The notes: generated by a model not told the origin, from the letters alone. Positions 1-64,000 are shown, counted from the first letter of the stretch. The stretch: 64,000 bases of DNA from Promethearchaeota archaeon (GCA_019058445.1 JAHPZA010000010.1:1-64000); one strand, 5' to 3'. Numbers and translations: made by a program.

Positions 1-146
1 TGATGATTTTTCCAATAAACTTTGAAGCTTAATACTTCTACTTTTATTTCTTAAAAATAAAAATTTAAATTGAATGAGGATACAAATTTCACAATCAAAC
101 TAATCTAAAAAAAAGTTAATTATAAAAGAATCCTTTCAAATCAGCC

Positions 147-968
147 TTAGATTATCCACTCTAACTTATAGAATAAAACAACTTTTAATTCTCCGGCAAT
201 TTCTTCTAATAATTCTTTCTCTTCATTAAGAAAAGGCTTATCTTCGAGATAATATACCTCTAAAGACAAATCCTTTTCCTTTACCATAGTCTGGTATTTT
301 AAGCTCCAAGGAGTTTGTTTAAAATTATTAGTTTTAAATTCTTTACCATTAAATAATAATCTAGCACATAATATTTCAGGGTATTGCCAACCACTGCGAA
401 TACTTTCTAGTGTACCAATCAGTATCTCGTCAATAGAAATATTAGGATTATTTAAGAGCTTAGTTATTTGAAATAAGCAATTTAATTCTTTAACTCGTTC
501 TTGTAAATTACGCTCGGTGAGTTTTTGATGAGTGATATCTCGTATGGTTTCTATTGCTCCAATAACTTTACCATTTGTATTATATAAAGGTCGAGCTTTT
601 GCCCAAATATATATCCCTCCTTTTTTTAAATATGGGACAAATGTTTCTACGGTAATAGTATCTCCATTATGGTCATATGAAATGTAGTTTTTTTCCATTT
701 CAGTTTGGGATTTGAGTGCTAAATCAATTAAAATTGGTCTTTTATCCCCATAAATGGGTTTTGAATATTCAAAACTACTCTTTCCTATTATTTCATCAGC
801 TTTAACTCCAGTTAATTCTTCAATTGCTTTATTCCATGCAACAATCTTACTATGTTTATCAATAATAAATGTTGCATCGGGCAAAAAATCTAAAATTTCA
901 GAAAAGGTATGTTTTAAAGTCTCATCAATTTCGTCTGAATTTTTAAGATCCCTTGTAGTATCGTTCAA
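147..968 (-). CDS. PAS-domain sensory protein (PAS plus partial GAF-like segment, no output domain)
   Basis: ILDFLPDATFIID..IVAWNKAIEELTG..EIIGK PAS motif; PAC motif ARPLYNTNGKVIGAIETIRDIT; LQERVKELNCLF coiled linker. Confidence 0.85.
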   Translation of the reverse strand: MNDTTRDLKNSDEIDETLKHTFSEILDFLPDATFIIDKHSKIVAWNKAIEELTGVKADEIIGKSSFEYSKPIYGDKRPILIDLALKSQTEMEKNYISYDHNGDTITVETFVPYLKKGGIYIWAKARPLYNTNGKVIGAIETIRDITHQKLTERNLQERVKELNCLFQITKLLNNPNISIDEILIGTLESIRSGWQYPEILCARLLFNGKEFKTNNFKQTPWSLKYQTMVKEKDLSLEVYYLEDKPFLNEEKELLEEIAGELKVVLFYKLEWII

Positions 969-1117
969 GCTTTTTCAATAAGGTTTTATTAGTTAAAGAT
1001 ACAATGTTTTAATTAATATAAAAATTAATTATTTTTTGAATCTTCCGTGTTTCTATAACAAACCACATTAAAATCTAAAGCAATAAAGATCACTAATTAA
1101 CGTCTTATAGGTTAAAT

Positions 1118-3124
1118 ATGTTCAAATTAAATTTAAGCCAAGGAGATTTTCCAATTATAATCAAACCAAATCTTGGACAACCAACTTTAATTAATATAAG
1201 AGATTTTACGAATGATTTGGAATCTATTATAAAGAAAGTTGTCTTTGAAGCGTATATTGTTGCTGTCCCAACTCAAAGTACTGAAGATATTTTACAATTT
1301 TTTCATTTAAATTTATATGTCCAACCAGTATTAAATGATAGGGGAGACTTCTTAAAAAGAAGGGGAAAATTATATCCATTACAAATTGTAGAAATTAATA
1401 AAATCAACAAGGTAGATTTTAGAGAAAAAGGAGTATTAAATGAAGAAGATTGTATTATATGGGATATTTTTTATTATTTTTCTCAAATTGATAATCTTTT
1501 TGGTGAAAGACGCGATTTTTATAAGGTAAAAATTCAAATTAAGGAATTTAAGCAGATTTTTAAAATATTAAAAGAAAAAGATCGTAGTTTTCTACTATTT
1601 GACATTGTACATGATATACCAAATAGAATTAAAAATAAAGTCAATTATCATGCCATAGCATTATTTTACAAAGATTGGTCTGATTTCAAATTTATCCATG
1701 CAACTGATTTTCATATCGCGAGAAGAAATGATTTTTTAGCAAAATTTTTAAAAGAAAAAGTAAAAAATAAAAGAAATCAGCATGTATTCAATCCTAAGAA
1801 ACGCTCGAAGCAAGAATACTTTATTCTAACAAGAGATTTTGAATATAGAAAAGGATTTCAAGAACATAAACTCGAAAAATTACGTTTCGCTAATTATAAT
1901 TTTAATTATAATTTAAGATTATTAATTCAATTTATTAATGAACAAGTTTCTAAGAATCAGCTAGATTTTGTATTGATGAGTGGTGATTTAGTTGATTATA
2001 TTCAAATTGCGAGAGAAACTGATCAATATAAAGAGAATTTTCATGTATTTTTTAATATTCTATTGGGAGAAAATCAAAGATCTGACAAGCAGACTGATAT
2101 TTCTGATGAGGAATATTTAAATTCCCAGGAAATATTAGCGCCTATATTTACTCTTGTTGGAAACCATGATTATCGTAAAGGACATTATAATATACGGGTA
2201 GGCTCAATTCATAAAATATTTGGATTTACTAAAAAAGATTTAAGAGGCTATCATGATCTTAAACCATTTAATCATATTCTAGCTTTACGCTCAAAAGATA
2301 AATATCTGAAAGATTATTTCAGGTATTTTAATCCAAATCTTAATTATATATTAAAAATCGGCAAGGAATTTAACTTCATTTTTCTTGAAACCGGACAAGA
2401 TTCAATTGCAGATATGCATGATTTATTAAAAGGAGCCCCTAGTACTAAGGGTTTAAAGGATTATCAAATAGATCTCTTCAGAGCATATATAAAATTATCT
2501 CACGATAAGAAAATCATAATTGTTATGCACACACCTCCAATCTCACCTAACTTCGGGGTATTAACAAGATGGAGGATCAAGAGAGAGTTCAAGTTGAAAC
2601 GCAAATTACAATGGTCTGACTTATACGAACGAAGCTTAGAAAAATATCTTGGTAATGCTCGTTTAGATCGAGTTGTAAACCTGAAATATCAAACAATCAT
2701 GTACAATTGGGCAAATTTTTTAAAAATATGCACTGGCAGTGATAAGGAAATTAGAAGAAAGGTCGATTTAATTCTTTGTGGTCATACTCATACAATCAAG
2801 GAATTTCGGTTAAAAGAAGCAAGGGAGACTGAAACTATAAGTATGGGATTTTACTTTACAAAAATACCGATTGTTGTCCCATGCGAAGTATATACATCTC
2901 GATATCGAGATGTTTTTAAGACATTTAAGAATCCTACGGATTTAAAAATTTGGTTTGATGTACATAAACCTTTTATATTCCAAACTCAAGCGATAGGGCC
3001 GATATCTTTAAAGTCAAGATTTAAGCCACCGGGTTTTAGGTATATTACTATAAAAAACAATCAGATTAAACGATTACCCCTTTATTCTTTACATTTAATA
3101 GAGAAAAATACAGAAGTATCGTAA
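1118..3124 (+). CDS. calcineurin-like metallophosphoesterase with long N-terminal extension
   Basis: Motifs DFH, GDLVD, GNHD, MH and GHTH in canonical order. Confidence 0.85.
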   Translation: MFKLNLSQGDFPIIIKPNLGQPTLINIRDFTNDLESIIKKVVFEAYIVAVPTQSTEDILQFFHLNLYVQPVLNDRGDFLKRRGKLYPLQIVEINKINKVDFREKGVLNEEDCIIWDIFYYFSQIDNLFGERRDFYKVKIQIKEFKQIFKILKEKDRSFLLFDIVHDIPNRIKNKVNYHAIALFYKDWSDFKFIHATDFHIARRNDFLAKFLKEKVKNKRNQHVFNPKKRSKQEYFILTRDFEYRKGFQEHKLEKLRFANYNFNYNLRLLIQFINEQVSKNQLDFVLMSGDLVDYIQIARETDQYKENFHVFFNILLGENQRSDKQTDISDEEYLNSQEILAPIFTLVGNHDYRKGHYNIRVGSIHKIFGFTKKDLRGYHDLKPFNHILALRSKDKYLKDYFRYFNPNLNYILKIGKEFNFIFLETGQDSIADMHDLLKGAPSTKGLKDYQIDLFRAYIKLSHDKKIIIVMHTPPISPNFGVLTRWRIKREFKLKRKLQWSDLYERSLEKYLGNARLDRVVNLKYQTIMYNWANFLKICTGSDKEIRRKVDLILCGHTHTIKEFRLKEARETETISMGFYFTKIPIVVPCEVYTSRYRDVFKTFKNPTDLKIWFDVHKPFIFQTQAIGPISLKSRFKPPGFRYITIKNNQIKRLPLYSLHLIEKNTEVS

Positions 3125-3151
3125 TAGGAGTGAGAAAAAATACAGATATTA

Positions 3152-4108
3152 TTACTTTCCTAGTAATTCAAGAGCATCTTCATAGGAAGTATCTGGCATT
3201 GGTCCAAAATATTGGACTTTTAACGCTCCAACAGCATTCGCAAATTTAGCTGCCTTTTCTAAGTCCCAACCAGCCAAAAATCCCACAATAAAAGCACCCC
3301 CAAAGGAATCCCCCGCCCCAGTAGGGTCAATTTCTTTTACTTTAAAACCGGGAACTTTAATACCATTAAAATTATTCTTAGTAAAAATAGTGCAGCCATC
3401 TTTTCCTTGTTTTAAGATTATAATTTCAGGACCCATATTTAATAAATTTTGACAAGCCTCTTCTTCACCCTTAATGCCTGCCAACATTTCCGCTTCTTCG
3501 CCACTTGGAAGTAGGATTTTTGTAGAACTTAAGACCGGTTTACATATTTTTAAGATGATTTCAAGATCAAGCATTTCAGGCCTCAAATTGGGATCGAAAG
3601 AGATAATAACCTTAGGATTTTTCTCTTTAGCAATCTTTAGTGCTTTATAACATGCTTCACGGGAGTTCTCACTAATCGATAATCCACTACCCATTATATG
3701 AAGTGATTTTATATTATTAAAATAATCTTCATTAATATCCTCTGGAGAGGTTTCACCCGCGGCCCCTGCTGCGAAAATAAATTTCCGAGATCCATCAGAA
3801 TTATATTGATTAAACGCAATACCCGTTGTTTTTCCATTCATAATTCGGATTTGAGAGGTATCCACCCCATCCTTCTTTAATTTATCAACTATACAATAGC
3901 CGAACTCGTCATCTCCAATAACTCCTATATATCCCGTTGAAAACTTAAAGGGAATTGTCATCCGGGCAGCAGAATCAATAAAAATAGCAGGCGCTCCACT
4001 TGGAAAAGGGCCCCTATAATTTGCTCCTATTGAACCGTGAGGCGTATCTATTTCAGTTCGCATAATCTCAACAAGTAATTCACCCAAACAGATAATATCT
4101 GGACACAT
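3152..4108 (-). CDS. PfkB-family carbohydrate kinase
   Basis: LGELLVE, SFDPNLRP, DPTGAGDSF anion-hole motif; likely start ATG at 4108 (MCPDIICLGE). Confidence 0.9.
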   Translation of the reverse strand: MCPDIICLGELLVEIMRTEIDTPHGSIGANYRGPFPSGAPAIFIDSAARMTIPFKFSTGYIGVIGDDEFGYCIVDKLKKDGVDTSQIRIMNGKTTGIAFNQYNSDGSRKFIFAAGAAGETSPEDINEDYFNNIKSLHIMGSGLSISENSREACYKALKIAKEKNPKVIISFDPNLRPEMLDLEIILKICKPVLSSTKILLPSGEEAEMLAGIKGEEEACQNLLNMGPEIIILKQGKDGCTIFTKNNFNGIKVPGFKVKEIDPTGAGDSFGGAFIVGFLAGWDLEKAAKFANAVGALKVQYFGPMPDTSYEDALELLGK

Positions 4109-4122
4109 AAAAATATTAGTTG

Positions 4123-4300
4123 GATATCTCAAAAAAATATATGTGAATTACTACTACCTAAAGATAGTAGCTTCCTACGAGTCCACACCTACTTTTTCAG
4201 CAGGATTGGCTGTATGTCGTAGAAAACCATCCCATTTTTGAAGGAATCGTTCCTCATCCACAGAGGGTTCATGCGAAAGGAATTCAAATTCACCCAACTC
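4123..4300 (-). ncRNA. putative TnpB omega/reRNA overlapping the tnpB 3' end, guide from the flank (about 4123-4142); 5' boundary approximate
   Basis: Inferred from the right-end hairpin plus TCAC and from known TnpB reRNA architecture; not directly observed. Confidence 0.55.
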
Positions 4301-5482
4301 TTTTAATTTCAAGAATTTAACCATAATATTTATGGCCGAATTGAGATCTCGGTCAATTTGATTCCCACATTCGCAATTAATAACTCTTTCATAAATCGCT
4401 CTCTTTGAGAGCTTTCCACACTTACAACAGGCTTTCGTCGTCTTATCCTCACCAATTCTTATTACTCTTTTACCTATTTTTTCTGCTTTATAGGTTAAGA
4501 ATTCGGCAAATCGCGACATGAAACCTGAATTGTGAATTGAATGATTAAGAGTTTTACGTGATTTAGTTTTTCTAGCGTTTCCAGTTCCTTTTTTCTTTTT
4601 TGCCATTTTCTTTACTTCTAATTTTCCAATAATAATAGTATTTGCTTTTGTATTCTCAACAATTTGTTTGGATAACCAATGTTGGTAATCTTTTAACTGA
4701 TTCGCTTGTTTTCGCTTTATTTTATTAAATTTATAGTTGTACAAATACCATTTCTTACTATTTTTCTTGCAATGATCTCGTTTGGAGTGCACTTGTTCTA
4801 ACTTTTTCTTCCAATATAGATCTGAACGTCTATGTTTGAATGTAACAAACCTACCATATATATTTACTCCTGCAGTTTGTGAGACTCCTAAATCAAATGC
4901 TTGATAAAAACCGGTATCATCATATTTTGGTTTTTCAATCTCATAAGTAATAGAAATGAACCAATGCTTAAGTGAATCTAAGAATATTTCTACTTGCTTA
5001 ATATTTTCTTTAGGAATCAGTTCTCTCGGTAATTTAAATGATAAAATTTCTCTAGAAGGGTGTTTATGAGAAAAACTGATGGTAGAATCCTCTAATTTGA
5101 ATCCAGATTGATTGAAACACAGAGTTGTAAAATATTTTTTACTCTTGAATCGTGGTAACCTTGCTTTCTTATCTCCATTATTCCATAAAGCTTTAAATGA
5201 CTTGTAATTTGCGTCAAGTTTCCGTAAGGTCATTTGAAGCACTTTAGAATACACCCACTTGTATTCGGGATACTTTTTTTTGATATTAGGCAAGTCATTT
5301 TGTTGTTTGGCGTAATTAATGTATGTTGGTTCCTCTTTTGGTTTATTCTTATTTCTTTTCCAATTTTCGATCCGTTCGGCTAACGCAAAGTTATAAAGAA
5401 GACGGCATTTTTCTGATAAATCCCACAACACTCTAATTTGTGAATCCGTTGGAAAAATGGGTAATTTCTGTGTTAGGTTCAT
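4143..5482 (-). mobile_element. IS1341-like (tnpB-only) IS200/IS605 element; right end defined, left end not identified
   Basis: Minus strand after the tnpB stop reads GAAG-CTACTATC-TTTA-GGTAGTAG-TAATTCAC, a subterminal hairpin (4151-4170) ending in TTCAC at 4143; no tnpA nearby. Confidence 0.75.
4175..5482 (-). CDS. tnpB: RNA-guided endonuclease TnpB (IS200/IS605 family), rearranged RuvC-II type
   Basis: N-terminal CRLLYNFAL, PRFK; RuvC-I FDLG; RuvC-II position reads IIIGKL; downstream GEDKTTKAC; zinc finger CCKC/CEC; RuvC-III DRDLNSAINI. Confidence 0.95.
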   Translation of the reverse strand: MNLTQKLPIFPTDSQIRVLWDLSEKCRLLYNFALAERIENWKRNKNKPKEEPTYINYAKQQNDLPNIKKKYPEYKWVYSKVLQMTLRKLDANYKSFKALWNNGDKKARLPRFKSKKYFTTLCFNQSGFKLEDSTISFSHKHPSREILSFKLPRELIPKENIKQVEIFLDSLKHWFISITYEIEKPKYDDTGFYQAFDLGVSQTAGVNIYGRFVTFKHRRSDLYWKKKLEQVHSKRDHCKKNSKKWYLYNYKFNKIKRKQANQLKDYQHWLSKQIVENTKANTIIIGKLEVKKMAKKKKGTGNARKTKSRKTLNHSIHNSGFMSRFAEFLTYKAEKIGKRVIRIGEDKTTKACCKCGKLSKRAIYERVINCECGNQIDRDLNSAINIMVKFLKLKELGEFEFLSHEPSVDEERFLQKWDGFLRHTANPAEKVGVDS

Positions 5483-5734
5483 TATAATAATTAATAAACT
5501 CTTTTAAAAGTATAAAGAAGAGAGTGAAGAAGATTAGTAAATTTTTATTTTAGACTGATTCTTAAAATAAAGTGGTTTTCCTTTCTTGGAGAATGAAGTG
5601 ATAAAGAAAGTTCACATAGACGAAATTGATATGCTCAATTAAAAAGAAAATTTTTGAAAAATTCAATGATTTAAATAATTTGTAATAAAGTAAGATCTTA
5701 ACTTAAATAGTCACAAATTGATTATGAGAAAAAA

Positions 5735-6244
5735 ATGTCAGAAAATAGAATTGAAATTGGACCCTATGACTATATGGATCATTTCATGTCAAAAGCAGCG
5801 TTAATTTGCTCTACAGATAAAGATGGAAAGCCTAATGTTATGGCTTTATTGTGGAAAACGATTTGAGAATGACTCAAATCGTCCAAAACTATTGGAGAGT
5901 TATGGATGATCCCTGTTATCACTGCTGCAGTTGCTCCAAGTCGATATACGTTTGAATGCCTAACAAAAGGTGCTAAGGAATTTACAATAAATATCCCCTC
6001 TGATAAAACTGAAAATGCTATAAATATTACTGGATCTATGTCAGGTAAAAATACAGATAAATTCAAACAAGCAAATTTGGAGATTATACCCGGTAAACGA
6101 ACGAAAGTACCAACAATTAAAGATTGTATACTAAGCTATGAATGTAAAATTATACATGAATGCGAATCAGGAAGTATGGCAAGCCATCGATTATTTATTG
6201 GAGAAATTTTAGCAGCTTATGCTTCAAATGAAATAATAAAATAA
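5735..6244 (+). CDS. flavin reductase-like (FMN-binding split barrel) protein interrupted by a 30-nt putative intron; exons 5735-5857 and 5888-6244, 159 aa after splicing
   Basis: Unspliced frame MSENRIE...DKDGKPNVMALLWKTI*E*LKSSKTIGELWMIPVITAAVAPSRYT; removing 5858-5887 gives GKPNVMALLWKTIGELWMIPVITAAVAPSRYT...FTINIP...GSMSG...YECKI...HRLFIGEI. Confidence 0.85.
5858..5887 (+). other. putative bulge-helix-bulge (BHB) mRNA intron, 30 nt
   Basis: UGGA(5852-55)/UCCA(5882-85) 4-bp central helix; AAA bulges at 5856-58 and 5886-88; 9-bp intron stem CGAUUUGAG/CUCAAAUCG with 5-nt loop; canonical cut sites restore the frame. Confidence 0.75.
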
Positions 6245-6251
6245 ATTATCT

Positions 6252-6677
6252 TTATTTTGATTTTTTTAATTCTTCACAATAGCAAGTACTAGAATTTAGT
6301 ATTACCTCACCACAGGGACTTATATCAGGGTGATTATATTTTTCACAAATTTTATTAACTATATTGCATGAAAGAAGTAAGTTGAATTTTTCGCATTCTT
6401 CGTGTGCCTCTTTTATGTTTAAACAGAGTTCTTTAACTAATAATATTTCCATTAATTTTGCGTGGCGAATTAATTCAATAGCGAGGTCAATCCCCTTTTC
6501 TGACAAAATAACAGGTTGATAGCGTTTATATATTACATAATTTCTTTTTTCCAATCTTTTAATGCATGTCCCGACTGTTGAATGTGGAAGATCTAATATT
6601 TTGGATAATTCTCCAACTTTTAACGGATTTGAAGATCTATACAATATTTTTATCATTTTATAATCTAAATCTATCAA
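6252..6677 (-). CDS. DtxR/MntR-family metal-dependent transcriptional regulator
   Basis: wHTH, IRHAKLMEILL, AHEECEKF, HPDISPCG; directly downstream of a ZIP transporter. Confidence 0.85.
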   Translation of the reverse strand: MIDLDYKMIKILYRSSNPLKVGELSKILDLPHSTVGTCIKRLEKRNYVIYKRYQPVILSEKGIDLAIELIRHAKLMEILLVKELCLNIKEAHEECEKFNLLLSCNIVNKICEKYNHPDISPCGEVILNSSTCYCEELKKSK

Positions 6678-6769
6678 TTACCTTAAACTCCATTCAAAAT
6701 TGTTATTGTCAAATAAATAGAGTAGATATAATTGAGTCATTTTTTCGGATATTCCCACAATATAGTTAA

Positions 6770-7528
6770 TCAATGAGTATGTACCCCCAATGAAATGATA
6801 AATATCATTGTTGTGATCCCTAATAGTAATAATATTAATTGCCTTAATCCATGTTTTAATCCTAATCTTTTATGAAGTTCGGGTGTTAGGTCTGATAATG
6901 CTATATATAAAAAGCTCGCAGCAGAGATTGCCAATATGTAAGGGATTATTTCAGAAAGAGTCTCAAAAATAAAATAAGAAATTATTGCAGCTGGTATAGT
7001 AGTACTACTTGATAAGGCATTATAAGCATAGGCTTTTTTTTTTGAAAAGCCACTATGAAGTAAAATCCCAAAATCTCCTGTTTCTTGAGGTACCTCGTGT
7101 GCTATAATTGCGAATCCGACTGCTAAACCGATATGAAAATCAGTTAAAAATGCTGCGGCAATAACAATTCCATCCGTAAAATTATGAAATGCATCTCCAA
7201 CGAGCACGATTGGACCCGCTGCAACTCCGTGCACGTCGCATTCTTCATCTGGACAATTTCTCCATATTATAATTTTTTCTAAAAAAAAGAAAAATAAGAT
7301 ACTACCTAATAAAAACATCATCACAATATGTGGTTCATTTCCCGCTGATTCTATTGCTTCTGGAATTAATCCTAAAAGGGCAGCAGTAAGTAAAACACCC
7401 GTTGCATAGGAAATTAATATTGTAACTAACAATTTTTGAGTCTTATCTTTAAAAAGCATAAAGGTTGCAGCAGCAGATATGGCTCCAATGCTTCCTAATA
7501 TACTAAAAAGAATAATCCATTCGAGCAT
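6770..7528 (-). CDS. ZIP-family metal transporter
   Basis: GDAFHNFTDG and HEVPQETGDF signature motifs; multiple TM segments. Confidence 0.92.
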   Translation of the reverse strand: MLEWIILFSILGSIGAISAAATFMLFKDKTQKLLVTILISYATGVLLTAALLGLIPEAIESAGNEPHIVMMFLLGSILFFFFLEKIIIWRNCPDEECDVHGVAAGPIVLVGDAFHNFTDGIVIAAAFLTDFHIGLAVGFAIIAHEVPQETGDFGILLHSGFSKKKAYAYNALSSSTTIPAAIISYFIFETLSEIIPYILAISAASFLYIALSDLTPELHKRLGLKHGLRQLILLLLGITTMIFIISLGVHTH

Positions 7529-7794
7529 AATTTCTACACTTCTTTTTAATTATGATTTGATATTTAAAATACGGGAATTTAATATATTAAAAAAAAAGAT
7601 ATTCAATTTAATAAATTTTACGCTATTACGTAATCTTTCTTAGATTATCTAAAGTCAGTAAATCTCTCAGTTTTGAAAAAATTTAAGATAACTTGGATAA
7701 TAGATGTTTAAATTCAGAAAAAAAACTGATTTTTATTAGTTAAAGCTAATATGAATCAATTAAAGATGTATAAAATTTATTCTAGATGTTAAAA

Positions 7795-8565
7795 TCATTG
7801 CATAAGTCCATTTTTATCGTAAAATTTTATGTATTTCTTAATTCTTTCAGGGTCGTTGGAATTAATTATTTCTATATTCCATTTTCTAGCATACTTTACA
7901 TACTTCTTTATTTTCCAAGAACCTAGTATAATTTTAATTCCATTTTGATGGCATATTGTTATTAAATCATCATAAACATAAGGACCATCCAAATTAATGT
8001 ATTTAATATGATATGGTCGTACTTTAATATCAAACCAAATCGGAGCTAAAAGCTTATGAAGTTTTAAAATATCGCCAAAAATCCATAACTTACCTAAATA
8101 TCCACGATAAAGAGAATATTTCAGATAAGGAGCAATCCGATAACAATCATTAATTATTACCCCCTTTTTACTCTGAATAATTACATCTTTTTCTAGCGTG
8201 TATTTTTTGATTAATTCAATGATTTTTAATTCAATTCCCTCAATTTTTATATCTATAATAAGTTTAATTTTCCCATGGAGTATTGAAAGTGCTTCATCGA
8301 GAGTCAAAAGTTTTTGCCCATCTTTATATTCAAATGTTTTTAATTGTTTAAGTGTATAATTATTAATTTTCCCCCTTTTCTTGCTTAGCATGCGAGTTAA
8401 ATTTTTATCATGAAAAACAATTGGTACATTATCTTTAGTTTTTCTTATGTCTAATTCAATATAATCAAGGTCTTCATCAATGGCTTTTAAAAAACTCTCT
8501 TTAGTATTTTCAATTGATTTATCCTTATAACCTCGATGTCCAGAAAATTTAAAACTCTGAGTCAT
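7795..8565 (-). CDS. glycerophosphodiester phosphodiesterase family protein
   Basis: GHRG, ENT, IELDIRKTKD..IVFHD; likely start ATG 8565. Confidence 0.88.
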   Translation of the reverse strand: MTQSFKFSGHRGYKDKSIENTKESFLKAIDEDLDYIELDIRKTKDNVPIVFHDKNLTRMLSKKRGKINNYTLKQLKTFEYKDGQKLLTLDEALSILHGKIKLIIDIKIEGIELKIIELIKKYTLEKDVIIQSKKGVIINDCYRIAPYLKYSLYRGYLGKLWIFGDILKLHKLLAPIWFDIKVRPYHIKYINLDGPYVYDDLITICHQNGIKIILGSWKIKKYVKYARKWNIEIINSNDPERIKKYIKFYDKNGLMQ

Positions 8566-8712
8566 TTTTAAAGAAATGTGGTTTAAAATATAGTATTCTC
8601 TAGCTAATATTGTATTACTTTTGAATAATATAATTTTAATGAATGAATGATCTAAAAATTTATAAAAAAATCTCCATAAGTACTGCAACTTTTAAATATA
8701 AAGGAAAAAACA

Positions 8713-8744
8713 AAGATAATATAAATATAAGATAATATAAATAT
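8713..8744 (+). repeat. perfect 16-bp tandem duplication AAGATAATATAAATAT x2 in a divergent promoter region
   Basis: Read directly; each unit contains a TATA-like TATAAATA. Confidence 0.7.
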
Positions 8745-8802
8745 AGTATTATTAACATATAGTTTGAAAAATTAATAATCTGCAAGGTTGTGAAACTACA
8801 AA

Positions 8803-9123
8803 ATTAAAGATAGTGACATTTGCCCTTTATGTGGGCTTCCAAAAGATTTATGTGTGTGTAGTGACTTAAGTGCAGATGAACAAGTAATAACTATTTCTAA
8901 TGATACACGAAAATGGGGAAAAGTTGTCACCCTTATAACTTTTGAAGGGAATTTTGATGCAAATTTACAAGAAATTTTAAAATCAGCTAAAAAGAAACTA
9001 GGTTCGGGGGGAGTTGTTAGAGATAATAGCGTAGAGGTAAGAGGCGATCACCGTTTTAAATTAAAGGGATTATTAGTAAATTTAGGCTATGATGAAGATA
9101 AAATTTTCATTAAAGAAGCTTGA
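8803..9123 (+). CDS. translation initiation factor aIF1 (SUI1 family), probable ATT start
   Basis: CPLCGLPKDLCVC zinc-ribbon N-terminus (from 8821), RKWGKVVTLI, VEVRGDHR; in-frame TGA at 8791 and no in-frame ATG/GTG/TTG before the first Cys. Confidence 0.88.
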   Translation: MKDSDICPLCGLPKDLCVCSDLSADEQVITISNDTRKWGKVVTLITFEGNFDANLQEILKSAKKKLGSGGVVRDNSVEVRGDHRFKLKGLLVNLGYDEDKIFIKEA

Positions 9124-9229
9124 GTGAAAAATATAAACACCACATAAAATTACTTTAAATGTACATATGCAGGTTTTCTGCGGGTTTATTTTTTAAATAA
9201 AAATTAAAAAAAATTTAAAATTTTTTTAT

Positions 9230-9928
9230 TTATTCATTGCCTAAAGCATAATCTATAGCAGCTAAACAATGAATTTGAGTTGTATCAAAGATAGGAATTT
9301 TAAAGTCTTTTTGATTTATCAATAGGGGTATCTCGGTACAGCCTAAAATAATCCCTTCTGCTCCGTTTCTAATTAAGCTCTCAATAATTTTTTTATATTT
9401 ATCTCTTGAAGCTTCATTTATTTGCCCTAAACATAATTCATTATATATAACATCATGGATAACTTTCCGATCATCTGTGTCTGGGATAATCACATCAATG
9501 TTATATTTCTCTTTTATTCTACCTTTATAAAAGTCTTGTTCCATTGTAAACTTTGTTCCTAAAAGCCCCACTTTTTTTAAATTCTTCTCCTTAACCTTCT
9601 CTGCAGCTGCATCTGCAATATGCAATAGTGGAATATGTATAGCATTTTGAACTTCATTAGCCATTTTATGCATGGTATTAGTACATATTAAAACCATATT
9701 TGCCCCGGCATTCTCTAGCTTTTGAGCGGATCCAACCATAATTCTTGTAAGTTCGTCCCATTTACCCTCATGTTGTAAATTCTCAATTTCTTCGAAATCA
9801 ACAGAATATAAAATGCATTTCGCGGAATGCAATCCTCCTAATCTCTCTTTTACGGTTTCATTTAATATTCTATAATATTCAAGAGATGATTCCCAACTCA
9901 TTCCTCCTAATAATCCTATTACTTTCAT
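9230..9928 (-). CDS. aspartate/glutamate racemase family protein
   Basis: IGLLGGMSWES, ICTNTMH, LGCTEIPLL catalytic Cys motifs. Confidence 0.93.
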   Translation of the reverse strand: MKVIGLLGGMSWESSLEYYRILNETVKERLGGLHSAKCILYSVDFEEIENLQHEGKWDELTRIMVGSAQKLENAGANMVLICTNTMHKMANEVQNAIHIPLLHIADAAAEKVKEKNLKKVGLLGTKFTMEQDFYKGRIKEKYNIDVIIPDTDDRKVIHDVIYNELCLGQINEASRDKYKKIIESLIRNGAEGIILGCTEIPLLINQKDFKIPIFDTTQIHCLAAIDYALGNE

Positions 9929-9955
9929 TTCTTAACACCTTATGTTTAATATTTA

Positions 9956-10273
9956 TTAAAGACTCTCACACCAAAGGTCTCGAATAACTTTTTCCTTTAA
10001 TAGCGGTTCAACAGTAAAATCGTCTTGAACTTCTGTAGTACATGCCAAACATGATTTACCGTTGATGCGCACTAAACACCTTCTGCAGAAACCGAGCCGA
10101 CAATTGATAAAAAACGCCAGACTTGGATCTACGTTTTCTCTCACGTATGTGAGGCAATCTTGTACGCACATCGCACCATTTAAGGGAATATCGTACACTT
10201 CAAAGTGAGGTTTTTCGTCCTTTTCTGGGTCAAATCTAAAACAACTCATCTTTATTATTTCTTTTTTTTCCAT
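9956..10273 (-). CDS. 2Fe-2S protein (SdhB/FrdB N-terminal domain only)
   Basis: RFDPE, DPSLAF, CRLGFCRRC..INGKSCLAC, VIRDL. Confidence 0.85.
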   Translation of the reverse strand: MEKKEIIKMSCFRFDPEKDEKPHFEVYDIPLNGAMCVQDCLTYVRENVDPSLAFFINCRLGFCRRCLVRINGKSCLACTTEVQDDFTVEPLLKEKVIRDLWCESL

Positions 10274-10286
10274 TTTATTCCCTCCC

Positions 10287-12101
10287 TCAATCTCTTTTTA
10301 ACGAAGCTGTGGCTACACCTATCGCTTCTTGATATGTGAGTTTCCCGCTCGGTAATGAAATTTTAGTGATAGTTGGAGTTTCAAACTTTATTTCAGTTTT
10401 GCCATCTTTCCTTTTAATAACTATGGTTTTTAGCCACTTATCATTATCAGTAAAAGTATAATCTTTTCGATAAAATTCTCCACGACTTTCTTCCCTTAAT
10501 AAAGAAGTTTTGGCAGAAAGATATAAACAGGTTAGCATGTTTCTCAATTCTATTGCTCTAAAAAATTCAAAATTTAACGTTTTGTTTTTAGATGACGAAA
10601 CATACAATTTTTGTAGATCTACATTTAATAATTTTTCAATTTCAGCCACACCTTCTTCTAGATCTTTGCCGTTTTTTATCAAGCCTATTTTTTCTCCAGA
10701 GATTTTGTGCATTTTGAGCTGAAGCTCGTTTGGTGTGATTCCAACCTCTCTCAAAAGCGGCCCATTCATTCTATTTATAATTTCTTTAACCTGAGCAATG
10801 TTTAAGTCTCCTTGTGTGACTGTTTTTATGTATTTAGGGGCTAATTCGCCTGCAATTTTTCCTTGAACTCCTGCTTCTGTACAGGCAGAAGCTACTCTCA
10901 CTGCCCCCCACATACCTCCGGTACATTCACCCGCAGCAAATAGTCCTGGGATGGTTGTTTCAGTGTTTTCATTAATTTTAACACCTCCGCCCATGTAATG
11001 TGCGCCATTTCCCACTTCTGCGTCCTCAGTTTTCATCATTTCTAGCAACTCAGGTAGTAGTGTAGTAAACTCGTATCGAGTGTCTTTCATTTCATTTTTA
11101 ATTCGGTGATTAGCGACCTTAATTAGCATATCCATAAAGCGTTTTCTTGTATGTTTCAGAGAAAAAAAAACACCTCCATGTGGACTGCCACGGCCTTCTT
11201 CTATTTCTAACTGGGATGCGATTGAAACAATTTCCTTTGTACTTTGCTCCAGATTTGTGGAATCATAGTTCTCCATAAACCTCTCTCCATTTTTATTTAA
11301 AAGTTTTATTGTTTTACCGAAGGGGTCTACTTCTTTGATTATGTAGAGGATAATACTACCCTTATCTTTTGGAGGCCAAACCATAGTTACCGGACAAAAT
11401 TGAACCATTTCCATAGAAATTAATTCTGCTCCAACCCGATAAGCCATTGCAACACCATCTCCAGTAAGGTCTTCTGGACCTGTATTGAAAGCATAAGCTT
11501 TATGCCACCCTCCCGTGGCTAATATTACGGCCTTACATTTGATCACTATTATTTCTCCAGATACGATGTCTAAAGCTACTGCTCCTACTATTTTTCCCTC
11601 GTTAGTTAACAAGTCAACGACCATAGTATCTTCCAAAATCGGGATTTTGAGCTCTTTAACCTTTTTCCGAATGGTCGCAACCCATAAAATCCCTGAAGAG
11701 ATAATCCCTCGCGCCATTTCTTCTGTATGAGCAGATTCGTAACTGTAAACTTTCATTCCCCAATCAATAAGGTCTTTCATTGCTTTAGGTGCATATTCCA
11801 CATATTTTTCAAGCATTTTTTGATTTCCCAGATATAATCCTTCCCGTACAAGTGTTTCAAAAAATAAATCGGGGCTATCTCGTTCATCTCCCTCAAAGCC
11901 TAATTCTCTCCCACCTAGTCCATCAACATTAAAATCTGCTCCCGCCATTTGAGATGCTCCACATTGGCCGATTTTACCTTTAGTTATTATCAAAATGTCA
12001 GCCCCACTTTTACTAGCTTCAATGGCAGCATGACCCCCTGCTCCTTCACTACCGACAATTAAAATATCTGTAGAAATTATCTTATCACATAAATCTTCCA
12101 T
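10287..12101 (-). CDS. SdhA/FrdA/NadB-family flavoprotein of unknown substrate
   Basis: DILIVGSEGAG, ILATGG, TGDGVAMAYRVGA, MEMVQF, HYMGGG, PGLFAAGE, REESRG. Confidence 0.88.
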   Translation of the reverse strand: MEDLCDKIISTDILIVGSEGAGGHAAIEASKSGADILIITKGKIGQCGASQMAGADFNVDGLGGRELGFEGDERDSPDLFFETLVREGLYLGNQKMLEKYVEYAPKAMKDLIDWGMKVYSYESAHTEEMARGIISSGILWVATIRKKVKELKIPILEDTMVVDLLTNEGKIVGAVALDIVSGEIIVIKCKAVILATGGWHKAYAFNTGPEDLTGDGVAMAYRVGAELISMEMVQFCPVTMVWPPKDKGSIILYIIKEVDPFGKTIKLLNKNGERFMENYDSTNLEQSTKEIVSIASQLEIEEGRGSPHGGVFFSLKHTRKRFMDMLIKVANHRIKNEMKDTRYEFTTLLPELLEMMKTEDAEVGNGAHYMGGGVKINENTETTIPGLFAAGECTGGMWGAVRVASACTEAGVQGKIAGELAPKYIKTVTQGDLNIAQVKEIINRMNGPLLREVGITPNELQLKMHKISGEKIGLIKNGKDLEEGVAEIEKLLNVDLQKLYVSSSKNKTLNFEFFRAIELRNMLTCLYLSAKTSLLREESRGEFYRKDYTFTDNDKWLKTIVIKRKDGKTEIKFETPTITKISLPSGKLTYQEAIGVATASLKRD

Positions 12102-12127
12102 TTAAATATCAACTCTCTTTTTGATTC

Positions 12128-12622
12128 TTATTTTCCCTTTACGATATATCTAAAGTGACATTTTTTACCGTCTAACATCATTCTAGAAGGCAATTCAAGT
12201 ATCAAATCTGGATTATAACCTTCCAGTATAGCGTGATCTACATATTCACAATAAATCTTACCATAATCCTCTTTGCCCCATTCTTTACATGCATTACAAT
12301 ATATACAATCTCTCACGATAATCTCTACATTTCCATCAACTATCTTAGGCTTATATTTAAGGATACTTCTACTGTCTAAGTCACCATATATAAAGAAATT
12401 CTTTAAGTTAAGATCCTTTTCTAGTGATTTAACCAGTTCTGCGATTCTTTTACCTCTTTCCAAACCATATTTTTTTATTGAATCTGCTATTACATCTCTT
12501 CCTTCTTGACCGAATTTTTTAACTACTTCTTCTGTTACTGTACACAACAACTGAGCAAACATCGCAAAAAAATGAGTTTTGTATTTATTACCTACTTCTC
12601 TTTGAGCGCTTAATACTTCCAT
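12128..12622 (-). CDS. ATC-hydrolase-like (V4R-related) protein; possible upstream ATA start at 12661
   Basis: KKFGQEG..IKKYGLERG, CIYC..W..GKIYCEYVDHAILEGYNP, CHF. Confidence 0.7.
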   Translation of the reverse strand: MEVLSAQREVGNKYKTHFFAMFAQLLCTVTEEVVKKFGQEGRDVIADSIKKYGLERGKRIAELVKSLEKDLNLKNFFIYGDLDSRSILKYKPKIVDGNVEIIVRDCIYCNACKEWGKEDYGKIYCEYVDHAILEGYNPDLILELPSRMMLDGKKCHFRYIVKGK

Positions 12623-12820
12623 TAAATCATCGTTAGTAAAACCTTCAAATTCATTTGTTATATTTAATCACTTCCTAAATATTCTAATTTTTAAATAATT
12701 TCGATAGAATTTACCTAAACTAAATTAGCATTTTACCCTTTTTAAATATAAAAGATACTTTTTGTACTTTAAGTGAAAAAATTTATACTTCTTCTAATGG
12801 AGAGGAATTTACTTTAGAAA

Positions 12821-13270
12821 TCATTCAGAATATAATAGAAAATATAAAACAAGTGGTATAGATAATAGAAGAAAACCTTCTCCATAATCCGTTAATTTAT
12901 ATGAAATATGAACAGGTCGAGTATCATGAATTCTACGAGTAATAAAACCTGAATCTTCTAAAGATTTTAGCCTGTCTGTAAGAATTCTTGAGCTAATCCC
13001 CTTTAAAGTTCTTTTTATCTCATTATAATACACTTCTCCAAGGATATTTAATATATGAATAATATCAAGAGTCCATTTTCCTTGAATTATCTCAAAAAAT
13101 TGTTTAAGATATTTTCTTTCTTCAGTAATCCTGTCAATATTATGGGTCAAATTCACCCTCTCTTTATAAATACATTCTTTAGTGATTTTTTGAATTTCTG
13201 GAATTAATTCATAAAGTGCTTTAAATTGTTTAAAATATATTCCGTTTTTTTCTACCTTCATTTTCATCAT
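12821..13270 (-). CDS. HxlR-family winged-helix regulator
   Basis: GKWTLDII, GISSRILTDRLKSLE, PVHISYKLTDYG. Confidence 0.88.
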   Translation of the reverse strand: MMKMKVEKNGIYFKQFKALYELIPEIQKITKECIYKERVNLTHNIDRITEERKYLKQFFEIIQGKWTLDIIHILNILGEVYYNEIKRTLKGISSRILTDRLKSLEDSGFITRRIHDTRPVHISYKLTDYGEGFLLLSIPLVLYFLLYSE

Positions 13271-13437
13271 TTTTAATTTTCTTTATATTCCTTATGAAAA
13301 AATATATTAGATTTGTAATAGAAATAACCTTTTTATAAAGCTGAATACTCAAATTCGAACTCTAATGAAAAAAAGTATTACTCATTCCTATTTTTATATT
13401 AGTTAAATAATTAAATTTGAGTTTATTAAAACCAATT

Positions 13438-14553
13438 ATGATCATTGGAATCCCTAAAGAAATTAAAATTGGTGAGGGGAGAGTAAGCCTAACTCCTAAT
13501 AATGTCGAGGATCTAGTTCAAATGGGACATAAAATTCTCATAGAACATAATGCAGGTAAAATTTCAGGCTTTCCAGATAATGCTTATATTGAAACTGGGG
13601 CTAAAATAATAACTTCAAAACAAAAACTCTATTCAGACTCAGAAATCGTTGTAAAAGTTAAAGAACCTGTCCATGAAGAATTAAAATTTTTTAATCCAGG
13701 ACCTATACTATTCTCATTTTTACATTTAGCAGCAAATCAAGAACTTACTAGGACGTTAATAAATGGTAAATCAACAGCATTGGCATTTGAATCTGTAAGA
13801 TTAGAAAATGGTCAAATGCCGATTCTTATGCCTATGTCTGAAATTGCAGGGAGAATGGCAGTTCTTATAGGAGCTAATCTTTTATCTATAAAAAATAAGG
13901 GTTCAGGTCTATTATTGGGGGGCTCTGCTGGAATTTATCATGGTTATGTGGTAATCATAGGAGGAGGATCTGCTGGAAGAAGTGCAGCCTTAGCTGCTAA
14001 TGGAATAGGCGCCCATGTCATTATTTTAGAAAAGAATATTACAAGGATTAGATACTTAAATGATACTCTACCGAAGGGCATAACAATCACTACTTCTCAC
14101 AGACGAAATCTAAAAGAGTGTGTGAAATTAGCAGATTTACTAATTGGAACAGTTTTAATACCAAATGCTAAAGCTCCAAGAATTATTTCTCAAGAGATGG
14201 TTAAGACAATGAATCCGGGGTCTGTAATAGTAGATATATCGATAGATCAAGGAGGATGTATTGAAACCAGTCGACCAACGACTCATGAAAACCCTATATA
14301 TAGTGTAGAGAAAATAATTCATTATTGCGTTACGAATATGCCTGGAGCGTATCCCAGAACTGCAACCGAAGCATTATCCGAAAATCTTTTTCCATTTCTA
14401 ACTGACTTGATTTCTAATGAGGATGTAAATAGAGTACTAAAAAAAAATGCACCTTTAAGAAATAGTGTAAATTTATATAACGGAAATATTACAATCAAAG
14501 CTATTTCTGATGAGTTTGTTTTAACACATAAATCCATTGATGAGTTAATATAA
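13438..14553 (+). CDS. ald: alanine dehydrogenase
   Basis: [62 protein letters not shown]. Confidence 0.93.
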
Positions 14554-14585
14554 AAAATAATGAAACTAAAAGAAGAAGAATCATT

Positions 14586-14690
14586 TCACCACATTTTTGT
14601 TGCTTCAATTATTAGGTAGATAATAGCTATGGTGAAAATTGTCAAAACAAGAAGTCCAAAAATTAATAATCCTATATCTGATCTGTTCAT
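14586..14690 (-). CDS. putative 34-aa single-pass membrane microprotein
   Basis: Manual translation MNRSDIGLLIFGLLVLTIFTIAIIYLIIEATKMW*, one hydrophobic helix; below the ORF-track size cutoff. Confidence 0.5.
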   Translation of the reverse strand: MNRSDIGLLIFGLLVLTIFTIAIIYLIIEATKMW

Positions 14691-14826
14691 GTTTTTCAAA
14701 AGCTCTTTTTCTATAGTAGATATATGAAATGTTTTTTATGAAGTTTTTCAAGAAAACCTATTTCCATCTATAATATCATATATATAAATGTCAAAAAAGG
14801 TTTTTTAAATTTGAGAAAAAAGTTAT

Positions 14827-16308
14827 GTGTTATCGTTCATTCTATCTATACAAATAATAAGAGGCAGTTTAATTATTCGAATCCCTCTCATAGTAAGATG
14901 TGCTGATTGTGATAAAGAATTCGCAATAACCTCAATAGAGTACAAATGCCCAGTTTGTGGAGGTTTGCTTTGGGTTAAGATTGATGAAACAAAATTTCAA
15001 GAAAAATTTAAGCATATTCAAAAACATAATTCTTTTTGGGATTTTTATTTCGCATTACCCCAAATAAAAAAGGAATTTTTCATTACTCTGGGAGAGGGAG
15101 GAACTCCTTGTAGGGAATCAAATAGAATTGGAAAAAACTTAGAGTTAAAGAATCTATTTTTTAAAGACGAGACTCATAATCCCACGAATTCATTTAAGGA
15201 TCGGGCAGCAGCTCTTTTGATTTCTCATGCGAGGAGTTGGGACTTTCAAAAGGTAATTTGTGCTTCAAATGGGAATCAAGGTGCTTCAATTGCCGCATAT
15301 ACATCTTTAGAGGGGATGGAATGTATAAATATTATTCCTAGCGAAATTGAGATTGGTAAAAAAGCCCAACTCATTGCGTATAACTCTAAAATCATTATTG
15401 AAGGGAATATCATTGATGATGCTATAAATTCAGCATTATCTCCTGAATATATTAAAGAATACTATCAATGTACCCCAGAATTCAATCCACTAACGATAGA
15501 AGCTCAAAAAACAATAGCTTTTGAAATCTATAAAGATATAAATGTTCCAGATTGGGTTATAGTTCCTATGGGTAATGGTGGATGTCTTGTTAGTATTTGG
15601 AAAGGTTTTTTGGAACTAAAAGAAACTGGAGTCATTGAAAAATTGCCTAAACTAGTCGGAGTGCAATCTGAAGTTTGTGCTCCAATTGTGGAAGAATTTC
15701 TTCATAAGCAAAGCGGAACTTTTGAGGATACAAATATTTTACAATCTAAAGCAAGATCTATTATGGTAAAAAATCCATTGTACCAAGCAGCAGCTATAAG
15801 AGCTATAAAAGAAAGTAATGGAACAGCTTTAGCGATGCCTGAAAATTTAATGCTAAGTTCTATAGGAGATCTCGCAAGATATGAGGGAATTTTTGCTGAA
15901 CCTGCTTCAGCCTTAACTATCGGAGCATTAACTATGTTAATTCAGCATTATAATATGAAGCATGACGATATTGTGGTTTGTTTAATTACTGGAAGCGGTT
16001 TGAAAGCACCCTATGTTTTAGAAGCATTATCCACTAGAGCAAAAACAGCAGGAATGGGAGGTATACTAAGCACCAAATTGAAAATACTATCTCAAATTTC
16101 AATTTCAAATAAAAAAGGAATTCACGGGGCTAAACTTAAAGAAATAATAGGTTCAGTGAGTTTACCTGCCATATATCAGCATCTTAAAGAATTAGAGATA
16201 AAAAAATTAATACATCGAAAAAAAGAGGGAAAAAAAGTATTATATTTTATAACTGAAGATGGGAAAAAAGTTTTGGATGCTATGGATGTTCTCATCACTT
16301 TATTATGA
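14827..16308 (+). CDS. thrC: threonine synthase-like PLP enzyme with C-terminal winged-helix domain (true start possibly ATT 14872)
   Basis: N-terminal CxxC..CxxC, TLGEGGTP, NPTNSFKDR PLP lysine, PMGNGG, EGIFAEPASA, ITGSGLK; C-terminal SLPAIYQHLKELE..YFITEDG. Confidence 0.8.
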   Translation: MLSFILSIQIIRGSLIIRIPLIVRCADCDKEFAITSIEYKCPVCGGLLWVKIDETKFQEKFKHIQKHNSFWDFYFALPQIKKEFFITLGEGGTPCRESNRIGKNLELKNLFFKDETHNPTNSFKDRAAALLISHARSWDFQKVICASNGNQGASIAAYTSLEGMECINIIPSEIEIGKKAQLIAYNSKIIIEGNIIDDAINSALSPEYIKEYYQCTPEFNPLTIEAQKTIAFEIYKDINVPDWVIVPMGNGGCLVSIWKGFLELKETGVIEKLPKLVGVQSEVCAPIVEEFLHKQSGTFEDTNILQSKARSIMVKNPLYQAAAIRAIKESNGTALAMPENLMLSSIGDLARYEGIFAEPASALTIGALTMLIQHYNMKHDDIVVCLITGSGLKAPYVLEALSTRAKTAGMGGILSTKLKILSQISISNKKGIHGAKLKEIIGSVSLPAIYQHLKELEIKKLIHRKKEGKKVLYFITEDGKKVLDAMDVLITLL

Positions 16309-16624
16309 AGTATCTTGTACTTCTTATCTAAAATAAAGAGGAGCTTATCTATTAAGAAACCTTAAAACAGAATACAAAAATAAAAACCATTCTAACAGTG
16401 AATTTGTGGCAAATAGTTAAGACACATTCTTAATATAATAAAATGTTTAGGAACTACATCCCTATTTTAAAAATTTACAACTTTCTCGGAGAAAATAAGA
16501 AAATTACTAATTTTTTAGTCGGTAGGAATATTTATTTGTGATTTGTTTCTTAGCTATTATCATAATTTAATATACAATAACCAAATAGAATAAAAAATGA
16601 CTCATGGACAAGAAGTATTAACTA

Positions 16625-18187
16625 TTGACAATTATGACTAAATGGGTTAATAGAAAGAGAAATTTAATAGCTAATCAGATTAGAGATCTAAGTAATAAAT
16701 TAATAATTATCCTTCATACTACTAAAAAGGATTTAAGTATTAAACTGGAAAATAAAGATAATTACTTGACAATATTTCCCAGAAATATTAAACTTAAAAC
16801 TATAAAATCCTACAAATTATATCAAAAAATCGTTTCCTGGCATAATATAATTCAAAAAGAATTCGAGGAGGAGAAAGTAAAAAAAGAGACGATAGATATC
16901 TTCTTTAAAAATTATAATAAGCTCAAATGGCGTACTTTAAGACTTGGTACATTTGAACTATATCACCGATTTAGGTATTATGAGCAAAAAATAAAAAATA
17001 AGGGATTGGAACTTATAAGTACATTTAATGATTTTATCAATGATATCTTAATTAATAATAACTCATCAAGTAGATTTATCTTTAAGGCAATCTGTAATGA
17101 GACTTACCATCCAGTCATAGTAAACAATTTTATGTATGCTTCTTCTACTGTTTGTAGATTCTGCAATTACTATACTTCATATTTTGATTTAAAATTTACA
17201 GTTGAGGATAATGGATATACGCTTAAGACTCCAAGTTCAGAGATGCAATGGATAGATATGATCCTTAACCGAAAAGGAACTAAAATAGTTAATCCTGCTT
17301 ATATGAAAATAACAGTTATATGTGGGATACATGGCGATTTTAATACGACTTATCATGATCAGCAACAAAAGTATGGATGTGCAGAATGTGGTAATGAAGT
17401 TAATAGATTATCAATCAATGAAATTAGAAAGAGAGGACTTTTTTATGGATTCACTTTAAAAAGATCAATGACTCATAAAGTAATTCGGCATAGATTATCT
17501 AAAAGGCAACAATTAGATTGGAACTGTGAAAAGGGTCACTTAGTTCAAGCTTTACCTTTTCCTTCGTCTCTAAAAAACAGTTATTGTGAGATATGTTCAG
17601 GAGGGAAAATAACTGAAGAAAGAAAAATACGCTATATGCTCAATCGGATGTTTTATATTAATAGTAAAGGTGCAAAACCTAAAAATTATTATAATATTGA
17701 TAGGCTGAAATGGAAGAATATAATCCAGAATAAGAGAGTATTGGACTATATTAGCAAGCATCACATAAATAAAACTAATTACTCACATTCACATATAGAC
17801 TATTTAGTAGAAAATTTTAAAATACAAGGAAAGCTTAAAAACGGGAAAGTTTCTGAACAAAAAGTTTTCTTTACGTTGGAGGTGTGGGAGTTACATCATA
17901 AAAAAGGTAGTAAAATATATAATCCTCGAATAGTAGAATACGATGGTTTAAAACAAATTCTATATGAAGAGGGATTTTTAGATATACATATCGTAATTAA
18001 AATTTATGAGCTTAGTGGACGTTTATATCATGACTTTATCATTAAAAAATTGATGCGTCAATTAAAAGAAAAATTTGGAATTGTTGAGTTAGATATGAAT
18101 ATAGGAAATATTACTTATAATAGGGTGCTAAGACACCTTAAACAGAATTTAGATAGCAAACAGTATAAATTGGAGAAATGGATGTGA
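16625..18187 (+). CDS. zinc-finger-repeat protein with putative C-terminal restriction-like/Vsr-like nuclease domain
   Basis: Three C-x(2-4)-H...CxxC units (CNETYH/CRFC, CGIH/CAEC, CEKGH/CEIC), then EERKIR, HIDY, LEVWELHH; nuclease call is by resemblance only. Confidence 0.5.
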   Translation: MTIMTKWVNRKRNLIANQIRDLSNKLIIILHTTKKDLSIKLENKDNYLTIFPRNIKLKTIKSYKLYQKIVSWHNIIQKEFEEEKVKKETIDIFFKNYNKLKWRTLRLGTFELYHRFRYYEQKIKNKGLELISTFNDFINDILINNNSSSRFIFKAICNETYHPVIVNNFMYASSTVCRFCNYYTSYFDLKFTVEDNGYTLKTPSSEMQWIDMILNRKGTKIVNPAYMKITVICGIHGDFNTTYHDQQQKYGCAECGNEVNRLSINEIRKRGLFYGFTLKRSMTHKVIRHRLSKRQQLDWNCEKGHLVQALPFPSSLKNSYCEICSGGKITEERKIRYMLNRMFYINSKGAKPKNYYNIDRLKWKNIIQNKRVLDYISKHHINKTNYSHSHIDYLVENFKIQGKLKNGKVSEQKVFFTLEVWELHHKKGSKIYNPRIVEYDGLKQILYEEGFLDIHIVIKIYELSGRLYHDFIIKKLMRQLKEKFGIVELDMNIGNITYNRVLRHLKQNLDSKQYKLEKWM

Positions 18188-18299
18188 AAGGATTTGATTC
18201 AGTATAAATTAAATTCTTATATTAATAAGAATACCGATTCTAATTTGAATATTCTAGTGGTCAAATTAATAAAAAAAAATGAGTTTGAATAAAAAACTA

Positions 18300-18935
18300 C
18301 TACTCGAGAGAATTTTCTTTATTTACTTCGACAATAAATATCTTATTAAATACTTCTGGTAGACCATCAATGATATTTCTTCTAACAGTTTTAGCAAAAA
18401 TTATTGCAATTATGACACTCACCCCAAATTGTATTGTAATATTTAAGACAAATTCATATAATGCTACCGGAAATCCAAAGATAATTGTCTCATAAATTAA
18501 ATAGCCAAAAACCATGATCATCCCTCCAACTACAACAGCTAAAATGTCTCTATAGGTTAATTTTTTATAATTCTTTTTTGGATTTGCAATTAAACCGACT
18601 ATGAATCCCTCCAATCCTTTAATGATTAATGTTGCGGGAGCATATATTGCATAACCTAAAAAAATATCTGCTAAAGCCGAACCCACTCCACCAGCAATTC
18701 CACCAATAATTGGGCCAAATAATAAACCTGTAATCATAACTCCAGCATCTCCAATATTAATAAATCCTTGGGTGGCAGGAATGGGAATAGCAATGATCAT
18801 AGTTAATACACATATTAAGGCACCAAAAATCCCTATCATGGAAATGGTTAAAGCATCTATCGGATAACTATATCCCATGAAATTTTTAACTTTGGTTTGA
18901 TATCTACTTTCTTCTGAATTAGATTTTGTTTCCAT
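18300..18935 (-). CDS. ECF transporter substrate-binding (S) component
   Basis: IPIPATQGFINIGD, LFGP, GVGSALAD, PATLIIKGLEG. Confidence 0.92.
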   Translation of the reverse strand: METKSNSEESRYQTKVKNFMGYSYPIDALTISMIGIFGALICVLTMIIAIPIPATQGFINIGDAGVMITGLLFGPIIGGIAGGVGSALADIFLGYAIYAPATLIIKGLEGFIVGLIANPKKNYKKLTYRDILAVVVGGMIMVFGYLIYETIIFGFPVALYEFVLNITIQFGVSVIIAIIFAKTVRRNIIDGLPEVFNKIFIVEVNKENSLE

Positions 18936-19295
18936 TTTTTATCACAAATAAAACGAATAAGTTTCAACTTATATTTAATGAATAAGTTTGATCTTATATA
19001 TTAATTTTATTGTTTTTTATCTATGAAAAAGGCTTCTTGAGATTATTTTCAATATAATAACAAAAAAAATCAACTTTCTAACAACTTATTTATAGCTGAT
19101 GCACATGAATAAATTGCTATATCAAGCGTGTATTTAATCATACTAAAATATATTTATTGACTTTTATTTAAATTTAACCAAGTTGCTTGATTCCAAGTAT
19201 CAGCATTACAAATGGAACATTTCAACTATTTGATTACCTTGTTCAAATTTTTGTCCATTATTTCTTCTTTTACATTTAAATTCATTGCTATTATT

Positions 19296-19982
19296 TTAAT
19301 TTCCTTCATTTTCTATAATTCCTTCATGGAGATAATAAATATATTTGACCCCATAACCAAGGTCTTCTTGTTCAGGTTCATCTAATGGGACATATTTTCT
19401 TAAAACATCCATAAATTGCTTATATTCTTCCCCTGATTCAAGCTCAATACCCAAATTAGAATCTTTATATTCTGTAAAAGAGTCATCCACATACAACCAA
19501 ACACGATGCAAATCATACTCCTCTATTCCAACCATCACTGCTTTTATAGCGCTTAAATTAACTACCACTATATCCTTTACCTGTTCAAGGGTATTTGGAG
19601 GTAAATCTTCAAAAGTTATTTCAGTATTTATATCTAAATTCTTCTGAATCCACTTATCTTTAGTTAAAATCCAGAACTTATAATAGCTTTTTAATTCGTT
19701 ATGATTGAGATTATATTTTTTCATAATTTTCTTCTCCATTCTAAAAGAATAGTAAAAAGAAACCAGAATAATGCTTAGTATTAAAAGGAAAGTATATAAA
19801 ATTTCCATAAATGTGATATAATCTAAGACATAAAAGAGACTTATTGCGATGATATAAGATATAGCGTATGGACTGGATAATAGTAATAATTTTTTAAAGG
19901 ATGTGAATGATTGGTCTTTCTTTTTAGATTTTTCCCAAATTATATTTTCATTCTGATCTAATAATTGTTGGATTTTTTCCAT
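19296..19982 (-). CDS. hypothetical membrane protein (two TM helices plus soluble C-terminal domain)
   Basis: 228-aa ORF; LLDQNENIIW N-terminus followed by two hydrophobic helices. Confidence 0.7.
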   Translation of the reverse strand: MEKIQQLLDQNENIIWEKSKKKDQSFTSFKKLLLLSSPYAISYIIAISLFYVLDYITFMEILYTFLLILSIILVSFYYSFRMEKKIMKKYNLNHNELKSYYKFWILTKDKWIQKNLDINTEITFEDLPPNTLEQVKDIVVVNLSAIKAVMVGIEEYDLHRVWLYVDDSFTEYKDSNLGIELESGEEYKQFMDVLRKYVPLDEPEQEDLGYGVKYIYYLHEGIIENEGN

Positions 19983-20192
19983 ATTATCTTTTAATTTTTT
20001 TCCTACTTCTATCAGGTTAAATAATTAAGAAATCTATATTAAGTATATTATAAGCGTTTAGATTTAATTGTTTAATTTTAGAATTTTTTTTATGTGTTAG
20101 ATAAATCACTTACCTCTTTCAGCTATTTAATGATTAAATGAAAATATAAGATAAGTCTAAATCATAAAAATTGAATAAATAAACATATTGAC

Positions 20193-21434
20193 ATGGACTC
20201 AATCATTTTGTCTTACATTAGAGATAGAAAAGAAGAAAATTTCAAAAAATATATTTATTGGTTATTGGAATACGATATATCAAGTTTAGATACAATATCT
20301 AAAGATAAAGTAAGAACGAGCAAAACTTTTAAAGATAATTTTATTTCAGAATTGTCTAAAATTGTTTCTCCAAATTATTTAAATAAACAAACAGGAAAAA
20401 TTACAATTAAGAATATTGGTTTATTACTCGCAGAAAATAAGAATTATTTTGACCATAGGATAAGAGGTGTTAAAAATCCGACGTTTAAATTCTCTCTCGA
20501 AGAATTATTAAATTGGAAAGAAATCTTAAATTCCAAATTTGGTTCAAAAGCAATTAATATATTAAAATTAATTACAGACTATATCTCATACCATAAACCA
20601 GTAATCCCTATTTCTAAAAGAAATACAAGACGAACCTGGCGTACTCACAGATTCCTCAATGAGCATTATTTTAAAAAAATAGATTCAATAGAAAAGGCTT
20701 ATCTCTTAGGTTTTTTCTTTGGGGATGGAAGATTAAAGCATTATCGAGATGACAGGAGAAATCGTATTAGTTTTCGTGTTGGTGCAAAAGATGGAATTTT
20801 AGTATATTTCGTTTGTAGTGAATTAGGACTTAATCCGAATTCAGTTTATACAAGAAGGGAGGTAGCTAAGAACGGAAGAGTAGTAATAATTATAGAAATT
20901 GAGTTTACAAGTGATATTATGTCTAATGACCTTTTAAGTTTGGGTTTTATTGGCAGTAAAACAGGAGAAACTCAATGGCCGAATATGGAATTTAAAGTTG
21001 ATGACAATAAAGAAGAAGATTTTAAATTATTACTAGGATTCTTATTAGGATTTTTTGATGCGGAAGGTTGGCAAGGAACTTCTACAATTGAAGTAAAAGG
21101 TAAAAAAATTTTACAGACAATAAAAAATAAATTTGAGTTACCCTACGAAATTTACCCTCGAAAGGATAATTCTGGGAAATATATTATGTCTTTAGGACCA
21201 AAAATCATGAATCTAATGCAGTTATCATTTCCAAAGTCTCTTCCTAGAAAAAGAAAGATTTTTCATCCAAAACATTCAAGATTTAACTTTGATAAAACAC
21301 TTTCAAAAAAAGAGCTTGAGTTTTTAATGAAAAAAATCTCAATCAAAGAGATATCTGATAGATTTGAAATAGATGTTAATAAAATCGAGCTATTGTCAAA
21401 GAAATATTGTCTAAAGTTAAAATCTTCTAATTAG
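20193..21434 (+). CDS. free-standing two-motif LAGLIDADG endonuclease-like protein
   Basis: AYLLGFFFGDG and FLLGFFDAEG motifs; long N-terminal extension; HTH-like C-terminus. Confidence 0.85.
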   Translation: MDSIILSYIRDRKEENFKKYIYWLLEYDISSLDTISKDKVRTSKTFKDNFISELSKIVSPNYLNKQTGKITIKNIGLLLAENKNYFDHRIRGVKNPTFKFSLEELLNWKEILNSKFGSKAINILKLITDYISYHKPVIPISKRNTRRTWRTHRFLNEHYFKKIDSIEKAYLLGFFFGDGRLKHYRDDRRNRISFRVGAKDGILVYFVCSELGLNPNSVYTRREVAKNGRVVIIIEIEFTSDIMSNDLLSLGFIGSKTGETQWPNMEFKVDDNKEEDFKLLLGFLLGFFDAEGWQGTSTIEVKGKKILQTIKNKFELPYEIYPRKDNSGKYIMSLGPKIMNLMQLSFPKSLPRKRKIFHPKHSRFNFDKTLSKKELEFLMKKISIKEISDRFEIDVNKIELLSKKYCLKLKSSN

Positions 21435-21497
21435 AAATTAAAGCTAAAAAAGATTGTAAAGGGGATTAATAATCATTATCTTTAGATGTCGCTTATA

Positions 21498-22547
21498 TCA
21501 CCAGCGCCAGAAGATATCCTCTGCATGGCCTAACATTTCGTCTATATGTATTTTTTCTCCATTATCTAGTATGATGTCTCCAGAATATAATCCATGCAAT
21601 AAAGAACTATTGAGGTATATCAATCCGAAATTCAATTTTTCCCTATGTGAAATTACTGGTTTTAGTGTTATATTTAATCTATTGTCATTGCTAGTAAATT
21701 TCCAGGGTTTTTCAGGATCACGGTTTTCATGATGAAATGTCACTTCATCAATCTTATGCGCCTTACCATCATAAAATATTATATTTTCAGTATGAGTTGC
21801 ACTTTCTTCACTCCCTACAGCTCCAAATCCATAGCCTAAATTAAAAGCAACGGGTACTTCATTGACCATTCCGCATGCCGAAGCCCATAACCAGTGTGTC
21901 CTATATGGCCAAATGCCGCGCCCCCAGTCCATAAGCCCAAATGATGTTTCAGGTTCAAATATATATGTTTTATCTCCAATTTTAATTTCTCCTGAAGCGG
22001 GCATCATATTAATTTTATGATTATAATAGAATAGCCTAGGGTCTTCATTATATCCAGTCACAACCACCGTATTATCCCATTTAGGATTATCATTTAGTGT
22101 AATTGTGCCTTTTATGCCCTTGTCTAAAAATGTGGGATCATCGATAGTTATGATTCGCTTATCTTTACTCTTAGTTATTGAGGCTTTAAATTTTTTAGTC
22201 GGAAACTCGATGACACTATCTTCTAACGAGCTTAATGGAAGTACTTTTGATTTGGTAAAAAACTTAAATAACCCTTTATCTTCTCTCGTCTTGTTTTCAA
22301 AATCGAGCCATACGTAGCTCATTTGAGTTAGATATCCAATATCTCCAATAGTAATTTGTAATCCAAATTGTTTATTTAAGATGGAATAATGATCCCATTC
22401 CTTAATGCGCGTCCATCCCTTTCCAATATTTTCCTTGTTATATGTTAATATCGGCTTTCTTGCCCAACCGCGTTGAACAAGTGAACCATCTTCATTAAAT
22501 AAATTAGATGGCTCCGTTATTTCATTTTGTATTCCCATTAATATCAC
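21498..22547 (-). CDS. DUF2804-family protein
   Basis: GWARKP, RIKEWDHY, FYYNHK, MDWGRGIWPYRTHWLW, TENIIF. Confidence 0.82.
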   Translation of the reverse strand: MILMGIQNEITEPSNLFNEDGSLVQRGWARKPILTYNKENIGKGWTRIKEWDHYSILNKQFGLQITIGDIGYLTQMSYVWLDFENKTREDKGLFKFFTKSKVLPLSSLEDSVIEFPTKKFKASITKSKDKRIITIDDPTFLDKGIKGTITLNDNPKWDNTVVVTGYNEDPRLFYYNHKINMMPASGEIKIGDKTYIFEPETSFGLMDWGRGIWPYRTHWLWASACGMVNEVPVAFNLGYGFGAVGSEESATHTENIIFYDGKAHKIDEVTFHHENRDPEKPWKFTSNDNRLNITLKPVISHREKLNFGLIYLNSSLLHGLYSGDIILDNGEKIHIDEMLGHAEDIFWRW

Positions 22548-22736
22548 TTCCTATTCGATAAGAATGTTTATCTGATTGATTCCAATAAGTACACAATTTT
22601 ATTTTAATTTATTCAAGAGCTCTTTTTTTTTTTCAATAATTAATAATAAATTCGTTTAAGAACAATAAAAATCTTTAAATAAAACCACATCAAATTAGAA
22701 TCAATAAAAATGATCGATTTATCTTGATGGCTTATA

Positions 22737-24191
22737 ATGAACGATATAGAAAAAGATGGTATTGTTGAAAAAGAAGTTTATGAAAATTCCAAGGGCATTA
22801 TGGCAAGCTATAATATGCATCAATTTTTTGGACAATGGATTACGGGGCCTTTTGGCATGTATGTGTTTATATTCTACGAAACCCAAATCGGACTCAATGT
22901 CGCATTAATCGCTTTAGCATTCATCCTATATTCTATATGGAACGCGATTAACGATCCACTTGTCGGTTTTATAATGACAAGAATTCATATGCCATGGGAT
23001 GAGCGGTGGGGAAAAAGATTTCCATGGGTTATAATAGCGGGGATCCCGTGGGCATTCACTTATTTATTAGTCTTTCTTGTTCCCTTTTCTTTAGATCCTG
23101 TAAGAGATCAATGGACGATTTTTGCATGGCTTTTAGTGAGTCTTTGTATTTATGATACATTACTCACAATATGGAATGTTAATGTTGTATCGATGTTTCC
23201 AGATAAATTCAGAAGTTTACCTGAACGCAGAACTGCTGCAGGAATTGGTACTATTGTAGGAATGGCGGGGATTGTAATTTCCTCTACAGTTCCTCCGCTT
23301 TTTATAAGATTTGGAGTTCCCGAGACTTTCAGGACCCAAGCTTGGATCATGGGAGCTGTAGCTTTGATAATTTTAGTTTTTATGATCCCAGGAATAAGAG
23401 AAGATGAGAAAACCAGAATCCGGTACCAAGCGAGGTTACTTAAAATGAGAGAAGAAGAATTAGAATCATTTTTTAAATCAGCTAAGAAAGTAATATCGAA
23501 TAGGAGATTCATGGTTAAAATGCAATTTTTCTTTGGATATCAAGCTGCAGTAGGACTGTTAGGATCTTCTGCATTGTATATGATTATATTTGTTATTGAT
23601 GTAGAAGCGTGGTATTTGGGGATTCTTATGGGATTCATGCTGCTTGGAGCATTCATCTCAATGCCATTTTGGGTAAAATTATCTCATAGACTTAATGATA
23701 ATAAAAAAACAAGCATATACGCAGGCTTTGTAATGTTTTTTGCTTTTTTACCTATGCTTTTTGTTACTGAGTTCCTTTTCTTTTTATTTGTTATGCTTTT
23801 CTTTGGAGTTGGTTTGGGAGGTCAATGGTTTGTGGATCCTCCAACCATGGCTGATGTTCTTGATGATGCTTCTATCCGCACAGGTAGAAAAGAGGAAGAA
23901 TTATACTATGGATACCAAGCCTTTTTCATTCGGTTAAGTGGAGTTGCAGGAGCAATTATTTTTGCGATAGTTCACACCTTAACCGGTTTTGTAGAAGGAT
24001 CTAGAACCAGAGAAGAACTAATGGCCAGGAGTCCATCTTTTGAATTAGCATTATTAGGTATACGTATTCATACAGCTTTAATCCCAGCAATTTTAGTTCT
24101 TATATGCACATTAATTTTTTGGAAATTCTATGATTTGACACCTGACAAGGTGGCAGCAAATAGGGTGAAATTGCAGGAACTAGCGGTATAA
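22737..24191 (+). CDS. MFS transporter, GPH (MelB-like) family, paralog 1
   Basis: WNAINDPLVG, WGKRFPW, about 12 TM segments, TGRKEE..YYG. Confidence 0.9.
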   Translation: MNDIEKDGIVEKEVYENSKGIMASYNMHQFFGQWITGPFGMYVFIFYETQIGLNVALIALAFILYSIWNAINDPLVGFIMTRIHMPWDERWGKRFPWVIIAGIPWAFTYLLVFLVPFSLDPVRDQWTIFAWLLVSLCIYDTLLTIWNVNVVSMFPDKFRSLPERRTAAGIGTIVGMAGIVISSTVPPLFIRFGVPETFRTQAWIMGAVALIILVFMIPGIREDEKTRIRYQARLLKMREEELESFFKSAKKVISNRRFMVKMQFFFGYQAAVGLLGSSALYMIIFVIDVEAWYLGILMGFMLLGAFISMPFWVKLSHRLNDNKKTSIYAGFVMFFAFLPMLFVTEFLFFLFVMLFFGVGLGGQWFVDPPTMADVLDDASIRTGRKEEELYYGYQAFFIRLSGVAGAIIFAIVHTLTGFVEGSRTREELMARSPSFELALLGIRIHTALIPAILVLICTLIFWKFYDLTPDKVAANRVKLQELAV

Positions 24192-24449
24192 TTAGATTTT
24201 CTCATTTATTTTTTTTTATTTTATTTTGTCAATAAAATTTTTCATTTAGGATAATTATTGAATGATAATTCGTGAAACGTCGATTTTATGAAGATTCCTA
24301 TATATTAGGAAAATATCTTCATTTTTAGTAATAAATAGTTTTTTGTTAAGATTTTATATGAGATCGAATTTGTTAGCACTTTATATGAAAAGAATAGTAG
24401 AATTCCTAAAGTCACACTTCTATTATCAATCAAATCTAAGAATTTAGAT

Positions 24450-25922
24450 TTAGTTACCGGCTTTATTTTTAGATTCCTGAACTAATATTCCAAAATTTTT
24501 GATCATATCTTCAAGTTCTGAAAAGCACGGGATGTTTTCCCCTCCCAACTTTTCTGAAAGATATCGAACTTCCTTAGCTTCACCAATTAAATAGAAGAAA
24601 ATAGGTTTTGGTGTCATTCTAGCATTTTTTACCATATTAGGGATATTCCACATACTTCTAAAACGTCTGGAACAAAACATCATATTAAAAAGGCCCTCAA
24701 TCTCTGGTTCACTTAAAACGGCATCGTAGGCAGCTTTAATTACTAGATCTCTATCTTTCCTCTCCATCATCGCTTTTTCCATAGCAGGCCAAATATCTAC
24801 AAGACTAAATCGATTTGGAGGCATCCATTCAGGAAATACTTCTACTAAGGCTTTATAGGAGTCATCTCCTAATGTGGGAAGTCGTAATCCGTATTTCATC
24901 GTAAGATCTGCAATTAGAGTACCAGCCCCTCCCGAACCTACAATTGTAGAAACCCCGCCCTTTGTGGGAAGTTTCTTATCGGTTTCATATATCATTGAGA
25001 AAGTTCGGGCAAATTGAAATAATTCATCAAAACTGTTTGCTTGTATAACTCCAGATTGTTTAATTATTGCTTCTAAAAGTTGTGAATTTTCCGCAAGCGC
25101 TCCAGTATGACTTAGAGTTGCCTTTTGTCCTTGAGTTGTTAATCCTCCTTTTACTAGGATAATTGTTTTCTTTGGGATTTTTTTAGCTTTTCTGCATAAT
25201 TCTATAAATTTTCTTGGATCTTTGAATGATTCTAAATATATCGCTATAACATTAACCGTTGGATCATCTAAAAAATATTCAAGAAACTCTATTTCACTTA
25301 AATCCATTTTGTTTCCAATAGAACATGAATATCTAAAGCCTAGTTCTGGGTATTTCTGCATTATATGCATAAGATACCCACCATTCAGCATCCCTGATTG
25401 GCTGACAACTGCGATATTTCCTCTTTTATATTTTTCAAAAACCCCAAATCCTGAGAAAAATCCTCCCTTATCTTCACTATTACTGTTTTCATCAATTTTA
25501 GTGAGGCCCATGCAATTTGGTCCGACAATTCTGATTTTTGAAAAAGTATCCGTGATTTCAACAATCTTATCTCTTAGTTCAAGACCTTTCTTCCCTACTT
25601 CTTCGAATCCAGAGGCTTCGATTAATGCCCCTTTAATTCCTTTCTGAATACATTCTTCTAATAATCCAGGAATAAGACGATTGCCAACATAAAAAATGGC
25701 AAGATCTACTTCGTCTTCAATATCCAAAACTGATTTTTTGAATTCAAGACCATATATTTCACCTTTAGCAGTAGGATTTACAGGATATATTTTTCCCTTG
25801 TAATTATTTAAAGTAAGATTATGAACAATTCGGTTACCTCCCTTCACTATATTTTTCGAAGCACCTATCACTGCCACAGATTTAGGATTAAGAAACAAGT
25901 CTACAATATGATTATTTGTCAA
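24450..25922 (-). CDS. NDP-forming acyl-CoA synthetase alpha-type (CoA-binding) subunit, paralog 1
   Basis: PKSVAVIGAS, SGFEE, GPNCMG, SQSG, SIGNKMD, SHTGAL phospho-His. Confidence 0.9.
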   Translation of the reverse strand: MTNNHIVDLFLNPKSVAVIGASKNIVKGGNRIVHNLTLNNYKGKIYPVNPTAKGEIYGLEFKKSVLDIEDEVDLAIFYVGNRLIPGLLEECIQKGIKGALIEASGFEEVGKKGLELRDKIVEITDTFSKIRIVGPNCMGLTKIDENSNSEDKGGFFSGFGVFEKYKRGNIAVVSQSGMLNGGYLMHIMQKYPELGFRYSCSIGNKMDLSEIEFLEYFLDDPTVNVIAIYLESFKDPRKFIELCRKAKKIPKKTIILVKGGLTTQGQKATLSHTGALAENSQLLEAIIKQSGVIQANSFDELFQFARTFSMIYETDKKLPTKGGVSTIVGSGGAGTLIADLTMKYGLRLPTLGDDSYKALVEVFPEWMPPNRFSLVDIWPAMEKAMMERKDRDLVIKAAYDAVLSEPEIEGLFNMMFCSRRFRSMWNIPNMVKNARMTPKPIFFYLIGEAKEVRYLSEKLGGENIPCFSELEDMIKNFGILVQESKNKAGN

Positions 25923-26059
25923 TTAAGATCACTTGCTAATAAGGTATAATTTTAGGTGATCTTGAAAATATTTTCTGATTCATATTTTTTATTCTTTTAC
26001 AATATTATACTAATTCCAAAGAAAACTTAAAAGAAATTTAAAATAAGATATATTCCGAT

Positions 26060-27547
26060 TTAAGAGGAATTAAGAGAATTCAATAATTTTGTTTTATGAA
26101 TTGACTCTTGAACCAAAAGACTAAAAGTTTTAACCATTTCCTCTAAAGATATAAAACTTGGAATATTATTTAGGGCTAATAACTTTGAAATACGGATAAC
26201 TTCTTCATGTTCACCAATAAGCCAATAAAATACAGGTTTAGGAGACTTACTAGATAATTCGATGCGTTTATCAATTGTTTCCATATCCATTGAACGTTTT
26301 GCACAAAACACCATACTAAAGAGACCTTCAACTTCAGGCTCATCCAAAATCGCTTGTAAAACAAGATTCATCATTTCATTAACTTTATCTTTAGCTTTTT
26401 CAATAGCTGGCCATATATCTACGAGTGCAAACCTATTTGGGGGCATCCACTCTGGAAAGACCTCTACCAGAGTTTTATAAGCTTGATCGCCTAAAATAGG
26501 GAATTTTAAACCATATTTAATAGTCAGATCAGCGCTGATTGTGCCAGCTCCACCAGAACCAACAATCATTGCCACATTTCCTTTTTTAGGTAAAGTTTTC
26601 CGAGCGTTATACATCATTGAAAAAACTCTTGCCGTTTGAAATAATTCATGAAAACTACTTACTTGTATTACGCCAGCCTGTCTAATGATTGCTTCTGTTA
26701 ATTTTCCATCCTCCGCAATTGATCCTGTGTGGCTTAATGAAGCTTTTTGCCCTTGACTTGTCGTTCCTCCTTTGATGAATAATATAGTTTTATTTGGTAT
26801 GCTCTTAGCCTCTCTGCATAATTTAATGAATCTCCTTGGATCTTTGAAGGATTCAAGATAGATTGCTATTACATTTACAGTAGAATCATGCAATAGATGT
26901 TCTAAAAACTCTATTTCACCAATATCCATCTTATTTCCAATCGAACATGAATATCTTATCCCGAGATCTGGATACATTGTCATCAAGTGCATTAAATACC
27001 CACCATTTAGCATTCCAGACTGACTTATTATAGCAATATTACCCCTTCTATAGTTAGCTAATATTCCAAATGAGGAAAAAAAACCACCTTTTTTATCACT
27101 GTCGCTATCTCCGTCTATTCTTGTTATTCCCATACAGTTAGGTCCAACTATTCTGATCTTTGAGAAATTATTCGTAATCTCTAAGATTTGATCTCTTAGC
27201 ATTAATCCATGTTCCCCAACCTCCTCAAACCCAGATGCTTCAATAATTGCCCCTTTAATACCTTTCTGAACACACTCTGCCAATACTCCAGGTATTAAAC
27301 GATTTGGTACATAAAAGATTGCAAGATCAATTTCCTCTTCAACATCTAATACAGACTTTTTAATTTCTAAATCAAATACCATTTTCCCCTCTGCGTTCGG
27401 ATTTATGGGATAGATTTTTCCTTTGAAATTATTAAGAGTGAGATTATTTAGAATCCAATTACCGCCTTTCATAGGATTTGTTGAGGCGCCAATGATAGCA
27501 ACCGATTTAGGATTAAGAAACAATTCTATTATATTATTACTCATCAA
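26060..27547 (-). CDS. NDP-forming acyl-CoA synthetase alpha-type (CoA-binding) subunit, paralog 2
   Basis: Same motifs (SHTGSI); clearly similar to 24450-25922. Confidence 0.9.
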   Translation of the reverse strand: MMSNNIIELFLNPKSVAIIGASTNPMKGGNWILNNLTLNNFKGKIYPINPNAEGKMVFDLEIKKSVLDVEEEIDLAIFYVPNRLIPGVLAECVQKGIKGAIIEASGFEEVGEHGLMLRDQILEITNNFSKIRIVGPNCMGITRIDGDSDSDKKGGFFSSFGILANYRRGNIAIISQSGMLNGGYLMHLMTMYPDLGIRYSCSIGNKMDIGEIEFLEHLLHDSTVNVIAIYLESFKDPRRFIKLCREAKSIPNKTILFIKGGTTSQGQKASLSHTGSIAEDGKLTEAIIRQAGVIQVSSFHELFQTARVFSMMYNARKTLPKKGNVAMIVGSGGAGTISADLTIKYGLKFPILGDQAYKTLVEVFPEWMPPNRFALVDIWPAIEKAKDKVNEMMNLVLQAILDEPEVEGLFSMVFCAKRSMDMETIDKRIELSSKSPKPVFYWLIGEHEEVIRISKLLALNNIPSFISLEEMVKTFSLLVQESIHKTKLLNSLNSS

Positions 27548-27766
27548 TCTATAGGCACTTTCAGTTCTAATTATGATAAAAATTATTATTGATATGGAAA
27601 ATATATCCTAATTCATATCCTTTTTTATTTTATGTTGAGTATATTTTGTCGAAGTATATTAAAATATAAAAACTATAAATAGTCTTCAAACAAATTAGTT
27701 TTTAAGAAATTTATCATTTTCAAGATAAATTTCATTAGTAATTATTCAGAAAAGGAGATATGAATA

Positions 27767-29221
27767 TTGAGTAATATAGAAAATAATGAAGCTGTTGACG
27801 AGGAGATTTATGAGAATTCAAAACTTATGATGGCAAGTTATAGCACAAACCAGTTCTTCGGACAGTGGATAACGGGGCCATTCGGAATGTATGTGTTCAT
27901 TTTCTACGAGGTTCAAATCGGTCTATTTGTGGGGCTAGTTGCTTTAGCATTTATCCTTTATTCTTTTTGGAATGCTTTTAACGATCCTCTTATAGGATTC
28001 ATAATGGCTAAAATCCATATGCCATGGGAAGATAAATGGGGTAAACGTTTTCCATGGATAGTAATAGGCGGAATCCCTTGGTTGTTTACATACCTTCTTG
28101 TTTTTATGGTTCCACTGACTTGGGATCCTGTAAGAGAACAATGGCTAATCTTTATCTGGCTTCTCGTTAGTATATGCCTTTATGATACTCTTTTTTCACT
28201 TTGGGATATAAATGTAAGATCTTTGTACCCGGATAAATTTCGCGGACATGGTGAACGTAGAACAGCTGCAGGGATCGGGACGCTTATTGGAATGTCTGGG
28301 ATTGTTGCTTCTTCAATAATCCCTCCATTGTTTATTCAATTTGGTGTGCCAGAAACTTTTCGTATTCAAGCTTTAATTCTTATTGCTGTGGGTTTTGTAA
28401 TATTTTGTTTTATGATTCCGGGAATAAGAGAGGACGAGAAGACTAAGGCGCGATATAAGGAAAGGCTTTTAAAAGCTAGTGAGGAAGAAAAACAGTCTTT
28501 TATAAAAGTGGCTAAAGAAGTAGTAAATAATAAACAGTTTATGTCAAAATTATTAGTATTTTTCGGATATCAAGCAGCTGTAGCATTATTGGCTGCATCA
28601 GCACTTTATATGATAATTTTTGTTCTGGGTATGGAAGCTTGGTTTTTAGCTGTTCTGATGGGAGCCATGTTATTAGGTGCGTTTATTTCTGTACCTCTTT
28701 GGTTAAAATTGTCTCATAAATTTAATAATAATAAAAAAGTGTGTTTAATTGCCGGATTGGTAATGTTTGTGACGTTTTTACCAATTTTTTTCGTGACTGA
28801 AATTATATTCTTTATTGTGGCACTATTTATCTTCGGGGTAGGACTTGGAGGACAATGGTTTGCGGATCCACCTGCAATGGCAGATGTGCTTGATGATGTT
28901 GCGGTAAAAAATGGAAAAAGAAAAGATGAAATTTATTATGGATACCAAACTTTCTTTGTCAGACTTAGTCTTGTCGTCCAAGCAGTTGTTTTTGCTATTG
29001 TACATACTTTAACTGGATTTGTGGAAGGATCTATAAATCAAGCTGATTTATTCGCAAAAAGCCCAACTCCTGAATTAGCGTTATTAGGGATACGCATACA
29101 TACTGCACTTATTCCATCAATTTTAGTTCTAGTCTGTACTTTGATATTTTGGAAATTGTACGACCTAACTCCTGATAAAGTGGCTATGAATAAAGCAAAA
29201 TTGAAAGAACTTGGACTATGA
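27767..29221 (+). CDS. MFS transporter, GPH family, paralog 2
   Basis: Highly similar to 22737-24191 (QFFGQWITGPFGMYVFIFYE identical). Confidence 0.9.
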   Translation: MSNIENNEAVDEEIYENSKLMMASYSTNQFFGQWITGPFGMYVFIFYEVQIGLFVGLVALAFILYSFWNAFNDPLIGFIMAKIHMPWEDKWGKRFPWIVIGGIPWLFTYLLVFMVPLTWDPVREQWLIFIWLLVSICLYDTLFSLWDINVRSLYPDKFRGHGERRTAAGIGTLIGMSGIVASSIIPPLFIQFGVPETFRIQALILIAVGFVIFCFMIPGIREDEKTKARYKERLLKASEEEKQSFIKVAKEVVNNKQFMSKLLVFFGYQAAVALLAASALYMIIFVLGMEAWFLAVLMGAMLLGAFISVPLWLKLSHKFNNNKKVCLIAGLVMFVTFLPIFFVTEIIFFIVALFIFGVGLGGQWFADPPAMADVLDDVAVKNGKRKDEIYYGYQTFFVRLSLVVQAVVFAIVHTLTGFVEGSINQADLFAKSPTPELALLGIRIHTALIPSILVLVCTLIFWKLYDLTPDKVAMNKAKLKELGL

Positions 29222-29407
29222 TTTAATAAATTATTTTTTTTTTTATTCTTGAGAATTAAAATTAAGTTACTAAAATTCTTATTTAGAAGTAAGTTAAAAC
29301 GTTATTGGATTGTCCATAGAATAATCGATAAAATTAATAAAAAAAAAGAATAAATCAATTAGAAAATAATTCACTTTTACAGTTTTTTTTTTGACTTTAA
29401 AATGATT

Positions 29408-30073
29408 TTATTCTGATTTAGGAGGTTTTAGGAATTCGGGTCTAATTTTTGTAATTCTAGTTACAATTTTAGCTTGTAGTTCTAATAATACGCTGGATTT
29501 CGATTCAGAACCTATTTTTATATCGTATTTATAATTAGGTTCTTCAATCAATGATGGCTCGGGTTCAGACTTTACAAAAGTAACGTCTTTAGTTTGTTTG
29601 AAATCAAGTGTTAATTCTATATCATTATTTAATTTATTCTCAATCATAATTTTTCTTGAGATTTTATCAAATCTTGTCCGAACTTCAATTTGTTCTTTTG
29701 GATTTGAAGCATCTTCATAGTTTACTTTAGCATCTCCTTCAGTAATATTTACAATATCATCATCTACTAAAATGTCATCATCAATCATATTTTCAGAGTT
29801 AATTTTAGTACCTGAGCTTTCAGCAGTATTAAGAAAAAGAAATGGCATGTTATTTTTGTATAGTGTCATTGGTGAATTACTTGGAATGTCTTTATTAATT
29901 AAATCCCCTTGCTTAATCAAAACATATTTTACAATGGTATCCCAAGTCAATTTATTTGATGACACATTATTAGCAGTATACTGAATTTCAATCTTACGTT
30001 CTATTGTAAATTCACATTTTGCCTTAAACCAATTTAATTTTATTTTTTTTCGAGTTGGAACATTAGCTTTCAT
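29408..30073 (-). CDS. hypothetical protein, possibly the C-terminal partner of the upstream DUF4139-like gene
   Basis: 221-aa beta-rich ORF 9 nt downstream of the partner gene; GAGGTGA ribosome-binding motif. Confidence 0.6.
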   Translation of the reverse strand: MKANVPTRKKIKLNWFKAKCEFTIERKIEIQYTANNVSSNKLTWDTIVKYVLIKQGDLINKDIPSNSPMTLYKNNMPFLFLNTAESSGTKINSENMIDDDILVDDDIVNITEGDAKVNYEDASNPKEQIEVRTRFDKISRKIMIENKLNNDIELTLDFKQTKDVTFVKSEPEPSLIEEPNYKYDIKIGSESKSSVLLELQAKIVTRITKIRPEFLKPPKSE

Positions 30074-30082
30074 TTTTTCACC

Positions 30083-30856
30083 TCACAGCATTAAATTCTT
30101 CATTCTTTGTGTTCTTTTTAAACCAGATTTAGGCTGTACGCTTCTTAATCTATCTAATTCTCCTAACATTTCTTGACGTAATGCTGCCGGAAATGTGGCT
30201 TCTTGACCTGTTGCCTCAGATGGTGCACCATATCCGGTTGTAGCATATGCAGGAGCACTTGGAAGTTCAAATATCGCAAAACCGAGCTCAACATTTTCAT
30301 ATGAAAAGCCAGTTTTATTATCTACTATAATATATCCCTCAACTTCCGCAGTTTTTCCATCATCACTAATATTAACTTGTAAGGATGTGTGCCATCTTAC
30401 ACGCAGATCACTTACAAAATAAATTATTTTTACTATGACTTCACCCTCCTGCTTAGTGCAATTAATTATAAAGTCAAACGCCCCTTTCATGTCAGCATAA
30501 GTTCTATAGGAACTCGCTTCACATATGTTGGACACTTTTTCTCTTAATTCACGAGTAAAATCAATCGCATAACTAATTATTGAGGTTGCTGCTGATTTTT
30601 CTCTGTCGATAATTTGTTGAGCATTTGTCATATCTGGTAAAGCAGTTATCGTTTGTTGCAATGTAATAACCTCTTTATCTTCAGGGTTAACATACTCCAA
30701 TATAATATCAGCAGAATTAGGATCGAAACTAGCAGGAACATTTTGGATTTGAAATTCATTAATACCTTGATTTAAAGCAAGCTTTATCTCCCGTTCTACA
30801 ATTCCACCACCAGCATTGAAAATGATTAGTTTCTTTACTTTTGGATCAATTAAAAT
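30083..30856 (-). CDS. DUF4140/DUF4139-like protein; probable ATT start at 30856
   Basis: Frame open upstream of TTG 30700 giving LIDPKVKKLIIFNAGGGIVEREIKLALNQGINEFQIQNVPASFDPNS; later RW...VDNKTGFSYENVEL; GGTGA 6 nt before the ATT. Confidence 0.65.
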   Translation of the reverse strand: MLIDPKVKKLIIFNAGGGIVEREIKLALNQGINEFQIQNVPASFDPNSADIILEYVNPEDKEVITLQQTITALPDMTNAQQIIDREKSAATSIISYAIDFTRELREKVSNICEASSYRTYADMKGAFDFIINCTKQEGEVIVKIIYFVSDLRVRWHTSLQVNISDDGKTAEVEGYIIVDNKTGFSYENVELGFAIFELPSAPAYATTGYGAPSEATGQEATFPAALRQEMLGELDRLRSVQPKSGLKRTQRMKNLML

Positions 30857-30992
30857 TTCGAATCACCATTTAATGAGTTAATTATAGGAAGATAAAATGA
30901 CTCACATATAAATATTTAATTTGAATTACTTGATCTTTTAATGAATAAAAGTTAGATAAACACTAAAAAATAAGATAAAACTCAGTATAGGA

Positions 30993-31418
30993 ATGGAAGT
31001 TATAAGAAAAGAAATAGAGGAAATTGTGAATCGAGAAACAAAAGCCTGGGATACTCAAGATGTTGAATTGCTAATGACTATTTTTCATCCCGATATGGTG
31101 TGGCCTTGGCCAAGAACCAGTAAATCACATGATCCTATGGATTGGGTTCTTGAAATAGGGAAGTACGATTATGACAGATGGAAGAGAGGGTGGCAAGAGC
31201 TATTTGATAAATATACACTTGTTCATAATATGAGAGAAATTAAAAAAATTGAAATATCTAAAGAAAGGGATGGGGCTTTTGCAGTTGTGGATATTGATAC
31301 ATTTTGGATAGATTCTAATAATAATAAAAGCCATTGGAAAGGAAGAGTATGTAAAGTATATACAAAATTAAAAAATGGCTGGAAATTGATTATGCATACA
31401 GGAGTTCTCGAATATTAA
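30993..31418 (+). CDS. SnoaL/NTF2-like protein
   Basis: AWDTQDVELLMTIFHPD..., C-terminal GWKLIMH. Confidence 0.8.
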   Translation: MEVIRKEIEEIVNRETKAWDTQDVELLMTIFHPDMVWPWPRTSKSHDPMDWVLEIGKYDYDRWKRGWQELFDKYTLVHNMREIKKIEISKERDGAFAVVDIDTFWIDSNNNKSHWKGRVCKVYTKLKNGWKLIMHTGVLEY

Positions 31419-31459
31419 ATTTTTAATCAAGTTAAATATAGATTGTCGCTAATATTTTT

Positions 31460-31740
31460 AATAATATAAGATCAATATACTAAAATAGATTCTCCAGAAG
31501 TACAATTATTTCCTTTTTGAATTAAATGGGATATGAGAAAATAGGTTTATTAAATACAAATGAATGAAATTTTCCATTTTTTCCACATGGATTTATATTT
31601 GACAGAAGTAAGTCTAGAAAGTCCTTATCAAAAAATATGCTAATAAATGGGCCTTCGAGATAATTCGAATTTATGGAAGTGATTATCGGCTTAAATCCCA
31701 GATTTATTAAATTTTGAGCCAATTCATTCATATCGTAATT
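31460..31740 (-). pseudogene. degenerate duplicate of the 3' part of the PP-loop ATPase gene at 35100-35759
   Basis: ELAQNLINLGFKPIITSI...INPCGKNGKFHSFVFNKPIFSYPI* versus ELAEKFIKLGFKAIITSV...VDPCGENGEFHSFVFDGPIFSYPIQ; nucleotide similarity continues past the premature stop. Confidence 0.88.
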
Positions 31741-31952
31741 TCTTAATCTAAATTATGGTTTCTTTTGGTTAAAACTATAGGTATGATAAAGACCATCTCA
31801 ACTAGAATAAATTTTTTGTATTCTAAGATTTTTTCTCTTCCCCGCTTATCCTCATCACTATCGCCACCATCATTACCTGACGAATTAACAGAAGTTATCT
31901 CCGAAATTATGTTCATAAAAATGTCAGTATTCTAATTTCCCTTGATAAACTC

Positions 31953-34931
31953 TTATTTAAAATCATTATCTTTTATAGGTTTGATATCATACTCTTCCTC
32001 AAGCGTTTTTGTTGGTAGAGAGGGATCTAAAGGTTTTCCACACGACCAACAAGCATTTTCAAGTTCTTTAATTGCCTCGACACATCTTATACAATAATAG
32101 GCACCACAGGTTGGGCAAATAAAATTATATCCCTCAATTGGACCTTTATGAACTAAACAGAAATGCTTTTCCTTGGATAATATTATATCATCCTCCACAA
32201 TTTCTTCTCTTTGCTTGATATATTCTTTTATATTACTGGTATCTTTTCGGATGCCACCTTTTCGGGAAACATAAGTTCGACCTATAACTAAAAAAGCTGC
32301 CACCGCTATTACTATTAAACCAATAACCATTACTATTGTAGTATCAAATACGTCAGATTTACTACTATCATCTCCATTTCCATCTCCTCCTCCATCGGTT
32401 ATGACTGATTTTATAACATTGACATCTATATAAACGATATAACCTCGCGAATCATTGCAATAGAATCGTATTGTGATGTTTCCATTGGATAGAGTCTTCC
32501 ATTGATCTTGATCAATTAAACCAGTGATATTATCATTCGCCACTCCATTTAACTTTGTTAAGTTTATAATTTTTTCAATCTCTAGAAATTCACACCAGAA
32601 GTATTCTCCTAGACCTTCAACAATACTAATATTACAAGCTGGTGCGATTGAGCCAAATTTCTGGCCCATTGTTGGCTCAGCAATATAAAGAACAGGAGCG
32701 TCCCACCAAATTGGAAAATTATCTTGACTTCCCGCAGTTCCTGGAATATTGTATGCCGTATCTCCTATACCGTCATCGTTCGTATCTATATCGGTATAAT
32801 CCCACCAATAATTTCCAATGTTAATATTGTCCCAATAATTACTATTTCCATCATCCCTCGCATTTTCCTCATTCCTACTAAAATTATTTAAATAGATCAA
32901 ATTATTATCACAATTACCCTCTATTACTATCCCGATTTGATTGTTATTTTGAACAGTGTTTTCTGTTATGTTGTTATTGTTGCATTTATCAAATAAATAA
33001 ATTCCATAATTAGTATTATTATTTACAATATTTCCCGAAATTGTAGTATAATTACTAGAAATTAAATATATCCCATTTATCCCATTACTATTGACAGAGG
33101 TATTTCTAATTTTATTATTTACACAACCTCCAATAATCCCCCAGCCAAAGACTGGACGGCTCCCCAAATAAATTCCATACTCATTATTGTTATTTGCGGT
33201 GTTATTTGTGAAAGTATTAGAATGACAGTTTGAAATGTAGAATCCAGACTTAGAATTATTATTTACAGTGTTTCTCGAAAATCTGGAATTATTACATCCA
33301 TTTAAATATATCCCATGTATTCGATTATTATTTATGATGTTTCCCGAAACGTTATTATTTTCACATTCTACCATAAAAATACCTACATCATTATTATAAG
33401 CAGAGTTATTCCTAATTGTATTATTACCGGAATATGATATAGAAATTCCAAATAAAAGACCACTATTATTTACAAAATTACCTGAAATTGTGTTATTATA
33501 ACTAAGAACCAAATATATTCCGCAGAAAGTATTATTATTTAATGTGTTGCCCGAAACAGTATTGTTTTTACATGCATATAATAAAATTCCTACTGTTGAG
33601 TGAGAAAGATCTAAATTCTCTATTACCGTGTTATTACAATTAACTAATATGATTTGACCAGCATTAGTAAAATTCTTACTTTCTAAACCTGTTTCATTAA
33701 TGTAGTAATAAATAGGTTTTCCATCTACAAAGTTTGAAGTAAAATTGTTTGAAGATACATCATCAGGTGATCCATGAATCCAAACTCCAGAACTATTCAT
33801 TGTATTCCCTGAAACGTAGCTATATGGACTAAATGAAAGAAATAATCCACATATTTTATTGTCTGAAGCATTATTATTTAGGATTGTAATATTGTTTGAA
33901 TTATATAATGAAATTCCAATTGAAACATTAGAAATGTCTAAGTCTGAAATCTGTGAATCTTCACAATCGATTAATATAATTTACCCCGAGTCTGTAAAAT
34001 TATTTTTTCCTAAACCTTTTTCATTAGTGTAATAATATAAAGTTTTTCCATTCACTAAATTTTTATCGCCAATATTAAAAGGTAAAGAATTTTCTTCAAC
34101 GCTCGGCCATATCACAACTCCACACTCTGTCATATTATTTCCTGAGAATGTATTGTTATAACTGGCACTAAACATAACTCCAAAATAATTTTTATTTAAA
34201 ATATTACCCAAAATGGTGTTATTACTACAATCATTTTGTATACTTATCCCATAAAAACTATTATTAACTGTGTTATTTTTAATGGTGTTATTATTACTAT
34301 TAGATAAATATACCCCCGCCACATCATTGTTGTATAAAATATTTCCCATTATTGTGTTATTGTGGCAGTTATCAAGTAAAGTGATCCCATAATCAACATT
34401 TTTATTTGCTTTGTTTCCCAATATAGTGTTATTGTGGCAATCATTAATTAAAGCGATTCCTACACGTGTATCCGAAAAACTATCATTAATTAATAACCCA
34501 TTGGAAGTATTAACCAATTCAATTCCCGCATCAATTTGAAAAATCTCAAGATCAGCAAATAATCCAGAATTGTAGAATGTACAATTTTTAATCCTAAAAT
34601 ATTCCTTGGAATTTTCGATTAATATCCCACTACCCATACCACCAGCGTTTATCGTTACATTCTCAATGAAATGAGGGGAAATTTTTGTTCCTAGACCTAT
34701 TTTAATCCATGGAAAGAGTGTAGCAGACCAGTTATCGTCTTTAATATGTATAAAATTTGTTGACCAATAACCTGATTTTCTCGGACTTTTTAAATTAGCT
34801 TCATCGCGAAGTTCCGTGGCATCATCACTTTTTTCTTCGTTCCCGATGAAGTTATACACACTAGTGGTGGATAAAGCCAAAATTATCAATAAAGAGATTT
34901 TAAATAATTTCTTTTTTGTTCTTTTTCTCAT
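31953..34931 (-). pseudogene. large surface beta-helix (NosD/CASH-repeat) protein with C-terminal TM and Cys-rich finger, split by one in-frame TAA at 33981-33983
   Basis: The two ORFs are in the same frame; NFTDSG*IILIDC aligns with the internal repeat NFTNAGQIILVNC, implying CAA>TAA. Confidence 0.8.
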
Positions 34932-35099
34932 TGAAATTTTACAAAAAATTATTTGGATTTAATAAAAAAAATATAGTATATTATTTAACAATTTTGTAAA
35001 AACATTTTTTTAAGATTTTTCAAGATTATTACAATACAAATTTCCCTCTAATATAGTAATAAAAAATCTCAAATACTTTAGATAATAGATTAAAATCTT

Positions 35100-35759
35100 T
35101 TATTGTATAAGATCAATATAATAAAAACGATTTTCCCGAAATACAATTTCTCCTTTTTGAAATTGAATGGGATATGAAAATATGGGTCCATCAAAAACAA
35201 ATGAGTGAAATTCACCATTTTCTCCACAGGGATCTACAGATGGTGGAAGTGAATCCAAAAAGTCCTGATTAAACATACTACCAATAAATGATCCTTCAAG
35301 CTGATCGGAATCAACAGATGTAATTATTGCTTTAAATCCGAGTTTTATAAATTTTTCAGCTAATTCTTTCGTATCTTGCTTCCAAAGCGGAAAAATTGCT
35401 TTCATTCCAATTTTTGAGAGGTTTGATTCACGGTAATTTCTTATATCTTCAAGAAAGATATCTCCAAAGACAACATGATAAACTCTATGGGATTTGAAAT
35501 ACAACATATCTCGTTTCATAATTTTTTCATATTCTTCATTTGAAGTGTCTTTTGGAAGCGATATAGTAAGAAGAGGGATTCCAATTGATTTCGCTTGCTC
35601 TTCTAGTAGCTCTCTTCTTACGCCATGCATACTTACTCTATTATAATCTTCTGAAATTGTGGAAATTAAAGTTCTTACGTTAAAAACTTCTCTGCTTAAT
35701 AAGTAAAGGGCTAGAGCGCTATCCTTACCTCCACTCCAAGAAAATACAACCGGTTCCAT
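35100..35759 (-). CDS. diphthine-ammonia ligase-like PP-loop ATPase
   Basis: SWSGGKDS, SMHGVR, FGDIFL, DPCGENGEFHSFVFDGPIF. Confidence 0.88.
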   Translation of the reverse strand: MEPVVFSWSGGKDSALALYLLSREVFNVRTLISTISEDYNRVSMHGVRRELLEEQAKSIGIPLLTISLPKDTSNEEYEKIMKRDMLYFKSHRVYHVVFGDIFLEDIRNYRESNLSKIGMKAIFPLWKQDTKELAEKFIKLGFKAIITSVDSDQLEGSFIGSMFNQDFLDSLPPSVDPCGENGEFHSFVFDGPIFSYPIQFQKGEIVFRENRFYYIDLIQ

Positions 35760-36562
35760 CAGTCACCACTAGTTTTATTATGGTTAATTTGGCAATTAGG
35801 GCAAAAAAATCCATGTCTTTGAGCAATTTTAAGTCTTTCAATATTTCCACCGCAACGTGGACATAATTCTCCTTTCTTTCTATGGGGAATAATAAAATCA
35901 TTAGGATAAGTCTTTAGGATCCCTTTTTTTTCTATTCCTACTTTAAGCACATTTTTTATGGTTTCAAAAATTTCTCTTAATTTTGAATCATTTACTTCAT
36001 TAATTTTGGTTTTGGGATGAAGTCTTGTTTGATATAAAATCTCATCTGAGTAGATATTCCCAATTCCAGCAATAATGTTCTGATTCATTAGCGCGGATTT
36101 TGCGAGAGCAGTTCTTTTCTCTAAAGATTTCTTAAATTCTTCAAAATTCATTTTCAAAGCATCTATTCCCAGATTTTTCTTATTGATTATAAAATCTTCA
36201 ATGGTATTTGTTAAATCTACCTTGCCAAACATTCTCTGAGAGATGTATGATAAAAAATTTCCATTTTCAAATTCAAATAATATTCGACTATGTTTTGGTT
36301 CTTCCTTGATATCATCAAAATATTTTAAATCTCCTGACATTCCAAAATGAAATACAATAAATCCTGAATTTAATTTAACAAAAAGATATTTCCCATGCCT
36401 TAAAGAAGAATAAAAAATATTTGATCTAATCGTCTTTTTAAAAATTTTTTCTTGGACATTAAGAACTCTATTATCTCTGATAAATACATTATTAATTTTT
36501 TGGCTTAAAGATGTTTTATCAAAATATTTTTTAAAAGTCTCGACCTCGGGAAGTTCTGGCAA
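35759..36562 (-). CDS. mutM: Fpg/Nei-family DNA glycosylase
   Basis: (M)PELPEVE N-terminus (TTG 36562), RHGKYL, HFGMSG, AGIGNIYSDEIL, CPRC..CPNCQ zinc finger. Confidence 0.9.
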   Translation of the reverse strand: MPELPEVETFKKYFDKTSLSQKINNVFIRDNRVLNVQEKIFKKTIRSNIFYSSLRHGKYLFVKLNSGFIVFHFGMSGDLKYFDDIKEEPKHSRILFEFENGNFLSYISQRMFGKVDLTNTIEDFIINKKNLGIDALKMNFEEFKKSLEKRTALAKSALMNQNIIAGIGNIYSDEILYQTRLHPKTKINEVNDSKLREIFETIKNVLKVGIEKKGILKTYPNDFIIPHRKKGELCPRCGGNIERLKIAQRHGFFCPNCQINHNKTSGD

Positions 36563-36656
36563 AATAATCAAGTTAAAGTTTTCATTAATTTTTCTTAAGG
36601 TGGTAAAAAATAGATGTTTAAAAAAAATATTTAATATAAAAAATAAAAAATATAGT

Positions 36657-37613
36657 TTAGAAATTAGAAAAAATCATAAATTTCTGATCAGAACCAATAG
36701 AATAAATCTCAAATTTGCTTCCCTTTTTAGACTTACAATTCAATTGGATCATTGGAAACAAATAAATCTGTGTAACTATCTGAGTATCTTTGTCTTTCTC
36801 ATAATTTTTATAATCGCTGCCTGCGGAATTAATAGTTTTCTTGACATTTTTATCCCAATACCCAAGTGAGCCTTCTGCCTTATCATCAAGGTCTTTGAAA
36901 TTATTAAACTTTATACCTTCAACAGATTCAATAAGATCTTGAAGATCCTTTCCAATTTCTTTCTCATATTTTGTTTGTAAACTACTGTGAAGTACAGGAA
37001 CTCCAGTTACTACCGATTGAAAAGGAACGGGTTGGATCTCGAATTTATAGAGATTTTTATGACCTCCACATTCCTTACATGGATTTTGTACTTTACCTGT
37101 TCCATAACATTCTCCGCAAGGATAACTGAATACTTTCTTCACCTTGTTTTGATCCTCACCCTCCAGAACATTCAAATTTTCCTCAATTTTACCGCTACCT
37201 TTACAACTTCGGCATTTATCATCGATATATCCTTTTCCACCGCAAGTTTTACAGGGAACAGCAGCAATCGATTCATATATCGGAACTTTTTCATCTCCTT
37301 TCCAATTATCCTTATTAACATTTTTTCCTTTAAAACTATAAAAAGTTTCCCTACTAACCCGAGGAGCCATCACTAAATTTTCTTCTTTACCCTTGGCAGG
37401 AGCAACAGTTTTTTTGATTGAAAAATAAATAGCAGCCCCTTTAAGCGCAGGAGGAACAACGTATTCTGCGGCTGAAATTGCGTCTAATGAAAAAACCGCA
37501 CCTTTAGTACCAAATTGTTTTTCCATTTTCTTTCGATCTTTTCTTACAGCACTCTGTTTCCATTTTTCGAAAATATCATCGAGGTTAGGGGTTTTTATAC
37601 GAACATCTCCCAT
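36657..37613 (-). CDS. CXXCXGXG zinc-finger protein lacking a J-domain
   Basis: CKTCGGKG, CRSCKGSG, CGECYGTG, CKECGG; no HPD motif. Confidence 0.75.
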   Translation of the reverse strand: MGDVRIKTPNLDDIFEKWKQSAVRKDRKKMEKQFGTKGAVFSLDAISAAEYVVPPALKGAAIYFSIKKTVAPAKGKEENLVMAPRVSRETFYSFKGKNVNKDNWKGDEKVPIYESIAAVPCKTCGGKGYIDDKCRSCKGSGKIEENLNVLEGEDQNKVKKVFSYPCGECYGTGKVQNPCKECGGHKNLYKFEIQPVPFQSVVTGVPVLHSSLQTKYEKEIGKDLQDLIESVEGIKFNNFKDLDDKAEGSLGYWDKNVKKTINSAGSDYKNYEKDKDTQIVTQIYLFPMIQLNCKSKKGSKFEIYSIGSDQKFMIFSNF

Positions 37614-37753
37614 AGTTAACCATCTCTTTATTTATAAATTATTATTTGTTTTTTTCTTTTAATAAACAATTATATACCCGAAGACTTATATTTTTATATA
37701 AGTTATAAAACATTTAATTTAAGAGAATTAAAAAATATATCATTTTGATAAAT

Positions 37754-37915
37754 ATGTCAGAAGAAGATAAACAAGCCGTCCAATACTTACTGGACTGGAT
37801 TAAGCAAGGAGGAGTTGCGGACTGGATAAAATATTATCTTGATGCCGGTGACGAGGCGAAGTTAAGACAAATAAAAGCTGTTTATGATAAAATAAAAGCC
37901 GTTTTTGGTTTTTAA
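37754..37915 (+). CDS. small 53-aa helical protein, not in the ORF track
   Basis: MSEEDKQAVQYLLDWIKQGGVADWIKYYLDAGDEAKLRQIKAVYDKIKAVFGF*; coding-like GC content in an AT-rich gap; TATA-like sequence upstream. Confidence 0.7.
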   Translation: MSEEDKQAVQYLLDWIKQGGVADWIKYYLDAGDEAKLRQIKAVYDKIKAVFGF

Positions 37916-37969
37916 GCAAAAAATTTAACTTTCTTAATTACTTTATTTTTGTAGTTGAATAAAAGTTAA

Positions 37970-40657
37970 TTGTGTAATTATTTGACTATTCCCCCAAGAA
38001 ATTACTTTTTAGTTATTGAAAAGAATCGCGAATACAAAAAGGAATTACTATTTGATGTAAGTTTCTTTTATTTAAAATCATTTAAGAAAAAATCACTCTC
38101 GTTTAAATATGTAAGTGAACCATTCTTACGAAGTACAGTCATTTTTGGGTTAGACATAAAAAATAAAATGAGACCATTGAAATTCAGCAAGATTGAGAAA
38201 GATGATACTGAAACTCCTATAAATCCTCGACTTTTTAAAAAATTTGTGCTAGCTGATGAAAACAGATTTATTGCATTATCGAGCCAAACTGACCCTAAAG
38301 AATTTGATCCAGTTACTAAAATGCTTCAAAATTTTCAATTTGATATGACTAAAATAACTAACTTAACCTTTTGTGAATCGTGTTTAGATAACAAGAAATT
38401 TAAAATATTAAGAAAGAGAGCTCAAATATTATCTCTCAAAAATCAAATTATCTGTTCTGAATGTGCTTTAGAATTAGTTTTAAAAAATATTCAAATGACA
38501 GGATTAATCTCATCTGAAACTAAAATTAGCCCAAAGCTAAAAAATTTCTTTAATCATATGATCTTGAAATTTCGAGATGTCAAAAAAGTTCTTTCAGCTT
38601 TTAAATCCGACTTTAATCCAGTTTCAAATAGAGAGATAACTCTTTATGATATTGAGAAAAATCCCTCAATAAGCAAAAAATATCTAAATTTTAATATTAA
38701 TCCTTTAGACATACCTCTCTCTTTCAAAGAGATATTAAAAAGTTTAAAAATTTCAACCCTTTTACCCATACAAGCCATTTCAATCGAAAAAGGTTTATTA
38801 TCAGATTGGAATGATCAATTAATAATGGCTCCAACTTCAGGAGGTAAAACATTGGTTGGTGAACTCGCAGGTATTTCTAAACTTCTCACTAATAAAAATT
38901 CTAAGATGTTATATTTAGTTCCAATTGTAGCACTTGCCAATATAAGAACAGAAGAATTCAAAAAAAAGTATAAGCCGCTAAAGTTAAAAATTGTTAAAAA
39001 AGTAGGAGAATCCCTTCTGGAAAAAAAAGAGGATATATTAGAAGAGGACTTACACGACGCTGATATTATAATTGCAACATACGAAGCAATTGATTTTATT
39101 TTGCGAAGTGGTAATATGGAGCATTTAGGAAGGATTATGACTATAGTTGTGGATGAAATTCAAGTGTTAATTGACCCTGATCGTGGCTATTTATTAGATG
39201 GTTTCATCGCTCGTTTAAAATCTCTTTTTAAAAATGCTCAATTTCTATATCTTAGCGCAACAGTTGGAGAGCCAGAATTATTAGCTAAAAAGTTAGATTG
39301 TTCTCTAATTAGGTATAATAACCGTCCGGTTCCAATTGAACGTCATTTATTATTATGCCTCAACGAAAATATAAAACATAGAAATATAGCAAAATTGATT
39401 CGTTCAGCCTTTTCTCATAAGTCAAATTATGGTTTTAAAGGCCAATCAATAATCTTTACTAACACTAGGAAAAAGTGTGAAGCCTTAACTGCTTATCTTC
39501 AGAACAGAGGAATTTTTGTAAGAGCCTATCACAGCGGACTAACTAGTGAAGAAAGAAAAGTAATTGAGTTGGAATTTCAATCTCAGAGAATTGCCGGCGT
39601 TGTTGCTACCGCAGCCTTAGCGGCGGGAGTAGATCTTCCTGCAAGCCAAGTTATTTTTGAATCTTTAGCAATGGGGATAAACTGGCTTACTGTAGCTGAA
39701 TTTGAACAGATGCTAGGAAGGGCGGGTAGATTAAAAAAACATGAGTTAGGGTTAGCTTATATTCTAGTTGAGCCGGGAAAAATTTATTCTCCAAAAATGT
39801 CGGAAACAGAAGAAAATATAGCTATAAAGTTATTAAATGGAAAAATAAAAGATTTTGAATTAGAGCCCAATGAAGACAGATCCCTTACTGAATTGTTAGC
39901 TTTTGTTTCTATGTTCAATCAAGGAATTGAATACAACAAAATTTTCGAGTTTTACGAGTTATTAATCAATAATGATTATAATATCGAATTATTTACTAAA
40001 AAATTGAATAATTTAAAGCTTCTTAGAATTAAAGAAAATGAGATCCACAAACCTACTCATATTGGTCAATCCATTGCGAAATCCTTTTTGAGTGTTAATG
40101 AAGGTTTAGAAATAATAGAAATATTGCGAAATCAACAAGCGCCTAATATGATTCATTTAGCCCTTGAACTTAAACCTATAAGGAATGTATATCTATCTAA
40201 AAGAATCGTAGCTGAATTGTCTAAAAATGTAAGGATGAAATATTTCTCAAACAATTTTTTTTCTGCAAGCGTGCTTTCATTGATGAATGCAGAGTATATC
40301 AAAAAAAGAAAATCATTTTCCAGTGATTTTTTACAGCTTATTATGAAATGGATTAATGATATTTTTAATTGTAATTGTAAGGATAATCCTTATTGTGATT
40401 GTGGTAGAAAAAATCTAGAAAAGATTATACTTGATTTAAGAATTAATGATGGCTTTACGATTGCACAAATATCTCAATTCTTAGAAGATGAATACGAATT
40501 ATTGGTCTTTAAGGGAGATTTAATTGATTATTTACAAAACCTGATTTACTCACTGGAGAGTATTAAAAATATTTCAGAGGGAATAAAAAATCTGGATGCA
40601 ATATATAAACAAGAATTATCTAAAATCCCTAAGGTTATTGAAAACATCAAAGGTTAA
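37970..40657 (+). CDS. archaeal DEAD/DEAH-box (Ski2-like) helicase with C-terminal Cys cluster
   Basis: APTSGGKT, DEIQ, LSAT, YHSGL, QMLGRAGR, CNCKDNPYCDCG. Confidence 0.9.
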   Translation: MCNYLTIPPRNYFLVIEKNREYKKELLFDVSFFYLKSFKKKSLSFKYVSEPFLRSTVIFGLDIKNKMRPLKFSKIEKDDTETPINPRLFKKFVLADENRFIALSSQTDPKEFDPVTKMLQNFQFDMTKITNLTFCESCLDNKKFKILRKRAQILSLKNQIICSECALELVLKNIQMTGLISSETKISPKLKNFFNHMILKFRDVKKVLSAFKSDFNPVSNREITLYDIEKNPSISKKYLNFNINPLDIPLSFKEILKSLKISTLLPIQAISIEKGLLSDWNDQLIMAPTSGGKTLVGELAGISKLLTNKNSKMLYLVPIVALANIRTEEFKKKYKPLKLKIVKKVGESLLEKKEDILEEDLHDADIIIATYEAIDFILRSGNMEHLGRIMTIVVDEIQVLIDPDRGYLLDGFIARLKSLFKNAQFLYLSATVGEPELLAKKLDCSLIRYNNRPVPIERHLLLCLNENIKHRNIAKLIRSAFSHKSNYGFKGQSIIFTNTRKKCEALTAYLQNRGIFVRAYHSGLTSEERKVIELEFQSQRIAGVVATAALAAGVDLPASQVIFESLAMGINWLTVAEFEQMLGRAGRLKKHELGLAYILVEPGKIYSPKMSETEENIAIKLLNGKIKDFELEPNEDRSLTELLAFVSMFNQGIEYNKIFEFYELLINNDYNIELFTKKLNNLKLLRIKENEIHKPTHIGQSIAKSFLSVNEGLEIIEILRNQQAPNMIHLALELKPIRNVYLSKRIVAELSKNVRMKYFSNNFFSASVLSLMNAEYIKKRKSFSSDFLQLIMKWINDIFNCNCKDNPYCDCGRKNLEKIILDLRINDGFTIAQISQFLEDEYELLVFKGDLIDYLQNLIYSLESIKNISEGIKNLDAIYKQELSKIPKVIENIKG

Positions 40658-40768
40658 TTTTTTATGTATTAAAAATTAAATATTTATACAATTATCGATA
40701 AAGTAATATTGAGAGAATTCATCTAAGGGTTTTAAAAAAACATATAAAAAAAGCAAAATCTCCTAGAA

Positions 40769-41722
40769 ATGCTATATACAATCTTTCTTTATCAGAGTGA
40801 AAGTGGATTATTACTCTTTGATAAGAGCTTTCAAGATATTAGTTCTGGTAAAATGGAACTTTTTTCTTCATTTTTCTCGGCCTTAAAAGCTTTTATAGGA
40901 GAAATGATAATAGAGGGATCAACAGAATTGAAAAATATTTCTTTAGGGGATTATACGGTTTTAATTACTTCTATAGATGAAGTCAGAGCAGATTTGGTTG
41001 TTATCGGCGATAAGGAAGATAGTAAAGCAATTAATAAGTTAGTTCCAAGATTAATTAAAGAGATTCTAAAACATACAAACGTGTTTCTTGAATGGCAAGG
41101 AAAGAGAGAAGATTTTGAAATTTTAGACCAACCTATTTCAGAGATAATATTAAGCCATAAAAAACTTCTTGGAGATAAATCTTTAATAGAGCATCAAGAT
41201 CTTATCTTAAAATCAATGTGGGCACATAAAAAAGATCTTTCTGCCCAGCAAATTAAGGATTTAACTCACGAAAGACAAATTTTAATGAAGAGGTTAGAAA
41301 ATTTAATTAATCTTCCTAAAAAACTGGAGATTGCTGAAAATTTATTAGAAATTTCTGAAAAATTAAAAGATGACCAAAATTTCATGAAACATCAAGAAGA
41401 AATTAAGGTAATTAAGGATGAAATAAGAGATACAAAAATAAAATTAAATTATTATTTGGAAAAGATTAAAATTACTATAAACCAGGCTGTAAATCAGTTA
41501 GGAAATAAACCTCTGAACGAGGGTGATTATAAAGATGTTTATTTAAATTTATATTCATTTAGCAATAAACTTAAAAACATGACTGATTCTAATTCTTGGG
41601 AAGAATATCGAAACAATGCTCAGATATTTATAAATAAAGATGAGGTTGAGTTAGGGGAGATTTCTCAGGCAATTTCTAAAACTCTTAAAATGAGTGATAA
41701 TGTAGAAGATTATATCAACTAA
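40769..41722 (+). CDS. longin-like N-terminal domain plus helical/coiled-coil C-terminus
   Basis: IFLYQSESGLLLFDKSF...LFSSFFSALKAFIGEM pattern typical of Asgard longin-like domains. Confidence 0.6.
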   Translation: MLYTIFLYQSESGLLLFDKSFQDISSGKMELFSSFFSALKAFIGEMIIEGSTELKNISLGDYTVLITSIDEVRADLVVIGDKEDSKAINKLVPRLIKEILKHTNVFLEWQGKREDFEILDQPISEIILSHKKLLGDKSLIEHQDLILKSMWAHKKDLSAQQIKDLTHERQILMKRLENLINLPKKLEIAENLLEISEKLKDDQNFMKHQEEIKVIKDEIRDTKIKLNYYLEKIKITINQAVNQLGNKPLNEGDYKDVYLNLYSFSNKLKNMTDSNSWEEYRNNAQIFINKDEVELGEISQAISKTLKMSDNVEDYIN

Positions 41723-41780
41723 GAAGCAATTTGGTATAAAACTCGATTTGTAAGACTCCCTAAAACATCTCTTTTGCTTA

Positions 41781-42974
41781 TTAGATCGTGTGTATCTCAA
41801 TAATGTCATTATCTTTCATTTCATAATCTAATCCAACTTTTTTACGCTTTTGGCGAGCTTCTTTACGAATGATAATCGCATAGTCAAAATTTTCTAAGAA
41901 GCTTCTATGAATCTTTAATGCCACATCTTTTACTTTTGAAGCTTTATCTATTAAGAGTGGTTTTTCAGCAACATTTCCAGATTGAGAAGTGTATACTTTT
42001 ATCTTTTCTAAATATTTTAGGATCATATCTCCAAAATCATCTGGAAAATTCCTTTTTTTGGTACTGGTTCCCAAAATTATTGAAAAATTATTAGAATATA
42101 ATTCTTTTAGAAGCTGAAAGTTCGCTTCTGTATGTGGGAGGTCTCCTTTAGTTGCTAATATTATTGCCTTTTTATACACCATCGCAGGGATTAAAGCATC
42201 CACTACTTGTTCAAGGGTAATCGATCCAAAAACCTTTACTACCGCATTCCTTATACCATTTTCATGTACAATTTCCTTAATTTTTTCCGTAAAACTCACT
42301 AAATCTGGGTTATTTTTAGCTTCTTTTGTCAAATAAAAGACTTGAATCTTGTTAGAACCTGTTTTTTCTATATTGATTGGCGGAACAGGAACATTTATTC
42401 TAATATCTGAATTAGTAAGTTCAGTTAGCATCAAATTCATTTGTTCCTTAATATTTCTAGATAAATCCACACAGAGACAAATTAAATCACAAGCTCTAAG
42501 TTGAGAAAGGATCTCTTTTCCATTTCCCACTCCTGTCGATGCTCCCTCCATTAAAGAAGGCATATCAACAATTTGAATCCGAATTTCATTAAAAGTATAT
42601 ATACCAATTTCAGGAATTGCCGTAAATTTGCCTATTTGTTCTTTAGCTGCCCCAGTTAATAAATTTAAAAGTGATGTTTTACCAACACCTGGAGTGCGGT
42701 AATCACTAATTAGAATTAATTGGATTCCCTCTTTTTTTATTGAAAAAGGACTTACAATTTTCCCTGTACTTTTTGCCCGTTGCCTATGTTCTTCTTGCTG
42801 GCGTCTTAACTTTGCAAGTCTTGACTTGTTTAAGGCAACAATTTTTTCCGTAGCTTTATGTTTAGGGACTAAAGATATGAATTCTTCTAATCTTTTTATT
42901 TTCTCATCCAAAGAAGAAGCATCCAAATATCGTTGATAAGCTGCTTTTGCCTCAGGACCAATATTGGAGCTCAA
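41781..42974 (-). CDS. DRG/OBG-family GTPase with C-terminal TGS domain
   Basis: PKHKATE, GVGKTSLL, FT, IQIVDMP, TKGD, VKDVALKIH..KVGLDYEMKDNDIIEI. Confidence 0.88.
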   Translation of the reverse strand: MSSNIGPEAKAAYQRYLDASSLDEKIKRLEEFISLVPKHKATEKIVALNKSRLAKLRRQQEEHRQRAKSTGKIVSPFSIKKEGIQLILISDYRTPGVGKTSLLNLLTGAAKEQIGKFTAIPEIGIYTFNEIRIQIVDMPSLMEGASTGVGNGKEILSQLRACDLICLCVDLSRNIKEQMNLMLTELTNSDIRINVPVPPINIEKTGSNKIQVFYLTKEAKNNPDLVSFTEKIKEIVHENGIRNAVVKVFGSITLEQVVDALIPAMVYKKAIILATKGDLPHTEANFQLLKELYSNNFSIILGTSTKKRNFPDDFGDMILKYLEKIKVYTSQSGNVAEKPLLIDKASKVKDVALKIHRSFLENFDYAIIIRKEARQKRKKVGLDYEMKDNDIIEIHTI

Positions 42975-43000
42975 ATCTTATCACATTGACACAGTGATTT

Positions 43001-43453
43001 TCAAAAAAGGCTCTTAAATCTATCTTCTGTTTTTAATTTTAAATCTCCAAGAGTATTATCTATTCTAGCATTAAATTTCTTGAAGAATTTCCCTTTCTTT
43101 GAAAAAATATCATTAATGGAATATCTATTTAAGAAGTTTTGAAGTATTTCGTATAGAAGTTTCTTGACTACATCAGAATCTGTTTCTTTTTCAATAATCG
43201 CATAAGCAAGTAGAGGTTGTATATTTTTATCATCTCCACCTGGCAACGCAATCATTTCACAATTACATACAAGTTTAAGAGATGCCAGACTAACTACGTT
43301 TATATCATCACCAAATACCTCTGAAGTGAAGCTCTCTAGAGCTGAGAGGAATCCTGCTCTTAAATCAGGTTCTAATACATCTGAGGATGAATAATATTTA
43401 GTTTCTATTAAACTGCGGTTCCCCAGATTAATACCACATTCAAGTATGGCCAT
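43001..43453 (-). CDS. stand-alone longin-like protein
   Basis: DLRAGFLSALESFTSEVFG, LYEILQNFLNRY, FKKFNARID. Confidence 0.6.
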   Translation of the reverse strand: MAILECGINLGNRSLIETKYYSSSDVLEPDLRAGFLSALESFTSEVFGDDINVVSLASLKLVCNCEMIALPGGDDKNIQPLLAYAIIEKETDSDVVKKLLYEILQNFLNRYSINDIFSKKGKFFKKFNARIDNTLGDLKLKTEDRFKSLF

Positions 43454-43536
43454 TTCGGCTTCTTTATTAATATATTTTTTGTTCTTTCTTTGATATGTAT
43501 ATGAATAATTTGATTATTTAATTTTTGTTTTTTTTC

Positions 43537-44406
43537 TTACTCTATATTCAATTGTTTCTTATATGTAATATAAGTATTTTGAAGTAAAAAACTGACTGTC
43601 ATAGGACCAACACCCCCAGGCACTGGAGTTATTTTACTACACTTGTCTATAACCCCATCAAAATCTACGTCACCACATAATTTACCATCAACTCTGTTTA
43701 TTCCAACATCGATAATAACTACGTTATCTTTTATTTTTTCTTTTGTTATAAAATTTGGACGTCCAACAGCAACAATTAAAATATCAGCATTCTTAATATA
43801 GCTGTTTATATCTCTGGTTGATGTATGGCATACTGAAACTGTAGCATTCCGCTTTAAAAGCATAAATATTAGTGGTTTACCTACTAAGTTAGAGCGATTA
43901 ATAATAGTAACATTTTTTCCTTTAATCTCAATATCATTATGTTCTAACAACGCAATTATCCCTTTAGGAGTACATGCTGCCATGGTTTCGTCATAATCAA
44001 AAAGCTTACCCCTATTGCAAGGATGAGAGCCATCAACATCCTTTATTGGTGATATCTGTTCAAGAAATTCAATAGTATGTTTCCTTAGGTGTTGAGGTAA
44101 CGGTAACTGTAATAAAATTCCATGGATGGATTTATCTTTATTTAATTTTCTTATATTCTTAATCAATTCATGCTTTGAAATATTTTCTACTAAATTAAGC
44201 ATCACAGACTCTATTCCAACGTAGGCTGATGTTTTATGCTTTATATTTACATAAATTTTTGAGGCTGGATCTTCACCAACTAAAATAGTAGCCAATTTTG
44301 GTCGGATTTTGAGAGTATTTGTTAAATCATGAATATTTGATTTTAATTCTAAATTTAATTTATCAGCTAATTTCTTTCCATCAAGAATTTTATCGTTGCT
44401 GAGCAT
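43537..44406 (-). CDS. folD: bifunctional methylene-THF dehydrogenase/cyclohydrolase
   Basis: ILDGKK, VGEDPASKIYV, GILLQLPLP, KDVDG, CTPKG, TPVPGGVGPMT. Confidence 0.96.
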   Translation of the reverse strand: MLSNDKILDGKKLADKLNLELKSNIHDLTNTLKIRPKLATILVGEDPASKIYVNIKHKTSAYVGIESVMLNLVENISKHELIKNIRKLNKDKSIHGILLQLPLPQHLRKHTIEFLEQISPIKDVDGSHPCNRGKLFDYDETMAACTPKGIIALLEHNDIEIKGKNVTIINRSNLVGKPLIFMLLKRNATVSVCHTSTRDINSYIKNADILIVAVGRPNFITKEKIKDNVVIIDVGINRVDGKLCGDVDFDGVIDKCSKITPVPGGVGPMTVSFLLQNTYITYKKQLNIE

Positions 44407-44489
44407 TTTTAATCCTTTAAATGATTAATTTATTAAAAAGATAAATCGAAAATTGGAATAATACAATAATAAATAAAATTATAGAAATT

Positions 44490-45662
44490 TTATAGTCTTC
44501 TTTTTCTCCTAATAATAATAATTGCTACGGCTACTATACCTATAGCAACTAATAATCCGACTAATATCCAATAATTAAACTCTACCATAAAGATTTCCTC
44601 ATTCAATGATACTGAATCAGCATCAAGTAGGTTTATAATTTCAAGTGCGTAATAAGAATTTATCACTGAGGAATATTTCTGTTCATCCCCATCGTCAATA
44701 TCTTTAAAACCCCCATCTTTGAAGTTTTGACGATTCAAAATCCACTCTAAAGTCTCTTCTTCATTCTCTAGTTCACCGTCATCAATTAGAGAAATACCCA
44801 TTATGCAATAAAACGTGCTACTAATCATCGTATTTTCAGCATTATCATCGGGATAGTATCCACCATAGTTTTCTTCATCATTTTCGTTATCTTCATAAAA
44901 TGATTGAAGATAATCAATTGTAGAATCTTTACCAGCTAGTTCATCAACATCGTCAATCTCATCCATACTAAATATCGCATAATAGGTATTAAGAATAGTT
45001 GAGGATGAATCAATACTACCCCCATATCCACCATCACCATTATAACATGACCCAATCCAGTTTTTTGTTAATGTTTTATTAGCGTAATCCTTGTCGAGTA
45101 AATCATAGATTTTTAATGCAAAATATGTTGACGCCATAGTAGCGGAAGTTGACGTTTTTGAAGCAGCATAGCCACCACCATTCTGTAAAAGAGAATCTAC
45201 AAAAGTTCTAATTTTACTCTTTACTGATGAACTCACTTCGTAATCCTCATTAGTATCTTCTAATAGTTCCAAGGATTTCAAGAAAAAATAGAGTTTATAA
45301 ATATCGGGATCTCCACTATCAACTTCACCCTCGGCACTATCTTCCAATTCCTCAGTAAGGTCAGTTGTATTAATTTCTTTTGTAGTAACTTCAAAAGGAT
45401 TTTGTTCATTTTGAAAATACTCTTCTGTTTTTAATAAATTAAATTCTTCTAAAATCTCAAGAGCATAGGCAGTAGCATCTGCTAATACTTCATCATCATT
45501 ATCCACCGAATTTGAAAATCCCTCATCATGAATTTCACATTCATAGAGAAAATCAGTTATATAAGTTTTTCGTGGTTTAGCTAATACTGAAGGGATAATT
45601 GAAAAAGTGATAATAAAAACTAAGCTGAAAATTAGTAAAATTCGAATCTTCGAAGTTTTCAT
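44490..45662 (-). CDS. secreted, membrane-anchored prenyltransferase/squalene-cyclase repeat protein
   Basis: Signal peptide; repeated QNGGGY/DGGYGG/DGGF...STYFAL units; C-terminal TM plus RRKRR. Confidence 0.75.
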   Translation of the reverse strand: MKTSKIRILLIFSLVFIITFSIIPSVLAKPRKTYITDFLYECEIHDEGFSNSVDNDDEVLADATAYALEILEEFNLLKTEEYFQNEQNPFEVTTKEINTTDLTEELEDSAEGEVDSGDPDIYKLYFFLKSLELLEDTNEDYEVSSSVKSKIRTFVDSLLQNGGGYAASKTSTSATMASTYFALKIYDLLDKDYANKTLTKNWIGSCYNGDGGYGGSIDSSSTILNTYYAIFSMDEIDDVDELAGKDSTIDYLQSFYEDNENDEENYGGYYPDDNAENTMISSTFYCIMGISLIDDGELENEEETLEWILNRQNFKDGGFKDIDDGDEQKYSSVINSYYALEIINLLDADSVSLNEEIFMVEFNYWILVGLLVAIGIVAVAIIIIRRKRRL

Positions 45663-45798
45663 TACAATTATCCTAGAGCTAATTATATTTATTTTTTTAA
45701 ATTTAACTTGGAATTAAAAATTATCGATAAAAATAAAATAATGAAGCATAGATTTTTGAATTGTAATAATCAAATTAGGATTTAAGATAATTTATCAA

Positions 45799-47340
45799 TT
45801 AACCTGAAAAAATCTCCGAAATATCTTTATAAAGAAGTTCTGGATTAACCTGAAATTCTTCATAAGAAACAAATAAGGCTTGAAAGCTTGGAAGAGACCC
45901 TAATATGGAAGCTCCATTAAAAATTGCATATTGAAGATTATCTGGGATATAAAAATTAATAACTTTACTTGATGTATCAAGATCCATAAATTCCGATGCA
46001 ACTGCAGTTTTATTAATTACATCATCCATATTTTTCGTTGTCTCCAATGCATCTATTAGTGAACCACAATATGGACAAAATCGAGAAGTATCATCTTTTA
46101 TTTGTTTCATGCACTTAGGACATATCTTTTCAGATGGCGTCTTTTCTTTCTTTTCCGTTTTTCCGCTTAAATCTAAAGATATTTGGGGTGGTTTCATTTC
46201 GGCACCACATTCAGGACAATTCATTTTTCCATCAGCTAAATTTACTAAAGCTCCACATTGAGGACATGTATCTATTGATTTCATCATCCCCTCTAAAGCT
46301 TTAAGAGATTCAGATTCGGATTCATTCCTTTCTTTTTTTTTTCGGGGTTTAGGAATAGAGCCTAATTGTGGTAGTAAAGCATTTAATTCATGTCTTAATC
46401 TTTCTTCAAATCCGTTATACGATAAATTACCTCCAGACAAGACGATGTGACCCAATAATTCCGCCCAATGTTCATTACTTAACATTTGTAAACAATTAAT
46501 AATTGATTGTGGAATGCTCATTATATTGTAACCTAGCATAGAAGGTTGAAACATAACTTCTGGAGCTTCATAAAAAATATGGTTGGGAATTTCTTTAACC
46601 GATCCATCAGGCATAGGATATGTAAAAGTATCTGTTGCCTTAGGGGGATTTGCTGGATCTAATACAAAATAACAATTTTTTTCTTTAATTTCTTTTATTA
46701 TCTCTTCTGCTGCGCTGGATTCGATATTAATCCCTTCTCTCATTAAGAGAGATTTTAAATTATGATTAACATCTACTCCTGCAAGATTTAATTTTTGGAC
46801 AGCTTGATGATGAATAAGACCATTTATTATCGGAACAATCCATGACACCCCATCTCCACTTTCAATAACTAAACCAGTAGTAAGACCCACTGAAAAGCTA
46901 GAAAGTATAGGAGATTGCATCATTATTAAAGAATGTACCCTATGTGTTTCAAATAAGACTCTTGCGATATATTCTTTTGTTTCTCTTGGAACGAATGGAT
47001 GCTCAACATATATAATTGGATATTTTGAAAGGTCTTCAATTCTTAGGAGGGTATAAAAAATATGATTTAAAATTTCATAATAATCATTCCAATCCATAAT
47101 GTTTCCTCTCTGTATCGGATAGTTGACTTTTAGAACTCCCCGCATCCTCATCGCATCGTTGCCAACATAGACTTCCCTAGCACCTACATCCACCATAACG
47201 GATTTATATTTTTCTGTACCAGTTAAACATGGAAACACAAATCGCGGGCTCGGTTCACCAGCAAAACCAACTTTAACATACGCACTCCCGATATCTATAA
47301 TAATTGGTGTTCCTGGAAGAGGTATCGCATACATCATCAA
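45799..47340 (-). CDS. actin-family (actin-related) protein with zinc-ribbon insertion
   Basis: IIDIGSAYVKVGFAGEPSPRFVFP, YPIQRG, LFET, GLTTGLVIESGDGVS, EIKEKNCY, MPDG, APEVMFQP, IVLSGG, GASILGSL. Confidence 0.93.
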   Translation of the reverse strand: MMMYAIPLPGTPIIIDIGSAYVKVGFAGEPSPRFVFPCLTGTEKYKSVMVDVGAREVYVGNDAMRMRGVLKVNYPIQRGNIMDWNDYYEILNHIFYTLLRIEDLSKYPIIYVEHPFVPRETKEYIARVLFETHRVHSLIMMQSPILSSFSVGLTTGLVIESGDGVSWIVPIINGLIHHQAVQKLNLAGVDVNHNLKSLLMREGINIESSAAEEIIKEIKEKNCYFVLDPANPPKATDTFTYPMPDGSVKEIPNHIFYEAPEVMFQPSMLGYNIMSIPQSIINCLQMLSNEHWAELLGHIVLSGGNLSYNGFEERLRHELNALLPQLGSIPKPRKKKERNESESESLKALEGMMKSIDTCPQCGALVNLADGKMNCPECGAEMKPPQISLDLSGKTEKKEKTPSEKICPKCMKQIKDDTSRFCPYCGSLIDALETTKNMDDVINKTAVASEFMDLDTSSKVINFYIPDNLQYAIFNGASILGSLPSFQALFVSYEEFQVNPELLYKDISEIFSG

Positions 47341-47449
47341 ATTTTTCTTTTATAGTTTTGTTGTTCTTTAAAAAAAATAATATGGTTTTTTCTAATTAAT
47401 TTTATTTTTTTATTCTTTTCTTTATTAATTAAAATTTATTAATTAAAAT

Positions 47450-47890
47450 TTATACTTGCTTTAAATATTCAAGGAGTTTTTTTAAAATCATTTTTTCCAA
47501 TACTAGTCCAATTAATTCATTACTTCTATCTTTAACTACAGGTAATCGTTCGATATTATTTTCGAACATTATTTCTAAGGCCTTCTTTATCGTGTCATTT
47601 TCTGTTACTGTGTATGGTTCAGGAGTCATTAGATTTTTAACTATAGTATTTGACGATTCTAAACTAATCGCAAATCTTGCTAATCTTATATCTCTTTGCG
47701 TGATAATCCCAATAACTTCCTTTTTTTCATCAACGACAGGAAGTCCATTAACATTTTTTCTTAACATTAATAATTCGGTCTTCGAAATCTTCTCGTTGGG
47801 GGTGGTATAGAGGGGATTATAGACCATGATTTCAGACACTTTTATTTCACCGAAGCTTTTTAAGCAGTCTTCCCCCATGACATTAACCAT
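47450..47890 (-). CDS. CBS-pair protein
   Basis: GLPVVD..GIITQRD; RLPVV..GLV. Confidence 0.9.
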   Translation of the reverse strand: MVNVMGEDCLKSFGEIKVSEIMVYNPLYTTPNEKISKTELLMLRKNVNGLPVVDEKKEVIGIITQRDIRLARFAISLESSNTIVKNLMTPEPYTVTENDTIKKALEIMFENNIERLPVVKDRSNELIGLVLEKMILKKLLEYLKQV

Positions 47891-47973
47891 TTAATAGAGA
47901 GTTATGTCCAAGTTAAAATTTCAAATTATAATGATTGAAGAACATAATCAATGTTAAAATTAAAATCTATTTA

Positions 47974-48354
47974 TCAGTTCATTTTTAAGTTATCTTTGAG
48001 CTTTTTTTCAATCTTTTCTATTTCTGATTGCAAATTAGTATAAGCTCTTAGAAGATGTTTACCAAATTCATTAAGTCGTACCCATCCACCTCCTCCACGT
48101 CCGCCTTTACCTGTATCAACTGGAGAAGCCCCAGTCCGTCTCTCAATTCTCTTTAAGATATTCCAAGCATATTTGTAAGAATAATTGCACTCTTTTGCTG
48201 CTTGAGTAAGAGAACTACTCTTATTTTCGTCAAGATTCTTTAATAAATTCGCCCATCCCGAACCTAAAATACTCTTATTTTCGTATTCTAACCAAAATTT
48301 TATACCAAAACCGATTTTTTTTTTCAAATCTTCAAGATCGGGTTCTCCTTCCAT
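47974..48354 (-). CDS. ModE-type N-terminal winged-helix regulator
   Basis: SLTQAAKECNYSYKYAW, GGRGGG..LNEFG. Confidence 0.88.
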   Translation of the reverse strand: MEGEPDLEDLKKKIGFGIKFWLEYENKSILGSGWANLLKNLDENKSSSLTQAAKECNYSYKYAWNILKRIERRTGASPVDTGKGGRGGGGWVRLNEFGKHLLRAYTNLQSEIEKIEKKLKDNLKMN

Positions 48355-48452
48355 AAATAAAAATTGTTTTTGGAGTATATTAACTTTTATAATGAAAAAA
48401 CATTAAAATAAAGCCATTTTTATTCTTTTAAATATAAAAGGATTTAAAGCGC

Positions 48453-49202
48453 ATGGTCTTTTCAAGTAGAACGACTGTAAAAAATGGTAAAGAACTTATT
48501 AAGAACGTTTTTTATTTCCAAGAAGATGCGATGCTCGATTGCAACGTGTATTGTATAGTTGATCATGAAACTGATGAAATTGCTCTTTTTGATGCGGGTA
48601 ATGGGATATCCTTGAAAGCTTTAATTGAGGGTATGAAAAAATTTGATTTGCAATTTGAAAACATTACAAAAGTCCTATTAACTCACGAGCACGTGGATCA
48701 TGTTCTAGGAATTTATCCACTGACAAAAATTTTGAAAGATACTCCTCCACAAATTTATGCATATGGAAGAACTGCTGATATATTAAGGAATGGAGATGAA
48801 TCCCAAATATTTCCAAGAGGATTAGGGATTACTCCTAAAATGCTTGGACTGGAGATTGTCCCTCTAAATGTAATTGATTTAAAGGAGCATAAGGAATTTA
48901 AAATTAATTCTGAATTTACGTTCCAAATCCATTATACTCCAGGGCATTCAATTGGATCTGTTAGCTATTATGAGTCCTCTCAAAAACTATTGATCCCCGG
49001 GGATTTAGTGTTTTGTGGGGGATCTTTTGGAAGGTTTGATTTCCCCGGAAGTTCATTAACCAGTCTTCAAAAATCAATTAAGCAAGTAAATGATTTAGAT
49101 GTAAAATATCTTTTACCAGGACATATGAGTATAAGTGATAATGGAAATCAACAAATTCAACTTTCTTATAGAATGGTTATGTCTATTAGTGATTTTAGGT
49201 AA
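48453..49202 (+). CDS. MBL-fold metallo-hydrolase
   Basis: THEHVDH, TPGHS, GD, PGH. Confidence 0.92.
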   Translation: MVFSSRTTVKNGKELIKNVFYFQEDAMLDCNVYCIVDHETDEIALFDAGNGISLKALIEGMKKFDLQFENITKVLLTHEHVDHVLGIYPLTKILKDTPPQIYAYGRTADILRNGDESQIFPRGLGITPKMLGLEIVPLNVIDLKEHKEFKINSEFTFQIHYTPGHSIGSVSYYESSQKLLIPGDLVFCGGSFGRFDFPGSSLTSLQKSIKQVNDLDVKYLLPGHMSISDNGNQQIQLSYRMVMSISDFR

Positions 49203-49218
49203 TATTATTCAAAAAAAA

Positions 49219-50579
49219 TTACTTTAGATAAACTTGAAATTCTGCTCTTCGTCTTTCTAAATGGGAAGGAAGAGTTCCAAAAAGAGAATATATCTTTAAT
49301 TGTTCAAATGTCATCCCAAATTTCTTTTTTATTATCCGAGTGCTGTGATTAGTAATATTTGAGTTTTTATAACCGAATCCTCCAAGATCTCTTATTAATT
49401 GAGCCACAGAATATCTTATATGATTTGATTCGTAATTTCGAATTAGATTGATTGCTTTTTTGAAATAATTTCTCATCCACCTGTCAAAGTTAATTCTAAC
49501 TGGAACTTCCAAAGATTGAATATATGTATTGAAATCGCATTTCTCAAAAAAATCCAGTCCCTCAATTAATTTAAACATTCGTTTATTCCATAAATTCTCT
49601 CCTGCATTATTTATTTCAAATTTCCTTCTAAGATATGACATACTTTGTTTAAAATCAAGATCCATCATTTCATTAAATAATTCTGGACCTAAATTTAAGT
49701 AAAATGCACCTGTCTTAGAGCCTATTATATTCTTAATTCCAAATAGTCCCTTAATTTGTTCTAGAAATTTGAAACTACCACTTGTAATTCTTGTAGCATC
49801 TTTAGTTCCATCCCCATCATAATATCCAAGCAAAAATGCTAGATATAATTTTCTTAATACTTGAAAAGAAATTCCTTTTTTTCTGAAATCTGGTAATTCA
49901 ATATTTTTTGATTTTTTTTTTCCTGGGATTAATCCCAGACTAATCAAAGGTTTTACTAAGTCATTATTTGAAATCCTCATACCAAATTCATAAGGTTTTT
50001 TTAATATTTTAGCTGTATTTTTATTCAACCTAACAATTCAGTAAGTCTTCTTACCGCAATTTCTTTTTCAACATGACGATTATCAGGTTTAGGTTTTATT
50101 GATTGAGAAAACTTTAGTCTATAAAATAGTATCTCAACTCCATTTTTATCAATATAAGTATCTATTTGAATAGATCCATCGGCAAACAAAAATCCAAGCC
50201 AATAAGCCTTTTCTAATGTGTTGATAATTCTGAAAAAGTCTTTTTGAAAATCTGGATGATTTTGATATACATTTCCAAATTTGTTTGATTTAAGATAAGT
50301 ATCTAAAAAGTCAGAAACCGTATTACTTATATATCCAAATTCTTGCCATAAATAATATTTATAATATTCTATTGTTTCTTTTAATAACACATGATTTGGA
50401 TTTTTTTTTATTTGTGCTTTAATATGTTTAATATGATTTTTCACCATGCCTAAATAAAGGTTTAAATCTCTGTTTGTTAATGTCCTATCTATTAAATTCC
50501 CATAATCATTTCTGACTAATTTTTTAAGGTCTTCATAAGGAACAAGTTTTTTAATCCACTCTCTTAAATCTTCAAACAA
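49219..50579 (-). pseudogene. frameshifted two-motif LAGLIDADG endonuclease-like gene
   Basis: AYWLGFLFADG in 50025-50579 and AFLLGYYDGDG in 49219-50028; junction GGT TGA AT would read GLN with one added T, matching ELGLNP in the 20193 paralog. Confidence 0.8.
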
Positions 50580-50602
50580 ATCAACTGTTTGATATTTATT
50601 AT

Positions 50603-51850
50603 ATGAATAATATGGAATATGAAGAAACCAAAGAGAAATTCAAAAGTTTTTTCATTCAAAATGGATGTGAAATTTTAGAGGAGAATGATGATAAGCTGGT
50701 TTTCAAATATTTGGCTGAAGGATTTTCATTTTCTTTTCAAGTGGACAGAGAAAATATTGAAGCTTATAATAATGTAAATTCAAGTTATAAAGTAAATCAT
50801 CCAACTGATTGTTCAATAATGAATGATAATTATAGAGAGGTATTAATTGATTTTACTACTTACAGGGATACACTTGACGAAAGGAGTGAGATATTCTTTG
50901 GAGATAAAGAGAATATTTACATAAGAATCGGCAGAGCTAGTAATAATTTTATGATTGCCTTCCTCCTAAACAAAAATCTGTTTAATTATAGCAAGCTTTT
51001 TACTACTCCTGAGGATGAAGAAGACCAAAATATTCTTGAATTTTATGATAGCCCTTTTACCATTAGTATCTATAATTTGAGTCAAAAAAATGAAGATGAA
51101 AGAATTAAATTTTCAGATAATATGTTCGAGACATGCCTGTTTCAACTCGCAAATTTTAAAAATATTTGCACAGAAATAATTATTGATTGGAATAAATATT
51201 ATGAGGAACTAGAAGTAGATTATGACTACGAAGATATTCTAGAACAGAAATTTGATTTGCCTAAAGTATTTTACAATAAAGATCTTATTAGATACTATAT
51301 ATTAGGGAAGAGTAGTGCCTTCAATACACATGAGTTTCTTGCGTTTTACCAAATTTTAGAATATTTTTTTATACAAGTGTCCGATGAAAATCTTTATGAG
51401 AAATTATCTTATGAAATTAAAGATCCTTCATTCAAACCAAAAGATCATTATTTAGCTAAATTGGTAAGAATTATGAAAGGTCATTCACGAAAAACTAATG
51501 AGACTGAAATGCTTAAGAATGTGTTAAAGAAGTTTACAGATTATGAGGATCTTAAAAAATTTATTGAAGATTATGAAGAAGAAATAGGGGAATATATCTA
51601 TACAAAAATTAATAAGATATTTGGAGAAGAAATGGTGGTAAATTTAGAAGAAGGTCATATTTATGGGAATATTGCTAAAATAATAAAAATAATCAGAAAT
51701 GCTTTGGTTCATTCCTCCGATATATATGGATATGAAAGACAAGAGCGATATATTCCATTCTCAGAAAGTGAAGAGATCGTCGAAAAACACATACCTTTAA
51801 TAAAATTTCTTGCAGAAAAGGTATTATTTGCAACTTCTCAATTTATTTGA
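50603..51850 (+). CDS. putative HEPN-domain protein (ApeA-like)
   Basis: FLAFYQILEYFF and C-terminal IRNALVH (R-x4-H). Confidence 0.65.
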   Translation: MNNMEYEETKEKFKSFFIQNGCEILEENDDKLVFKYLAEGFSFSFQVDRENIEAYNNVNSSYKVNHPTDCSIMNDNYREVLIDFTTYRDTLDERSEIFFGDKENIYIRIGRASNNFMIAFLLNKNLFNYSKLFTTPEDEEDQNILEFYDSPFTISIYNLSQKNEDERIKFSDNMFETCLFQLANFKNICTEIIIDWNKYYEELEVDYDYEDILEQKFDLPKVFYNKDLIRYYILGKSSAFNTHEFLAFYQILEYFFIQVSDENLYEKLSYEIKDPSFKPKDHYLAKLVRIMKGHSRKTNETEMLKNVLKKFTDYEDLKKFIEDYEEEIGEYIYTKINKIFGEEMVVNLEEGHIYGNIAKIIKIIRNALVHSSDIYGYERQERYIPFSESEEIVEKHIPLIKFLAEKVLFATSQFI

Positions 51851-52170
51851 TATGGCTGCAAATTTTTTTTAATATAGATAATTTATTTTTTTTAAAGGTA
51901 TAAATAGTTTCAATTTAAATAATGTCTTACTGATTTTCTATGATTTTAAAATCATGCGAAATCCAAAATTATATAATTCAAATGAATTATATTGAATTGG
52001 TTCACTATTTAGAAATCCAATTTTAAAGGCTTCCCTATATGATCCAGTTCGCACAAAGGGTGAAAACTAAATATTATTAATTATAATCTGAGTAATTGTT
52101 CAATAGCTATTTTTGCAGCATTTTTTCTTAATATTCTAATTTAAAGTAGTCTCTGTGAATATGGTGAATA

Positions 52171-52211
52171 TGGACCTGACGGGACTCGAAACTGTGACCT
52201 CTTGAGTGCAA
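52171..52211 (-). pseudogene. degenerate 3' half of tRNA-Ala(TGC); probable integration (att) scar
   Basis: Minus strand TTGCACTCAAG-AGGTC-ACAGT-TTCGAGT-CCCGT-CAGGTCC-A: anticodon, variable loop, T-loop, acceptor 3' strand; T-stem has two mismatches; no 5' half. Confidence 0.7.
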
Positions 52212-52656
52212 TTCTAGCTTATTCATGTATATGCATATGTAAAAATTTTTTTTTCTCTCATATAATGCTATAATTAATCCCATCCCTTTTCACTATATAT
52301 CACTTAAATTTGCTTTATAATAAAAGATGGATGACCTTCCGACTATTATTCTTAGGTTTCTTAAAAATTAATAGGAAATAGAAATATACCTTGGATATGC
52401 TTTTGAAGAGATTGAGTATTAAAGTCTAATTTTGGTAGTTCCAATTACTTGTATGTTTGATTAATTTTCTGATAATATGGTTTAAAATTTAATTTTAAAG
52501 ATTGGTGGAAAATTTACTTATGCTCCAAAATGTTTTTGGACATAAATAGAGTTATATTTGTCAACTACTTGAATAGAATATATCCACAAATAAAGAAGAT
52601 TAAATTTATTTACAAATAAACAGTAAAATTAGATTAAATGAAGAATTATTATTATT

Positions 52657-53871
52657 TTAGGGGTCACATATTAATTCTACTTTATTATAATCAATATATC
52701 TCGCAAAATCTTTAAATCGTTCAATTTTTGCCATAGAATAAAACCAGTCATCTTTAGAATCAAAATTATTTAAGATGCTATATGATTTATTTTTAAGTCG
52801 ATTTTCACTTATCAAGATTCCTGTAACACTTAGTAGACTAGCTATCATTGCTGGAGTTAAAATTTTATTCCGGAATTTAAATTCGACAGAGGTGCTTTCA
52901 ATTAATTCCTTCAGTTCTGTTGTAGAAATCTTAACTTTCGAATCTTGTGAAAAGAAATTCGCCAATTCATACAATAAATACTCATAAAAATCAGGTTCGA
53001 CAAAGATATACTCATCAAAGACATCCATATTATAATAATCAATCCAATCATAAGTTATTCCAAATAAATCAATAAGATCATCCCGGCTAATTTCTTTATT
53101 TTTTTCCAGATAATCATAGATCTCTTGTAAAAATTGAATAGCGTGTCTAGGTGCCGCTCTATGGCATTGATGTAGAAGGAAGTTAATGAATTCTAGAATA
53201 TCAAAATATTCCTCTAATGGTAATTTAAAAGCCATGCACCACCTCTGTATTATAATATCAAGATTTTGGTTATATAGATAATTTGATATGTCAAATTTAA
53301 AATCAAATTTAGGCAATTTTGATAATTCATAAGGAATAAGTTTCTTATTTCTTGTTGATATTGTAGTTATTTCTGTCTCCTTCAATAGATTCAAAAGTTT
53401 TGCATAATCCGGAATTTTTAACTGCTCTACGTTTGTAAGAATAACAATTAGATTCATATCTATTCGGGATCTAACAAGTATGAATAACTTCTTTAATTTG
53501 TTAAAATTCGAATTAACATAATTCTGCAAGTTATATCTTAATGAAAAATATTGGTTTAGATCTTTGATTATGCGAAATAATATGAATTCTTTACTTTTAT
53601 CAGTACAATCAATAATCGGTATTGTATGAAATGGTACTTTTATCCTTTTTTCCTTTATTAATGCTTTGAAACATATTCTAATGACTGTAGTTTTCCCTAT
53701 TCCCAGGATACCTTGGATTATAATATTTAACAAGTAATTATTATTCAGCGACTTTTCAAGGTATCCTGATATAAGTTCAATAAGATCATCTCTGTATTTA
53801 AAAACAGATGGAATATATCGAAGATCCCCAATTGCCTCATAACCAACGAATTTGATGTTTTTGGTTGACAT
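52657..53871 (-). CDS. divergent Cdc6/Orc1-like AAA+ protein
   Basis: YIPSVFKYRD, Walker A GILGIGKT, IIDC; Walker B degenerate (VILTNVE). Confidence 0.6.
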   Translation of the reverse strand: MSTKNIKFVGYEAIGDLRYIPSVFKYRDDLIELISGYLEKSLNNNYLLNIIIQGILGIGKTTVIRICFKALIKEKRIKVPFHTIPIIDCTDKSKEFILFRIIKDLNQYFSLRYNLQNYVNSNFNKLKKLFILVRSRIDMNLIVILTNVEQLKIPDYAKLLNLLKETEITTISTRNKKLIPYELSKLPKFDFKFDISNYLYNQNLDIIIQRWCMAFKLPLEEYFDILEFINFLLHQCHRAAPRHAIQFLQEIYDYLEKNKEISRDDLIDLFGITYDWIDYYNMDVFDEYIFVEPDFYEYLLYELANFFSQDSKVKISTTELKELIESTSVEFKFRNKILTPAMIASLLSVTGILISENRLKNKSYSILNNFDSKDDWFYSMAKIERFKDFARYIDYNKVELICDP

Positions 53872-54012
53872 AGTGGTTTATAGCCAAGTAAGATAAATTT
53901 TTTTTTTTTTTTATTATTTTTAATAAAACTATTTAAACCTATAGTCAAGTTTAAATCTTTGAAAGATTCATGTATTTAGAAAAAGTATTAGTCTGCAAGG
54001 AGAAAGATATGC

Positions 54013-54154
54013 TTATTTCTCTTTTTTAAACAGAAATAATCATTTTTGAACATTAACGACTTCAGTAATATTACCAATTTCGTCATAATGCTCCCGATTT
54101 AAAGCTTTCGCTAATGCAATAGGGATAATATTCTTCCGGACCCTGATATTTCAT
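54013..54154 (-). pseudogene. possible remnant of a small AbrB-like regulator
   Basis: One frame reads IIPIALAKALNREHYDEIGNITEVVNVQK*LFLFKKEK; internal stop and apparent frameshift. Confidence 0.3.
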
Positions 54155-54354
54155 ACTTATAATATTTAATGGTCTCTCCATTCGCCCAATAAAGAAAATC
54201 GAGCACCTAAAATTTTTTATCAAAATATCTGCGTTTTATTTTAGAGATCCTTTATCCAAACGAATTTATTTTCCCTTTTTTAATGTGTATTCTTTGTTAT
54301 TATAAATCACAACCCTATCAGACTATATAAAACGGGTTTCTTTATTTACTATAG

Positions 54355-54534
54355 ATGGTTGAACTGGAAGACTGGATCTTCAAGGCATGTGAGCGACTCA
54401 TCAAAAACGCCTTGGCAAAGATCAATATGGTCCAGCAACCGATTAAGGTCTATTCGGAAGCTTACTATGCAATTGCTTGTTTGGGTTTGCATATAAAAGC
54501 TCAAAAGGCAGGCTTGTTCGATAAGCAGCTATGA
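54355..54534 (+). CDS. small hypothetical protein, 59 aa
   Basis: MVELEDWIFKACERLIKNALAKINMVQQPIKVYSEAYYAIACLGLHIKAQKAGLFDKQL*; GC higher than flanks; TATATAAA upstream. Confidence 0.45.
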   Translation: MVELEDWIFKACERLIKNALAKINMVQQPIKVYSEAYYAIACLGLHIKAQKAGLFDKQL

Positions 54535-54668
54535 AAGAAGAATGAAGATATAGAGCGCAATATAGGAGCCCTAGAAGCATTTTTATGGAAGGAGATTTAA
54601 TAAGTCGTTTAAATATTTTTTGTTTAAATATTTATATATGAACTATATTCAAAAAACAGAAGGGAATT

Positions 54669-55478
54669 ATGAAAAAAACACAATTAATTACATATCAAAA
54701 TTTCAGAGATATAAATCAAAGATATATTAAATATTATTCCTCATTTACAAACAATACAGTAAGGCTCAATATTATCGATTATCCCCGCTTGAAGGATTAT
54801 ATTATAGAGCATTACAATGAGGAGGAGCTTAAATGGATTTTCAACCACTGTCCCTATACCCTCAAATTAGCGCCACGGGAGGGCGATGTGAAAGAATTTA
54901 TGAGGGATAATATCAGGCAACATTCTACAATATGGGTGGTAAAGCGTGAAGGCAAAAAGATGGTATTTATCAATAGAGCAGAGGGGGGAATTTTTAGTAT
55001 AAAAGAAATGAAAGTGCTACGGGATTTAGATGAAACCCTATTAGATTACGATGAATTTGAAGAATATTTATTTGATGATTTTGTTGCTTTGCGCACACGG
55101 CTTTTTTGTGAGTCCATTGAGAAAAATTTCCTAGGTAGAAAGCAAGGGCCTAATAATTCCTCAAATTCTCTCGTTGAACAAATTGCAGATATATATAGAT
55201 ATTATGAAGATAAGGTAGAAGTCGATGAGGGGTTAAAAGATAGGGAAGGGATCGTACTGATACTTACGCACTTTAGCTTTTTGGAGGTTCATGACGATGA
55301 TACCGTTGGAATAGGATTTAAGGTTGATACCCCTCCGAATGTGGCAGCCACCCAGATCCTTAAATTAAAGGAGATCAAACAAATCAAGCAAATTTTAATC
55401 TATGAAAATTTTTATGTTAATGAGAGCGGAGAATTTCTGTGGAATCCTAAATTGAAAGTAAAGATAAGCGAGTCGTAA
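54669..55478 (+). CDS. hypothetical protein
   Basis: 269-aa ORF, somewhat higher GC than neighbours; no motif recognised. Confidence 0.7.
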   Translation: MKKTQLITYQNFRDINQRYIKYYSSFTNNTVRLNIIDYPRLKDYIIEHYNEEELKWIFNHCPYTLKLAPREGDVKEFMRDNIRQHSTIWVVKREGKKMVFINRAEGGIFSIKEMKVLRDLDETLLDYDEFEEYLFDDFVALRTRLFCESIEKNFLGRKQGPNNSSNSLVEQIADIYRYYEDKVEVDEGLKDREGIVLILTHFSFLEVHDDDTVGIGFKVDTPPNVAATQILKLKEIKQIKQILIYENFYVNESGEFLWNPKLKVKISES

Positions 55479-55782
55479 TCAGTAAAAAATTTGTATTTAA
55501 CAATGATTTATAATCGACTTCGATCCTTTTTCTACAAAATTTTGCTTGAAAAATAATGATAGCCTATAAATGTAAAATATCTTCTCCCGAAACATATGGG
55601 AATTAGTGAAAATGGAAACAAATCAATTCAGTTTTCTTACAAAATGGTATCATCATTGGGACAATATTTCTAATTTTTCTATTTTTTCATTCTTTTATCT
55701 TATAACTTTATGATGCAACATTCTTCGATATAAATAGAATGATTAGGTTTATGAATAAAATCATATTTTATTAATTCACTTT

Positions 55783-56514
55783 ATGGCAGAACCAACGATA
55801 TTCTTATTTGATTTAGATGGTGTTGTGCTAACTCAAAAAGCGCTCGAATATACCGCTTTAAAACAGCTTAGAAATAAGTGGTACAATTGGCAAAATATTA
55901 AAAATTTACGTCTCATTGATTTTGCGAGAATTTTTGAAGAGGGCGATTCTAAAAATAGGTTAAAAGCATTAATACAAGTTAATTTGGCATATAAATCAAT
56001 AATCCCTAATAGATGTAAGAGAATCTTATTTTTTATTAAATTTCGACGCTCTTATAAGAAGTATGAGAAAATTTATGAGCGCGTAAATCCGCAATTAAAA
56101 TCTATTTTAATTGAATTAAAAAATCATGGAATTATCTCTGGTATTGTATCAAATACGAGCAGAAAAAGATTAAGTTATTATACACTAAAATTTCATTTGG
56201 ATGAATATATTTCCTGCTTTATTTCACGAGATGATGTTCCTGTGAGAAAACCTCATCCATATCCCTTAATATTTGCATTAAGAGAAATTAAACATAAGTT
56301 TCAAATTCCTAAGCTTAATAAAAAGACTATTTTTTACATAGGGGATCTTTCTTCAGATATTATATGTGCTAAAGCTGCGAATGTGAATAGTATTGCATTA
56401 CTCTCTGGACATGGTACAGAAAACCAATTAAGAGATTCAAAACCGGATTATTGTATTAAAGAAATTAGAGATATATTGGAGATTGAGCCAGTCAAAAAAT
56501 TATTATCCAAGTAA
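55783..56514 (+). CDS. HAD-family hydrolase
   Basis: FDLDGV, VSN, KPHP, YIGD..SD. Confidence 0.9.
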   Translation: MAEPTIFLFDLDGVVLTQKALEYTALKQLRNKWYNWQNIKNLRLIDFARIFEEGDSKNRLKALIQVNLAYKSIIPNRCKRILFFIKFRRSYKKYEKIYERVNPQLKSILIELKNHGIISGIVSNTSRKRLSYYTLKFHLDEYISCFISRDDVPVRKPHPYPLIFALREIKHKFQIPKLNKKTIFYIGDLSSDIICAKAANVNSIALLSGHGTENQLRDSKPDYCIKEIRDILEIEPVKKLLSK

Positions 56515-56531
56515 ATATTAACCTACTTGAT

Positions 56532-59252
56532 ATGTTTAATCTGGAAGATTTTTATGATTATGAAGAAATTGAACCATTAATTATAAGATTAAATAAGTTA
56601 TTAAATAAAGAGAAATTTACCAAAATCCCCAAAATCATAAAGGAGCTTGAGGAATTATTGGAGGATGATGAGCTTCGCGTTCCAGCGACATATATTCTAA
56701 GTATTCTGGCTGAAAATCATATTGAATTGATATCTCCAGATTTAATTGAAAGAATTGAGCCATTTATTAAAGCTGAAGATGAAAAACTAAAAATAAATTC
56801 GATTATTATTTTAGGTTTTTTAATTCTTGAAAATACGACTTTTATAAAAAAATATTTTTCTATTTTTATCCATTTATTAGTTGACAATTCCGAAGATGTT
56901 AGAGACAATGTGCATTATTTTATTCAGGAATTTATCAAGGATTCTCCAAGCATTATTAAATCTTACCCAGATCTACTTTTGGAAGCTCTCAAATTAGAGA
57001 ATAAGAAAGAAAATATAATTTCTCTATTAAATTTTTGTAATCACCTTAAGAATTTGGATTTTAAGCAAATTTACAGTTTTAGAGAGATTGCTAGTGAGTT
57101 GATTTTGAGTGATGTTATGATTAACTCCCCTGAAATTTTTACAAATTTAGAACATTTACTCATACAATTTTTTCCATTATTAAAAGATGTTAATCTTAAT
57201 AATTTAAAAGCTAATGACCTGATCAAATTATTGGATAACCAATTTTTAATGAAAAAACAAAATATTTCAAAAATAGCGAAAGCAAAAAACGTTAATGCTC
57301 AGAACTATATTGAAGACATTAAAAAAACACGATTAAAAGAGATAGAGATCTATTTTTATATAAAGGATAAAAAAACACTTGAAATTTATTTTTATGAACT
57401 AGAAAAAAGTAAGCTTCATGAAATTTTTAATATAAATAATAAAGTTTCATTTGAAAAATTGAAAAAAATATTTTCCCAAATAATAGAAAGTGATTCAGAG
57501 TTAAAGCTATTTATAGAAACTTTACTTAAATTAAATTTTATTAAAGGTTACTTCTCAGACTTTTATTTTTATCCTTACGAATACCTGAAATCTGATATTA
57601 ATAATCAATTTCTAAACAAGGGATTGATTAATATAAAAAAGCATTATGATTTCTTACCCTCTAAATTGGTCCATGATATAATTTTAGAGCTTAATCATGA
57701 TTTTTTAAGAGGAAAAAATTTCGCTGTTTATTATTCATTTAAAAAAATTATTAAGCAAATTAATAGAGTAGCTGCTAACAATAGCGTTATAGACCTTAAA
57801 TCTTATAGAAAGAAATTACTTGAGGAAGATTTTATTAAATTAATCAAGAATTTACCAAAGGATTATTTAACCAATTTTCATAAGGGAACTTCTTGGTTAA
57901 CCAATATAGGAAGAATTCGAATTGAAGATGAATTAGAAAACTCAAAATTAATTGGATTTATAAACATTATCCGAATTTCTGAAAAATTGAAAATAAATAG
58001 GCTATTGTTAATGGATATATTACTTTTAAATATAGACCCTAGAAGTGGCATATGGGATAAAAATAAAGAAATTTTTTATTTTTCAAAATATTTAAATGAC
58101 CGAATTGATGAAATCAATTTAATTTCTGACGAAACTAATAAAAAAGAACAAATTACTGCAGTTGCCGAAGACCTCAATATAGATATTGATCATATATTAT
58201 CTAAAATTGATGAAAATCTCAAATTAATTGGTAAAGAAATCAAAGATAAGGATGAGATCAATATCTTTGAATATATTGAGAAAACCGGTATGACTTATGA
58301 TGTATTTTTTAGCTTTATTAATGAATTAGGTCTAAATTACTTTAAAAAAGGAGATCAGTTAATTCTTAGCGCAAAAAAGATAGAAGAAGCAAAAAATAGT
58401 ATCAAACATAACTTAATTGATAGATCAAAATCTGCCAATCATATTTCGTTAGGAAATTTTGAAATTAACTCAGAATTGATAAAAGAATTAATTGAAGAAT
58501 TAAGAAAGGATGGTAAGTTAAAAGGGATTTTTCATGAAGAATCGGGCGAAATAGTTTTTTACACATTAAAGGGAATACGCAATTTGATGTTAGAAAATAG
58601 CTTTCTCTTTTCATTTGAAGATCTTTTTTATGGAAAAGAATTAGATGAAGAAGAGATAGGTTTTTTGAAAGTAATATTAGAAGATTTAATAAAGGAGAGA
58701 AAATTAAAAGGTACTTTTGATATTAACACAAATACCTTTTCAAGTAAAGAACTCTTGTTTGAATTTGATTATAATACAGTGGTGGATGACTTTAGAAAGA
58801 CGGTCAATAATCATATAAAAAAATTCAATATTGAATTTCAGAAAATCAAGAAAATTTTATCCAAACGAGAGGAAAATATATTTCCCCAAGAAATAAAAAT
58901 CATACAAGATACAATTGATAGAATAAATCTGAATTACGTAAAATGGAGAGCTCAATTAAATGCTTATGTAATTGAAGCTAATAAAAAATTGCTTAAAGAT
59001 CAAGGATATAGTTTCAAGAGATATCAAAATTTACCGATTGAAAAAAAGAAAGAAGTAAAGCTTTTTAAAGAAGATCCAGATATTTACGAGCTCTTGGATA
59101 AATTTAATCAGTGGGTTAAAATTTTTAATGAAATTGAGCTCAATTATGGTAAAATAATTTTTCTTCAAAAAAGATTAATAAATAATCCAGATGATGAAAA
59201 CACTAAAAATGATCTTGATGAATTGTTATTATATTTAAATCTAAATAGCTGA
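56532..59252 (+). CDS. large protein: HEAT/ARM-like N-terminus plus tandem PCI-like winged-helix repeats
   Basis: LLVDNSEDVRDN HEAT-like unit; repeated L..L...IKG.F motifs (LNFIKGYF, DGKLKGIF, ERKLKGTFD). Confidence 0.55.
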   Translation: MFNLEDFYDYEEIEPLIIRLNKLLNKEKFTKIPKIIKELEELLEDDELRVPATYILSILAENHIELISPDLIERIEPFIKAEDEKLKINSIIILGFLILENTTFIKKYFSIFIHLLVDNSEDVRDNVHYFIQEFIKDSPSIIKSYPDLLLEALKLENKKENIISLLNFCNHLKNLDFKQIYSFREIASELILSDVMINSPEIFTNLEHLLIQFFPLLKDVNLNNLKANDLIKLLDNQFLMKKQNISKIAKAKNVNAQNYIEDIKKTRLKEIEIYFYIKDKKTLEIYFYELEKSKLHEIFNINNKVSFEKLKKIFSQIIESDSELKLFIETLLKLNFIKGYFSDFYFYPYEYLKSDINNQFLNKGLINIKKHYDFLPSKLVHDIILELNHDFLRGKNFAVYYSFKKIIKQINRVAANNSVIDLKSYRKKLLEEDFIKLIKNLPKDYLTNFHKGTSWLTNIGRIRIEDELENSKLIGFINIIRISEKLKINRLLLMDILLLNIDPRSGIWDKNKEIFYFSKYLNDRIDEINLISDETNKKEQITAVAEDLNIDIDHILSKIDENLKLIGKEIKDKDEINIFEYIEKTGMTYDVFFSFINELGLNYFKKGDQLILSAKKIEEAKNSIKHNLIDRSKSANHISLGNFEINSELIKELIEELRKDGKLKGIFHEESGEIVFYTLKGIRNLMLENSFLFSFEDLFYGKELDEEEIGFLKVILEDLIKERKLKGTFDINTNTFSSKELLFEFDYNTVVDDFRKTVNNHIKKFNIEFQKIKKILSKREENIFPQEIKIIQDTIDRINLNYVKWRAQLNAYVIEANKKLLKDQGYSFKRYQNLPIEKKKEVKLFKEDPDIYELLDKFNQWVKIFNEIELNYGKIIFLQKRLINNPDDENTKNDLDELLLYLNLNS

Positions 59253-59266
59253 TTATTTATTATCTT

Positions 59267-59551
59267 TTATTTATTATTCCTATCAATATGAGAAATGAAT
59301 TTTTCAACATCAATCTTAGAAGAGGCTCTAATCTTATATGTTTTTGGCTTTATAATGCCATTTTCCTCAAGAATACCTTCCTTTGCGAGAAAATCAAGAC
59401 TGCGCCAAATAAAATTAATCTTAGATCGATTCGAAGATTTAATATTATAGCATCTTCTAATACGTTTAGTATTAACAATCGTTATGTTGTTATCCATTAA
59501 TTTATTTATAGCTTCAAGCGTTTCTTTAACGTTTTTTAGGAAAAAATCCAT
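59267..59551 (-). CDS. small basic winged-helix-like protein
   Basis: INFIWRSLDFLAKEGILE..PKTYKI. Confidence 0.6.
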   Translation of the reverse strand: MDFFLKNVKETLEAINKLMDNNITIVNTKRIRRCYNIKSSNRSKINFIWRSLDFLAKEGILEENGIIKPKTYKIRASSKIDVEKFISHIDRNNK

Positions 59552-59869
59552 CTAAGCGAAGTACCTCTTAATTAGACTAAATTACGTTATAAATTATTTT
59601 AATTGGCTAAAATATTCAAGTAAAATATTAGGTTTATAAATATTGGGTTTATGAGTGTAATTTTATAATATATAAAATTATATTTTTAGGAGTTTATTAA
59701 TCTTTTTTTCTTAAAAAAAAATCTTTTTAAAAAGTAAGAACTGTAAAGTTTATAGATTTTAATAAATTACATCGTGAAAATTCTAAAAGATTTTAGGTAA
59801 TTAGCTCTAAATTTCGATTTTATTATATTTTAAAAGGTATTATTAAGATATTAAGGAAAATTCCATAAT

Positions 59870-61483
59870 TTAATGGCGAAAAACTCTTTTTCCACAAAAA
59901 ACTAGAGCACAATCCAGCTCATCAGCTCGTTTTATAATCATATTATCTCGAATTGAACCACCTGGATTAATTATTGCTTTCGCTCCCGCGTCTACAGCAA
60001 CTTCCAATCCATCTGGAAATGGGAAGAAAGAGTCTGTTCCCATAAAAGAGTTTTTAAGTTCCTCCTTATGTCCGAATTCAATAGCTTTTTGTACAGCTAA
60101 TTTTACAACATGAACACGACTCTGTTGACCAGCACCTATGCCAATAGAATAGAAGCCAGAATCATACATTTGAGCAAAACAAGCCGAATTTGATTTGGCC
60201 CATTTTGATACCTTATAAGCGAATATTAAGGCTTCTTTTTCGCTTTCACTAACAGAATTTTTACTTACAACATTCCATTCTTTAATTACAGGTTTATAGT
60301 CATATTCTTGTACTACAACTCCGCCCAATGTGGAACGAATTTCCAATTGTTTATAGATTTCATCTCTTTTTTCAAGAAAATCCCCAAATTCTAAGATTCT
60401 CAGGTTTTCCTTCTGCCTTAGGATTTCTAAAGCTTCTTTATCAAAAGTCGGGGCTAACAGTACTTCCACGAATATTTTCTCTTTATTTACTATAAAATCT
60501 GCAACTTCCCTTGTTAATTCATGATTGACACCCCATATCCCACCAAATGCGGATAATGGATCGCAGCTAAAAGCCATTTGTACTGATTTCAATTGTGTTT
60601 TCGTGTCTATTGCCATCCCATTTGGAGATGTATGTTTTAAAATTGCTGTTACGTGGTGTTCTGTACCCATATCAAGTAACATTTGCATACAAGCATCAAT
60701 ATCTAAATAATTATTAAATGAAATCTGTTTACCCCCTAATTGCTTAAAACTGTGTAAGCCTTGTTTAGTAGAGATATCGCGATAATAAGCAGCATTTTGG
60801 TCCCAATTTTCTCCATATCTGCAATCTTGGACTTTTTCATAGATTTTATAAATTCTATCTCTCATTTTTACATCAGGATTATAATATTGCTGCAAATAAT
60901 TCGCAATTGATAGGTTATAATCAGCCATAATAGCAAATACTTCCTGAGCTAACATAGCTCTAGTTTTTTCTGTTATAGCCCCTCTATTCTTTCTCATTTC
61001 ACTTATTATCTCATCATAATATTCAGAACTTGGGATCACTATTACGTCTGGATAATTCTTTGCAGCCGATCTAATCATCGTTGGACCACCTATGTCGATC
61101 ATTTCCAATGCTTCTTCTAAAGTAACATTTGGTTTCTCAATTGCCTCTTTAAATTGATATAAATTACATACAACCATATCTATGGAACGAATATGGAATC
61201 TTTCCGCGTCTTCAATATCTTTTTGAACATTTCGACGATATAAAATTCCACCCTCTATTTTTGGATGTAATGTTTTAACTCTTCCATTAAACATTTCAGG
61301 AGATTGAGTATATTCAGAGATTTTTACGTATTTGATTCCATTTTGTTCTAATAATTTGCCAGTACCTCCAGTTGACAAGATTTCTACCCCAAATTCATTT
61401 ACCAAGGTTTTTACAAAATTTAAAACATTTGTTTTATCAAATACACTTACAATTGCTCGTTCAATTTTTTTCATAGAAACCAA
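59870..61483 (-). CDS. purH: bifunctional AICAR transformylase/IMP cyclohydrolase
   Basis: VSVFDK, STGGT, GRVKTLHP, IDIGGPTMIRSAAKN, RYGEN, KSN, DSFFPFPD, RVFRH. Confidence 0.96.
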   Translation of the reverse strand: MVSMKKIERAIVSVFDKTNVLNFVKTLVNEFGVEILSTGGTGKLLEQNGIKYVKISEYTQSPEMFNGRVKTLHPKIEGGILYRRNVQKDIEDAERFHIRSIDMVVCNLYQFKEAIEKPNVTLEEALEMIDIGGPTMIRSAAKNYPDVIVIPSSEYYDEIISEMRKNRGAITEKTRAMLAQEVFAIMADYNLSIANYLQQYYNPDVKMRDRIYKIYEKVQDCRYGENWDQNAAYYRDISTKQGLHSFKQLGGKQISFNNYLDIDACMQMLLDMGTEHHVTAILKHTSPNGMAIDTKTQLKSVQMAFSCDPLSAFGGIWGVNHELTREVADFIVNKEKIFVEVLLAPTFDKEALEILRQKENLRILEFGDFLEKRDEIYKQLEIRSTLGGVVVQEYDYKPVIKEWNVVSKNSVSESEKEALIFAYKVSKWAKSNSACFAQMYDSGFYSIGIGAGQQSRVHVVKLAVQKAIEFGHKEELKNSFMGTDSFFPFPDGLEVAVDAGAKAIINPGGSIRDNMIIKRADELDCALVFCGKRVFRH

Positions 61484-61625
61484 TCCTAATAAAATGATTC
61501 GAAATTATGATTCCAATTTAGATTAATATTAGAAATAGTTAAAATTTAATTAATTAACGTTTAATAAAAAGAAAAAATTTAGGATTTTAAATCTTAGATT
61601 GTTTTTCATAATTAAAAAGGTAATA

Positions 61626-62681
61626 TTATTTTAAATTGGGCAAATCTCCAATCACATCTTTTCCACGCTCAACTATTTCGGGATTTTTGAGCAATCTTAC
61701 GCCACATTCAGTTAATACTGCTTTTTTCTCTTCTTCATTAAAAATATTTGCTTCAAATTTTTGAAATTTTATGTATTCTATGGCTAAATTTAATCGTAGT
61801 AGTTCATGAAAAATAAATCTTATATCCATATTGCACCCCGCAATTAATAACTCATCAGTTTTATGTTTAATTGCGTTTTTGATAAGAGACCCAATCGTAG
61901 CACTAACACGGGGAACTATGAACTGCATTATTGAAGTTGTGGCTACTAAGGCAACTTTTTCTAAAATTTTTATCCATCGATTGTTATCAACATTATAAAG
62001 AACCCAATCCACTTCAAATCCATACCTTTTATCAGGTTCGACAAATTCCAAATATTCCATTTCTTCAATTTCATTGTTAGGCTTAAATGAAAGACTAACT
62101 TCTCTTAATTCATCGATATATAAAAGCTCTCCATCCTCTCCAGAGTAAGTCTTAACTTTATCTTTAGGAACTTGAAACAACTCGAAGCACATTAATATCG
62201 CAGTTTTTACAATACTAGGTGGATCTTTAATAGTTGTTTTTAGTGTTTCAAGCGATTTTCTTGCCATTCTGATATATTCTAATAGTTCATCTTGATTACT
62301 AATATTGATTTTAGCTGCTAGTGCTTTAGGATCTTTATCGGCGAATTCTAAGAATACCCCTAAGTTATCTATTTGAGTTTGCTCAATTATATTAGTTACA
62401 TCCTTTTTTGATAATCCTTTTTTAACTAAAAAGACTTTTAAAGGCCCTTCTCTTTCAGATATTTTAATCTTTCTTTCTTTTACTTTCTCACGTAATTTTT
62501 TAATTGCTTTTATGACCCTTCTGTCTTCTTGTTTATCAAGTTCATCAAAATTAAGCAATTTTTCTTCCTGAGATCCCGGAAAAAGTCTCTCATCTAATTT
62601 TAGAGTTTTCGAGTCAAATTCTTCTTGTGGACTGAAAATCGTAGAAAATGCAAATCTTAAATTGCCTCTAACGTCAACCAT
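61626..62681 (-). CDS. hypothetical protein
   Basis: 351-aa ORF with GAGTGAG motif upstream; no family recognised. Confidence 0.75.
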   Translation of the reverse strand: MVDVRGNLRFAFSTIFSPQEEFDSKTLKLDERLFPGSQEEKLLNFDELDKQEDRRVIKAIKKLREKVKERKIKISEREGPLKVFLVKKGLSKKDVTNIIEQTQIDNLGVFLEFADKDPKALAAKINISNQDELLEYIRMARKSLETLKTTIKDPPSIVKTAILMCFELFQVPKDKVKTYSGEDGELLYIDELREVSLSFKPNNEIEEMEYLEFVEPDKRYGFEVDWVLYNVDNNRWIKILEKVALVATTSIMQFIVPRVSATIGSLIKNAIKHKTDELLIAGCNMDIRFIFHELLRLNLAIEYIKFQKFEANIFNEEEKKAVLTECGVRLLKNPEIVERGKDVIGDLPNLK

Positions 62682-62840
62682 ACTAAATTCTCACTCATAT
62701 AGAAATTTTAATAAATAATACAAGAAGTTCCTTTTAATATTATGTAATATGTTGCGTTTTCGGTTTAATATTTAGGTAGACTTAATATTAAATGTGAAAG
62801 TAGAGTGAGAATAGAGATTAAATAGGACTTAAGAATAGAG

Positions 62841-64000
62841 CTAATATTTTCCCAATAGATCATGTGGTCTTGCTTCTGTTTGTCCTATGGCAGAAATTAC
62901 TCCCATTTTCGCAGTTCTCATATTTAGAAGATTTTGAGCTCCTGCATATATCATCCCGTTAGCTAATCCTTCCTTTAAAGTTTCTAGCATGCTTTCTAAT
63001 GGTCCAGTAAAGGGTACATAGTCAGATACACCTTCAGGAAGCATTTTAGCTTCAACACTGTATCTATCCAATACATAATTCGTAGTCCGCGCTTCCTTTG
63101 AGCCCATCCCTCTATAAATCTTTACCTTTCTCCCTTGAATGGTATCTAAATATCCCGGGCTTTCGGTTGTACCAGCAAAAAAATGGCCAGACATAATCAT
63201 ATCAGCGCCGACTGCGAATGCTTTTGGTAGATCTCCTGGATTTTTAAATCCTCCATCAGCGATTAATCCCATTTTGGGATTATAGTCCGCTATAGCGTCT
63301 GCAACTTCAGCAGTGGCAAACAAAGTTGGAGCTCCAACTCCAGTTTGGATGGAGGTAGTACAAATTGAACCAGAACCCATCCCCACTTTCAATGCAATAA
63401 GTTTTTCAGGATAGTCGCATTTAGTCAAAATAAACTCAGCGGCTTCATAAGTCCCTATATTCCCAACGATAAAATCACCTTCCAGTAAATCCATTAATTT
63501 TCGCGTACCTTCAATATCATCTTTTTTATAAAAATCTGCTACATCTATGAAGAATATATCCGAATATTGGTCGATTTCTTTAAGTTTTGAAACTGCCTCA
63601 CTGGATGTCGGGTATTTTGGACTAATTGCTAGAGCACATAGTAAACGGCCTTCTTCATCTATTGTAGCTAAGGGGAACTCGGGTTTTAGATCCTTTTTAG
63701 TAATTAAGCCTCTTAAGTTTCCATTATCGATTATAGGTAATTTTTCGATTCTATGCTTGAATAACATTTCTAAAGCCTCTTTACGGGATGCATTTGGTTT
63801 AATAGAAATTACATCCCTTGTCATGAAATCTTTCACATGCCCCTTTTTGCATTCCTCTTCTGAATATGGAATGTCTCTTTTTGTAAATATTCCACAGACC
63901 TTATTATTTTCATCAACTACTACTAATCCGCTAATGCCATAGTTTTCCAAAAAGTCTTTTGCTTTATATAAGGGTTCATCTGGTGTGATTGTTGCTACAT
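62841..64000 (-). CDS. guaB: IMP dehydrogenase (5' end beyond the window)
   Basis: CBS pair, KVGMGSGSICTT, IADGG, YRGMGS, PEGV; frame open to the window edge. Confidence 0.92.
   Translation of the reverse strand, partial: VATITPDEPLYKAKDFLENYGISGLVVVDENNKVCGIFTKRDIPYSEEECKKGHVKDFMTRDVISIKPNASRKEALEMLFKHRIEKLPIIDNGNLRGLITKKDLKPEFPLATIDEEGRLLCALAISPKYPTSSEAVSKLKEIDQYSDIFFIDVADFYKKDDIEGTRKLMDLLEGDFIVGNIGTYEAAEFILTKCDYPEKLIALKVGMGSGSICTTSIQTGVGAPTLFATAEVADAIADYNPKMGLIADGGFKNPGDLPKAFAVGADMIMSGHFFAGTTESPGYLDTIQGRKVKIYRGMGSKEARTTNYVLDRYSVEAKMLPEGVSDYVPFTGPLESMLETLKEGLANGMIYAGAQNLLNMRTAKMGVISAIGQTEARPHDLLGKY

What the first reader, a model, noticed from the sequence alone, without database searches (positions are those of the whole stretch)
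5838..5905. Candidate bulge-helix-bulge intron inside a protein-coding gene of a probable Asgard archaeon
Seen: the flavin-reductase-like ORF starting at 5735 is broken by a 30-nt in-frame insert holding two UGA stops (5864, 5870). The RNA reads ...UUG-UGGA-AAA-CGAUUUGAG-AAUGA-CUCAAAUCG-UCCA-AAA-CUAUUGG.... This gives a perfect 4-bp central helix (UGGA/UCCA), two 3-nt bulges on opposite strands, a perfect 9-bp intron stem, and an imperfect exon-exon helix (G5851-C5889 and nearby pairs; AUGGCUUU 5840-47 with AGAGUUAU 5896-5903). Established: archaeal tRNA splicing endonuclease (EndA) cuts after the second nucleotide of each bulge and RtcB ligates; mRNA substrates are rare, the classic case being crenarchaeal cbf5. 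Those cuts (5857/5858, 5887/5888) remove both stops and yield TGG AAA|ACT ATT GGA GAG = W-K-T-I-G-E, an uninterrupted 159-aa protein. Neither exon shows other lesions. Inference: this mRNA is spliced by the tRNA machinery. Such micro-introns would be annotated as pseudogenes or truncated ORFs, so more could be hidden in Asgard genomes.
Basis: partly seen in the sequence, partly recalled or inferred. Interest (0 to 1): 0.95.

Follow-up and report, generated by a model that had tools for sequence, protein, structure and literature searches.

The report
tRNA-type mini-intron in Asgard reductase gene
A working flavin-reductase gene of a Loki-type Asgard archaeon is interrupted by a 30-base hairpin insert shaped like the introns that archaea cut out of tRNAs; comparison of 20 independent sequences indicates it is a real, long-lived intron in a protein-coding gene, a kind confirmed in print for essentially one archaeal gene (cbf5).

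Summary
Window 5735-6244 (+) is a Flavin_Reduct (PF01613) gene with a 30-nt in-frame insert (5858-5887) carrying TGA at 5864 and 5870. Removing it gives 159 aa, the length of nearly all homologues, and restores the conserved LLWKTIGELW.

I found the same 30-nt insert at the same codon in 20 independent contigs. Exons are under strong purifying selection (mean dN/dS 0.09, dS up to about 1). The seven codons between the stops and the next ATG show pN 0 against pS 0.32.

Inside the insert, unpaired bases evolve at the neutral rate (1.50 against 1.56 steps per site). The bases the BHB model pairs are constrained (9 steps against 34 expected, P 3e-7), and every stem change keeps pairing. The UCCA strand that pairs with exon UGGA never changes.

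Insertless alleles nest inside the insert-bearing clade, which implies precise loss. EndA and RtcB are encoded.

Best reading, about 0.8: a bulge-helix-bulge mRNA intron. No RNA data could be obtained, so splicing itself is inferred. The outer helix is weak and the distal helix is not conserved.

I verified three more such inserts in this genome (EF-2, Sir2, Prismane). This scan has noted the same kind of intron before, in this genome and in other DNA.

The parts
5735..5857 (+). Exon 1 of the flavin-reductase gene (41 codons, M...ALLWK)
   Evidence: Open frame from ATG 5735. Aligns to the N-terminus of 159-aa homologues. dN/dS is 0.126 among intron-bearing lineages.
5858..5887 (+). 30-nt intron: third nucleotide of bulge 1, 9-bp hairpin with 5-nt loop, UCCA, and the first two nucleotides of bulge 2. 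It carries TGA at 5864 and 5870.
   Evidence: Absent from 159-aa homologues. Present at the same codon, always 30 nt, in 20 contigs. Nearly all its codon-level changes would be non-synonymous, so it is not evolving as coding sequence.
5888..6244 (+). Exon 2 (118 codons TIGELW...EIIK plus TAA)
   Evidence: PF01613 hit, E 8e-18. The first 7 codons lie upstream of the next ATG yet show pN 0 against pS 0.32. For the rest, dN/dS is 0.059.
5852..5855 (+). Central BHB helix, exon strand (UGGA)
   Evidence: Pairs with 5882-5885. Invariant in all variants.
5882..5885 (+). Central BHB helix, intron strand (UCCA)
   Evidence: 0 parsimony steps against 6.3 expected at the 4-fold-site rate, P 0.002.
5856..5858 (+). 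Bulge 1 (AAA). Predicted 5' cut at 5857/5858.
   Evidence: Geometry. The third nucleotide is G in the L042 group. The cleavage rule, between the 2nd and 3rd bulge residues, is stated in PMC2738675.
5886..5888 (+). Bulge 2 (AAA). Predicted 3' cut at 5887/5888.
   Evidence: Geometry. The second nucleotide is G in the L040, L041, L043, L053 and L054 groups. Bulge identity is free to vary but bulge size is fixed.
5859..5881 (+). Intron hairpin h': 9-bp stem (5859-67 with 5873-81) and 5-nt loop (5868-72)
   Evidence: 100% of cells pair in 10 variants. The loop-closing pair runs G-C, G-U, A-U, and two other pairs go to G-U. Stem 0.33-0.67 steps per site, loop 1.60, neutral sites 1.56.
5848..5851 (+). 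Weak outer helix h, 5' strand (AUUG); pairs with 5889-5892
   Evidence: G5851-C5889, a U.U mismatch, U5849-A5891, A5848-U5892. Invariant, but both strands are coding, so conservation says nothing about structure.
5889..5892 (+). Weak outer helix h, 3' strand (CUAU)
   Evidence: As above.

Best explanation

**Proposed mechanism, step by step:**
1. The transcript folds so that exon UGGA pairs with intron UCCA. This 4-bp helix has a 3-nt bulge on each strand and stacks on a 9-bp intron hairpin. (Shown in sequence; supported by comparative data.)
2. The genome's tRNA-splicing endonuclease EndA (202 aa, G000:C9:770313-770921) cuts between the second and third nucleotide of each bulge, at 5857/5858 and 5887/5888. 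(Inferred.)
3. The RNA ligase RtcB (G000:C1:114713-116020) joins the exons and probably circularises the 30-nt intron. (Inferred.)
4. The mature mRNA encodes a 159-aa enzyme reading ...LLWK|TIGELW... Unspliced transcripts would end at the UGA inside the intron after 43 residues.

The intron is at least as old as the common ancestor of all sampled carriers (dS up to about 1). It has been lost precisely at least twice.
For: 1. **Product.** Removal restores the length (159 aa) and the most conserved motif of more than 100 homologues.
2. **Recurrence.** Twenty independent contigs carry an insert of exactly 30 nt at the same codon, and all exons are intact except in one contig.
3. **The gene works.** Mean dN/dS is 0.09 over 90 pairs with dS up to about 1. 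Exon 1 alone is 0.126. The 7 codons between the stops and the next ATG have pN 0 against pS 0.32, so they are translated in the upstream frame.
4. **Site-by-site evolution of the insert matches the BHB model.**
   - Unpaired intron positions: 1.50 steps per site, against 1.56 at 4-fold degenerate sites.
   - Paired positions: 0.41 steps per site (9 against 34.4 expected, P 3e-7).
   - UCCA: 0 against 6.3 expected (P 0.002).
   - All stem changes keep pairing, including a G-C, G-U, A-U series.
5. **The upstream codon is not expressed.** Codon ACG, inside the predicted intron, changes to ATG or GCG, while the downstream ACU-AUU is invariant.
6. **Energetics.** The BHB fold lies within 1.4 kcal/mol of the MFE.
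7. **Machinery.** EndA passes the TIGR00324 equivalog cut-off and RtcB is intact. Asgard EndA is reported as a broad-specificity (alpha-beta)2 type (PMC5829648).
8. **Same layout elsewhere in this genome.** Inserts of 30-32 nt with the same 4-bp helix, 3-nt bulges and intron hairpin (9-bp stem and 5-nt loop in EF-2, 8-bp stems in the other two) interrupt EF-2, a Sir2 gene and a Prismane/CODH gene. In each, the two halves hit adjacent parts of one Pfam model.
9. **Loss.** Insertless alleles L006 and L007 nest within the insert-bearing clade.
Against: - No transcript, circular-intron or enzymatic evidence exists. Splicing is inferred.
- The outer helix next to the 3' bulge is weak (three pairs around a U.U mismatch), and the distal helix is not conserved. 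The motif is therefore relaxed, closer to HBh' than to a strict hBHBh'.
- Formal covariation is thin: one double-sided pair, and 57 of 500 shuffles reach the observed score.
- Only one EndA subunit gene was detected, so the enzyme type and its tolerance for relaxed motifs are not established here.
- A flanking direct repeat (12 of 16 nt) makes the exact junction ambiguous at the sequence level, and it also fits a translational-hop model.
- In this window an IS element ends about 10 nt upstream of the start codon, so expression of this particular copy is uncertain.
Confidence: 0.8

Rival explanations
1. Programmed translational bypass (hopping), as in phage T4 gene 60 or the mitochondrial byp elements. 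The ribosome takes off at AUU (5861-63) just before UGA, slides over the hairpin, and lands on the matching AUU (5891-93). The mRNA is never cut, and the product is the same length.
For: - Matching take-off and landing codons (AAA-ACN-AUU repeated 30 nt apart).
- A stop codon immediately 3' of AUU in all 20 copies.
- A stable hairpin starting at the take-off site.
- The product would also be 159 aa.
Against: - With take-off at AUU, the residue before Ile would be encoded by the upstream codon. That codon is ATG in L005 and GCG in the L042 group. The downstream ACU is invariant, and Thr is conserved in nearly all homologues shown (one has Gln).
- Bypass does not predict the invariant UCCA or the fixed spacing of a 4-bp helix with 3-nt bulges.
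- Unrelated inserts in EF-2, Sir2 and Prismane share the BHB geometry, but EF-2 and Prismane show no significant junction repeat.
- Bypass of this type has not, to my knowledge, been described in archaea.
Confidence: 0.06
2. The insert is cut out of the RNA, but by something other than EndA/RtcB (another structure-specific nuclease and ligase). The BHB-like shape would then be incidental to a hairpin-directed process.
For: The strongest conserved element is the hairpin. The outer helix is weak. No enzymology is available.
Against: - The conserved UCCA pairs with exon UGGA at exactly the BHB register.
- The BHB cleavage rule gives the correct junction.
- The known machinery is encoded.
- No alternative archaeal mRNA-splicing machinery is known.
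Confidence: 0.05
3. The insert is never removed. The gene is then a pseudogene, or works as two polypeptides (43 aa and 112 aa from ATG 5906), or the UGA codons are read through (selenocysteine or Trp) to give a protein with 10 extra residues.
For: - Annotation pipelines-aa and 112-aa ORFs.
- One caller read a copy through with TGA=W.
- aragorn reports a possible tRNA-SeC in the genome.
- L005 has an extra TAA in exon 1.
Against: - dN/dS 0.09 at dS up to about 1 excludes long-term pseudogene status.
- Exon 1, and the 7 codons upstream of ATG 5906, are under purifying selection in the upstream frame. That argues against a split gene.
- Codon-level changes in the insert are almost all non-synonymous (E/K, stop/S/L/P/F, L/F, S/L, T/M/A). 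That argues against read-through coding.
- TGA ends 250 of 1,984 long ORFs, as many as TAG, so the code is standard.
- Insertless orthologues at 91-92% identity show the 10 residues are dispensable.
Confidence: 0.04
4. The insert is a DNA-level element, such as a miniature mobile element, a transposon footprint or a template-switch duplication with a target-site-like repeat. It would be present or absent by DNA excision, with no role for RNA processing.
For: - A flanking direct repeat (12/16, P 1e-4).
- Presence/absence polymorphism among close relatives.
- An IS200/IS605-type TnpB element lies next to the gene in this window.
Against: - The insert is unique in the genome. The only other hit, at 3 mismatches, is an unrelated 3'-end hairpin.
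- The other 19 carriers lack the TnpB element.
- G-U wobble substitutions preserve RNA pairing but not DNA pairing.
- A DNA origin does not explain how a gene with in-frame stops stays under strong purifying selection. Such an origin is compatible with the insert now being a spliced intron.
Confidence: 0.03

Closest known systems
cbf5 pre-mRNA intron of Crenarchaeota (Desulfurococcales and Sulfolobales; Watanabe 2002; Yokobori 2009, PMC2738675)
   Same: - A short intron inside the coding region of a protein gene, with BHB-type exon-intron boundaries.
- Cleavage is predicted between the 2nd and 3rd bulge residues.
- The motif is usually an unconventional (relaxed) BHB that needs a broad-specificity endonuclease.
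- The intron has been gained once and lost secondarily in some lineages.
   Different: - Different gene (flavin reductase, not a pseudouridine synthase).
- Different phylum (Asgard, not Crenarchaeota).
- In frame and only 30 nt, with a stereotyped hairpin.
- One of several similar inserts in the same genome, whereas cbf5 is treated in print as the single case.
- Splicing of cbf5 was shown experimentally. Here it is inferred.
Archaeal tRNA and rRNA BHB introns (hBHBh' and relaxed HBh' motifs; Marck and Grosjean 2003, from my own knowledge; EndA types in PMC5829648)
   Same: The geometry is the same: a 4-bp helix, two 3-nt bulges on opposite strands and an inner helix. The predicted enzymes are the same (EndA, RtcB). 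Bulge sequence is free and structure is conserved.
   Different: - The host RNA is an mRNA that is translated, so splicing must compete with ribosomes.
- The outer helix is formed by coding sequence and is weak.
BHB intron in the 5' UTR of Haloferax volcanii HVO_1309 (PMC7714728)
   Same: An mRNA substrate of the archaeal splicing endonuclease, found as a circular RNA and cut in vitro.
   Different: That intron is 46 nt and lies in the untranslated leader, so it does not interrupt a reading frame.
Translational bypass elements (T4 gene 60; byp inserts of Magnusiomyces mitochondria; from my own knowledge)
   Same: A short non-coding insert inside an ORF, with matched codons at both ends, a stop codon at the take-off site and a hairpin. 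The product lacks the insert.
   Different: - The constraint pattern (invariant UCCA, fixed 3-nt bulges) and the free variation of the upstream Thr codon fit RNA cutting, not hopping.
- No nascent-peptide signal was examined.

Membership tests
Archaeal BHB intron (EndA/RtcB substrate) | Central 4-bp helix flanked by two 3-nt bulges on opposite strands | tested here: met
   UGGA 5852-55 with UCCA 5882-85; bulges at 5856-58 and 5886-88. 100% of cells pair in 10 variants, and the bulge size never changes.
Archaeal BHB intron (EndA/RtcB substrate) | Flanking helices: inner h' and outer h | tested here: inconclusive
   h' is a perfect 9-bp stem and meets the requirement. The outer h is only G-C, a U.U mismatch, U-A and A-U. 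The distal helix is not conserved. This corresponds to a relaxed, HBh'-like motif.
Archaeal BHB intron (EndA/RtcB substrate) | Cuts between the 2nd and 3rd bulge nucleotides give a functional, homologue-like product | tested here: met
   Cuts at 5857/5858 and 5887/5888 give 159 aa with LLWKTIGELW, as in insertless homologues. The rule is stated in PMC2738675. The junction is degenerate because of the AAAAC repeat.
Archaeal BHB intron (EndA/RtcB substrate) | Structure, not sequence, is conserved among orthologues | tested here: met
   Paired sites show 9 steps against 34.4 expected (P 3e-7). Unpaired sites evolve at the neutral rate. All stem changes are wobble or compensatory. Formal covariation is weak (57/500).
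Archaeal BHB intron (EndA/RtcB substrate) | The host encodes the splicing endonuclease and the RtcB ligase | tested here: met
   EndA: PF01974 and PF02778 hits, TIGR00324 at 89 bits against a 59.6 cut-off, PDB 1a79 at E 2.6e-24. RtcB: PF01139, E 2.6e-172, no internal stops. A beta subunit was not found.
Archaeal BHB intron (EndA/RtcB substrate) | Spliced RNA and excised (circular) intron observed; cleavage by EndA in vitro | not testable with these tools
   No RNA holder was listed for window 5500-7600.
Flavin reductase-like domain family (PF01613) | Significant match to the family profile over the domain | tested here: met
   E 1e-18, 68 bits against a 27-bit cut-off. There are 317 homologues, most about 159 aa and all carrying PF01613.
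Programmed translational bypass (gene 60 / byp type) | Matched take-off and landing codons, with a stop codon and hairpin at the take-off site | tested here: met
   AUU-UGA at 5861-66 lies inside the hairpin's 5' arm, and a matching AUU lies at 5891-93. This holds in all 20 copies.
Programmed translational bypass (gene 60 / byp type) | Codons upstream of the take-off site are expressed and therefore under protein-level constraint | tested here: not met
   The upstream ACG codon becomes ATG (L005) or GCG (L042, L046, L047). The downstream ACU is invariant, and Thr is conserved in nearly all homologues shown.

The most novel reading that the evidence does not exclude
This intron is one member of a sizeable population of stereotyped mini-introns of about 30 nt in ordinary protein-coding genes of Loki-type Asgard archaea. 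Each has a 4-bp helix, 3-nt bulges and a 7-9-bp hairpin.

On this reading the tRNA-splicing machinery routinely splices mRNAs in the closest prokaryotic relatives of eukaryotes. New introns would arise de novo from local duplication or template switching: the 5' stem arm here is a diverged copy of the start of exon 2. They would then be lost precisely.
Probability: 0.45. Interest if true: 0.9.

Novelty: new member of a known kind. Interest (0 to 1): 0.72.

Why it matters
**State of the literature.** Endonuclease-dependent splicing of a protein-coding region in archaea has been confirmed in print for cbf5 only, plus one 5'-UTR intron in Haloferax. My searches found no paper describing such introns in Asgard archaea.

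**What this case adds.** It has unusually good comparative support, and it sits in a genome where I could verify three more.

**If transcripts confirm it:**
- mRNA splicing by the tRNA machinery would be a regular feature of gene expression in Asgard archaea. That bears on how splicing and translation are coordinated without a nucleus.
- It bears on the ancestry of unconventional, RtcB-dependent mRNA splicing in eukaryotes.

**Practical consequence.** Current pipelines mis-annotate these genes as a 43-aa ORF plus a truncated enzyme, or read them through with a wrong genetic code. Asgard gene inventories and pseudogene counts are therefore biased.

Tried and rejected
- **RNA evidence.** This says nothing either way.
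- **Repeated element.** The hairpin occurs once in the genome. A second hit at 3 mismatches (C3:456570) is a hairpin at the 3' end of an unrelated dehydrogenase gene.
- **Rfam.** Nothing meaningful in 5400-6400 (two chance hits, E 0.5-0.8).
- **De novo genome scan.** I scanned for BHB-shaped, ORF-restoring inserts of 18-60 nt. There was no enrichment over five controls with altered bulge sizes (880 against 917-948 hits; no excess at longer stems either). The background is hairpins between adjacent genes, so the scan cannot estimate how many introns the genome holds. The first version of the scan timed out.
- **Pfam test on scan hits.**
  - Of four BHB-geometry hits chosen by eye, three are single interrupted domains (EF-2, Sir2, Prismane) and one is two adjacent thiolase genes.
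  - A fifth BHB-geometry hit, in an MFS transporter, is ambiguous.
  - Of 11 control-geometry hits with at least 100 open codons on each side, none is an interrupted domain, and at least 9 are adjacent genes.
  - At an equal threshold the contrast is small (1-2 of 3 against 0 of 11).
- **EndA beta subunit.** Not found with PF01974, PF02778 or NF007085. The genome is 92.6% complete, so the enzyme type stays open.
- **TGA recoding.** Rejected.
- **Link to the neighbouring TnpB element.** Rejected, because the other carriers lack it.
- **Duplication origin as a general rule.** The junction repeat is significant here and for Sir2, but not for EF-2 or Prismane.
- **P0130.** No DNA could be fetched for this protein's contig.

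Full report
**1. The observation.**

From ATG 5735 the frame gives 43 residues ending ...ALLWKTI, then TGA (5864), GAA, TGA (5870). It then continues in the same frame as LKSSKTIGELWMIPV... to TAA at 6242.

Both the read-through protein and the downstream part match the flavin reductase-like domain PF01613 (E 1e-18 and 8e-18).

The 68-nt stretch 5838-5905 folds much better than shuffled sequence (-20.1 kcal/mol, z -4.5). The minimum-energy fold keeps the hairpin but pairs the flanks a little differently from a BHB. With UGGA/UCCA and the 9-bp stem enforced, the BHB conformation scores -18.7 kcal/mol, which makes it a near-optimal alternative.

**2. Homologues.**

A search of the large protein collection returned 317 homologues. 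Nearly all are about 159 aa, and many are named by their sources as Promethearchaeota, Lokiarchaeota, Thorarchaeota, Hodarchaeota or Hermodarchaeota. That supports the Asgard assignment.

In the alignment the homologues read ...NVMALLWKTIGELWMIPV... with a 10-column gap opposite the insert. Removing 5858-5887 therefore gives the family's length and restores its most conserved N-terminal motif.

Two hits of 112 aa at about 90% identity, and one read through with TGA as Trp, suggested that relatives carry the same interruption.

**3. A comparative set.**

Fetching the DNA behind those proteins and their cluster members gave 20 contigs from independent NCBI, ENA and JGI assemblies. Each carries an insert of exactly 30 nt at the same codon. 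They fall into 10-11 distinct variants of the 68-nt region. The insert is therefore not an assembly artefact.

All exons are intact except in L005, which has a TAA at codon 13 and a TTG start.

Among 135 species-level genomes of the family, only the window's genome and one congener (G026, matching L003) carry the insert. It is unique within the genome.

**4. The gene is functional in carriers.**

- Among 14 distinct intron-bearing coding sequences, mean pairwise dN/dS is 0.09, with dS reaching about 1.
- Exon 1 alone gives 0.126, and the bulk of exon 2 gives 0.059.
- The seven codons T-I-G-E-L-W-(M) lie after the in-frame stops and before the next ATG. They show synonymous change (pS 0.32) but no amino-acid change at all.

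These codons are therefore translated in the frame of exon 1. That is impossible unless the stops are removed or skipped, so both long-term pseudogene status and a split-gene arrangement are ruled out.

Changes inside the insert would almost all be non-synonymous if it were read as codons. TGA is an ordinary stop codon in this genome (250 of 1,984 long ORFs). Read-through coding is therefore also unlikely.

**5. How the insert itself evolves.**

Parsimony on the gene tree gives:

| Site class | Steps per site | Note |
|---|---|---|
| 4-fold degenerate exon sites (neutral proxy) | 1.56 | |
| 8 intron positions the BHB model leaves unpaired (3 loop positions variable, third nt of bulge 1, first two nt of bulge 2) | 1.50 | neutral rate |
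| 22 intron positions the model pairs | 0.41 | 9 steps against 34.4 expected, P 3e-7 |
| UCCA, which pairs with exon UGGA | 0 | 6.3 expected, P 0.002 |

Every stem substitution keeps a standard RNA pair. Two pairs go to G-U, and the loop-closing pair runs G-C, G-U, A-U.

The formal covariation statistic is weak (one double-sided pair; 57 of 500 shuffles as high). The argument therefore rests on the contrast in rates and on the absence of any disruptive change.

Bulge nucleotides change identity (AAA to AAG, AAA to AGA), but bulge size never changes. This is what is expected for an enzyme that reads shape rather than sequence.

**6. Splicing against hopping.**

The insert is flanked by a direct repeat (12 of 16 nt; P 1e-4). 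It has AUU-UGA at the start of the hairpin and a matching AUU 30 nt on. A gene-60-like translational bypass would therefore give the same protein length.

Two observations speak against it:
- The codon just upstream of the take-off AUU varies (ACG, ATG, GCG), while the downstream ACU is invariant and Thr is conserved in nearly all homologues shown. The downstream copy is the expressed one.
- Bypass does not explain the invariant UCCA at exactly three nucleotides' offset.

I keep bypass as the main rival, at about 6%.

**7. Machinery and precedent.**

The genome encodes a 202-aa EndA. It has the N-terminal and catalytic domains and scores 89 bits on the TIGR00324 equivalog, above the cut-off. 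Its best solved relatives are M. jannaschii 1a79 and M. kandleri 5x89. It also encodes an intact RtcB.

I found no separate beta subunit. Published analysis assigns Asgard archaea a broad-specificity (alpha-beta)2 enzyme with the L1 loop (PMC5829648).

The cbf5 paper states the same cleavage rule, notes that most cbf5 introns have an unconventional BHB, and documents one gain followed by secondary losses (PMC2738675). The Haloferax study says only cbf5 and its own 5'-UTR case are known mRNA substrates (PMC7714728).

Four literature searches found nothing on such introns in Asgard protein genes.

**8. Loss.**

In the gene tree, the insertless L006 is sister to intron-bearing L040, and L007 groups with the window and L005. 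Other insertless proteins (P0128, P0129, P0131) share 90%-identity clusters with carriers. The intron has therefore been lost precisely at least twice.

L006 reads TGG-AAG-ACT. The AAG matches the 3' copy of its sister, not the predicted splice product (AAA). This hints at deletion between the direct repeats rather than loss through a cDNA. A later synonymous change cannot be excluded.

**9. Other introns in the genome.**

Earlier notes of this scan list further BHB-like inserts in this genome and in others. I treated them as leads.

My own structure-plus-ORF scan showed no statistical enrichment over bulge-size controls, because hairpins between adjacent genes swamp it. It did recover the present site and an EF-2 site with the same layout.

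Testing the halves of selected hits against Pfam gave these results:
- EF-2 (C10:684116-684145), a Sir2 gene (C9:775863-775892) and a Prismane/CODH gene (C6:396802-396833) are single domains interrupted at contiguous profile positions.
- A thiolase hit is two adjacent genes.
- None of 11 control-geometry hits with long flanks is an interrupted domain.

The control is small, and the BHB hits were partly chosen by eye. This supports, but does not prove, that real interruptions in this genome have BHB geometry.

**10. Context in the window.**

A TnpB-only IS200/IS605-type element (about 4143-5724; ORF 4175-5482 on the minus strand) is inserted between the PfkB gene and the reductase gene. It ends about 10 nt before the start codon. 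It is absent from the other carriers, and a second copy at 83% identity lies on C4. It is unrelated to the intron, but it may have replaced this copy's promoter.

**11. Verdict.**

I put about 0.8 on a BHB intron removed by EndA and RtcB.

It is a new member of a known kind: a new gene and a new phylum for the cbf5-type mRNA intron. The comparative evidence is strong, but there is no transcript evidence.

Noticed in passing
window 4143-5724 (TnpB ORF 4175-5482, minus strand): A TnpB-only IS200/IS605-type element (PF07282, PF12323, PF01385) is inserted between the PfkB gene and the reductase gene. It ends about 10 nt upstream of ATG 5735. It is absent from L003 and the other carriers. A second copy, 83% identical, lies at G000:C4:157743-159082. 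It may have displaced the reductase promoter in this genome.
   Followed up: partly
G000:C10:684116-684145 (-), G000:C9:775863-775892 (-), G000:C6:396802-396833 (-): Three further inserts of 30-32 nt with BHB geometry interrupt EF-2 (GTP_EFTU positions 2-33 | 47-187), a Sir2 gene (58-103 | 108-180) and a Prismane/CODH gene (255-457 | 458-512). A 33-nt candidate in an MFS transporter (C3:524156-524188) is ambiguous.
   Followed up: partly
window 5852-5867 compared with 5882-5897: The 5' junction (TGGAAAACGATTTGAG) and the 3' junction (TCCAAAACTATTGGAG) are 12/16 identical (P 1e-4). The 5' stem arm therefore looks like a diverged copy of the start of exon 2, and the 3' arm like its inverted copy. 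This suggests birth of the intron by a local duplication or template-switch event. Sir2 shows a weaker repeat (9/16); EF-2 and Prismane show none.
   Followed up: partly
L006 150-175 compared with L040 1433-1500: The insertless allele L006 reads TGG-AAG-ACT. The AAG matches the 3' (intronic) copy of its intron-bearing sister, not the predicted spliced product AAA. This hints that the loss happened by DNA deletion between the direct repeats rather than through a spliced cDNA.
   Followed up: no
L005 570-745: This intron-bearing copy also has a TTG start and an in-frame TAA at codon 13. Its gene caller translated it with TGA=W from a later ATG. It is either a decaying copy or a low-coverage assembly error, and it shows how these genes get mis-annotated with a wrong genetic code.
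   Followed up: no
G000, whole genome: aragorn finds only 23 tRNA genes in a 4.6-Mb genome that is 92.6% complete. Most of them have predicted introns, several at odd positions. The tRNA genes here are probably heavily disrupted and under-detected.
   Followed up: no
G000:C9:770313-770921: Only one EndA-like gene (202 aa, N-terminal plus catalytic domain) was detectable. Its closest solved relatives are the M. jannaschii alpha4 and M. kandleri enzymes. No beta subunit was found, although the literature assigns Asgard an (alpha-beta)2 enzyme.
   Followed up: partly
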